Assembly: GCA_017409915.1 (NCBI GenBank)
Contig: JAFQRU010000011.1
Location: 1 to 30,143, forward strand
Reading direction: 5' to 3'
DNA: 30,143 nt
DNA from: Clostridia bacterium
GTDB lineage: Bacteria; Bacillota; Clostridia; Monoglobales; Monoglobaceae
Shown: positions 1 to 30,143 of the stretch, piece by piece
Layout of the letters: every line of letters begins with the position of its first letter
Numbering within the stretch: position 1 is the stretch's first letter
The notes under the pieces: generated by a model
What the model saw: the letters and a program-made list of their open reading frames with translations, nothing else
Told to the model about the DNA's origin: nothing
The model's database searches: none
Made by a program: the position numbers and the translations under genes

Positions 1-392
1 ATCATACCCTGGTCGCCGGCTCCAAGACCTTCCCCCTCGTTTTCGCCTTTGAATTCGTAGGCTTTGTCAACGCCCATAGCGATATCTCCGGACTGTTCAT
101 CAAGAGCAGTTATAACAGCGCAAGTGTCACAGTCAAAGCCATATTTTGCTCTGTCATATCCAATCTCGCGAACGGTTTCACGGACAAGCTTCTGAATGTC
201 AACATAGGCGCTTGTGGACACCTCGCCAACAACCATAACAAGCCCTGTTGTAACCGTAACCTCGCAGGCAACTCTCGCCATTGGATCTTCTTTATAAATC
301 GCATCAAGTATTGCATCGGAAATAATATCGCAGATTTTATCGGGATGCCCCTCTGTAACTGATTCCGAAGTAAATAGCTTCTTATATTCCAT
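1..392 (-). CDS. metK: S-adenosylmethionine synthetase, N-terminal part (runs off the window edge; absent from the ORF track)
   Basis: My manual translation from ATG at 392 gives [19 protein letters not shown]...GAGDQGM, containing the MetK signature motifs GHPDK and GAGDQG. Confidence 0.97.
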
Positions 393-395
393 TTT

Positions 396-1013
396 TTACG
401 CCTCCTCTACAGCTTTTCTGATATCAGCTTGAATTTCTTCAATACTTCTGTCTGCTGAAATAATCTTTATATTTTCGCTTTCTTTAAGCTTATCAAAAAC
501 ATCTAAAAAGTTTTGCCTTATCTTTTCCATTAAAGCCGTGCTCTTTTCATAGAGCTCTGCACTGCCACGGTTTGTGTCAATTCTTTCTTTGCAAGTTTTC
601 GGGTTAACATCAAGGAAAATGCAAAGGTCAGGCTTTATAATTTCAGGGCATTTAAGATTAATATCCATAACCCAGTTCATATCCGAAGCCGTCCCCTGAT
701 AAGCAAAAGACGAATAATAATATCTGTCGCAGATAACCATTTCATCGTCCTCTAAATGCTTTTTAATGCCGAGGGTTGGGTGGGTTATATGTTCAAGCCT
801 GTCCGCGAGGAAAAGCGCCGCTTGAAGATACATATCCCTGTCTAAGCTTTCGGAAAGTATACGTCTTATATACGCCCCGGTCTCATAGTTTTGAGGCTCA
901 GCAGTAAGATAAACCTTTTCGCCTTTTTGAGCAAGGTATTCAGAAAGCATTTTAAGCTGTGTGCTTTTTCCGCTTCCATCAAGACCTTCAATAACAATAA
1001 ATTTATTTCCCAT
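396..1013 (-). CDS. tmk: Thymidylate kinase
   Basis: P-loop IEGLDGSGKSTQ, TAEP and the DRYYYSS motif. The start is placed at MGNK (1013), after the SD-like GAGTGGTG. Confidence 0.93.
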   Translation of the reverse strand: MGNKFIVIEGLDGSGKSTQLKMLSEYLAQKGEKVYLTAEPQNYETGAYIRRILSESLDRDMYLQAALFLADRLEHITHPTLGIKKHLEDDEMVICDRYYYSSFAYQGTASDMNWVMDINLKCPEIIKPDLCIFLDVNPKTCKERIDTNRGSAELYEKSTALMEKIRQNFLDVFDKLKESENIKIISADRSIEEIQADIRKAVEEA

Positions 1014-1030
1014 AATATTCACCACTCTTT

Positions 1031-1059
1031 ATTATACATACTTTTTTGTCTAATTGCAA
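1031..1059 (-). promoter_or_regulatory. SigA-type promoter for tmk-metK
   Basis: TTGCAA-17 nt-TATAAT with an extended -10 TG. Confidence 0.7.
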
Positions 1060-1077
1060 GAGATTTTGCAATTTCTA

Positions 1078-1106
1078 TTGCTTTTAAGTCTAAATTATTA
1101 TATAAT
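1078..1106 (+). promoter_or_regulatory. SigA-type promoter for the 81-aa ORF
   Basis: TTGCTT-17 nt-TATAAT. Confidence 0.6.
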
Positions 1107-1139
1107 TATTTTATAACCACTTGAAAAAGAGGGATTTTT

Positions 1140-1385
1140 ATGAAGAAAAAGCCAAACGAGAGGGGTCTTTTTAACGAGAACCCTGATTTAATCGAAAAAT
1201 GCGAAACCTGTGCCTTTGCTATTTCTCTTGAATATAGCAAGGACTGTTTGTGTTCAAAATTCGGGGCGGTTAACCCTGAATATAAGTGCAAAAAATATAG
1301 GGTCAACCGTTTTTTAAAGCGTCCCCCTAAGAAGCGTGAGCTTAACTTATCAAAATTCAGCGCAGAAGATTTTTCAATAGAATAA
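1140..1385 (+). CDS. Small Cys-containing hypothetical protein, possibly Zn-binding
   Basis: SD GAGGG, a promoter upstream and a terminator directly downstream. Cys pattern CxxC-x11-CxC-x11-C. Confidence 0.8.
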   Translation: MKKKPNERGLFNENPDLIEKCETCAFAISLEYSKDCLCSKFGAVNPEYKCKKYRVNRFLKRPPKKRELNLSKFSAEDFSIE

Positions 1386-1386
1386 T

Positions 1387-1416
1387 AAAAGCGGAAGGCA
1401 ATGCCTTCCGCTTTTT
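1387..1416. terminator. Bidirectional intrinsic terminator
   Basis: AAAA-GCGGAAGGC-aat-GCCTTCCGC-TTTTT between convergent genes. Confidence 0.9.
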
Positions 1417-1585
1417 AATTTGTTTCAAGCTCAATTCCGTCAATTTTAAGTTCGCGATATCCCTTTTCCTCTTCTAAGCATTTCCCACAGCTATCGCAGA
1501 TTTTATTAGGGTCAAGGTCGCATTTGTCACACACCATACAACCTATGCAGTTTCTGTCATATAAAACACACTGTTTAGCAGGCAT
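1415..1585 (-). CDS. 56-aa Cys-rich protein with ferredoxin-like Cys spacing (not in the ORF track)
   Basis: MPAKQCVLYDRNCIGCMVCDKCDLDPNKICDSCGKCLEEEKGYRELKIDGIELETN. The ATG overlaps the ynbB stop (TAATG), SD AGGAGGGG lies upstream, and the ORF ends at the terminator. Confidence 0.85.
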   Translation of the reverse strand: MPAKQCVLYDRNCIGCMVCDKCDLDPNKICDSCGKCLEEEKGYRELKIDGIELETN

Positions 1586-2865
1586 TATTTATCCCCTCCT
1601 AAAACTTTTGATACAGCTTCCATAATTCCAAGCTTTGCCGCTTCATAAACTATTCCGCCCTGCATATAAACATTATACGGCTCACAAATAGGGGCGTCGG
1701 CACTAAGCTCAATGGATGCACCCTGAACAAATGCCCCTGCCGCCATAATAACCTCATCCTCATAGCCAGGCATTGCCCAAGGGAGAGGACTTACATGGCT
1801 GTCAATTGGAGAACCGCTCTGAATCCCCTGACAAAAAGCAATAACCTTTTCTGCATTGCCAAGGCGGATTGCCTGGATTATATCAGTTCTTATTTCGTTT
1901 GATTTCGGGCAGGTGTCATAGCCTAAATCTTCAAAAACCGTTGCACAGAGGATTGCAGTTTTAATGCTTTCCCCCACAATATGAGGAGCCATAAAAAGAC
2001 CCTGATATAAGCTTTTATTAAAGCCAAGACTTGCCCCAACATGCTTTCCAAGACCCGGGGCGGTTAATCTGTATCCGCAAAGCTCAACATATTTTTCTTT
2101 TCCCGCTATGTATCCACCGCTTTGAGCAAGGCTTCCTCCTGCATTTTTAATGAGTGAGCCTACAACCAAATCGGCACCAACCTCAGTTGGCTCTCTTTTT
2201 TCAACGAATTCGCCATAGCAGTTATCAACTATGCAAACTATGTTTTCATCTATTTCCTTAACGGTTTTGATTATCTTTCCAATCTCATTAACATCAAGAG
2301 AACTGCGCCAGTCATATCCTTTTGAGCGCTGGATTAAAACAGCCTTAACTTTTTTGCTCTTAAGCTTATTTTTAATTCCCTCATAGTCGACCGCTCCGTC
2401 TTTTAGGTCAACCTGGTCATATGAAACGCCAAAGTCACGGAGAGAACCTGTCCCCTCCTCGCCTCTTATGCCGATAACCTCTTCCATTGTGTCATAAGGA
2501 CTTCCAACCAAAGATACCAAAGTATCTCCCGGGCGAAGAACGGCATAAAGACAAGTCGCAATCGCCTGAGTTCCTGAAACAATATTATGGCGGACCATTG
2601 CGCTTTCCGCACCGAAAACATCCGCAAAAACCTCATCAAGAGTGTCGCGCCCCAAGTCGTCATATCCATAGCCTGATGTCTCCCCGAAATGAGCATATGA
2701 AATCTTATGCTTTCTGAATGCGTTTAAAACTTTAAGCTGATTAAACCCAGCGGTTTCCTCGACTGTTTTAAAGTATTCTCTCGCCCTTTCCTCAGCCTTT
2801 TGGGTAGCTTCCACCGCAAGAGAAGAAACGCCCATTTCCTTTGTTAAAAATTCCATTGTATCCAT
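1585..2865 (-). CDS. YnbB / aluminium-resistance family PLP-dependent enzyme (methionine gamma-lyase / cystathionine beta-lyase-like)
   Basis: GYGYDDLGRD, VSGTQAI, VDNCYGEFVE, GSLIKNAGG (PLP Lys) and GASIELSADAP motifs. Confidence 0.9.
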   Translation of the reverse strand: MDTMEFLTKEMGVSSLAVEATQKAEERAREYFKTVEETAGFNQLKVLNAFRKHKISYAHFGETSGYGYDDLGRDTLDEVFADVFGAESAMVRHNIVSGTQAIATCLYAVLRPGDTLVSLVGSPYDTMEEVIGIRGEEGTGSLRDFGVSYDQVDLKDGAVDYEGIKNKLKSKKVKAVLIQRSKGYDWRSSLDVNEIGKIIKTVKEIDENIVCIVDNCYGEFVEKREPTEVGADLVVGSLIKNAGGSLAQSGGYIAGKEKYVELCGYRLTAPGLGKHVGASLGFNKSLYQGLFMAPHIVGESIKTAILCATVFEDLGYDTCPKSNEIRTDIIQAIRLGNAEKVIAFCQGIQSGSPIDSHVSPLPWAMPGYEDEVIMAAGAFVQGASIELSADAPICEPYNVYMQGGIVYEAAKLGIMEAVSKVLGGDK

Positions 2866-2866
2866 T

Positions 2867-3775
2867 TTAGTTCACCTTGTTTATATAGTTTAAAATAAGC
2901 TCTGCAGCAGATTTTATATCCGCTTTCGCTATTCCCTCATAAGCCTTTCCTTTGTCTCGAACGCCGATGCAGACGCCACCTGTCAAAGCTCCTTTTCCGC
3001 AAATCAAGGGAAGGTCAAGGAAGAGATTATCCTCGGTCGCTCCCACTTGCACCTTTTCTCCACCGGCCTTTATAAGCGCTTTTCTCACTTTCTCTGTGGG
3101 GACTGCGCCTTTTTCTTTTATAATAACAACTGCCCCCTCTGTGCACTTAACCTCATCTTTTTCAGGAATGGTGTTTATAGAGATAACAGTGTCCGCTTCA
3201 TATCCGCCAAGTAGAGCCTTTAAGCCTCTTCCTGCAAATTTTTTCTGAGTGGTAAATAAAAAGGCTGTGTCATCTGCATTTTTCATAACTTCAAGAGCAG
3301 TTATAATGGGGGCATAAACGGAAATTCCGTTTCCAAAAATAAACTTTTCATTTTCGGTTATATCCGCGCAAAGAGTTGCAAATTCCCCCATTGGAACCTT
3401 TTCTTTTGTTCCCTCTTTGTCTGTTTCGCCGATGTCAATGTTTAAGTCGCTGTCCTCAATATTTTCGGTTTTATCGCATCTTACAACGCCAACTACTCCG
3501 TTTAGAAATTTAACCTTTTTCCCAACGAGAGAGGAAACCTCTTTTGAAGAAGGAACACTAACCTTTATCATTCCGCTATCCGTCTCGCCGATTTTCATTA
3601 AGGCTACAGAATCAACGCCACATTCAACGGCTATCTTCCCGTCTCCTTTTTCGCATATAAGATTGCCGAAAACATCGGTATTGCACTTATATCCCTGACT
3701 CTCGCCGAAAGCTTTTATATAGGAAATCATATTTTCTTCTCGTCCGCTTGGGGACAGAATTTCAAATATCTCCAT
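2867..3775 (-). CDS. Degenerate M42 (TET) aminopeptidase-like protein lacking metal ligands
   Basis: M42-like N-terminus (SPSGREE...DVFGNLI) and IDIG motif, third in a tandem array. The HxD, D, EE and H ligand positions appear replaced (ECGVD, TQKK). Confidence 0.75.
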   Translation of the reverse strand: MEIFEILSPSGREENMISYIKAFGESQGYKCNTDVFGNLICEKGDGKIAVECGVDSVALMKIGETDSGMIKVSVPSSKEVSSLVGKKVKFLNGVVGVVRCDKTENIEDSDLNIDIGETDKEGTKEKVPMGEFATLCADITENEKFIFGNGISVYAPIITALEVMKNADDTAFLFTTQKKFAGRGLKALLGGYEADTVISINTIPEKDEVKCTEGAVVIIKEKGAVPTEKVRKALIKAGGEKVQVGATEDNLFLDLPLICGKGALTGGVCIGVRDKGKAYEGIAKADIKSAAELILNYINKVN

Positions 3776-4777
3776 TTATATTTCCTCCGCATTTTCAATA
3801 ATCTTTTCTATAAGTTCCTTGCAGGATAAATAATCATTCTTATTCATTGCCGATACGCCGGAGTGAATATATTTACAAGGAACGCTTAAACTTGCGGTTT
3901 TGATTCCGCCCTCTGATATAGAAATTGCTCCTGCATCATTCCCGCCTTTTACCGACGCTTTATACTGCCAGTTTATCTTATTTTCATCTGCAATAGCGGT
4001 AATCTTTGATACCAGGTCACGATTAGCAACGCTTCCCATATCCATAATGGAAACCGCAACTCCACCGTCAAAATTGGTAACTCTTTTCTCCTCAGGAATT
4101 CCCGGCATATTGTTACAACTTGTCCCCTCAACAACGATTGCAAAATCGGGTTTTAATCCATAAACCGCCGCCTTTGCACCTCGAAGCCCAACCTCTTCCT
4201 GAGTTACGAAAGTGCAGATAAGATTTGCATCCCACTCTTTTTTAAGGGCGTCTATAAGCACGGCGCAACCCACTCTGTCATCAAGGGCCTTTGCCTTTAT
4301 CATATCCCTCTGGGAGAGATATTCGCTGTCAAATGCGAAATAGTCCCCAACGGAAACTACTTTCTCCGCTTCTTCTTTGCTTTTTGCCCCGATATCAATA
4401 AAAAGGTCGCTTTCGGAAAATGCCTTTTCCCTTTCTTCCTTTGTAAGAAGATGGACCGCTTTAAGAGAGATTATGCCTTTTAAATCTCCTTTTCTTACCA
4501 TCTGGGAAAGGAGAATTTTAGAGTCCACCCCTCCCACAGTTTCAAACTTTAAAAAGCCATCGTCGGTTATTTTTGTTATGATAAATCCAACCTCGTCCAT
4601 ATGGGCAGAAAGAAGAACGGTTTTTCCGCCTTTTCTTCCCTTTTTAAAGCAAATAAGGTTTCCCATACTGTCAATTTTTGTCTCACTGCAAAAAGAGGAA
4701 ACTTCGGCAAAAATTATATCTCGAACAGCTTTTTCGTTCCCCGAAACGCCGTCTGTTTCGGTTAAAATTCTAAGCAT
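3776..4777 (-). CDS. M42 family metallo-aminopeptidase
   Basis: AHMDEVG, KALDDRVG, TQEEVG, VEGT and YIHS motifs. Confidence 0.93.
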   Translation of the reverse strand: MLRILTETDGVSGNEKAVRDIIFAEVSSFCSETKIDSMGNLICFKKGRKGGKTVLLSAHMDEVGFIITKITDDGFLKFETVGGVDSKILLSQMVRKGDLKGIISLKAVHLLTKEEREKAFSESDLFIDIGAKSKEEAEKVVSVGDYFAFDSEYLSQRDMIKAKALDDRVGCAVLIDALKKEWDANLICTFVTQEEVGLRGAKAAVYGLKPDFAIVVEGTSCNNMPGIPEEKRVTNFDGGVAVSIMDMGSVANRDLVSKITAIADENKINWQYKASVKGGNDAGAISISEGGIKTASLSVPCKYIHSGVSAMNKNDYLSCKELIEKIIENAEEI

Positions 4778-5795
4778 CAATTTCCACCTCCATAATCTCT
4801 TTTATAAGGGCAGAAACCGCCTCAATATCAGCAATATCAAGGGTTTCAACCGAGGTGTGCATATATTTGACAGGAATTGAAATAAGAGCCGTTTTTGCTC
4901 CCCCGAAACTGTTCTGAATCGCCCAGGCATCAGTTCCGCTGTTTTCTGACGCTACCTCAATTTCATATTTTATATTCTTCTCTTTTGCGATTGCAATTAT
5001 ATTATCCGCAAAACCACTGTCAAAATTCGGGCCCCTCCCGATAACCGCTCCGCATCCCGTTTTGAAAACCCCTGTCTCGTCCTTGGTATCAGGGGTCATT
5101 CCGTGGGTAACATCTATAACCACCGCTAAATCCGGGCGGATTTCCTCCGCTAAGGTATAAGCACCGTGGAGACCCAATTCCTCTTCCGAGGCAAAGGCGA
5201 AATACAAGTCATAAGGAGATGAAGAAACATTCTCTATGGCCTTTAAAATTGCTGTAACACCTGCACGGTTGTCCATAGCAGATGAGCAATATTCTTCCCC
5301 CAGAAGCTTTGTTAATTTACTTTTAAATACAATACTGTCTCCAATGGATACCTTTTCTTTAAGTTCTTCTTCGCTAAGTCCTGTGTCAATAAGCATATCG
5401 GTTGGTTTGGGCATTTTATCCTTGTCATCGCTTCCGCTAAGATGCGGTGGCTTTGCACCGATTATTCCATAGACTTTTTCGCTTCCTAAAATAATAACCT
5501 CAGAGCCTGAAAGAATACGGCTGTCCACTCCCCCAACGGGAACAAAACTTAAAAAACCGTCTCCTTTGAATTTTGAAACCATAAGGCCAATCTGGTCAAG
5601 ATGAGCCTCAATCATAAGCTTTCTGGCATTTTCATTTCCGCTTTTCTTAAAACCGATTACGCTCTTAAACCTATTCTCATATACTTTATCGCAAAAGGGC
5701 GAAAGGAGTTTTTTCGCAGCATCTGCAATATTCCCCTCAAAACCGCTTACGCCTTTTTCATCAGTCAAAGCTTTTAAAATTTCATAAGTTTCCAT
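4770..5795 (-). CDS. M42 family metallo-aminopeptidase
   Basis: AHLDQIG, MDNRAG, SEEELG, IDVT and YMHT motifs. Confidence 0.93.
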   Translation of the reverse strand: METYEILKALTDEKGVSGFEGNIADAAKKLLSPFCDKVYENRFKSVIGFKKSGNENARKLMIEAHLDQIGLMVSKFKGDGFLSFVPVGGVDSRILSGSEVIILGSEKVYGIIGAKPPHLSGSDDKDKMPKPTDMLIDTGLSEEELKEKVSIGDSIVFKSKLTKLLGEEYCSSAMDNRAGVTAILKAIENVSSSPYDLYFAFASEEELGLHGAYTLAEEIRPDLAVVIDVTHGMTPDTKDETGVFKTGCGAVIGRGPNFDSGFADNIIAIAKEKNIKYEIEVASENSGTDAWAIQNSFGGAKTALISIPVKYMHTSVETLDIADIEAVSALIKEIMEVEIDA

Positions 5796-5841
5796 TTTCT
5801 TCCCAGCCTTAGCACAATTTATTTTATTATGCCCGTTTTCT

Positions 5842-6282
5842 TTATTTTATAAATTTCTGGCTCTCCATAACTGCCAGTTTGTCGCATCTTTCATTCTCGC
5901 TGTGTCCGTCATGGCCTTTAACCCAAACGAGATTAACCTGGTGCTTTTCTAAAAGGGTTAGAAGCTCTTCCCAAAGGTCAGGGTTAAGCGCCTTGTCCTT
6001 TTTATTTCGCATCCAGCCGTTTTCTTTCCATTTATAAACCCAGCCCTCTTTAATTGCGTCAATCAGATATTTTGAATCGCTGTATAAAGTAACCTCACAA
6101 GGTTCTTTCAAAGTGGAAAGGCCGACGATTGCCGCCGTAAGCTCCATTCGGTTATTGGTTGTGCACTCCTCGCCCCCTGAGAGCTCTTTTTCGTGCTCTC
6201 CATAGCGGAGAATAACCCCATAGCCGCCGGGGCCTGGGTTTCCGCTGCACGCTCCATCTGTATATATCTCAACTTTTTTCAT
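5842..6282 (-). CDS. rnhA: Ribonuclease HI
   Basis: [27 protein letters not shown] and WVKGH...NERCD. The start MKKV follows SD GGAGG. Confidence 0.97.
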
Positions 6283-6299
6283 TTTTACATCCTCCAAAA

Positions 6300-6330
6300 A
6301 TATATGGGAGTAAAATATACTCCCATATAT
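6300..6330 (-). terminator. Putative sigK terminator overlapping the rnhA promoter
   Basis: 13-bp perfect stem ATATATGGGAGTA/TACTCCCATATAT with a 5-nt loop, followed by TTTTT on the minus strand. Confidence 0.7.
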
Positions 6331-6357
6331 TATAACATTTTTCCTTACCTATGTCTA
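6329..6357 (-). promoter_or_regulatory. SigA-type promoter for the rnhA-M42 operon
   Basis: TAGACA-17 nt-TATAAT with an extended -10 TG. Confidence 0.7.
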
Positions 6358-6372
6358 TAAAAATATGTAAAA

Positions 6373-7056
6373 TTATTCTATCCCCCGTCTCAGCTTTCCT
6401 ACCGCCTTTTTCTCAATTCTTGAAACATAAGAGCGGGAAATCCCCAGACTGTCTGCGATTTCGTGCTGGGTATGATTTTTCCCGTCAAGGAGGCCATAGC
6501 GGAGATTTATTATCAGCCTCTCCCTTTCCGTAAGCTCAGTTTTAATATTTTTATAAAGCTGTTTTATATGTGCTCTTTGCTGTATCTCATCAAAGACCTC
6601 GCCCCCGTCGCTTTTCAGAACATCAATTAAGTATATCTGGTTTCCCTCTTTGTCAGTCCCGATTGGGTCATTTAAGGAAACCTCGCTCTGAGTTTTCTTT
6701 TTGTTTCGCATAAGCATCAGGATTTCGTTCTCGATGCATCTTGCGGCATAGGTTGCAAGTCTTACTCCTTTTGATGAATCAAAGCTTGTTATCCCCTTAA
6801 TAAGACCGATTGTCCCGATTGATATAAGGTCTTCACTGTCTGTTACCGCTCCTGAATATTTCTTTGAGATATGGGCAACAAGCCTTAAATTATGTTCAAT
6901 AAGCTTATCTCTTGCCTCCTTATCCCCCGCTTTCATCTTTTCAAGATATTCTCTCTCCTCTTTGGCGCTTAGGGGACGGGGAAAGGAATTTGCCCCCTGA
7001 ATAAAGGAGAGAAGCATCATCAGCGGTCTAAATAAAGCTTCTATTGCTTCAAACAC
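6373..7056 (-). CDS. sigK: Sporulation sigma factor K (pro-SigK), uninterrupted
   Basis: Hydrophobic pro-sequence followed by SFPRPLS, LIEHNLRLVAHI, EDLISIGTIGLIKG, RLATYAARCIENEILM and GISRSYVSRIEKKA. The GTG start at 7056 follows GGAGGTG. Confidence 0.93.
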   Translation of the reverse strand: MFEAIEALFRPLMMLLSFIQGANSFPRPLSAKEEREYLEKMKAGDKEARDKLIEHNLRLVAHISKKYSGAVTDSEDLISIGTIGLIKGITSFDSSKGVRLATYAARCIENEILMLMRNKKKTQSEVSLNDPIGTDKEGNQIYLIDVLKSDGGEVFDEIQQRAHIKQLYKNIKTELTERERLIINLRYGLLDGKNHTQHEIADSLGISRSYVSRIEKKAVGKLRRGIE

Positions 7057-7095
7057 AAAAGACACCTCCATATTTTATATATGCAGGTGTCTTTT
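7057..7095 (-). promoter_or_regulatory. Hairpin sequestering the sigK Shine-Dalgarno
   Basis: AAAAGACACCT/AGGTGTCTTTT 11-bp arms plus a 5-bp inner stem. The 3' arm contains the SD and ends at the GTG. Confidence 0.65.
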
Positions 7096-7114
7096 TAATT
7101 TTGCAAGTCCTATT

Positions 7115-7312
7115 TTATTTGTTCCAAAGTTCATCAGCGAGCTTTTCAATTCTCTCGCCCCGCAGCTTTGTTTCTTCCTCATCTTTTGAGATACTGAAAA
7201 CATCCCCCTCTTTGCAAGGAGTCAAAAGGCTAAGAGGAATGTCAAACTTTCTTTTATCCTCAGTTATAACAACTGCAATGCTTTTTTCTATTCTGTCAAC
7301 CGTGAATTTCAT
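7115..7312 (-). CDS. DUF3006-like small protein
   Basis: N-terminus TVDRIEKSIAV and the later motif LLTPCKEGDV. ATGA overlap with the upstream MBL-fold gene, a gene pair I recognise. Confidence 0.75.
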   Translation of the reverse strand: MKFTVDRIEKSIAVVITEDKRKFDIPLSLLTPCKEGDVFSISKDEEETKLRGERIEKLADELWNK

Positions 7313-8160
7313 TCCCTCTCCCCCTTTACCGTTACTTTTAAGCCGTCGCTTGTTGCAATAACGCTTCCGTTTTTGTCCGTTCTAAAAATCGCTATGTTTC
7401 GTTTTTTATACGCATCAAGCGTAGCATCGTGCGGATGGCCGTATTGATTGCCCTCCCCTACGGAAATAACCGCAACCCCTGGGGATGTCCTATCCAAAAA
7501 GGCCTCGCTGAGAGAAGAGAGCGCTCCGTGATGAGGCACTTTCAAAACATCTATATCTTTTGCATAAATCCCGTCTAAAATCTCTGCCTCCGCATCCCCT
7601 GTAAGCAAAAACGCCGTGTCGCCATATACGATTTTCAAAACCACGCTGTAATTATTAAGATTGTCATATTTCCTGTCTTTTGGAGATAAAATCTCAACCA
7701 AAAGACTGTCGCTTTCATATATAATATCCCCTGCATAAACAGGGTTTATCGTAAGTCCCTTTTCTTTTATGGAAAGGAGCAAGTCCTCAAAGATCGCCGT
7801 GTTATGCGTAACCTTTGGCATATAAACATTGCCGATTTCCATATTTCTAACTACCGTAGCGAGTCCGCCGATATGGTCGGAATGAGGATGAGTTCCAACT
7901 AAAAAATCAATCTTTTCCACCTCACTCTTTTCAAGGTAGGAAAGCGTATCCTCGCCTTCCTCCCCCGCGTCAACAAGCATAGTCTTCCCGTCTGGAAATT
8001 CAATAAACGCCGAATCTCCTTCTCCCACATCAATAAAATGCACCCGCATTTCATCTCTCTGCTTTGGCTGAATATTCTCTTTGCCTGCGTTATGGATAAA
8101 GGACGCTATAAAAATTATAACTGCAAGAATGAAATATTTATTCTTTAAAAGCCTTTTCAA
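7309..8160 (-). CDS. Membrane-anchored/secreted ComEC-like MBL-fold metallohydrolase
   Basis: HFIDVGEGDS, THPHSDHIGG, NNYSVV, LLTGD, KVPHHG and YGHPH motifs, plus an N-terminal hydrophobic segment. Confidence 0.9.
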   Translation of the reverse strand: MKRLLKNKYFILAVIIFIASFIHNAGKENIQPKQRDEMRVHFIDVGEGDSAFIEFPDGKTMLVDAGEEGEDTLSYLEKSEVEKIDFLVGTHPHSDHIGGLATVVRNMEIGNVYMPKVTHNTAIFEDLLLSIKEKGLTINPVYAGDIIYESDSLLVEILSPKDRKYDNLNNYSVVLKIVYGDTAFLLTGDAEAEILDGIYAKDIDVLKVPHHGALSSLSEAFLDRTSPGVAVISVGEGNQYGHPHDATLDAYKKRNIAIFRTDKNGSVIATSDGLKVTVKGERE

Positions 8161-9091
8161 AATATACCTCTCCCTGATATTTCTCTAAAAGTTCCTCATC
8201 CCCCGTAACAAAAACCGCTGTCGCAAGGCAGTCAGCTATAAGCGAGCTTTCCATAGCCACCGTAACGCTGTCATAGTCCGCTTTATGGGGATAGCCTGTT
8301 TTGGGGTCAATAATATGATGATAGATTTCCCCGCCCTTTTCAAAATATCTCTGATAGTTTCCGCTGGTAACAACGGCACCATATTTTATATCAATGGTTT
8401 TTTCATAAGTCCCTGTGGGAGAAAATGGAACCTGAATTCCCACTCTCCATATTTTATATTCGCTTTTTGGATTTTCTCCAAAGCAAATAATGTTTCCCCC
8501 AAGGTCAATAATTCCGCCCGTCAGGTTAAACCTTTCCGCAACCTCTTTTGCCCTGTCCCCTGCATAGCCTTTTGCAATTCCCCCAAGGTCAATTCTTACC
8601 TCGTCTTTGGTTTTTATAACCTTACCGTCTTTTAAAATAATATTTTCATAGCCTACAAAATTAAGGCATTCCTTAATTTCTTCTTCTGTTGGAACTTTTG
8701 GGGTTTCCGCCGTGAAATTCCAAAGGGTTGTTAAGGGGGCAACGGTTATATCAAAAGCGCCTCCGCTTTCCTTGGCGATTTCCTGAGCAGTTTCTAAAAC
8801 CTCATAGGTGTCGGGGGAAACGGATATTTCCTCCCCTGCCTTTGAGGTGTTTATTCTATAAACATCAGAGGTTTCCTTATACATACTCATTAAATTTTCA
8901 ATGCGCCCGATTTCCTCAAAAACCGCCTCTGTTGCCTCACGGCTTTCGTCCCCATAGAAAGTCAGGGAGCAGGTGGTGTCAAGAAGAAACTGGGTCGCAG
9001 AAAACTCTTTTTCTCTGTTGCTTGCCAGGTATAGCCCTGCAAGAATAAAAACCACCATTAAGGCAATTAAAACCGTTTTTAATTTTTTCAT
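8138..9091 (-). CDS. apbE: FAD:protein FMN transferase (ApbE family)
   Basis: GGAFDITV, IDLGGIAKGYA, DLGGNI, TSGNYQRY, HHIIDPKTGYP and AD-x-LAT motifs. Confidence 0.93.
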   Translation of the reverse strand: MKKLKTVLIALMVVFILAGLYLASNREKEFSATQFLLDTTCSLTFYGDESREATEAVFEEIGRIENLMSMYKETSDVYRINTSKAGEEISVSPDTYEVLETAQEIAKESGGAFDITVAPLTTLWNFTAETPKVPTEEEIKECLNFVGYENIILKDGKVIKTKDEVRIDLGGIAKGYAGDRAKEVAERFNLTGGIIDLGGNIICFGENPKSEYKIWRVGIQVPFSPTGTYEKTIDIKYGAVVTSGNYQRYFEKGGEIYHHIIDPKTGYPHKADYDSVTVAMESSLIADCLATAVFVTGDEELLEKYQGEVYFEKAFKE

Positions 9092-9109
9092 AGCAGAGCC
9101 TCCTTTTAA

Positions 9110-10108
9110 TTATTTCATTATATCATAGTTGATGGGCGAATAAAACTTTTCGCGGATTTTTTCGTAATCCGTCTCTCCGCTTCCCAAAATCCACATAAGC
9201 TTGGTGTATGCCGCCTCAAAGTTCATATCATAAGTTTCTATAAGCTTAAATTCTTCCTTAACCTTTTTGCCGACAGCGTATATTTCCATATCACTGCCCT
9301 CGTTTGCAATCTGGGTTGTTATGACCACGCACTTTATCTTCTCGGAAGGTTTTTGCATTTCTTCATAAAAGGTCTCCAAAAGATATTCAGGAATTCCCCC
9401 TACCCCAAAGCTCTCAAAAATCAGGCAATCATAATTTTTAAAAAGATAGGACAGAATTTCCGGTTTCATATTTGGCGTAAATTTAAGCGTGCAGATACTG
9501 TCGCTCATATTATAGAAAAACTCTATTTCCCCTTGTGGTTTTATCTCAGTGAAAATTCTCTTGATTTCGCCATTTTCTATGGTGGCTTTATAAGGATAGT
9601 TGGTGCTTGAAAAGGCATTAAAACTTTTTGAGCGTTCCTTTCTCGCCCTTGTCCCGACAATAACCTTTCCGCCAAAAACAACACTTACCCCATAGGAATC
9701 GTCCGCTGATACATATATAAAGCTATCGAGAAGATTTTTCTTGGCATCGGTATCTTTCTCTGTTATTGGCTTTTGAGACCCTGTCAGAACTATGGGCTTT
9801 GGGCTGTTTTGAATCATATAGGAAAGAGCCGATGCGGTATAAGCAAGAGTGTCCGTCCCGTGAGTTATAACAAAGCCGTCAAACTCGTCATAGTTTTCTT
9901 CTATGGCTTTAACCGTTTTTCGCCAATGGGATATGGTTACATTTGTGCTGTCTATATTTGACACAAATAAAGTTTCAATATGGCATATCCCCTCTGCTTT
10001 GGGTATATAGGAAAGAATCTCCTCCGCCGTAAGAGAGGGAGCAAGTCCGTTTTCAGTTTCTCCGCAGGCAAGTGTCCCGCCTGTTGTTATTAAAAGAATC
10101 TTTTTCAT
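9110..10108 (-). CDS. ansA: Type I (cytoplasmic) L-asparaginase
   Basis: TTGGTL, HGTDTLAY and PIVLTGSQ motifs; no signal peptide. Confidence 0.92.
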   Translation of the reverse strand: MKKILLITTGGTLACGETENGLAPSLTAEEILSYIPKAEGICHIETLFVSNIDSTNVTISHWRKTVKAIEENYDEFDGFVITHGTDTLAYTASALSYMIQNSPKPIVLTGSQKPITEKDTDAKKNLLDSFIYVSADDSYGVSVVFGGKVIVGTRARKERSKSFNAFSSTNYPYKATIENGEIKRIFTEIKPQGEIEFFYNMSDSICTLKFTPNMKPEILSYLFKNYDCLIFESFGVGGIPEYLLETFYEEMQKPSEKIKCVVITTQIANEGSDMEIYAVGKKVKEEFKLIETYDMNFEAAYTKLMWILGSGETDYEKIREKFYSPINYDIMK

Positions 10109-10156
10109 TTTCCCCCTCCTGTTTTTTAATTCCTCGTGTCAAGACTGGGTAGAATG

Positions 10157-10348
10157 TTATTCTCCTTTATATTCAGGCATAACAAGAGCCGCAATAATAT
10201 ACGCAATTATTCCTGAGCCGCCGAGGACGGTAAATAGCACCCATGCAAGACGGACAATCGTAACATCAATTTCAAAGTATTCGGCTATTCCGCCGCATAC
10301 CCCTGAGATTTTCTTTTCAACTGTTGATTTATAAAGTTTCTTTTTCAT
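10157..10348 (-). CDS. PspC domain protein
   Basis: KKLYKS...KISGVCGGIAEYF...IVRL...AYIIAALVMP. Confidence 0.92.
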   Translation of the reverse strand: MKKKLYKSTVEKKISGVCGGIAEYFEIDVTIVRLAWVLFTVLGGSGIIAYIIAALVMPEYKGE

Positions 10349-10385
10349 AATATTCCCTCCAAAATCAATTCCTTATTCTTTCTTA

Positions 10386-10414
10386 ATTATACCAATTCAT
10401 AAAAATAAAGTCAA
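10386..10414 (-). promoter_or_regulatory. SigA-type promoter for the pspC-ansA-apbE operon
   Basis: TTGACT-17 nt-TATAAT with an extended -10 TG. Confidence 0.75.
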
Positions 10415-10441
10415 CAAAAAAGGGACGCATATGCGTCCCTT
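10415..10441 (-). terminator. rnpB terminator
   Basis: Perfect palindrome AAGGGACGCATATGCGTCCCTT followed by a T-run on the minus strand. Confidence 0.85.
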
Positions 10442-10455
10442 AATTTTTAAAATAA

Positions 10456-10797
10456 TCAGTCGGTCTGTAAGCCGAGTTTTGTCATTTAAGACGGTCATCT
10501 ATCTAATATACGCATCACTGCGTATCTTAAGCCACCTTCCCGGGAGATGTCGGGCCGACTTAGCCTCCTCTATCAGGTGTTGCTTCGAGTGGGGTTTACA
10601 TCATCAGCAAGTCGCCATGCTGTGGGTGAGCTCTTACCTCGCCTTTCCACCCTTACCACTTTCGTGGCGGTATATTTCTGTTGCACTTTCCTTGAAGTCG
10701 CCTTCACAAGGTGTTACCTTGCACCCTGCCCTATGAAGCTCGGACTTTCCTCACGCACAGGATTACTCCTTATGCCCGCGACCGTCCAACCAACTGA
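10456..10797 (-). ncRNA. rnpB: RNase P RNA (bacterial, probably type A)
   Basis: The minus strand carries GAGGAAAGTCCGAGC, AGTGCAACAGAAA, GGTAAGAGC, TAAACCCC, AGATAGATGAC and ACAAAACTCGGCTTA. P1 pairs TCAGTTGGTT with GACCGACTGA. Confidence 0.97.
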
Positions 10798-10806
10798 ATT
10801 TAAAAA

Positions 10807-11967
10807 CTATTTATAAAGATTAACTCTTATAACGCCGTCAATTGCCTTGATATCCTCAACAAGCTTATCGTTGCAGGAAGCTGCGTCAAGCATTGTATAT
10901 GCATAATCCCCACAGCTCTTGCTTGTCATATTGTCGATATTAACTCCGTCCTGGGAGAAAACATCAGAAATCTGAGTAAGCATTGATGGAATATTCTTAT
11001 GGATAACAGCAATTCTGTCGCCGCTTACCTGTCCCATATTAACATTTGGGAAGTTTACGGAGTTGGTTATATTACCGTTTTCAAGATAATCCTTAATCTC
11101 CATAGCAGCCATAACAGCACAGTTATCTTCACTCTCAGGTGTTGAAGCTCCTAAGTGAGGAAGAGAAATAACATTCTCGTTCTTTAAGAGTTGCTCTGTT
11201 GCAAAGTCTGTTACATAAGCTGCAAGTGTTCCGTCTGCTAATGCTTTCTCAACTGCATCGTCACAAACAAGCTCGCCTCTTGAGAAGTTTAAGAGTCTTG
11301 TGCCTTTCTTCATCTTTGCAAATGTTTCGTCATTGAACATTCCCTTTGTATCCTTGTTTGCAGGGATATGAACTGTTATATAATCGCTGTTTGCATAAAT
11401 ATCATCAAGAGAGAGTGCCTTTTTAGCCGCTCTTGTAACATTCCAAGCCGCTTCAACAGATAAGAATGGGTCATATGCAATAACATTCATTCCAAGGGCG
11501 TGTGCCGCATTGGCAACCTTAACACCGATTGCACCAAGGCCGATAATGCCGAGGGTTTTGCCCATAATTTCAGGGCCGGCAAAGTTTGACTTGCCTTTTT
11601 CAACAAGCTTACCAACATTTTCGCCCTCGCCGATTAAAGTCTTTGCCCAATTTGCACCCTGAACGATTTTTCTTGAAGCAAGGAGAAGGCCTGCAATAAC
11701 AAGCTCCTTAACTGCGTTTGCGTTAGCACCTGGTGTGTTGAAAACAACGATGCCTTCTTCACTGCACTTTTCAATAGGAATATTGTTAACGCCTGCGCCT
11801 GCTCTTGCAACTGCTTTAAGGCTAGCTGGAAGCTCCATTTCGTGCATATTAAAGCTTCGAAGAATTATACCGTCAGGATTTTCAATCTCGTCTGCGCAAG
11901 TATATTTTTCGTCTAATATATCAAGACCTATTTTTGCGATTTTATTAAGTGTCTGAATTTTAAACAT
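10807..11967 (-). CDS. serA: D-3-phosphoglycerate dehydrogenase with C-terminal ACT domain
   Basis: ARAGAGVNNI, NTPGANANAV, GIIGLGAIG, NFSRG and PHLGAST motifs; lies downstream of serC. Confidence 0.93.
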   Translation of the reverse strand: MFKIQTLNKIAKIGLDILDEKYTCADEIENPDGIILRSFNMHEMELPASLKAVARAGAGVNNIPIEKCSEEGIVVFNTPGANANAVKELVIAGLLLASRKIVQGANWAKTLIGEGENVGKLVEKGKSNFAGPEIMGKTLGIIGLGAIGVKVANAAHALGMNVIAYDPFLSVEAAWNVTRAAKKALSLDDIYANSDYITVHIPANKDTKGMFNDETFAKMKKGTRLLNFSRGELVCDDAVEKALADGTLAAYVTDFATEQLLKNENVISLPHLGASTPESEDNCAVMAAMEIKDYLENGNITNSVNFPNVNMGQVSGDRIAVIHKNIPSMLTQISDVFSQDGVNIDNMTSKSCGDYAYTMLDAASCNDKLVEDIKAIDGVIRVNLYK

Positions 11968-11983
11968 TTGAAACTGCCTCCAA

Positions 11984-13063
11984 TTACTTATTTTCCATCT
12001 CGAACTTCTTCATAAAGTCGATAAGTGCTTTAACGCCCTCAATTGGCATAGCGTTATAGATACTTGCTCTCATACCGCCAACTGATCTGTGGCCCTTAAT
12101 GTTAACAAAGCCGGCTGCCTTAGATTCAGCAACGAACTTAGCATCAAGCTCATCGTTTCCTGTAATAAACGGAACATTCATAAGTGAACGGTCTTTTGGA
12201 ACAACTGTGCCCTTAAACATTGAAGAATTATCAAGATACTCATAAAGCATCTTTGCCTTTTCTTCGTTTACTTTCTGCATAGCAGCAACACCGCCCATAC
12301 CGTCAATCCATTCGCAGATAAGACCGCAGATATAGATGCCGTATGTTGGAGGAGTGTTGAACATTGAACCGTTTTCAATGTGAGTTGTATAGTTAAGCAT
12401 TGTTGGTGTGATTTCGTTTGCCTGCCCAATCATATCATCTCTAACGATAACGATTGTAACACCGGCAGGACCCATATTCTTCTGTGCCCCTGCATAAATC
12501 ATACCGAACTTATTAACATCAACAACCTCAGAGCAAATCATTGAAGACATATCTGCAACGATTGGAGCTTTTGTTTCAGGAACGGATGTATATCTTGTTC
12601 CGTAGATAGTGTTGTTATATGTAATATGAACATAGTCAGCATCATCAGAGAACATAGACTTATCTAATTCAGGAATATAAGAGAATGTCTTATCAGCGCT
12701 TGATGCAACCTCATTAACTGTGATATATCTCTTAGCTTCAGCCATAGCCTTCTTAGACCATACGCCTGTTGTAACATAGTCTGCCTTTTTGTTCTTTGTT
12801 CCAAAGTTAAGAGGAACCATAGCAAACTGTGTTGAAGCACCGCCTTGAAGGAATAAAACCTTATAGTTTTCAGGAATACCCATAATCTTTCTAAGGGTTG
12901 CTTCTGTCTTGTCGATTATTGCCTGATATTCTTTTGAACGGTGGCTCATTTCCATAACGGACTGGCCGCTGCCGTTGCAATCAAGCATCTCCTTTTGTGC
13001 TCTTTCAAGGACCTCAATTGGAAGCATTGATGGACCTGCTGAAAAATTATAAACTCTGCTCAT
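11984..13063 (-). CDS. serC: Phosphoserine aminotransferase
   Basis: YNFSAGPS, MEMSHRS, FLQGGAS, YAGAQKNMGPAG, NTPP and GHRSVGGMRASIYNA motifs. Confidence 0.97.
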   Translation of the reverse strand: MSRVYNFSAGPSMLPIEVLERAQKEMLDCNGSGQSVMEMSHRSKEYQAIIDKTEATLRKIMGIPENYKVLFLQGGASTQFAMVPLNFGTKNKKADYVTTGVWSKKAMAEAKRYITVNEVASSADKTFSYIPELDKSMFSDDADYVHITYNNTIYGTRYTSVPETKAPIVADMSSMICSEVVDVNKFGMIYAGAQKNMGPAGVTIVIVRDDMIGQANEITPTMLNYTTHIENGSMFNTPPTYGIYICGLICEWIDGMGGVAAMQKVNEEKAKMLYEYLDNSSMFKGTVVPKDRSLMNVPFITGNDELDAKFVAESKAAGFVNIKGHRSVGGMRASIYNAMPIEGVKALIDFMKKFEMENK

Positions 13064-13124
13064 TTTCTATCTCTCCTTATTAAAACATAATAATATGCAT
13101 ATAAATATATTCAATATTCTCTCT

Positions 13125-13153
13125 ATTATATACCCATTTCCCAAATAAGTCAA
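13125..13153 (-). promoter_or_regulatory. SigA-type promoter for serC-serA(-rnpB)
   Basis: TTGACT-17 nt-TATAAT. Confidence 0.75.
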
Positions 13154-13521
13154 CTGATTGGAGGCTTTTTTTTGACAAAATTTTGACAAATAACATAAAT
13201 TCCGATTAAAAGCAAGAATACCCCGAAGAATTTTCTCAAAATTCCGTCTTCCATTCCTCTTGCAATATAAGAACCGAAAACTGCGCCGATGGCTCCCGTT
13301 CCGCCCATTATGAGAGCAGATTTTATCTCCACATTTTTATTTTTAATATGGACAATAAGGGCGCAGATTGCCGTTGGGATGAAATACACAAGGTTAATCC
13401 CCTGTGCCGTCTGCTGAGACACATCACGAAGAAGAACAAGAGCAGGGATTAAAATTGCGCCACCGCCTATCCCCATTCCGCTTATTATTCCGCTTATAAA
13501 ACCGATTAAAATATTAATCAT
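13150..13521 (-). CDS. TSUP (TauE/SafE) family transporter, half-size
   Basis: SGMGIGGGAILIP, QQTAQGINL and several transmembrane segments. Confidence 0.88.
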   Translation of the reverse strand: MINILIGFISGIISGMGIGGGAILIPALVLLRDVSQQTAQGINLVYFIPTAICALIVHIKNKNVEIKSALIMGGTGAIGAVFGSYIARGMEDGILRKFFGVFLLLIGIYVICQNFVKKKPPIS

Positions 13522-13530
13522 TTTGCCCTC

Positions 13531-13881
13531 CTAAAATATCATTTTCATTGCAGTTATGATTATAAATATTCCGAAAATGCTCCTAAGCCATTTTCCCGAT
13601 ATTTTGGAAAGAAGAAATCCACCAAAAAGTCCGCCTGCGCTTCCCCCTATTGTAACGGGGAGCCAGAGGGAAAAATCAAACTTTCCGCCCATTATATAAA
13701 TAACCGCCGAAACGATAGAAATTATAAGGATCACACCCACAGCTGTTGCGTGGGCTTTCTTTTGGGAAAATCCTAGAAATTTTTCAGCCGCAGGGACAAC
13801 AATGCACCCTCCTCCCGCTCCGAAAAGACCGTTTAAAACACCCGACAAAAGTCCTATTATGATTTCCTTTTTATATTTCAT
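13531..13881 (-). CDS. TSUP (TauE/SafE) family transporter, half-size
   Basis: NGLFGAGGG-x-IVVP and QKKAHATA motifs. The start MKYK follows GGAGGAG. Confidence 0.88.
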   Translation of the reverse strand: MKYKKEIIIGLLSGVLNGLFGAGGGCIVVPAAEKFLGFSQKKAHATAVGVILIISIVSAVIYIMGGKFDFSLWLPVTIGGSAGGLFGGFLLSKISGKWLRSIFGIFIIITAMKMIF

Positions 13882-13891
13882 TTTCTCCTCC

Positions 13892-13958
13892 AAAAAATAA
13901 AGCCACAGTTCGGCGGTGTTCCTTAGGAGCATCGCCGTTTCCTCTGTGGCTATTTTTT
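13892..13958. promoter_or_regulatory. Extended two-tier stem-loop in the TSUP leader
   Basis: Outer stem AGCCACAG/CTGTGGCT and a 12-bp inner stem CGGCGGTGTTCC/GGAGCATCGCCG, flanked by A/T runs. Confidence 0.55.
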
Positions 13959-13973
13959 GTATATTATTAAATT

Positions 13974-14909
13974 TTATTCCAAAACAGTTTTATACTTTTC
14001 CATTTCTTTTGGATTTTCACGGATTTTTTTGATTATTCCGTCACGAAGACCTGCATCCGTTATATAAAGCATTGGACTTTTAAGTTTTGTCATCAACACT
14101 TTAAGAGGCAAAACTCCCCCTAAGATTATGTCTGCTCGGTCAGGAGTTATGCCGTTTATTTTAAGCCTTTCCTCTGCCGGTGCAACCTCTATCCTTGAAA
14201 TTATTTCCACAACCTCATCATAATCCATAATGAGCTTATCAATCAGAAAGTCAGGTCCTATACTTTCAAGGTATATTTTGCCCACTGTCCTGTTGGAGCC
14301 TCCAATGCCTATAACAGAAAAGCCATAAAGACTTTCCAGCCAAGGAATTCCATCTATTATTTTTTCTATTTCTTCCTTTGCTTTTTCTATACCGCATGGA
14401 GTTTCGCCGCCCCCAAAAAACAGTTCTTTTATACTTCTTGAACCTATGGGAACGCTTACCGCTCCCACGATTTTGCCCGCTTTAACCCCAATAAATTCAG
14501 TGCTTCCGCCACCTGTATCTAAAATCAGAGCATCCTTTATCCCTGTTTTATCAAGGACACCAATGCAGTCAAGTTCCGCCTCTTCTTCCCCTGTTAAAAC
14601 AAAGATTTCTATTCCCGTTTCCTGCTTTATAAAATCAAGAAATTCCTTTTGGTTATAAGCCTTGCGGACTGCTGCTGTGGCAAAGGCATAAATTTCTTTT
14701 ACTTCAAACCTTTTTGAGATTTCTTTTATTTGGAGAAAAGCCTCTTTGCATCTTTTCTTCGGCTCTTCTTTAAGGAGCATATCGTGGTTCATTCCCTGGC
14801 TGAGCATTATGGGATTTTTACCTATATAAACGACTTCCCCACTCTCCTTTTTTGCAACGCTCACTCTTACAGAGTTAGAGCCAAGGTCAATAACAGCGAT
14901 GTTTGTCAT
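13974..14909 (-). CDS. ppx: Ppx/GppA family exopolyphosphatase (no HD domain)
   Basis: IDLGSNSVR, ATAAVR, GEEEA, DTGGGSTE, RADIILGG and GLRDG motifs. Confidence 0.9.
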   Translation of the reverse strand: MTNIAVIDLGSNSVRVSVAKKESGEVVYIGKNPIMLSQGMNHDMLLKEEPKKRCKEAFLQIKEISKRFEVKEIYAFATAAVRKAYNQKEFLDFIKQETGIEIFVLTGEEEAELDCIGVLDKTGIKDALILDTGGGSTEFIGVKAGKIVGAVSVPIGSRSIKELFFGGGETPCGIEKAKEEIEKIIDGIPWLESLYGFSVIGIGGSNRTVGKIYLESIGPDFLIDKLIMDYDEVVEIISRIEVAPAEERLKINGITPDRADIILGGVLPLKVLMTKLKSPMLYITDAGLRDGIIKKIRENPKEMEKYKTVLE

Positions 14910-14942
14910 TTTTATCACCTCGCATAGGTTTTTGTTTATGCT

Positions 14943-14971
14943 ATTTTATCACATACGCCGAAAATATTCAA
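14943..14971 (-). promoter_or_regulatory. SigA-type promoter for ppx-TSUP
   Basis: TTGAAT-17 nt-TAAAAT with an extended -10 TG. Confidence 0.6.
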
Positions 14972-14986
14972 GTATCCTCTAAAAGG

Positions 14987-15015
14987 TTGACAAAAATTTT
15001 TAAAAGGTGTAAAAT
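14987..15015 (+). promoter_or_regulatory. SigA-type promoter for niaX
   Basis: TTGACA-17 nt-TAAAAT with an extended -10 TG. Confidence 0.75.
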
Positions 15016-15055
15016 AATGACAATATATTTGAAATCACATAAAGAGGTGTTTTGT

Positions 15056-15565
15056 ATGTCAAAAAAAGTATCTACAAAAACATTGGTATTCGGAGCTTTG
15101 CTTACGGCTTTATCATTTATAATCCCGCTTACTTTTCCAAAGCTTCCTCTCCCACAGCCATTCAGCGTAACTTTCGCATCCCATGTGCCAACACTTCTCG
15201 CTATGCTGATTAGTCCTGTTATGGCTGCATTTACTGTTTTAGGCTCAACCATTGCATTTTTGGTGTCCTTAGGACCTATTGTTTCCCTTCGTGCGGCAAG
15301 TCATATCATCTTTGTTGCCATTGGTTGCATGATGCTTAAAAAGGGAGTTAATATGTATCTGACATTAGGCCTTATGTCTCTTGTTCACGCTCTTGGAGAG
15401 GTTATTGCAGTTTACGCTTTCACTCCAACAGTTGAGCTTACTGCAAAAGGCGGTATGGTTTTCCTTTGGGGAACAGTTTTCGGAATAACAATTTTCCACC
15501 ACATTGTTGACTGCGTTATAACAGTTCCCGTTTTCAAGGCTCTTAAAAAAGCAAAACTTTTATAA
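15056..15565 (+). CDS. niaX: ECF transporter S-component, NiaX (niacin)-like
   Basis: FASHVPTLLAMLISP, RAASHIIF and IFHHIVD motifs. The true start is MSKK after GAGGTG; the ORF-track start at 14903 is overextended. Confidence 0.75.
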   Translation: MSKKVSTKTLVFGALLTALSFIIPLTFPKLPLPQPFSVTFASHVPTLLAMLISPVMAAFTVLGSTIAFLVSLGPIVSLRAASHIIFVAIGCMMLKKGVNMYLTLGLMSLVHALGEVIAVYAFTPTVELTAKGGMVFLWGTVFGITIFHHIVDCVITVPVFKALKKAKLL

Positions 15566-15577
15566 TCAGAAAAATTT

Positions 15578-15613
15578 AAAAGGCAGAAACGATCTTTCGT
15601 TTCTGCCTTTTTT
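15578..15613. terminator. Bidirectional intrinsic terminator
   Basis: AAAAGGCAGAAACG-atcttt-CGTTTCTGCCTTTTTT. Confidence 0.9.
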
Positions 15614-15614
15614 G

Positions 15615-16925
15615 TTATTCTTCTTCAATCTTTTCTTTAATTTCAACGGAGATTTCCTGAGCCATCAAGTCATTGGCTTTTGTTACGGTCATAACAACAT
15701 TTTCATATTCAAAAACAAAGCCCACATCAGGGATGTTTTCGCTATGCTCCGTAAGCCAGCCATTAACCGTTGTTGCCTCAGACTCCTCATCGGGGGTAAG
15801 GTCAAAGAATTCGTAAAAATCTTCTGTTGAGGTAGTTGATAAAACGGTATATAAATTATCGCTTATCTGAACAATATTGTCGATTTCCTCGTCTCTTTCG
15901 TCCCAGATTTCGCCGACTAACTCTTCGATTATATCTTCCATAGTAACAACACCTGACGGAACGCCGAATTCGTTAACGACAACCACCATATGAATATGTT
16001 CTGTCTGCATATCCTTAAAAAGAACATCAAGGTGGATTGTTTCAGGAACATAGCTTGGGGAAACCATAGCATCTTCAAGCTTAAATCCGTCTTTCCTGTG
16101 TTTTAAAAGATAGTCTCTTGCATATAAAATGCCAACAATCTCGTCTGCTGTATCTTTATATACGGGAATTCTTGAATATCCCTCATTTTCGATGGTTGCA
16201 AGGATTTCTTCTTCCGTTGCATCGTCCGCTATAAAGGTTATAGCCTTTCGCGGGGTCATAATGTCTGCCGCCGTGAGATTATCAAGCTTAAAGACATTTT
16301 TTATATACTCAATGTCGTCCTGGTCTAATGTTCCCTCGTCTGCGCCGGCATCAAGCATTATAACAATATCCTCTTCGGAAACCGCCTCGTCTTTTTCCTT
16401 AGGGTCAATCCCGAAAAGCCTTAAACAGCCGTTTGTTGAGATTGTTAAAAGCCAGATGATAGGTCTTAAAACAAGAGAGAGACCCGATATAAAACCGCAA
16501 ACCACTTCCGCAAGTTTTTCCTTATGGCGCATAGCAATACGCTTTGGCACAAGCTCCCCTAAAACCAGGGTAAAGAACGAAAGAATAAGGGTTATTATAA
16601 TAACCGAAAGGGACTCGATTATTCCAACACTTGCCTCTGATATTTCAAAGGTTTTTGTAAGAAAATCTGCTAAAAGTCCTGCAAAGTTATCAGCCGCAAA
16701 AGCTGAGCCTAAAAACCCTGCAAGGGTAATCCCTACCTGTATTGTAGATAAAAACGCTGTTGGCGATTCTATCATTTTAAGCATTTTAACCGCTTTTTTG
16801 TCACCCTCCTCAGCTCTTGCCTTAACCTTTTTCTCATTAAGAGAAATAACGGCAATTTCCGTGGCGGCGAAAAAAGCATTAAGCAAAATCAAAATAAGTT
16901 GTAATAACAACTGTCTGAAAATCAT
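15615..16925 (-). CDS. CNNM/HlyC-CorC family transporter (DUF21-CBS-CBS-CorC), probably in Mg2+ homeostasis
   Basis: NAFFAATEIA, GELVPKRIA, DIMTPR, GYSRIPVY and GVVTMEDIIEELVGEI motifs. The start MIFR follows GGAGGAG. Confidence 0.92.
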   Translation of the reverse strand: MIFRQLLLQLILILLNAFFAATEIAVISLNEKKVKARAEEGDKKAVKMLKMIESPTAFLSTIQVGITLAGFLGSAFAADNFAGLLADFLTKTFEISEASVGIIESLSVIIITLILSFFTLVLGELVPKRIAMRHKEKLAEVVCGFISGLSLVLRPIIWLLTISTNGCLRLFGIDPKEKDEAVSEEDIVIMLDAGADEGTLDQDDIEYIKNVFKLDNLTAADIMTPRKAITFIADDATEEEILATIENEGYSRIPVYKDTADEIVGILYARDYLLKHRKDGFKLEDAMVSPSYVPETIHLDVLFKDMQTEHIHMVVVVNEFGVPSGVVTMEDIIEELVGEIWDERDEEIDNIVQISDNLYTVLSTTSTEDFYEFFDLTPDEESEATTVNGWLTEHSENIPDVGFVFEYENVVMTVTKANDLMAQEISVEIKEKIEEE

Positions 16926-16972
16926 ATTTCTCCTCCAAATTATCTGTTGTTTTTCCAAAGATTAACTTTCTT

Positions 16973-17062
16973 TTAGCAACGGCGCCATATTACGCGGTTT
17001 TGCCAAAGCCCAGAACAATTCAGAGGCAATTCATAATCGCTACTTCGAGGTAACGGGTCCAC
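16973..17062 (-). CDS. Putative MgtL-like leader peptide, 29 aa (MDPLPRSSDYELPLNCSGLWQNRVIWRRC)
   Basis: GTG start 10 nt after SD AAGGAG, located between the promoter and the CNNM gene. The N-terminus resembles enterobacterial MgtL. Confidence 0.55.
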   Translation of the reverse strand: MDPLPRSSDYELPLNCSGLWQNRVIWRRC

Positions 17063-17109
17063 TAAAAACCAACTCCTTAATATAATTGATTATATCATCA
17101 CAAATAGAT

Positions 17110-17138
17110 ATTATACCACACTGTATTATAAATTTCAA
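17110..17138 (-). promoter_or_regulatory. SigA-type promoter for the leader and CNNM gene
   Basis: TTGAAA-17 nt-TATAAT with an extended -10 TG. Confidence 0.75.
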
Positions 17139-17779
17139 TAGGCATTTAAATACTCAGAAAGTTCCTCAATGCTGTCGCAGATTTTAATTGCTCCGCTTTC
17201 TTCAAGCTCTCCCTCTTCTGCATAGCCATAGGAAACCCCAACGCAGGGCACATTATTTTTCTTTGCCCCTATGCAGTCGTGCATTCTGTCTCCCACCATA
17301 ACGGGATTTTTGAAGTTTGGTGCATTTTCAAGGGCATATTTTATAACATCTGCCTTATCGTTTCTTGTTCCGTCAAATTCTGCGGCAGAAATGAATGAAA
17401 AATACTCCATAAGCTCAAACTTTTCAAGTATTTTGATAACGAAAGGGCGAGGCTTTGATGTGGCAAGAACAAGAGTTTTCCCGCTCTCTTTAAGGGTTTT
17501 AAGCATTTCTTTTACCCCGTCTATAAGCTCATTTTCAAAAAGACCTACCACAGAAAAGCGCTCTCTGTATTTTTCAACGCAATAGAGGGCGTCTTCACGG
17601 CTCATTCCATAATATTCCATAAATCCGTCAACTAATGGAGGGCCTATAAAGCGCTTTAACTTTTCCTGATCATTTTCTATTATTCCCTTTGATTCCAAGG
17701 CATATTTAACGCTTTTTGTTATCCCCTCTTCGGGAAGAGTCAGCGTCCCGTCGAGGTCGAACAGTATTAAATCATACAT
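17135..17779 (-). CDS. HAD-IA hydrolase (phosphoglycolate phosphatase / nucleotidase-like)
   Basis: FDLDGTL, ATSK and MVGDRMHD motifs. Confidence 0.9.
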   Translation of the reverse strand: MYDLILFDLDGTLTLPEEGITKSVKYALESKGIIENDQEKLKRFIGPPLVDGFMEYYGMSREDALYCVEKYRERFSVVGLFENELIDGVKEMLKTLKESGKTLVLATSKPRPFVIKILEKFELMEYFSFISAAEFDGTRNDKADVIKYALENAPNFKNPVMVGDRMHDCIGAKKNNVPCVGVSYGYAEEGELEESGAIKICDSIEELSEYLNAY

Positions 17780-17792
17780 AGTTTTTCTCCTT

Positions 17793-18398
17793 TTACAAGC
17801 CGAGATATTCTCTTAGTTTTTCTGCATCTCCGTCAAACAAATATCCCTTTATTCCTATCTTTTCTGCGCCTTTGATGTTTGTCTCACTGTCGTCTATAAA
17901 CAGGCACTCTTCTGCTTTTAGGTTAAACTCGCTGAGCAATTGCTCAAAAATCTCTCTGTCGGGTTTTACCTTTCCAACAGGCCCTGAAAAAACAAGTCCG
18001 TCAAAGCAGGAAAACAGTTCTTTTATCCACTCAGCTTCCATATATCTTTCTGCAAAGCCAATACTTATATTTGACAAAAGATAGAGTTTTTTATCAGTTT
18101 TGCGGATGTCATAAATCAGCTTTTCCATATTGGGAACGGGGGTTAAGGAATTTATCCAGTTGTCATACACACGGCAGGCAAGCTCCCCCGTTTTTTCATC
18201 TGTTCGGGAAAGAAAGCCCTCTTTAACCTCTTCGTCTGTTATGCTTCCGTCATCCAGTTTGTCCCAGTAAAGTCTGTCAAAGGCAATTTCGCTTATTTCC
18301 TTGCAAAGCTTTTCATCCTCCACAAAAGGTTTTGTCAGCTTTTCGGGATAAAACTCCGCCAAAACATTACCGAAATCAAAAATATAATTCTTAATCAT
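17793..18398 (-). CDS. HAD-IA family phosphatase (YihX-like)
   Basis: FDFGNVL, LLSN, KPD and FIDD motifs. The start MIKN follows GGGGAG. Confidence 0.88.
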   Translation of the reverse strand: MIKNYIFDFGNVLAEFYPEKLTKPFVEDEKLCKEISEIAFDRLYWDKLDDGSITDEEVKEGFLSRTDEKTGELACRVYDNWINSLTPVPNMEKLIYDIRKTDKKLYLLSNISIGFAERYMEAEWIKELFSCFDGLVFSGPVGKVKPDREIFEQLLSEFNLKAEECLFIDDSETNIKGAEKIGIKGYLFDGDAEKLREYLGL

Positions 18399-18420
18399 TT
18401 TTATCTCTCCCCATAGTATG

Positions 18421-18449
18421 ATTTTACCATATCGCACCCTAAAAAGCAA
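18421..18449 (-). promoter_or_regulatory. SigA-type promoter for the HAD genes
   Basis: TTGCTT-17 nt-TAAAAT with an extended -10 TG. Confidence 0.6.
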
Positions 18450-18466
18450 GTAAAGTCATATTTTTG

Positions 18467-18495
18467 TTGACAAAATACACTTTTTTTGATATATT
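18467..18495 (+). promoter_or_regulatory. SigA-type promoter for trpB-mgtC
   Basis: TTGACA-17 nt-TATATT. Confidence 0.7.
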
Positions 18496-18500
18496 ATAAT

Positions 18501-18547
18501 AAGAACAGATTAGATGAGATTAGATTAGAATATTTAGACGAGATGAG
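18501..18547 (+). promoter_or_regulatory. TRAP-type NAG triplet repeat array (candidate RNA-binding-protein site)
   Basis: AAG aa CAG at TAG at GAG at TAG at TAG aatatt TAG ac GAG at GAG, in the trpB leader. Confidence 0.8.
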
Positions 18548-18570
18548 ACATTTTTATTTTGATGCTCTTT

Positions 18571-18601
18571 TCTTCTGATTTTCTGTTCAGAAGATTTTTT
18601 T
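18571..18601 (+). terminator. Attenuator terminator in the trpB leader
   Basis: TCTTCTGA-8 nt-TCAGAAGA followed by T7, 3 nt before the trpB SD. Confidence 0.8.
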
Positions 18602-18618
18602 ATTGGAGGATGAAAATT

Positions 18619-19860
18619 ATGAATAAGTATAAGGATTTTGAAAATTATCTTAAAGAAAACCCTACTCCTGACGGCTATTTCGGCAAATTCGGCGGGTCAT
18701 ATCTCCCACCTGAGCTTGAAGTTGCTTTTAAAGAGGCAGACGACGCTTACGAGGCAATTTGCCACTCTGCTCAGTTTATTAACGAGCTTCGCCGTATCCG
18801 TAAGGAATTTCAGGGCCGTCCTACTCCCGTTTACCACTGCGAAAGACTTTCCAAGCTCTTTGGCAACTGCCAGATTTATTTAAAGAGAGAGGACTTAAAC
18901 CACACAGGCGCGCATAAATTAAACCACTGTATGGGGCAGGGACTTCTTGCTAAATATATGGGCAAGAAAAAGCTTATTGCTGAAACAGGTGCAGGTCAGC
19001 ACGGTGTTGCTCTTGCAACCGCTGCCGCTTATTTCGGTATGGAATGTGATATTTATATGGGTGAGGTTGATATTGAAAAGCAACACCCTAATGTTATAAG
19101 AATGAAAATGCTCGGGGCAAGGGTTATTCCCGTAACTCACGGTCTTAAAACCTTAAAGGAAGCTGTTGACGCCGCATTTGATGCATATCTTAAAGAATAT
19201 GACAATGCGATTTACTGCATAGGCTCTGCTCTCGGCCCTCATCCTTTCCCAAAAATCGTAAGAGACTTCCAGTCTATTATCGGCATTGAGGCAAGGGAAC
19301 AATTCCTGGAAATGACAGGTATTATGCCTGACGCTGTTTGCGCTTGTGTTGGCGGTGGTTCAAACTCAATCGGTATGTTTGTTCCATTCGTTTCCGACCC
19401 TGTTGAAATTTACGGAATTGAGCCTCTTGGCAGAGGGGAAAAAATCGGTGACCACGCCGCAACGATGAAGTTTGGTAAGGCGGGCAGAATTCACGGCTTT
19501 GACACCTATGTTTTAAGCGACGAAAAGGGCGAGCCACTTCCTGTTTATTCAATCGCCAGCGGTCTTGACTATCCAGGTGTAGGCCCTGAACACGCTTATC
19601 TTCGTGATTTGGGCAGAGTTAACTATGAAACAGTTTCTGACGAAGAAGCAATGGAAGCTTTCTTCCTTCTTTCAAGATATGAGGGAATTATTCCTGCAAT
19701 TGAAAGTGCCCACGCTGTTGCATATGCTATCCGCTATGCAAAGGAGCATAAGTCAGGTTCAATCCTTGCTTGTCTTTCAGGCAGAGGGGATAAAGACATT
19801 GACTATGTTTACGAAAACTATGGTTGTGGCGAACAGTTTAAGCTTGATTATAAGATTTAA
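18619..19860 (+). CDS. trpB: Tryptophan synthase beta subunit, stand-alone
   Basis: [57 protein letters not shown] and LSGRGDKD motifs. The start MNKY follows GGAGG. Confidence 0.95.
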
Positions 19861-19878
19861 GAAAGGAATGTTTGTTAG

Positions 19879-20589
19879 ATGTTAGACTTTTTAGAGTCTT
19901 GGGGTATTTTACTTAAAGCGGAGCTTTTGCTTCGAATTTTGCTTTCAGTTATATGTGGGTATTTAATCGGTAACGAGAGAACCCATCAGGGCAAGCAGGC
20001 AGGCGTTAAAACACACTCAATCGTTGCACTTGCTTCTTGTCTTATGATGCTTATTTCCCAATACGGTTTCGAAGATTTTTACAGCATGGTTAACTATCCC
20101 GAAGTGGGGATGAGACTTGACCCGTCAAGAGTTGCGGCTCAAATCATTTCCGGTATTGGTTTTTTGGGCGCCGGAATGATATATGTTCATAAAAACAACA
20201 TTACCGGTCTTACCACTGCGGCAGGCATCTGGGCAACAGCCGGAATTGGTATGGCAATTGGTGGCGGAATGTATTTTATAAGCATTGCAACCACCATCAT
20301 TATCGTTCTCGCTCAGCTTTTTATGCATAATAGTTCAAAAGTTCCTCATCTTCCAAAAGAAGAAAAAATCACTTTTGTTGTTGAAGACACCCAGGAAGCT
20401 ATCGACCTTATTTTAGAATCTTTATCAGAATATGAAGTCGAGGTTCTTAAAATAAGCTATTCAAAGCTTGAAGATGGACTTTTAAGCGTAACAACCAAGG
20501 TTTCATATGACGGTACAGACAAAGATAAGCTGATGCGACTTATTGCGGAAATACATAAAGAGGAAAAAATTAAATCTGCACAATATTAA
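19879..20589 (+). CDS. MgtC/SapB family membrane protein
   Basis: ER...AGVKTH, DPSRVAAQIISGIGFLGAG and GLTTAAGIW motifs, with an ACT-like C-terminal domain. Confidence 0.92.
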   Translation: MLDFLESWGILLKAELLLRILLSVICGYLIGNERTHQGKQAGVKTHSIVALASCLMMLISQYGFEDFYSMVNYPEVGMRLDPSRVAAQIISGIGFLGAGMIYVHKNNITGLTTAAGIWATAGIGMAIGGGMYFISIATTIIIVLAQLFMHNSSKVPHLPKEEKITFVVEDTQEAIDLILESLSEYEVEVLKISYSKLEDGLLSVTTKVSYDGTDKDKLMRLIAEIHKEEKIKSAQY

Positions 20590-20593
20590 AATT

Positions 20594-20631
20594 AAAAGGT
20601 CAATACTCGATTTGAGTATTGACCTTTTTTT
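20594..20631. terminator. Bidirectional intrinsic terminator
   Basis: AAAAGGTCAATACTC-gattt-GAGTATTGACCTTTTTTT. Confidence 0.92.
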
Positions 20632-21730
20632 ATCTTAATCCCGAACTGTTATTAAGCATTACTGCGCTGTATATAAACAAAACATCCTGAGAACCAAAAT
20701 CGATTAGATTGCCGAGAAAATCACTTCCCACATAGCGTATATCAACAACCGTTGTCTTTTCATAACCCAAAGACAAAAGGGGAGCTAAGCTGCTTCCGAA
20801 AGAATCGCGGAAGATTATAAGCTCTTTCCCGTTTTTATTTTCGGGATGCTCAATGGTAACAAGCGGAGTTGACCCCGAGAGAAACATCTCATATGAGTCT
20901 TTTCCCTCTGCTTTTTCCATATTATACATTTCTCCCGTTTTCGGAGCGCCTGTGTCATAGTAATTAACAATCGCGCTGTCTAAGGCGGGATTTGTCAGAT
21001 ATTTTACAGTGTCTCCTTTAACCGATAATGCGGACTGACCTTTATAAACTCCATAGAAAGGCTTTTCTATTTCGTTTACTTTATAATCGGTTTTGATGAC
21101 TGTCCCCATTTCTTTTAAGATATATTCAGAAACATCCGTAATCTCCTCCTGTTTCCAGTGGGAGTCGGTTTTATAATAATCATCAATATCTAAAAGTGGT
21201 GCAACATCGATATATTTGGCATAGGGCATTTCCTTTTTGAAATAGTCAGTAAATTTATCATAGTCTATGGATAAATAACCATAATCTTTTCCAAAAAAGT
21301 AATTCTTATCGGGAATGATTGAAAGGTAGATCTTCATATCTTTTCCGTCTATATACTTATCGTAAATCTTATTGAAAATCTCTGCCGAGTGGCTCATCAT
21401 TTTCTCGTTTTCAGGATACTCAATTTTGGAAATATGCCCATTCTTAAAGTATAGCCCGTTATTATCCATCTGGTTTAAAACATTATTTACGAAAACCGCT
21501 TTAATCCCCCTGAAAACATCTCTCTTGGGGAATTGGTCGGCGCTGTATTCCTCGAAGTTTTTCATAAACTCCCCTGAGAAAATGGTTTGGGCGCTAACTT
21601 CCGTCATTTGAGCCAAGGGGCGTCTTTCGCTTTCGGAATATTCATCATCTTTCTTTAAAAAGCAGGAAAGAGAGATTGCGCCGACTAAAATGGCAAAAAT
21701 AACAACTGATATAATATCTTTTATTTTCAT
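20630..21730 (-). CDS. DHHW family (AlgJ/AlgX-like) O-acetyltransferase
   Basis: N-terminal transmembrane segment, SESERRPLAQ, YYKTDSHW and FRDSFG motifs; adjacent to an MBOAT gene. Confidence 0.88.
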   Translation of the reverse strand: MKIKDIISVVIFAILVGAISLSCFLKKDDEYSESERRPLAQMTEVSAQTIFSGEFMKNFEEYSADQFPKRDVFRGIKAVFVNNVLNQMDNNGLYFKNGHISKIEYPENEKMMSHSAEIFNKIYDKYIDGKDMKIYLSIIPDKNYFFGKDYGYLSIDYDKFTDYFKKEMPYAKYIDVAPLLDIDDYYKTDSHWKQEEITDVSEYILKEMGTVIKTDYKVNEIEKPFYGVYKGQSALSVKGDTVKYLTNPALDSAIVNYYDTGAPKTGEMYNMEKAEGKDSYEMFLSGSTPLVTIEHPENKNGKELIIFRDSFGSSLAPLLSLGYEKTTVVDIRYVGSDFLGNLIDFGSQDVLFIYSAVMLNNSSGLR

Positions 21731-21745
21731 ATTTCTCCCTCCCCT

Positions 21746-23146
21746 TTAAAATCTGAAATACAAGAATGGATTAAATGAGCCGTCTGCAAGATATGCTGTT
21801 GAAACAATCAAGAGCAAGACAAGGAGAGGAATTTCAATTATATCCCACGCCTTTTTAAATCTGCCTTTTTCGCTAAGCTTTCCCAACGCCTTTTTAGGAA
21901 GGGGCGTTGCGCCGATTATTCCTATGAGAATAACTGTTCCATAGCTTTTTAAATAATACAGAAATTCATTTGAAACAAGTGGTGCATTTCCTGCCCCGAA
22001 AAGTCCGCCAATATAAGAAACTGCCGTTTTTATATCCCCACTGCTGAATAATACAAAGCTTATTGCTACAAGGAAAAAGGTGTATATATGGCTTATTATC
22101 TTATTCTTTTTAAGGAAATCTGTTAGGAAAAACTTCTCAATGGTTAAGAAAACTCCGAAATAAAGTCCCCAGATGGCAAATGTCCACTCTGCTCCGTGCC
22201 AGAAGCCTGTTAAAAACCAGACCGTAAAAATATTTATTAAAAGCCTGAGCTTTCCTACTCTGTTGCCGCCCATCGGGATATAAACATAATCTCTAAACCA
22301 AGTCCCCAAAGATATATGCCATCTTCTCCAGAACTCTGTTATGCTTGAAGAGATAAATGGATAGTTGAAGTTTTCCATAAACTCAAAGCCCAAGATTTTA
22401 CCAAGTCCGATTGCCATATCGCTATATCCTGAAAAGTCAAAATAAATCTGGAGCATATAGGAAATTGCAAAGAGCCAGTAAAACGCCACAGACTTGTCCC
22501 CCGACTGCATAAAAATATCGCAAAGCTCCCCTAAAGTATTGGCGAGGATTATCTTTTTAGAAAGACCGATTATAAACCGTCTTATCCCATCGGATGCCTT
22601 TTCAAAGCTATGTTTTCTTTCCGTAAGCTGGGTTTCAATGTCTTTATAGCGAACAATAGGTCCTGCAATAAGCTGTGGGAAAAGGGCAACATAGGTTGCA
22701 AGGTTTATTGGGTTTCTCTGGGCCCTGACCGTACCTCTGAAAACATCAATATTATAGCTTAAAATCTGGAAAGTGTAAAAGCTTATACCGATTGGGAGAG
22801 CAATTTTGAGCAGTGGAACACTAAGGCCCGTTACCGCATTAAAATTCTCTATAAAAAAGTCGGCGTATTTAAAATAGGCAAGTGCACCAAGGTCAATTAA
22901 AACCGCCAATGCCAAAAAGATTTTGGAAAGCACTTTCCCTCTGAATTTTTCAATGAGCAGTCCCAAAGCATAGCCGCTTAAAACCGTAGCAATCATCAAA
23001 AATATATACTTTGGCTCGCCCCAGGCATAGAAAACAAGGCTTGAAAGTAACAGCACGCTGTTTTTCAGTAGCTTGGGTGCTATAAAATACAGTATTAAAA
23101 CTATTGGCAAAAAATAATATAGAAAAGGAATACTTGAAAAGAGCAT
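21746..23146 (-). CDS. MBOAT family O-acyltransferase (AlgI/PatA-like)
   Basis: MLFSS, LPIGISFYTFQ, FPQLIAGPIVRY, DFSGYSDMAIG, FWRRWHISL and GFWHGA motifs. Confidence 0.95.
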   Translation of the reverse strand: MLFSSIPFLYYFLPIVLILYFIAPKLLKNSVLLLSSLVFYAWGEPKYIFLMIATVLSGYALGLLIEKFRGKVLSKIFLALAVLIDLGALAYFKYADFFIENFNAVTGLSVPLLKIALPIGISFYTFQILSYNIDVFRGTVRAQRNPINLATYVALFPQLIAGPIVRYKDIETQLTERKHSFEKASDGIRRFIIGLSKKIILANTLGELCDIFMQSGDKSVAFYWLFAISYMLQIYFDFSGYSDMAIGLGKILGFEFMENFNYPFISSSITEFWRRWHISLGTWFRDYVYIPMGGNRVGKLRLLINIFTVWFLTGFWHGAEWTFAIWGLYFGVFLTIEKFFLTDFLKKNKIISHIYTFFLVAISFVLFSSGDIKTAVSYIGGLFGAGNAPLVSNEFLYYLKSYGTVILIGIIGATPLPKKALGKLSEKGRFKKAWDIIEIPLLVLLLIVSTAYLADGSFNPFLYFRF

Positions 23147-23170
23147 AAACTTTTCCTCCTCATAATTTAG

Positions 23171-23198
23171 AAAACGGGTGCAAAAAGGCACCCGTTTT
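23171..23198. terminator. Hairpin (weak terminator or processing site) between the lipoprotein and MBOAT genes
   Basis: AAAACGGGTGC-aaaaag-GCACCCGTTTT; only a short U-run follows. Confidence 0.6.
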
Positions 23199-23207
23199 AT
23201 TTAGCTG

Positions 23208-23861
23208 TTATTCGCCCTTAGGGCACATTACAAAGAATACCTTGTTACCTTCTGCGCCGTATACCATTTCTTCGGCTTCTGCGCAAACAAGCCATCTTAA
23301 ATTCGCCTGACTTTTAAGGGTCTGGATAAAAGACGCTGTATCGCCGGCGTTTTCAAGCTCAAAAACATATCCTACAAACGGAATTGAGCCAATCATAGGC
23401 ATAAAGGCAACCCCGCTCTTAAACCCTTTGATTTCTTCTCCATCAAAACCGGGGAGATAGTCGCCTACGGCAACAGGGTTTGTTACGGCAGAAAACTCAA
23501 TCTTTGAGTTCTGGCAAAGAACATTAACGATTTCTTCTGTGCTCTTTCCTGCTTTTGCAGCAGCCTTAAAGTCAGCAAGAAGGGCTGTTCCGAGGGTTTT
23601 TGGCTGTTCAGCAGGTTTTTCCTCAGGCTTTTCAGCTGGTTTCTCAGCAGGTTTTTCCTCAGGTTTTTCAGCAGGCTTCTGAGTTTCTTCCTTCTTCTCT
23701 TCTTCCTTTTCTGTCTCCTCAGGAACTTCTGTTTCCTCATCTTTGATAGTATCTTCTACTTTTGTTTCGTCCTTTTCAGGCTCTTTAACATCATCCTTTT
23801 TGCAAGATGCAAAAGATAATACCAAAACAAGTGCTAAAATAAGCGCTAAAACTTTTTTCAT
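23208..23861 (-). CDS. Lipoprotein with an acidic/KPxE repeat linker
   Basis: Signal peptide ending in lipobox-like FASC (Cys20), a low-complexity linker and a folded C-terminal domain. Confidence 0.85.
   Translation of the reverse strand: MKKVLALILALVLVLSFASCKKDDVKEPEKDETKVEDTIKDEETEVPEETEKEEEKKEETQKPAEKPEEKPAEKPAEKPEEKPAEQPKTLGTALLADFKAAAKAGKSTEEIVNVLCQNSKIEFSAVTNPVAVGDYLPGFDGEEIKGFKSGVAFMPMIGSIPFVGYVFELENAGDTASFIQTLKSQANLRWLVCAEAEEMVYGAEGNKVFFVMCPKGE
23607..23678 (-). repeat. Six tandem 12-bp coding repeats (KPAE/KPEE)
   Basis: Minus-strand units AAG/AAA CCT/CCA GCT/GAG GAA/GAG, repeated six times. Confidence 0.9.
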
Positions 23862-23876
23862 ATTTTTTTCTCCTTA

Positions 23877-24128
23877 TTATCTGTTTACATAATATTTAAC
23901 AAGTTCTTCCAGTATTTCGTCAGTTTCAACCTTCTGGATAAGACTTCTTGCGCCGTTATGAGCAGTTATATATGACGGGTCCCCTGACATAATATAACCA
24001 ACAATCTGGCTTATGGGATTATAGCCTTTTTCCACAAGAGCGTTATGGACAGTAAGAATTGTTTCCTGAATATCCATAGGCTTTTTCTCTACCTGAAACT
24101 TAATTGTAGCGTGCTTGTCGTTATTCAT
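23877..24128 (-). CDS. IreB / UPF0297 family regulatory phosphoprotein
   Basis: ALVEKGYNPISQIVGYIMSGDPSYIT-x-HNGAR-x-LI...EILEELV. Confidence 0.93.
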   Translation of the reverse strand: MNNDKHATIKFQVEKKPMDIQETILTVHNALVEKGYNPISQIVGYIMSGDPSYITAHNGARSLIQKVETDEILEELVKYYVNR

Positions 24129-24155
24129 TTTGTCTATCCTCCCGTATAGTATTTA

Positions 24156-26519
24156 TTATCTTAAATCTGCGCCGACTTTATTCTTAAGTCCGGCTAAAAT
24201 TTTGTCCATAACTGCATTAACTTCGTCATCGGTTAAGGTTCTGTCGCTTGCTCTGAATGCTAATGAGTAGGCAACACTCTTCTTATTCTCGCCAAGCTGA
24301 GCGCCTCTGTAAATATCAAAGAGAGTGTAGCTTTCTAAGATTCCGCCCATTTCCTTTTCAAAAATGTCTGCAATATCAGCAACGCATACATCTTCTTCTA
24401 CAACCATCGCAATATCTCGGGTTGTTGCAGGGAATTTCGGAAGCGGTTTATAGGTTTTCTTTAAGTCTCCGCATTCAAATATTGTTGCAAAATCAAGTTC
24501 AGCAAGATAAACTTCTGCATTTATTTTATAGTTTGCGGCTACTGTCGGATGAGTCTGTCCCATAACACCGATTTTCTTGTCTTTGCAGTAAATCTCGGCG
24601 CATCTTCCAGGGTGGAATGTTGCATTATTGGAAGTGGCAACATATTTTACCTTTTTAATTCCCATTTCATCAAAGAGGTTTTCAATTGTTCCCTTTAAAT
24701 CATAGAAATCGCCGCAGCCATACATACCGATTGCAACGGTCTTTCTCTCATCAGGGAGAGTTTCGCCCTTGTTTATATATATGCTTCCAAGTTCAAACAA
24801 AGATGCAGACGGAATTCTCTTGTTATAGTTTGTCTTTAAAACCTCACACATTGAAGCGAGCATTGTTGTTCTCATAACGCTGTTTTCTTCGCCGAGAGGG
24901 TTAAGTATCTTAACAAAGCTATACTTTTCACTGTCCTTTGGAATGCTTAAAAGTTCGTTTTCCTTAGGGTCAGTAAATGAATATGTTATGATTTCATCAA
25001 AACCGTCTGAAACCAAAACATCCTTGATCTTTGCTTCCGCCTTCTGCTCAGGAGTTCTTCCTCCGCAAGTTACGGCAGTATCCATAAGTGTTGTAGGAAT
25101 CTTGTCATAGCCGTAAATTCTTGCAACTTCTTCTGCAATATCAGCCATTGATTCAATATCCCCACGGAATGACGGAACGATAACTTTATCTCCCTCTACC
25201 TTAAATTCAAGGGAAGTTAAAATATCAATCATTTCGTTTCTGCTTATATCCATTCCCAAGAAAGCATTCATTCTTTCAGGCTCAAAAGGAAGAACAAGTT
25301 TTTCTTTAAGAGTTCCTTTTACCTCGATTGTGCCTTCTAAAACATCGCCTGCGCCCATCTTAGCAATAAGCTGACAAGCTCTTTCAATTGCGCCGTCAAG
25401 GTTATATGGGTCAAGACCTTTTTCAAAGAGAGATGATGCATCAGTTCTCATTCCGAGAGCTTTTGCAGCACGACGAACAGCAGTTCCGTTAAAAGTTGCC
25501 GCCTCAAAGAGAACTGTTGTTGTTTTTTCAGTAACCTCGGAATTTGCGCCACCTATAACACCTGCAACGCCGATTGCTCCCTTTTCGTCAGAAATACAAA
25601 TCATTGAAGAATTTAATGTTCTGTCCTGGTCGTCAAGAGTTTTAAGGATTTCGCCGTCCTTTGCGCGTCTTACGATAATTTTCTTTCCTGCCACGCAGTC
25701 AAGGTCGTATGCGTGCATTGGCTGACCGTATTCAAGCATAACATAGTTTGTTATATCAACAATATTGTTTATAGCTCTTATTCCGCAAGCGGCAAGTCTT
25801 TTCTGCATCCACTCAGGAGACGGACCGATTTTAACATTTTTAACAACCTTACCCAAAAATCTCTGGCAAAGGTCAAAGTCTAAAACCTCAACTTTTGCAT
25901 TATCTTCTGCTTTTTCAGGAATCTTTTCGTAGTCAGTCGGGTCAGCAACTGAGAAATCATAGCCGAATGTTGCGGCAGTTTCTCTTGCTAAACCGATAAT
26001 GCTCATACAATCAGGACGGTTTGATGTAATTTCAAACTCAACAATTTTCTCGTCAAGCCCTAAAAGAGCGCAGGCATCAACGCCGATTGGTGTATCCTCA
26101 GGGAGAATTAGAATCCCTGTTGCTCTTTCTTTTGAAATTCCAAGCTCGTCAGTTGAGCAGAACATACCGTCGCTCACAACTCCGCGGAGCTTTCCTCATG
26201 TAATTTTCTGTCCGCCGTAAACTGTGGACTTGTGCATTGCAACAGGAACAATTGCCCCCTCAAAAACATTCGGAGCGGCAGTTACAATCTGGATTGGGGC
26301 GTCTTCTCCAACCTCAACCTGACAAACAACAAGTTTATCAGCGTCAGGATGAGCCTCAACCTTTAAAACCTTTCCTGTTCTTATATTTTCCGCCTCGCCG
26401 CCGAGTCTTTCTGTGCCCTCAACCTTTGAGCCGGACATTGTCATTTTATGTTCATATTCTTTTGTTTCGATTTCGCCTATATTCATATAGTCGCGAAGCC
26501 ATGACATTGGTAAATTCAT
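24156..26519 (-). CDS. pheT: Phenylalanyl-tRNA synthetase beta subunit, interrupted by an in-frame TGA at 26196-26198
   Basis: The two track ORFs are in the same frame and join as ...GQKIT*GKLRGVVSDGMFCS. Motifs HPDADKL, TSNRPD, NNIVDITNY and RDIA are present. Confidence 0.93.
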
Positions 26520-26541
26520 AATTTATTCCATCCTTTCACTA

Positions 26542-27561
26542 TTAAAACTGCTCTAAGAATCTTGTGTCGTTCTCATATAAAAGTCTTATATCGTCAATGT
26601 CATATCTGAAAAGAGCGACGCGTTCAAGACCGATTCCAAATGCAAATCCGGAATAAACATCTGTGTCAATGCCACAGTTTTTAAGTACTTTTGGATGTAC
26701 CATTCCGCAACCGAGTATTTCAATCCAGCCCTCTCCCTTACAGAAGCGGCAGCCTTTACCTCCGCAGTTGAAGCAGGAGATATCAACCTCTGCGCTTGGC
26801 TCTGTAAACGGGAAGTGATGAGGACGGAAACGAAGCTTTGTATCATCTCCGTAAAGCTTTTTAACAAAAACTTCAAGTGTTCCTTTAAGGTCGGACATCT
26901 TTATACCCTTATCAATAACAAGCCCCTCAACCTGATGGAAAACAGGAGAGTGTGTTGCGTCAACCGCGTCACTTCTGTAAACTCGGCCAGGGGAAATAAT
27001 CCTGATTGGCGGAGCCTGTTTTTCCATAACACGAACCTGAACAGGAGATGTCTGGCTTCTTAAAACCACATCGTCGTTTATATAGAATGTATCCTGAGTA
27101 TCTCTTGCAGGGTGGTCTTTCGGGATATTGAGAGCTTCAAAGTTATAATAGTCAAGCTCAACCTCAGGGCCTTCCGCAATTGTAAAGCCCATTCCCATAA
27201 AGATATCTTCAAGGTCGTTTAAAACCTTTGTAAGTGGATGAAGTGTGCCGTGGTTCTTTCTCTTACCAGGCATTGTTACATCCAGCTTTTCTGCTTTAAT
27301 TTTTTCAGCCATTGCAGACTTTTCGATTATCTCTTTCTTTTCTTCAATAGCCTTTTCAATAAAGGTTCTTACCTCGTTTGCCAGCTGGCCAACGATTGGT
27401 CTTTCCTCAGCACTAAGACCTCCCATGCCTTTCATAATGGCAGTAAGTTCACCTTTTTTACCTAAAAACTTTACACGAAATTCCTCAATTTTGTCTAAGG
27501 ATTTGATTTCTTCAAGTTGCGCTGTTGCGTCTAATCTTATCTGGTTTAACTGTTCCTTCAC
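26542..27561 (-). CDS. pheS: Phenylalanyl-tRNA synthetase alpha subunit
   Basis: [48 protein letters not shown] and [10 protein letters not shown] motifs. Confidence 0.98.
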
Positions 27562-27576
27562 TTTCCTCTTCCTTTC

Positions 27577-29607
27577 CTATTTCTGCCGTGCAAAATAATC
27601 GCCGGCAACAATTATATCGTTTATGTTTACACAGTCCATCATCTTTTTGTCGATTTCCTCAATATATTCACGGTTTTCTTCGGTTACAGCGAGAGTATCA
27701 TCTCTGTAAATTTTTCCGTCATACCAAGTCATATTGCTGAAATACGCAAAGCCTTTGTTGTTATCGTCAAATATATCGTCGCCGATATATCCCCCGAACC
27801 AATCAAGGCCGAAAAGGTTTATCATTGTGGGAAGGATATCCTTCGTACTTGAAACCTTTGTAACTCTCATTTTAGGAGACCCCTTATGATATATGAAGAA
27901 GGGAGTCTCCTCAATAAATCGCTCTCCTCCTAAAAGGGATAACCCTTTAACGATAGTCTCATCAGAATATCCGTAGGTATAGTGGTCAGCAAAAACCACT
28001 AAAACCGTATCCTTCATAAGTCCGTCTCTTTCAAGCTTTTCAACTAAAAGCCGAACAAATTCGTCTGTATCTTTTGCAAGAAGTCTTGCGTTATTATATT
28101 CTCTTGTAAGACTTTCCCACTTAGCGTCATCATATAAAGAATAGTCAATCTCAACGCTTTGAGAATCAATTCTCTGCATCATTGACTTAAACTCAGCAAC
28201 GCTTGTTCTGTCAACAAGGCTTGGATATTTGAGCTTTGCCGCCTCAATTTTATCGTCCGCATTATATGGAAGATGAGCCGAATAGGTTATGATAAAGTCA
28301 AAAAACTTTTCATTCTCCGTCATCTTTTTATAAACCGCTTCATCCTCTAAAAGCATTGTGTTACTGTCAAGTTCTGCCTCGGCCTCTTTCATATAGTCCA
28401 TAAATGAGATATAGTTCTCATAGCCAAAGGCTTTATGCATTGTTGCTCGGTTATAAAATTCCATTTTGTTGTAATGGAACTGGTTCGCCGAATACCCTTT
28501 TTCTCTGAACAGATTCGGGAGGGTATAAGGGAAATGGTTGTATCCGTAAATTGATGCGCTTGATGAAGATTTTGGAGTATAATACCCTGTGTTAAAGGCA
28601 AACTCTGAATTAAAGGTATATCCCCCTCCAAAAGGAGATGCGATATGGTTTTCAAAGTTTATCCCCTGATTCATAAGCCGATAAATCGTCGGCGTTGTTT
28701 CAGGGCTTATCATCCAGTCGTCTATACTTTCAAGCATAATCGCTATAACATTCTTATCTTTAAAGTAGCCTGTCATTTTATTGTTGGTCGGCTTCTTTGA
28801 GAAAAGGTCTTCATTGGTTTTAACATATTCGTCAACCTTTTCATAGTCCTCATCCGCAAAACCGCTGTCAGAAAAGATTGGGTATGTTGCGCTTCGCACC
28901 ATAAACTGGTAAATTCCCATAACTCTTATACATCTGTCTGGGTCAGCCATATCGGAATAAACATATCTAGGTCTTTTCCAGGTTGACCAGATTTTCGTAT
29001 TATTCTTCTCCGCCTCGCTTACCGTCATATATGCGGATAAAATTGCGATTAAAACGGGGAAGGCAATTGCAATATACCAGAACTTTTTCGGAACAGTCTG
29101 CTTTTGCCATTTTTTGCAAGCTAAAACCAGAGAGCCTATTGAAAGGATGCTGTAAAGAATCAGCCATGGGGAAACATACTGATAAAGTATCGGGGCATAA
29201 GCCGCACCCTCAGTTGCCAGAAATATACTGCTTAGCATAAAAAATCTGCCAAACATTGTATAGTATATAAACTCCGAAATCATAAGGATATTGGCAAGGG
29301 ATGCGATAATTATAAACACGATTCTTCCAGACCGTTTCGGAAGCATATATATGCACACAAACAAAACAAGCCCAATCCAAAGAAGCGTAAACAACACAGG
29401 AACAATATTGCAAAGGAACGCCCTAAGCCACCAGCCTTCATCAACTCTGAAATCTACGAAAATAACCTTTGACTTTAAAACCAGGTCGGGGATTAAAAGC
29501 GCAAGAAATGAGAAGAAGAAAAACCACAGACGGGTCCCCCTGAAAAGTTCACGGAATTTATTAAATATTCTTTTTCCTTTTTCTGTTTTGTCTTTAAATA
29601 AATTCAC
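27577..29607 (-). CDS. LTA synthase (LtaS)-like sulfatase-fold membrane protein
   Basis: N-terminal transmembrane helices, MLESID, TFNSEF (nucleophile Thr), FHYN and ADHY motifs. The GTG start is uncertain. Confidence 0.85.
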   Translation of the reverse strand: MNLFKDKTEKGKRIFNKFRELFRGTRLWFFFFSFLALLIPDLVLKSKVIFVDFRVDEGWWLRAFLCNIVPVLFTLLWIGLVLFVCIYMLPKRSGRIVFIIIASLANILMISEFIYYTMFGRFFMLSSIFLATEGAAYAPILYQYVSPWLILYSILSIGSLVLACKKWQKQTVPKKFWYIAIAFPVLIAILSAYMTVSEAEKNNTKIWSTWKRPRYVYSDMADPDRCIRVMGIYQFMVRSATYPIFSDSGFADEDYEKVDEYVKTNEDLFSKKPTNNKMTGYFKDKNVIAIMLESIDDWMISPETTPTIYRLMNQGINFENHIASPFGGGYTFNSEFAFNTGYYTPKSSSSASIYGYNHFPYTLPNLFREKGYSANQFHYNKMEFYNRATMHKAFGYENYISFMDYMKEAEAELDSNTMLLEDEAVYKKMTENEKFFDFIITYSAHLPYNADDKIEAAKLKYPSLVDRTSVAEFKSMMQRIDSQSVEIDYSLYDDAKWESLTREYNNARLLAKDTDEFVRLLVEKLERDGLMKDTVLVVFADHYTYGYSDETIVKGLSLLGGERFIEETPFFIYHKGSPKMRVTKVSSTKDILPTMINLFGLDWFGGYIGDDIFDDNNKGFAYFSNMTWYDGKIYRDDTLAVTEENREYIEEIDKKMMDCVNINDIIVAGDYFARQK

Positions 29608-29662
29608 TAAGTAATGCCTTCTTTACAAACAAAATATATATCGGAGACCGGCGAAAATTCAT
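29594..29662 (-). other. 22-aa upstream ORF (MNFRRSPIYILFVKKALLSEFI) overlapping the LtaS-like start out of frame
   Basis: Preceded by a strong SD-like GGAGAGAGG 6 nt before the ATG. Confidence 0.3.
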
Positions 29663-29694
29663 TTTTGCCTCTCTCCTGTCCATAGTTAAGAGAT

Positions 29695-29724
29695 ATTATA
29701 TCACATTTTAAATTAAAAAACAAT
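29695..29724 (-). promoter_or_regulatory. SigA-type promoter for the LtaS-like gene and pheST
   Basis: TTGTTT-18 nt-TATAAT with an extended -10 TG. Confidence 0.55.
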
Positions 29725-29778
29725 ATTATATTTGAATTTTCTCCATAAAATCAAAAAATTTCCTCAGGCGATTTTTTC

Positions 29779-29804
29779 ACTCATTTCCCTTGCCCACATA
29801 TTAT
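29779..29804 (+). promoter_or_regulatory. Candidate mother-cell (SigK/SigE-class) promoter
   Basis: AC-16 nt-CATATTAT matches the short AC-N16-CATA---T consensus. Confidence 0.5.
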
Positions 29805-29832
29805 GAAGTAAAAGGCAAAGGTGGTTTTAAAA

Positions 29833-30000
29833 ATGAGGCCAAGAAGAAAGCCCGTATGCGTTCCAAGACTTATCGGCTGTATGCTTATAACCTTAGGTCT
29901 TGGCATCTTCATTGCCAACATAATCCCCTACGCTCTTCTTATTTTCCTGCTTGGGCTTGAGATTATGATTTTTGGCATCTGCTGTTTGTTAAAACGATAA
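29833..30000 (+). CDS. 55-aa membrane protein with two predicted TM helices (not in the ORF track)
   Basis: MRPRRKPVCVPRLIGCMLITLGLGIFIANIIPYALLIFLLGLEIMIFGICCLLKR; SD AAGGTGG. Confidence 0.75.
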   Translation: MRPRRKPVCVPRLIGCMLITLGLGIFIANIIPYALLIFLLGLEIMIFGICCLLKR

Positions 30001-30025
30001 AAATTTTGGGAAAGGAATGGTGTTT

Positions 30026-30112
30026 ATGAAAATCGTCGTGGTAAAGCCTCCTAAATTCTTCCGAGGACTTTTAAAATGCATTTTCAGAGTGAGACCTGAG
30101 GGAAACTTATAA
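30026..30112 (+). CDS. spoVM: SpoVM family spore-coat morphogenetic peptide, 28 aa (not in the ORF track)
   Basis: MKIVVVKPPKFFRGLLKCIFRVRPEGNL, with SpoVM-like MK-hydrophobic-K-x-PKF and an amphipathic helix; SD AAAGGA. Confidence 0.8.
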   Translation: MKIVVVKPPKFFRGLLKCIFRVRPEGNL

Positions 30113-30123
30113 ATGAAAAAACA

Positions 30124-30143
30124 CGCATAGGAAACCCTATGCG
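30124..30143 (+). terminator. Probable terminator stem after spoVM (truncated by the window edge)
   Basis: CGCATAGG-aaac-CCTATGCG. Confidence 0.6.

Follow-up and report, generated by a model that had tools for sequence, protein, structure and literature searches.

The hairpin directly upstream of the sigK gene probably acts as a start-site-dependent block on sigK expression. Judged from the sequence, the ribosome-binding site is most likely hidden by it in one kind of RNA only, the read-through from the upstream housekeeping genes. The gene is located in the window, the whole 30,143-nt stretch of DNA from a Clostridia bacterium of the family Monoglobaceae that was analysed (contig JAFQRU010000011.1). 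The features discussed here are the following.

6299–6331, minus strand: terminator hairpin of sigK, −19.0 kcal/mol, z −4.9 in long RNA, followed by U's and then by the rnhA Shine-Dalgarno (SD) sequence
6373–7056, minus strand: sigK (TIGR02846), GTG start at 7056–7054, 227 uninterrupted codons, N-terminal pro-sequence
7047–7060, minus strand: U-rich tail UUUUGUGUUUGAAG after the core stem, with a terminator-like look
7057–7067, minus strand: 3′ arm AGGUGUCUUUU, carrying the 3′ part of the SD GGAGG and the SD-to-start spacer
7069–7073, minus strand: inner 3′ arm AUAUG (RNAfold fold)
7074–7078, minus strand: loop AUAAA (RNAfold fold)
7075–7083, minus strand: −10 box CATATATAA, with CAUAU, its first five bases, serving as inner 5′ arm; the CATA core does not vary in the genus alignment and is conserved throughout the family
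7085–7095, minus strand: 5′ arm (anti-SD) AAAAGACACCU, pairing with AGGUGUCUUUU and lying in the promoter spacer
7102–7110, minus strand: −35-type box GGACTTGCA, corresponding to G[GT]AC[TC][TG]GCA at 17–18 nt before CATA in 73 sigK loci
7115–7312, minus strand: DUF3006 gene, the last of the co-directional run, stop codon TAA at 7117–7115 (ORF list; Pfam PF11213, 65.3 bits)
10386–10414, minus strand: sigma-70-type promoter match TTGACT-17-TATAAT with TG, before pspC (consensus scan only)

The product of the sigK gene matches the SigK equivalog TIGR02846 with 329.6 bits (cut-off 298.65) and the SigE model with just 228 bits (cut-off 348.6). The GUG codon is regarded as its start, since GGAGG stands 8 nt upstream, the codon aligns with the ATG of sigK in the relatives, and the in-frame ATG at 7071–7069, five codons 5′ of the GUG, is out of frame in two members of the genus. 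This ATG was considered as a leaderless start and was rejected; it lies at the predicted transcription start, and the genus retains its sequence within the inner stem. The initial annotation had pointed to the lack of a skin insertion in sigK. The gene is indeed one uninterrupted frame, but it is not special in this respect, as most of the sampled loci are uninterrupted.

Genes encoding PspC, an asparaginase, ApbE, an MBL-fold protein and a DUF3006 protein precede sigK on the same strand, confirming the pspC-ansA-apbE-MBL-DUF3006 run that had been read from the sequence at the outset. The sigma-70-type match at 10414–10386 precedes pspC and is a possible source of read-through RNA. A consensus scan between this match and sigK revealed no convincing terminator, in line with the initial annotation, which had seen none other than the hairpin itself. 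The stop codon of the DUF3006 gene is located 4 nt before the −35 box of sigK, and the gap between the two genes is 58 nt. The genome encodes SigE and SpoIIID, both above curated cut-offs. The gene following sigE in this genome is not sigG, which could therefore not serve as a positive control.

The hairpin spans positions 7095–7057 of the minus strand and consists of 11 base pairs, a G/G mismatch (G7084 opposite G7068), 5 further base pairs and a 5-nt loop. Along this strand the DUF3006 stop codon TAA is followed by GGACTTGCA, an A-rich stretch with AAAAGACACCU, G7084, CATATATAA, AUAUG, GGAGG, UGUCUUUU (7064–7057) and GUG. In the inner stem CAUAU (7083–7079) pairs with AUAUG (7073–7069). The SD sequence GGAGG (7069–7065) and the adjoining UG are enclosed in the stem, which ends at 7057, one base 5′ of the GUG codon, and the core stem is followed by the tail UUUUGUGUUU. 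This is exactly the structure that the initial annotation had described, with the SD covered and U-rich sequence behind it. Its RNAfold energy, suggested there as a check, is far below that of shuffled sequences: the 81-nt context folds at −25.2 kcal/mol, compared with −10.0 ± 2.3 kcal/mol for dinucleotide shuffles (z −6.49, 0/200). The 39-nt hairpin alone folds at −20.4 kcal/mol (z −9.75), and the core stem without the A/U base at −16.1 kcal/mol (z −6.9). The structure and its stability are confirmed. The hairpin matched no family in Rfam 15, the best scores of 15.9–22.4 bits standing against gathering scores of 79–175.

A candidate promoter surrounds the 5′ arm of the hairpin. The CATA-core −10 element that had been noticed inside the hairpin is CATATATA(A) at 7083–7075, and the window's CATATATAA box lies 18 nt 3′ of GGACTTGCA. 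The sigK upstream regions of 102 further genomes, all from this family and order, were collected. The two-block motif G(G/T)AC(T/C)(T/G)GCA, 17–18 nt, CATA(A/T)A is clear in 73 family-and-order loci, so that the −10 element proved to be conserved at a distance of 17–18 nt from a G(G/T)ACTTGCA box. In a further, named sample of 80 genomes the variant G(T/G)(A/T)CA(G/T)(G/A)CAC-N17/18-CATA, which can also be written GTACAGRCAC-N17/18-CATA, was found in Clostridium, Paenibacillus, Parageobacillus and the Bacillus cereus group. The mother-cell promoters, which depend on sigma-E or sigma-K, have a CATA-type −10 and an AC-containing −35 box. Consensus logos for both sigma factors have been described (PMC517825). 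The sigK motif has the geometry of these mother-cell promoters. With the C of CATA placed at −14, according to the usual spacing, transcription of sigK is predicted to start at about 7069 (±2), at the first G of GGAGG and past the 5′ arm. A search among public RNA runs listed none with this sequence. The 5′ arm (7095–7085) forms the 3′ half of the promoter spacer, between the −35 (7110–7102) and −10 (7083–7075) boxes; thus, RNA started at the sigK promoter cannot contain the 5′ arm. The predicted leader of only about 13 nt, with the SD sequence at its very 5′ end, is unusually short.

The 5′ arm of the window also contains AAGACAC, which resembles the SpoIIID-type core RRACA. The sequence GGACAAAA(A), which is similar to the SpoIIID-box core RRACA(A/G), occurs in the sigK promoter spacer of L008, L009, L012, L036, L049, L054, L066, L067, L080, L083, L084 and L101, at the place where the window has AAGACAC. 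The 5′ arm of the window may therefore double as a SpoIIID site.

The consequences of the two possible RNA start points for the ribosome were modelled as the opening energy, the free energy needed to unpair the ribosome site (−15 to +3).

RNA from 60 nt 5′ of the −10 box: opening cost 21.7 kcal/mol
RNA from the predicted start: opening cost 4.4 kcal/mol
RNA with a shuffled upstream part: opening cost 8.1 kcal/mol
RNA with the sigK promoter region of another genus as its upstream part: opening cost 6.9 kcal/mol

RNA beginning at 7069 or 7071 folds at only −8.6 kcal/mol, no better than shuffles (z 0). The predictions support a ribosome site that is closed in the long RNA and open in the short RNA. 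A small hairpin of the sigG type in the gene's own leader, with both arms 3′ of the start, was considered and rejected, as the 5′ arm is encoded 5′ of the −10 box.

We propose the following route for the control of sigK. The five co-directional housekeeping-type genes and the 58-nt gap would leave no room for a separate terminator, and polymerase coming from upstream would transcribe the whole sigK promoter region into RNA. In this read-through RNA, the spacer sequence AAAAGACACCU would pair with the SD and its spacer, AGGUGUCUUUU, and the −10 box CAUAU with AUAUG, so that the ribosome-binding site would be closed as far as the last base 5′ of GUG. Part of the read-through transcripts would probably be terminated at the core stem with its tail UUUUGUGUUU. 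In the mother cell, polymerase carrying sigma-E or sigma-K would start at about 7069, downstream of the 5′ arm, and the RNA, beginning at the SD sequence, would hence be translatable. We infer from these features the start site, the occurrence of read-through and a block that would act on translation, on elongation or on both.

Within the genus, the stem is kept in six of the eight members, with opening energies of 18.3–21.8 kcal/mol, and is weakened in L004 (10.2 kcal/mol) and L008 (10.8 kcal/mol). In the alignment of nine sequences, the named structure reaches 79.9% pairing, compared with 40–59% in slid registers. The initial annotation had made its proposal depend on a conserved stem and had suggested looking for covariation in relatives. 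The stem is conserved, but the window's own register displays no covariation beyond shuffles in the nine-sequence genus alignment, which is attributed to the 3′ arm being the nearly invariant SD sequence. Several changes in the 5′ arm are A-to-G or C-to-U and give G-U or U-G pairs on the sense strand and mismatches on the antisense strand. The evidence from the genus is thus one of conservation and strand-specific wobble, and not of compensatory change. A metagenome scan yielded no relative above 62% identity, and the genus alignment stays at eight genomes.

Helices between the sigK promoter region and the ribosome-binding site recur in other lineages. A locus was counted as positive when its opening energy exceeded that of all 40 shuffles (family-and-order loci). 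Positive loci make up 22 of the 73 family-and-order sigK loci, 14 of 47 in the named sample and 8 of 30 in the metagenome sample (replicate sample only). Only 2 of 160 random SD-bearing genes of the window's genome were positive under the same treatment. The mean opening energy over the 73 loci is 11.0 kcal/mol with the cognate promoter region, 7.8 kcal/mol with a non-cognate one and 7.6 kcal/mol with a shuffled one. Such a helix is absent from about 70% of the sigK loci, among them all 22 from genus g12, showing that it is an optional device and not a requirement. Of 38 positive loci, 36 have a sense RNA that folds more stably than its antisense (−25.1 versus −18.2 kcal/mol), and the difference is smaller in the negative loci (−15.2 versus −12.5 kcal/mol). 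This bias points to RNA of the sigK strand and not to a DNA site.

The pairing partners differ between lineages. The spacer pairs with the SD sequence in the window's genus, in L025, L027 and L124 and, as judged by eye, apparently also in the Christensenellaceae metagenome-assembled genome L112. Roughly half of genus g10 and members of g2, g4, g5 and g8 use the −10 box GCAUAnnAAU, which pairs with the start codon and the bases around it; the last spacer bases pair with sigK codons 2–4. In Bacilli and several loci of the Clostridium type, it is the −35 box that pairs, either with the SD sequence or with the first codons. In 11 aligned loci with the −10:start-codon register, both partners have changed in 9 of 17 pairs; the score for covariation is 0.373 versus 0.156 (0/500 shuffles), with 0.02–0.12 in slid registers. 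As these loci were chosen for forming the helix, the count serves to illustrate compensations and would be biased as a test. Evidence free of this bias comes from the rate compared with shuffles, non-cognate partners and control genes. A single universal register between the −10 box and the start codon is not enriched over the 73 loci (12.8 versus 12.6 pairs). The sigK helices are lineage-specific, with at least two registers.

In the Bacilli L146, L160, L182 and L254, the −35 box (G)ACAGACAC finds its complement at the sigK start, and the helix spans the whole promoter and leader. In some of them the box matches the first codons GUGUCUGG or AUGUCCGG of an N-terminus M-S-G, and in L146 the SD-to-start spacer AGGUGUCUG. 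Many clostridial sigK genes (L109, L116, L120–L123, L128, L140, L145, L162 and L181) carry the extended SD GGAGGUGC, where the 16S tail would predict GGAGGUGA; the GUGC of this extended SD is complementary to GCAC of the conserved −35 box. Candidates among cultured organisms for the same design are Clostridiaceae bacterium 35-E11 (L113), Haloimpatiens lingqiaonensis (L114) and Fictibacillus enclensis (L146); the window's own organism is an uncultured metagenome-assembled genome.

A helix that acts on upstream-derived RNA is expected where the upstream gene is co-directional. To classify the context of the loci, up to 1200 nt of flanking sequence was taken and the closest open reading frame of at least 90 codons was used, 250-nt flanks having proved unreliable. 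Positive loci account for 27 of the 67 with a co-directional upstream gene and for 3 of the 34 with a divergent one. Fisher's test gives p 0.001, and 0.002 after near-identical genomes are collapsed; the loci are related, so these values overstate the significance. The positive rate is 11/21 at gaps of up to 30 nt, 8/21 at 31–80 nt and 6/20 at 81–200 nt, and the relation between gap length and helix strength among the co-directional loci is a trend only (Spearman −0.13, p 0.30). The window, with the DUF3006 stop codon 4 nt from the −35 box, is the extreme case of this context. The loci L091, L093 and L100 of genus g10 have a clear promoter-to-ribosome-site helix beside a divergent gene, with no apparent incoming transcription.

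The promoter conservation, the difference between 21.7 and 4.4 kcal/mol, the recurrence of the helices and their link to co-directional genes support the distinction, drawn in the initial annotation, between silenced or terminated read-through RNA and freely translated RNA started by SigE or SigK. The support for interpreting the hairpin as a device of this kind is comparative.

It is unlikely that the hairpin is just the intrinsic terminator of the pspC-to-DUF3006 operon, placed in the 58-nt gap and overlapping the SD sequence as a by-product of compaction, with no separate role in translation. As in a terminator, the tail UUUUGUGUUU comes after the core stem (−16.1 kcal/mol), and there is no other terminator between DUF3006 and sigK. 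The U run is intact in the six genus members that have the stem and broken in the two that do not, so that the two members with the weakened stem also have a broken U run. The consensus scan did not call the hairpin. However, L006 and L007 keep the hairpin even though a strong terminator of the upstream gene itself stands immediately 5′ of the −35 box there. The sigK helices as a class lack a U-rich tail (3.4 U in 8 nt versus 3.3 in the null; at least 5 U in 5 of 36), and many of them end within the coding region; what they have in common is a buried SD sequence or start codon. For these reasons, we rank the translational lock first. Some termination is expected at the window's hairpin, and it is likely a local addition to the lock.

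A further argument for termination is that the sigK terminator overlaps the rnhA promoter in the same genome. The promoter match TAGACA-17-TATAAT for rnhA, at 6357–6329 of the minus strand (−10 box at 6334–6329), overlaps the 5′ arm of the sigK terminator. The predicted rnhA start at about 6322 falls within the 5′ arm of this terminator hairpin; thus, rnhA transcripts would not form it. RNA folded from 6322 reaches only −6.9 kcal/mol and forms small stems that are different from and weaker than the terminator. The overlap appears to follow the same start-site-dependent design as the region 5′ of sigK.

It is quite improbable that the hairpin belongs to a genuine sporulation transcript from a second promoter further upstream, where it would delay early sigK translation until the downstream promoter takes over and thus serve timing instead of insulation. 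Such an arrangement of promoters is found at the sigK gene of C. difficile, with a mapped sigma-E-type P1 upstream, a sigma-K-type P2 and a SpoIIID box between them (PMC5025042). In the window, however, no CATA-type box is present in the approximately 150 nt upstream of the −35 box, which are DUF3006 coding sequence, and the association with co-directional genes is expected for read-through and not for a private P1.

The chance is very slight that the complementarity is accidental or a DNA-level feature without RNA function, either an inverted repeat for a dimeric regulator or a match forced by a SpoIIID-type box AAGACAC and the SD: although the 5′ arm resembles the RRACA core and the 3′ arm is mostly SD, so that other constraints act on both, and no covariation is seen within the genus, the z scores of −6.5 to −9.8, the UCUUUU between SD and start that has no other known constraint and yet complements AAAAGA, the wobble pairs that work only on the sense strand, the relatives' loops of 3 to about 60 nt between covarying arms, which fit an RNA and not a protein site, and the 2/160 control genes all stand against it.

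Beyond the window, we lean towards the view that the burial of the ribosome-binding site by sigK's own promoter is a widespread and repeatedly evolved extra control of sigma-K in endospore formers. The anti-RBS arm would be the −35 box, the spacer or the −10 box depending on the lineage, codons 2–4 would have co-evolved with the promoter, and the device would occur mainly behind a co-directional gene. Untimely sigma-K activity damages spore formation, and the known safeguards are sigma-E/SpoIIID-dependent transcription, excision of skin and processing of pro-sigma-K. A read-through lock would, if true, add a further and purely cis-encoded safeguard. It would also explain how sigK can be placed only a few bases behind vegetative genes in small and tightly packed genomes. 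The wider interest lies in the recurrence across the Firmicutes and in the co-evolution of promoter and coding sequence, of which the helices would be a natural example, promoter DNA and coding sequence having come to form an RNA helix.

The start-site-dependent burial of a ribosome-binding site is already known from T4 gene e, sigG and IS10, whereas no report was found for sigK: a literature search for a hairpin at the sigK ribosome-binding site found none, which does not show that none exists. The window shares with the read-through type represented by T4 gene e and sigG a stable helix over the SD sequence, a promoter that brackets the 5′ arm, as judged from motif conservation, and co-directional upstream genes. 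Rho-independent terminators are similar in that the window's stem-loop directly follows a stop codon and is succeeded by U-rich sequence, with an A-tract upstream as in bidirectional terminators. The window differs from them in its long, AU-rich stem with an internal mismatch, which holds the −10 box and SD of the next gene, and it belongs to a class of helices without U-tail enrichment.

For sigG of B. subtilis, a helix of at least 20 bp has been proposed to block translation of the spoIIGA-sigE read-through RNA, and transcripts of the sigG promoter are unable to form it (PMC5942855). The initial annotation cited the small leader hairpin of sigG as its precedent. This precedent is correct, but the closer one is the large read-through hairpin (PMC5942855), the small 5-bp hairpin being a different device located inside sigG's own leader. 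The large hairpin and the one in the window both place a sporulation sigma-factor gene behind co-directional genes and would set a helix against read-through RNA. The upstream genes are sporulation genes at sigG and of housekeeping type at sigK. In the window, furthermore, the 5′ arm is the promoter's own spacer and −10 box, and the predicted leader is about 13 nt long.

In the T4 genes e, soc, 49 and I-TevI, the late promoter lies within the DNA specifying the 5′ strand of a helix that sequesters the ribosome-binding site (PMC3014915). Their SD and/or AUG is sequestered in the early transcripts initiated upstream, and the late transcripts without that strand are well translated, with an approximately 100-fold effect for gene e (PMC3014915). 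The T4 system concerns phage genes and gp55 as part of the alternative polymerase, whereas the hairpin in the window would concern a cellular developmental gene and a sporulation sigma holoenzyme. In IS10/Tn10, transcripts that enter from outside reportedly form a duplex between an upstream segment and the ribosome-binding site of the transposase, the fold-back inhibition of Davis, Simons and Kleckner (1985; cited in PMC13181058), and transcripts from the element's own promoter are said in the same work to start inside the pairing region. There a mobile element is protected against chance promoters at new sites, whereas sigK is a fixed chromosomal gene beside a defined operon.

Follow-up and report, generated by a model that had tools for sequence, protein, structure and literature searches.

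A conserved leader ORF ahead of clostridial CNNM transporter genes: a proposed switch in which completion of the leader would open the exporter Shine-Dalgarno sequence, with Mg2+ as the likely signal

The translating ribosome itself can act as a sensor, and the closest described counterparts of the leader reported here are a handful of enterobacterial cases. In E. coli, translation of the leader peptide MgtL aborts within its MEPDPT start, since early nascent chains rich in Asp, Glu and Pro make the 70S ribosome unstable as long as nothing fills the exit tunnel. Low Mg2+ strengthens the abortion, and both bL31 and EttA modulate it. In Salmonella MgtQ, an 8-codon upstream ORF (uORF) located between mgtC and mgtB, acidic codons control the release of the mgtB ribosome-binding site (RBS). 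On the efflux side, E. coli CorC has been reported to carry an N-terminal destabilising sequence, and the small ORF YoaL promotes the translation of MgpA. A leader ORF that spans an inhibitory structure is familiar from pyrBI attenuation in E. coli, where a ribosome that keeps up turns the gene ON; that system responds to the pausing of RNA polymerase at low UTP, and its inhibitory structure is a terminator. To our knowledge, the Mg2+ sensors described so far (M-box, MgtL, MgtQ and PhoQ) all govern import. The regulation of exporters of the CorC/MgpA type has been called unclear in the literature, and the substrates of the family are not uniform: CNNM relatives export Mg2+, yet PaeA exports polyamines.

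Here we describe a leader ORF that precedes a CNNM/CorC-type transporter gene in the window, by which we mean the whole 30,143-nt stretch of clostridial DNA that was analysed, and that recurs ahead of the same gene in many other Clostridia. According to our main reading, to which we assign a probability of roughly 0.55, it encodes a leader peptide whose completion opens the exporter Shine-Dalgarno (SD) sequence; the leader would be gated at its N-terminus, with Mg2+ as the likely signal.

The leader ORF and its conservation

All elements of the CNNM leader are located on the minus strand of the window (Table 1). The preliminary description of this locus had proposed a promoter, an AAGGAG SD and a GTG-started 29-codon ORF beginning with MDPLPR that ends 47 nt before a transporter gene of the CNNM/CorC type. 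Each of these elements is present: the distance between the uORF stop and the CNNM ATG (16925) is exactly 47 nt (16972-16926), and the regulated gene contains CNNM (E 3e-50), CBS (E 1e-14) and CorC_HlyC (E 9e-11) domains according to Pfam. Two relatives from the same genus (L002 and L003) keep the same promoter in the alignment. The closest solved structures to the CNNM protein are 7M1T/7M1U (E 2e-43), deposited as 'Hemolysin, contains CBS domains', and a CorC domain is likewise found among the closest structures (7CFF-7CFK, deposited under the name 'Hemolysin'); we take the former to be archaeal CorB and the latter bacterial CorC, both Mg2+ transporters. The gene product is a probable exporter of Mg2+ or cations.

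Table 1. Elements of the CNNM leader and neighbouring genes, in window coordinates
Feature	Position	Strand	Remarks
Promoter, sigma-70-type	17110..17138	-	11/12 consensus positions, TG present
-35 element TTGAAA	17138-17133	-	followed by a 17-nt spacer
Extended -10 element TGgTATAAT	17118-17110	-	
Second TGaTATAAT	17097-17089	-	
Leader SD AAGGAG	17073..17078	-	10 nt ahead of the start; followed by the conserved spacer UUGGUUUUUA
Leader ORF (uORF)	16973..17062	-	GTG 17062-17060, 29 codons, TAA 16975-16973; peptide MDPLPRSSDYELPLNCSGLWQNRVIWRRC
N-terminal motif M-D-P-L-P-R-S, codons 1-7	17042..17062	-	Arg6 is CGA and Ser7 is AGU; invariant in the smaller unbiased sets (see text)
Predicted anti-SD segment in the uORF, codons 12-18, GCCUCUGAAUUGUUCUGG	17010..17027	-	MFE and centroid folds; duplex energy; family-wide co-variation
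Predicted inner hairpin over the uORF stop, UUUGGCAA (17007-17000) / UUGCUAAA (16979-16972)	16972..17007	-	MFE fold; enclosed by the anti-SD:SD helix
CNNM initiation region ACAGAUAAUUU-GGAGGAG (SD 16936-16930), ATG 16925-16923	16923..16947	-	predicted to pair with the anti-SD segment
CNNM/DUF21-CBS pair-CorC_HlyC gene, 436 aa	15615..16925	-	Pfam
mgtC	19879-20589	+	

An MDPLPR-type ORF was looked for upstream of both CNNM and mgtE genes, as had been suggested; it occurs ahead of CNNM and is absent at the host's own MgtE gene, whose 5' UTR is short and plain and holds no comparable ORF. CorA was looked for in the host genome and not found, and no M-box was found anywhere in this genome, which is 81% complete. 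The mgtC gene that had been pointed out as a neighbour is indeed encoded nearby but is irrelevant to the leader, being on the opposite strand and behind trpB.

Within the genus the leader is present in seven of nine genomes. Indels of 3 nt keep the frame in these relatives, resulting in ORFs of 28-29 codons in the alignment. In the more distant members of the genus, conservation of the DNA itself is confined to two stretches: the block from the SD to codon 8 and the last codons. A degenerate pattern, SD-N(4-14)-[AGT]TG GAY CCN YTN CCN CG, gave 10 matches in 151 genomes of the order compared to none for the reversed pattern that served as control. Two of the sites fall outside the genus; these have a TTG start and different codons (GAT CCT TTA CCC), and are again situated ahead of a CNNM orthologue. 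A stricter pattern, in which the first seven codons were fixed and the wobble positions left free, was run on one genome per species and identified at least 119 loci in species-level genomes, among them 107 unique leaders. The same CNNM subfamily, with the N-terminus ..KQLLLQLILILLNAFFAATE.., lies directly downstream in 114 of 119 among the matches listed. The exceptions among the 80 loci that were read comprise three that ran off the retrieved DNA and two evident chance matches in other phyla (L089 and L093); a Thermoanaerobaculia MAG (L033) had no uORF call. Nearly all listed carriers are MAGs of gut or rumen Clostridia, with labels that include, among the matches listed, Acutalibacteraceae, Oscillospiraceae, Ruminococcaceae, Butyricicoccaceae, Lachnospiraceae and Eubacteriales. 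The ORF is also present ahead of two CNNM orthologues that were found by protein similarity alone (L140 and L141, with 74% and 67% identity). At the level of sequence comparison, the occurrence of the leader ORF far beyond chance and the conservation of its frame in more than 100 species-level genomes are confirmed, and its specific association with the CNNM/CorC-type transporter is supported.

The pattern of codon usage bears the marks of a coding sequence. Across 43 clusters, Asp2 is encoded by GAT or GAC, Pro5 by all four Pro codons, and Leu4 by five Leu codons and never replaced by Phe, although the search pattern permitted it. In the same clusters the frame stays open past codon 7 for a median of 29 codons, with medians of 5 and 6 for the alternative frames, and the uORF frame is the longest in 36 of the 43, with a summed log10 probability of -37 calculated from base composition; since the carrier genomes are akin, this figure and the p-values given below overstate independence, and clusters were used to lessen the effect. 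The peptide-level conservation of MDPLPR that had been anticipated is borne out for codons 1-7 (at least 119 loci) and fails for the rest of the peptide: only the first seven and the last two residues are conserved, the sequence drifts from codon 8 up to the last two codons, and the ORFs are between 22 and 88 codons long.

The start codons are mostly weak (82 GTG, 14 ATG and 11 TTG among 107 leaders), and in the 43 cluster representatives they are preceded by GGAG 8-10 nt upstream, with UGGUUUU as the consensus of the spacer. In the long ORFs of the window, CGA accounts for 18 of 264 Arg codons (7%) and AGT for 58 of 537 Ser codons (11%). The CGA-AGU pair recurs in sets that were gathered without fixing these codons, as well as in distant leaders; the pattern fixed CGAAGT in the large set, and it is thus the smaller, unbiased sets alone that establish the invariance of the pair. 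Overall, these features suggest that selection acts on translation and not on the body of the peptide, and that the leader is translated.

The C-terminus of the peptide ends in a conserved Arg-(Asn/Cys)-stop that falls outside the switch model described below. An explanation was sought, including among termination-arrest peptides, and none was found.

The anti-Shine-Dalgarno helix and the position of the ribosome

In folding models of the window leader, codons 12-18 of the uORF (GCCUCUGAAUUGUUCUGG, 17027-17010) pair with ACAGAUAAUUUGGAGGA (16947-16931), a segment that overlaps the SD of the transporter gene. The duplex between the uORF and the initiation region has an energy of -17.8 kcal/mol (z -2.6), and the ensemble probability that the SD is unpaired in the free window leader is 0.00. 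The same arrangement emerges from the family as a whole. In 94 leaders, the uORF interior accounts for 75% of the pairing mass of the SD and the intergenic spacer for 2%, and the best duplexes between uORF and initiation region (mean z -1.6 against shuffled uORFs) involve codons ~13-20 and are always located 5' of the uORF stop.

The SD core is unable to co-vary, and the flanks of the helix were therefore tested for co-variation. The uORF bodies pair better with the CNNM initiation region of their own leader than with initiation regions taken from unrelated leaders (mean z of -1.71 over 43 clusters; p 1e-11 in a Wilcoxon test), and cognate pairing beats the median non-cognate pairing in 93% of leaders. 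RNAalifold, applied to 14 diverse leaders, returned a single consensus helix, in which RCCUUY of the uORF pairs with GGAGGY and the flanking pairs change on both sides; this helix is often extended by a second stem, such as AAAUGUGU with ACACAUUU. The overall accessibility of the SD shows a modest deficit, 0.23 compared to 0.29 in shuffled leaders (p 0.005, with mononucleotide shuffles as controls), and the value is little below that of the shuffles because a G-rich SD pairs easily. The energy of the whole-leader fold is unremarkable (z -1.4), and overall stability is for this reason not used as an argument. On the strength of the pairing models, the conserved RNA element is the predicted anti-SD:SD helix that would connect the middle of the uORF to the CNNM ribosome-binding site.

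The preliminary description had instead drawn attention to a stem over the ORF end. This stem does appear in the MFE fold but is only partly kept in L002-L005 in an alignment read by eye. As its conservation is weak already among members of the genus, we do not regard it as the key structure. A pairing partner for the conserved CGAAGU was sought by eye and no convincing one was found, and the same holds for a start-codon hairpin (UGGUUUU with GGAYCC). Rfam gave no match for the window at the gathering threshold, none for positions 16800-17300 at E values up to 10 and none for 20 related leaders, which argues against a known riboswitch. A metal-sensing riboswitch (M-box RF00380 and others) was considered and rejected, since no curated aptamer model matches the window.

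How a ribosome on the leader might affect the helix was explored in a thermodynamic model, in which a 28-nt stretch mimicking the ribosome was forced to be single-stranded and each leader was refolded (41 clusters). On average, the SD is unpaired with a probability of 0.21 in the free leader (window 0.00) and of 0.23 with the P-site on codon 5, that is, within MDPLP (window 0.01), and this probability rises to 0.56 at the best ribosome position, which corresponds to a median of codon 13 (window 0.73, at codon 9). In the window the modelled SD is freed while the footprint covers codons ~9-17, and its accessibility is back to 0 from codon 19 onward. The geometry predicted by the model is clear: a ribosome stopping on the motif or falling off there would leave the exporter RBS closed, whereas a ribosome moving on would open it. 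In one subgroup of leaders the end of the uORF and the CNNM start overlap by 8-14 nt, and direct coupling would here create the same dependence.

The proposed switch and its signal

We propose that, as long as the mRNA is free, the exporter SD is held shut by pairing with uORF codons 12-18. A ribosome that initiates at the GTG would first encounter M-D-P-L-P-R(CGA)-S(AGU), an Asp/Pro-rich stretch containing rare codons, at a stage when its exit tunnel is empty. A pause or drop-off at MDPLPRS would keep the helix closed and no exporter would be made, while a ribosome continuing across codons ~9-18 would melt the helix and render the exporter RBS briefly free, allowing the exporter to be translated. 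We consider it quite probable that the locus encodes a translated leader whose completion unmasks the SD. That the leader is translated, that the N-terminal motif is the limiting step and that Mg2+ is the signal are elements of the model that we infer.

Early chains rich in Asp, Glu and Pro abort more often on destabilised ribosomes, for instance at low Mg2+, as has been established for MgtL, MgtQ and N-termini of E. coli proteins; this makes Mg2+ or polycation the likely signal. A high concentration of cytoplasmic Mg2+ or total polycation would enable the ribosome to finish the leader and switch the exporter ON, and at low Mg2+ abortion would leave it OFF. The result is likely a homeostatic loop that is inverted relative to MgtL-mgtA, and the reverse logic suits an exporter. 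The notion that Mg2+ or polycation is sensed through the stability of the ribosome is drawn by analogy, and we would give it slightly less than even odds. MDPLPRS contains one acidic residue, and three of the five residues after Met are Asp or Pro (D2, P3 and P5). With its single acidic residue the motif is a weaker destabilising match than the EPDP of MgtL or the MDD-type leaders described below, and pausing at Pro and at rare codons, from the P-site Pro to CGA, may accordingly matter more. Polyamines or EF-P capacity are live alternatives as the signal.

The strongest competing explanation is that the uORF serves as a constitutive translational coupler that delivers ribosomes or unfolds the mRNA without any sensing at the N-terminus, the motif having a role in initiation or housekeeping. 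An anti-SD helix and a need to translate through it are precisely what the data show, the subgroup in which uORF and CNNM overlap by 8-14 nt has the form of classical coupling, and E. coli YoaL provides a parallel, as it overlaps yoaE and is needed for yoaE translation without a known signal. However, coupling of this kind needs neither an invariant seven-residue start on a peptide that otherwise drifts, nor rare CGA/AGU codons, nor a weak GTG/TTG start, and it leaves unexplained why unrelated CNNM leaders converge on Asp/Glu/Pro-rich sequences; we therefore regard it as unlikely.

A little less probable again is that the same pause responds to something other than Mg2+, such as proline or charged tRNA-Pro, EF-P, polyamines, ATP/ADP in an EttA-like fashion, or a small-molecule inducer of arrest. 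Two of the first five codons encode Pro and are followed by rare codons, the Pro codons of MgtP and MgtL can report proline or translation capacity, and early pauses of such kind are modulated by EttA and bL31. In addition, polyamines stabilise ribosomes too and are exported by PaeA, a relative of CNNM. These points are countered by the absence from the leader of a PP or PPX motif that strongly needs EF-P, by the absence of any link between this CNNM and proline metabolism and by the composition of the wider class of leaders, which is mostly acidic and not proline-rich and hence points to ribosome destabilisation.

The ORF could in principle be incidental to a non-coding structured RNA, either an unclassified riboswitch or a protein-binding leader. 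The strong nucleotide conservation of GGAG-UGGUUUU-GUG-GAYCCG...CGAAGU and the long-range helix that hides the SD, as in many translational riboswitches, would be in keeping with this explanation, but it sits badly with the synonymous variation (five Leu codons and no Phe), with a frame that is open against odds of ~1e-37 while the other frames close, and with indels that preserve the frame. The lack of an Rfam match, the lack of an aptamer-like conserved structure besides the anti-SD helix, and the whole-leader z of -1.4 likewise argue against it, and we deem it very improbable. A small protein acting in trans, for instance as a subunit or regulator of CNNM, is the most improbable of all: the ORF always lies beside the CNNM gene, and the small membrane peptides MgtR and MgtU do regulate Mg2+ transporters, but only the first seven and last two residues of the peptide are conserved, and the peptides, which are between 22 and 88 aa long, have no hydrophobic segment.

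A wider class of CNNM leaders and their relation to known systems

The leader with MDPLPRS at its start appears to be one branch of a larger class. From an even sample of 80 genomes across Clostridia we collected the 500 nt that precede the best CNNM homologue, the start sites of the distant homologues being predictions, and detected an SD-preceded uORF with an Asp/Glu/Pro-rich start in 29 of the 80 in the sense direction compared to one of the 80 in antisense. Examples include MDDSPLPERS, MDDSPSPRS, MDDSPGGLRSS, MDDIPEDIRSS, MDDGDIRSS and MDDYPADLQS, and further MDDEPGETE, MDDSSDGDNHKD, MSDDDSDSS, MEDTADSDSESE and MDDSSDGD... The relationship between the two types is apparent from one of the leaders (L168), which reads GAT GAT TCG CCT TTA CCT GAG CGA AGT where the window has GAC CCG TTA CCT CGA AGT. 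It thus consists of the window codons plus three extra ones, so that MDPLPRS can be viewed as a shortened member of the acidic set.

The acidic leaders and the MDPLPRS branch have in common the gene family downstream, an SD-preceded uORF, a start resembling M-D-D/S-P-L-P-E-R-S and often the CGA-AGU Arg-Ser pair. They differ in acidity, as the MDPLPRS branch retains one acidic residue only and the other clostridial leaders are richer, and in their output. A crude finder identified a terminator-like hairpin in 17 of 26 acidic leaders, and in 16 of these 17 the uORF ends at the hairpin foot, within the hairpin or beyond it on the 3' side; the same kind of search found no terminator between uORF and CNNM in the window, L140 or L141. 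The output of the acidic leaders would thus be an intrinsic terminator and transcriptional, whereas that of the MDPLPRS branch would be the anti-SD helix, without a terminator. With either design, full translation of the leader should mean ON. Tentatively, Clostridia may use the translating ribosome as a gauge of free Mg2+ or polycation for the purpose of efflux: at a third or more of CNNM genes, a preceding leader rich in Asp, Glu and Pro would permit the exporter to be made only if ribosomes are stable enough to complete it, and the output would have evolved twice, as terminator read-through and, in the MDPLPRS branch, as anti-SD melting. We hold this broader scheme to be possible, with somewhat less than even chances.

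Full-text literature searches found no description of CNNM leaders of either the MDPLPRS or the acidic type. What is probably new here is a ribosome-mediated leader switch that has an exporter as its target, follows an inverted logic, operates in a new lineage and carries the anti-SD inside the uORF. If the broader scheme is true, this kind of switch would mirror MgtL on the efflux side and would be the first regulator of CNNM/CorB exporters to respond to Mg2+. It would provide a directly testable mechanism for the regulation of CNNM, a family that reaches humans, and it would carry nascent-chain ribosome destabilisation beyond its few enterobacterial examples into much of the gut Clostridia. 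The sensor (seven codons) and the output (one helix) of the MDPLPRS branch are short, separable and easily mutated, which makes this branch practically useful. More generally, many 'empty' 5' leaders in such genomes would contain regulatory ORFs that start with GTG or TTG and lack an annotation.

Among the known systems, YoaL-YoaE (MgpA) of E. coli and Salmonella resembles the clostridial leader in that a CorC-domain exporter needs the translation of a small upstream ORF, which likewise starts with Met-Asp. There is no evident homology between the two, and YoaL differs from the MDPLPRS leader in being 52 aa long and basic, not acidic or proline-rich, in its 13-nt overlap with the start of yoaE, and in the TerC-type membrane domain of the protein that it controls. 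In pyrBI attenuation, as in our model, a ribosome that traverses the inhibitory structure activates the gene, but the variable in the MDPLPRS leader would be the progress of the ribosome through the first codons, and the structure would hide an SD. MgtQ is similar in having the downstream RBS enclosed in an inhibitory stem-loop that can be released by translation of the uORF, as is predicted here. Destabilisation at MgtQ favours an importer via alternative stem-loops and the element is intergenic within an operon, whereas the MDPLPRS leader is situated in the 5' leader, the uORF itself would carry the anti-SD, and passage of the ribosome would activate.

The comparison with MgtL, which the preliminary description had put forward by calling the ORF an MgtL-like proline leader, holds in part. 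Both are short ORFs in the 5' leader of a gene of the Mg2+-transporter type, the frame of the clostridial one being under selection; both begin with an Asp/Glu/Pro-rich stretch that would be translated with an empty tunnel (MEPDPT... and MDPLPRS), which would make the ribosome the sensor; and the sequence of MgtL shares P-L-P-R with MDPLPRS. The CNNM-linked uORF thus belongs, by its N-terminus, to an Asp/Glu/Pro-rich set that resembles MEPDPT, whereas the output, the RNA element and the logic are different. The motif of MgtL is EPDP immediately after Met, compared to D2, P3 and P5 in MDPLPR, and leaders of the MDDSPLPERS type fit it better; homology to the mgtA leader RNA (Rfam RF01056) was not detected in the window, either at the gathering threshold or at E values up to 10. 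MgtL acts through Rho-dependent termination and a choice between stem-loops, and its importer is ON when the leader aborts at low Mg2+. The MDPLPRS leader of Clostridia, by comparison, has an exporter-type target and would sequester its SD, and here abortion is predicted to mean OFF.

The last codons of the leader

Across the family of at least 119 loci that carry an MDPLPRS leader (L021–L139), the uORF is conserved in its last two codons before the stop. When the uORF ends are grouped into the 43 sequence clusters of these leaders, the penultimate codon is an arginine CGN in 26 clusters, CGT being used in 17, while the last codon specifies asparagine or cysteine in 33; the stop codon is mostly UGA. 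This conservation lies outside what the model of a leader switch accounts for. The two codons may have a role in termination or recycling, or else they may reflect a constraint on the RNA.

Features in and around the leader, and at the MgtE locus
Feature	Location	Strand	Remarks
RNase P RNA, bacterial class A	window 10452-10797	-	276.9 bits
Final two sense codons of leader	window 16976-16981	-	conserved (uORF ends, L021-L139)
Second extended -10-like element, TGaTATAAT	window 17089-17097	-	21 nt downstream of main -10
Two tandem HAD-family phosphatase genes	window 17135-18449	-	3' end right at leader's -35 box
5' region of MgtE importer gene	L220:480-560 (own genome, contig C31)		consensus-like promoter; short, unstructured 5' UTR

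Possible read-through into the leader, and the MgtE importer gene

The position of the second extended -10-like element suggests that the leader may have two transcription start sites. No terminator was found between the phosphatase genes and the -35 box, and it is possible that their transcription reads through into the leader. In one genome an MDD-type CNNM leader lies directly 3' of a tRNA gene cluster (L204:263-501).

The 5' region of the MgtE importer gene contains neither an M-box nor a leader ORF. Across the whole genome assembly, which is 81% complete, neither an M-box nor CorA was found.

Comparison with E. coli CorC and YoaL

Among the regions upstream of CNNM homologues sampled across Clostridia (L142–L219), CNNM genes without a leader ORF often encode proteins whose own N-terminus is acidic or proline-rich, including MSDDGSIPLQ, MGDDGSIPLQ, LSDDPLLW, MDDPGPANF and MDGDLWTQ, among others. 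Such starts recall the N-terminus of E. coli CorC, which is reported to be destabilising; alternatively, they could merely mark an extracytoplasmic N-tail. E. coli K-12 also has an annotated leader, yoaL (L222:3074-3232), which precedes the CorC-domain exporter gene yoaE (YoaE/MgpA) and overlaps its start by 13 nt. The 52-residue YoaL peptide begins MDRHRRHF and is basic, not acidic.

Follow-up and report, generated by a model that had tools for sequence, protein, structure and literature searches.

The leader and transcription unit of the stand-alone trpB gene

The window, that is, the whole stretch of 30,143 nucleotides that was analysed, carries on its forward strand a gene for a stand-alone, TrpB1-type tryptophan synthase beta subunit of 413 aa (trpB, 18619..19860; TIGR00263, PALP domain). 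The predicted protein passes the TIGR00263 equivalog model with 529 bits, as compared to the cut-off of 392. Its start codon is the ATG at 18619, and not at 18620. The Shine-Dalgarno sequence of trpB, GGAGG (18605..18609, forward strand), is located 9 nt upstream of this ATG, and another ATG, at 18610, directly abuts it. In the same orientation, 18 nt 3' of trpB, lies a gene encoding a membrane protein of the MgtC/SapB family (19879..20589). There is no terminator between the two genes, which are co-transcribed, and a bidirectional operon terminator with a 16-bp stem follows mgtC (20594..20628).

The first-pass annotation proposed that trpB and mgtC are attenuated as one unit. With regard to trpB this proposal can be retained, whereas mgtC is not a conserved part of the unit. 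It occurs 3' of trpB in only two of five close genomes (that of the window, G000, and G005, with a distance of 18 nt in both), and was rejected on these grounds as a conserved member of the regulon. In the remaining three (G001, G007 and G008, with loci among L003-L006) the same bidirectional terminator directly follows trpB, which indicates that mgtC is a passenger. From the arrangement of these loci, it seems to have entered the transcription unit recently. In G036, trpB and a gene for an MgtC homologue (46% identity) are neighbours in divergent orientation, and trpB is followed there by AzlC.

Neither trpA nor trpC was found in the genome of the window, as represented by an assembly of 1.2 Mb that is 81% complete. 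Likewise, trpA was not found in G001, G005, G007, G008 or the 96%-complete G030, and trpE was not found in any of the five leader-bearing genomes of the window's genus. The assemblies of these five genomes are each 76-89% complete; as the misses are five and independent, the trp genes are likely to be absent. Thus, trpB, a gene of tryptophan supply, probably serves the salvage of indole, its product probably making tryptophan from environmental indole and serine.

The region upstream of trpB starts with a sigma-70-type promoter on the forward strand (18467..18495), in which TTGACA (18467-72) is separated by a 17-nt spacer from a TATATT hexamer (18490-95) that is extended by a preceding TG. This promoter matches the consensus at 11 of 12 positions, and the start of transcription is likely to be at about 18502-18504. 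Closely behind it, six triplets follow each other in a 5-nt register, namely AAG (18501), CAG (18506), TAG (18511), GAG (18516), TAG (18521) and TAG (18526), and a second block, TAG (18535), GAG (18540) and GAG (18545), begins 6 nt further on. The spacers are AA, AT, AT, AT and AT in the first block, and AC and AT in the second. The nine NAG triplets and their register are thus present where the first-pass annotation had seen them, together with the terminator, its T7 tract and the antiterminator pairing. The count of nine holds for the DNA and may not hold for the transcript: AAG (18501-03), 6-8 nt past the -10 hexamer, falls on the presumed start of transcription and may therefore be incompletely transcribed. 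Consequently, the usable array consists of one CAG and seven (G/U)AG (KAG) triplets, separated by 2 nt except at a single gap of 6 nt, and we predict it as a TRAP-binding array (18506..18547, forward strand). An attenuator controlled by TRAP should carry at least 5-6 (G/U)AG triplets with 2-3-nt spacers in an mRNA leader, and seven accompanied by CAG are found here. That the canonical triplets are only seven, and that a 6-nt gap breaks their register, points against the TRAP reading.

Two other kinds of attenuation devices were considered for this leader. Control by a leader peptide was rejected: the G000 leader contains no TGG codon except one within the Shine-Dalgarno context, and the very short frames that start with ATG (4 and 11 codons) are neither conserved nor preceded by a Shine-Dalgarno sequence. 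The T-box covariance model (RF00230; Stem I, specifier loop and T-box sequence) gave no match in the window, while the same model detected two T-boxes elsewhere in the genome. A search of the whole window with Rfam models returned only RNase P, with no T-box or riboswitch at the leader.

Predicted terminator and antiterminator structures

Between the array and the Shine-Dalgarno sequence, behind a U-rich stretch, lies an intrinsic terminator (18571..18601, forward strand) in which an 8-bp stem (18571-78/18587-94) closes a loop of 8 nt and is followed by a run of seven U (U7, 18595-18601). Only three of the eight base pairs of the stem are G-C. The isolated hairpin has a predicted stability of -10.4 kcal/mol (z -3.7), which was reached by 0 of 200 shuffled sequences.

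When the leader (18501-18604) was folded alone, the minimum free energy (MFE) structure, of -23 kcal/mol, was not this hairpin but a long antiterminator. Its base is formed by GAACAGAUUAGA (18503..18514, forward strand), which overlaps the first triplets, paired with UCUGA-uuu-UCUGUUC (18574..18588, forward strand) within the terminator. This is the pairing proposed in the first-pass annotation, and it is retained in 15 leaders. The 3' strand takes in five of the eight nucleotides of the terminator 5' arm, the entire loop and two nucleotides of the 3' arm, and the predicted fold is lengthened further where the triplets pair with the U-rich segment. When the triplet region was made unavailable, as would be the case with TRAP bound, the best predicted fold became the terminator hairpin. 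The same two-state folding was predicted for the leaders of G008, G001 and G005 and for the diverged leader of G030. Thus, in the predicted structures, a terminator is accompanied by an antiterminator that shares sequence with it as well as with the triplets, as expected of a TRAP attenuator.

With the triplets blocked, the predicted fold also contains an additional, weak, 7-bp A/U-rich helix, formed by about 18558-18564 with about 18602-18608. As it reaches the Shine-Dalgarno region, it could, in transcripts that have passed the terminator, provide a secondary, translational layer of control like that known for trpE of B. subtilis. The helix also lends some support to an explanation in which TRAP binds the array and acts mainly on translation or mRNA stability rather than on termination, and TRAP of B. 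subtilis is known to control trpE, trpG and trpP translationally. However, the helix is weak, and 58 nt separate the end of the array from the Shine-Dalgarno sequence, with a canonical hairpin and U7 between them that are conserved in 100% of 15 leaders. Moreover, array and terminator are both overlapped by the antiterminator. We therefore consider a mainly translational or stability effect improbable, and control of termination by TRAP remains the preferred reading.

According to that reading, the leader would work as follows. Transcription would begin at about 18502. At low tryptophan levels TRAP would be inactive, and the nascent leader would form the long antiterminator based on the pairing of 18503-14 with 18574-88. 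This structure would sequester most of the terminator 5' arm and its loop, allowing RNA polymerase to enter trpB. When tryptophan is plentiful, tryptophan-loaded TRAP would wrap the CAG and (G/U)AG triplets (18506-18547) around itself and thus remove the 5' half of the antiterminator, so that the 8-bp/U7 terminator could form and transcription would stop at about 18601. In this way TRAP would switch off the salvage of indole whenever the supply of tryptophan is sufficient. The binding of TRAP, the dependence on tryptophan and termination in vivo are predicted here from the sequence and from modelled folds. Two RNA-library runs yielded only contigs of relatives that are 90-96% identical, with no information on 5' or 3' ends.

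Conservation of the array and its co-occurrence with mtrB

The first-pass annotation named a genome-wide scan for such repeats as a check on its proposal, and the trpB leader came out as the top array and as the only intergenic run of at least four KAG triplets. In a dynamic-programming scan of the whole genome it ranked first, with seven KAG triplets and a score of 6.5. Two weaker chains, each scoring 5.0, are irregularly spaced and were not taken as TRAP sites. Five runs of at least four KAG triplets with 2-3-nt spacers occur in the assembly, and the four outside the trpB leader (on contigs C6, C22, C70 and C112) were rejected as well, all of them being located inside long open frames. A pattern of three KAG triplets followed by a gap of 2-13 nt and another three occurs once in the 1.2-Mb assembly. 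It was absent from all of 40 first-order Markov genomes as large as the assembly, and a reversed-pattern control over 61 genomes gave only scattered single matches. trpB thus appears to be the only TRAP target in this genome, as judged from the 81%-complete assembly; owing to this degree of completeness, further TRAP targets or trp genes could be among the unassembled parts.

Orthologous trpB genes (85-100% amino-acid identity) preceded by a leader of the same design were found in 16 genomes of one family, 5 from the window's genus and 11 from a second genus. The shared order of elements is a TTGACA/TG-TATATT promoter (its layout is kept upstream of 16/16 orthologous leaders), GAACAGA, two KAG blocks, a U-rich segment, and a terminator with a loop complementary to GAACAGA. 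The 16 leaders contain 5-8 KAG triplets each, and 67 of their 90 spacers are exactly 2 nt long (AT in 53 cases, AC in 10, AA in 3 and CA in 1). Gaps of 7 and 12 nt preserve the 5-nt register. In the comparison of the leaders, the second and third triplet bases (A and G) are conserved, the first base alternates between G and U, and the spacers and the positions of the gaps drift. At the level of sequence, this combination of conserved triplets and drifting spacers is the signature of a TRAP site, and not of a helix or a coding region.

The two alternative structures are conserved too. In the alignment of 15 leaders (A1), the terminator helix is paired in 100% of cells, with one compensatory change of a UA to a CG pair in four sequences and two one-sided changes. 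The antiterminator is paired in 94.9% of cells, as compared to 26-60% for slid controls. It displays no compensatory change, as its 5' strand is nearly invariant in the 15 leaders, and this counts among the points against the proposed attenuator, the support for the antiterminator consisting of conservation and thermodynamics.

These observations also bear on whether the repeat might be a chance or slippage-derived tract of low complexity beside a constitutive leaky terminator, with no regulatory role. The composition of the leader, which is A/T-rich and rich in GAT and TAG, would suit such an origin, as would the small number of G-C pairs (three) in the terminator stem. However, none of the 40 random genomes contained such an array, and the repeat is conserved over two genera in a way that keeps G/U-A-G under substitution while spacers and gaps change. 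As it also co-occurs tightly with mtrB, an accidental origin seems to us extremely unlikely, and we return to the array as a site for TRAP.

A gene for TRAP is present in the genome. A search with the PF02081 profile, proposed in the first-pass annotation, gave a single strong match, of 120 bits (G000:C88:994-1194), on contig C88 and thus outside the window. The mtrB open reading frame (G000:C88:976-1197; PF02081, NF009724) encodes a protein of 73 aa, which passes the NCBIfam equivalog NF009724 with 123.2 bits (cut-off 117). Residues 8-72 of this protein align to TRAP proteins of known structure, among them that in the complex with RNA (1c9s). The principal RNA contacts of TRAP are made by Glu36, Lys37, Lys56 and Arg58, and Asp39 also touches RNA; the side-chain contacts to tryptophan are made by Thr30, Thr49, Thr52 and Ser53, and the main-chain contacts by Thr25, Gly27, Asp29 and Gln47 (PMC1474065). 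All 13 of these residues are kept at identical numbering (T25, G27, D29, T30, E36, K37, D39, Q47, T49, T52, S53, K56 and R58). The leader is thus matched by a cognate mtrB with intact RNA- and tryptophan-binding residues. The first-pass annotation had left the choice between TRAP and an analogous ring-shaped protein; the first of these is present in its ordinary form, so that an analogous protein need not be postulated. The presence of TRAP as such is not news, since more than 509 species-level matches show it to be widespread in Clostridia, including Monoglobus, Ructibacterium, Petroclostridium, Carboxydothermus and Ruminiclostridium.

The neighbours of mtrB on C88 (L001, 210-1755) are a gene for a 224-aa membrane protein without a family match and a pgsA-like phosphatidyltransferase gene, and an A/T-rich promoter-like region of its own lies upstream of mtrB. 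There is no folE/mtrA neighbour. A search of the genome for anti-TRAP (PF15777), also suggested in the first-pass annotation, gave nothing above the cut-off; the best match, of 22.9 bits within a 323-aa frame, is probably a zinc-ribbon or DnaJ-like segment.

Leader and mtrB were found together in 15 genomes of the two genera, and neither of them in 26. One genome, 79% complete, has only the leader, and one (G009) has only mtrB, so that the two elements occur together in 15 of the 17 genomes that have either. The trpB of G009 is a different one, with 53% identity. Within the second genus, mtrB was detected in 10 of 33 genomes, and each of these 10 has the leader; the 79%-complete genome is the only leader-bearing member of that genus in which mtrB was not detected. 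Across 61 relatives, the six-KAG pattern was present in 20 of 32 genomes with mtrB and in 2 of 29 without it, the latter two being 79% and 84% complete. As the genomes counted are kin and not independent, these numbers overstate the significance of the association, and we give them as a description, with no statistical test. The conservation of the repeats in trpB leaders of relatives, on which the first-pass annotation had made its proposal depend, is observed: 16 leaders share the design and track mtrB almost perfectly.

HutP is another protein that recognises NAG triplets, and the array might in principle be read by a HutP-like or unknown protein, with mtrB serving other targets. Sites of HutP have 4-nt spacers and two blocks overlapping the terminator. 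The spacers here are 2 nt long, and together with G or U as the first base of the triplets they fit TRAP. In addition, no HutP gene (PF09021) was found in the genome, no other candidate target of TRAP occurs in the assembly, and mtrB and the leader are rarely found apart, as described above. Recognition by a protein other than TRAP is therefore very improbable, and TRAP remains the most plausible ligand of the array.

The lone trpB genes of the window's genus are of two kinds, one that is 97-100% identical to that of the window and has the TRAP leader, in genomes with mtrB, and one that is about 69% identical, in genomes without mtrB. Orthologues with 86-92% identity occur also in another family of the order. 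This distribution suggests that the pair of trpB and mtrB may have been transferred or repeatedly lost.

TRAP-type arrays and T-box leaders in relatives, and comparison with known systems

According to the first-pass annotation, most Clostridia use T-boxes, and the relatives of this genome agree with that statement. Full-length T-box leaders precede the orthologous or paralogous lone trpB of eight relatives, G002, G006, G013, G020, G034, G043, G047 and G056 (L008 in G047, 2873-3089, minus strand; L010 in G056, 1151-1370; L017-L021 and L023). Their matches, of 65-89 bits with E values of 1e-12 to 1e-18, are below the Rfam gathering score of 93, and cover model positions 1-219. In the alignment of the G056 T-box, UGG followed by A stands at the specifier position. 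The lone trpB of G047 and G056 is 87-89% identical to that of the window, and the identity is roughly 70% in the other six; G002 and G006 were the two genomes checked for the leader of the approximately 69%-identical trpB of the window's genus, and both have a T-box there. G034 has a T-box on its lone trpB and yet carries mtrB, with its TRAP array preceding a TrpB2 gene. The lone trpB of G036 and G023 is preceded by a plain promoter only.

TRAP-type arrays occur in the order also before other genes. They directly follow the promoters of trpE-headed trp operons in G014, G015, G016, G026, G027, G033 and G048 (L119-L124), of TrpB2-type genes in G034, G037, G059 and G060 (L113, L115, L125 and L133), and of genes for TrpX-type binding proteins of tryptophan ABC transporters in G018, G029, G049, G052, G053 and G058 (L114, L116-L118, L126 and L127). 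As the genes behind these arrays are trpE, TrpB2 and TrpX genes, the arrays mark a coherent regulon of tryptophan supply, which seems to be uncatalogued in the literature searched. Three further stretches, L145 (G017), L176 (G022) and L177 (G146), contain TRAP-like arrays of 4-7 KAG triplets each with a GAACAG-type motif just upstream, and no gene like the trpB of the window.

Taken together, the anatomy of the leader, its conservation, its co-occurrence with mtrB and the predicted alternative folds make it highly probable that the leader is a TRAP (MtrB)-dependent transcription attenuator of the stand-alone trpB. The interpretation offered in the first-pass annotation has thus gained support from the mtrB gene in the genome, the conserved array, its co-occurrence with mtrB and the folds. 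A broader proposal, plausible though just short of likely in our judgement, is that mtrB and the array-bearing lone trpB form a minimal, unlinked module of tryptophan homeostasis in reduced-genome gut Clostridia that would have lost de novo synthesis. TRAP would be kept there solely for indole salvage, the two genes would be gained and lost together, and the module would be interchangeable with a T-box in sister species. Its leader would act as a pure structure-switching attenuator with a large shared stretch and a perfect U-tract, in contrast to B. subtilis, where TRAP assists a weak terminator.

What is new here is the target of TRAP, the lineage and a somewhat different geometry of the antiterminator; the mechanism itself is the textbook one, and the understanding of how TRAP works is unchanged. 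A literature search retrieved no paper on TRAP sites before a lone trpB in Clostridia, although such sites may have been described before. Judged by all sequence criteria applied, TRAP attenuation after the Bacillus paradigm extends to uncultured gut Clostridia with small genomes, in which TRAP appears to control a single gene, a lone TrpB that probably converts community-derived indole to tryptophan. This provides a concrete and testable link between the sensing of free tryptophan and indole cross-feeding in the gut. The leader family, with its 16 members, and the order-wide regulon (trpE, TrpB2, TrpX and trpB1) are candidates for inclusion in regulatory databases.

In the trpEDCFBA leader of B. 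subtilis, the 5' part of the antiterminator overlaps the triplets, and a low-GC terminator forms when TRAP is bound (PMC3064811). The leader described here resembles it in the (G/U)AG triplets with 2-3-nt spacers, the overlapping antiterminator and the low-GC terminator downstream, and the regulator is orthologous, with identical contact residues. In contrast to the 11 triplets of B. subtilis, it has seven canonical ones and CAG; the transcript opens with the array, leaving no space for a 5' stem-loop, and its U-tract is an uninterrupted U7. The antiterminator encloses the entire array, and some 15 nt are common to it and the terminator, whereas the stretch in common comprises 3 residues in the B. 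subtilis leader and ranges from 0 to 5 for other trp operons regulated by TRAP (PMC3064811). Strong terminators were argued to need larger overlaps and more stable antiterminators (PMC3064811). The trpB leader fits this rule, and it may not need the additional role of TRAP in promoting termination. The target also differs, being a single lone trpB with the rest of the pathway not found, and, unlike in Bacillus, mtrB is not located beside folE/mtrA and no anti-TRAP was found.

The secondary targets of TRAP in B. subtilis are controlled at the level of translation, through arrays that overlap the Shine-Dalgarno sequence or the start codon. The arrays of trpG/pabA, trpP and ycbK, like those before trpE, TrpB2 and TrpX genes in the order studied here, share with the trpB leader the regulator and the triplet code, and in both B. 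subtilis and the relatives in this order one TRAP serves several genes of tryptophan supply. In contrast, trpB is apparently the only target in the genome of the window, and its control is predicted to proceed through a terminator/antiterminator switch.

Tryptophan-specific T-box leaders occupy the same place, between the promoter and a lone trpB, and likewise report the tryptophan supply through a terminator/antiterminator output. However, the RNA of a T-box senses uncharged tRNA-Trp by itself, whereas the leader of the window is a predicted protein-binding triplet array that would report free tryptophan. Sister species thus offer a natural comparison of two sensors placed before a lone trpB, TRAP for free tryptophan and the T-box for uncharged tRNA-Trp.
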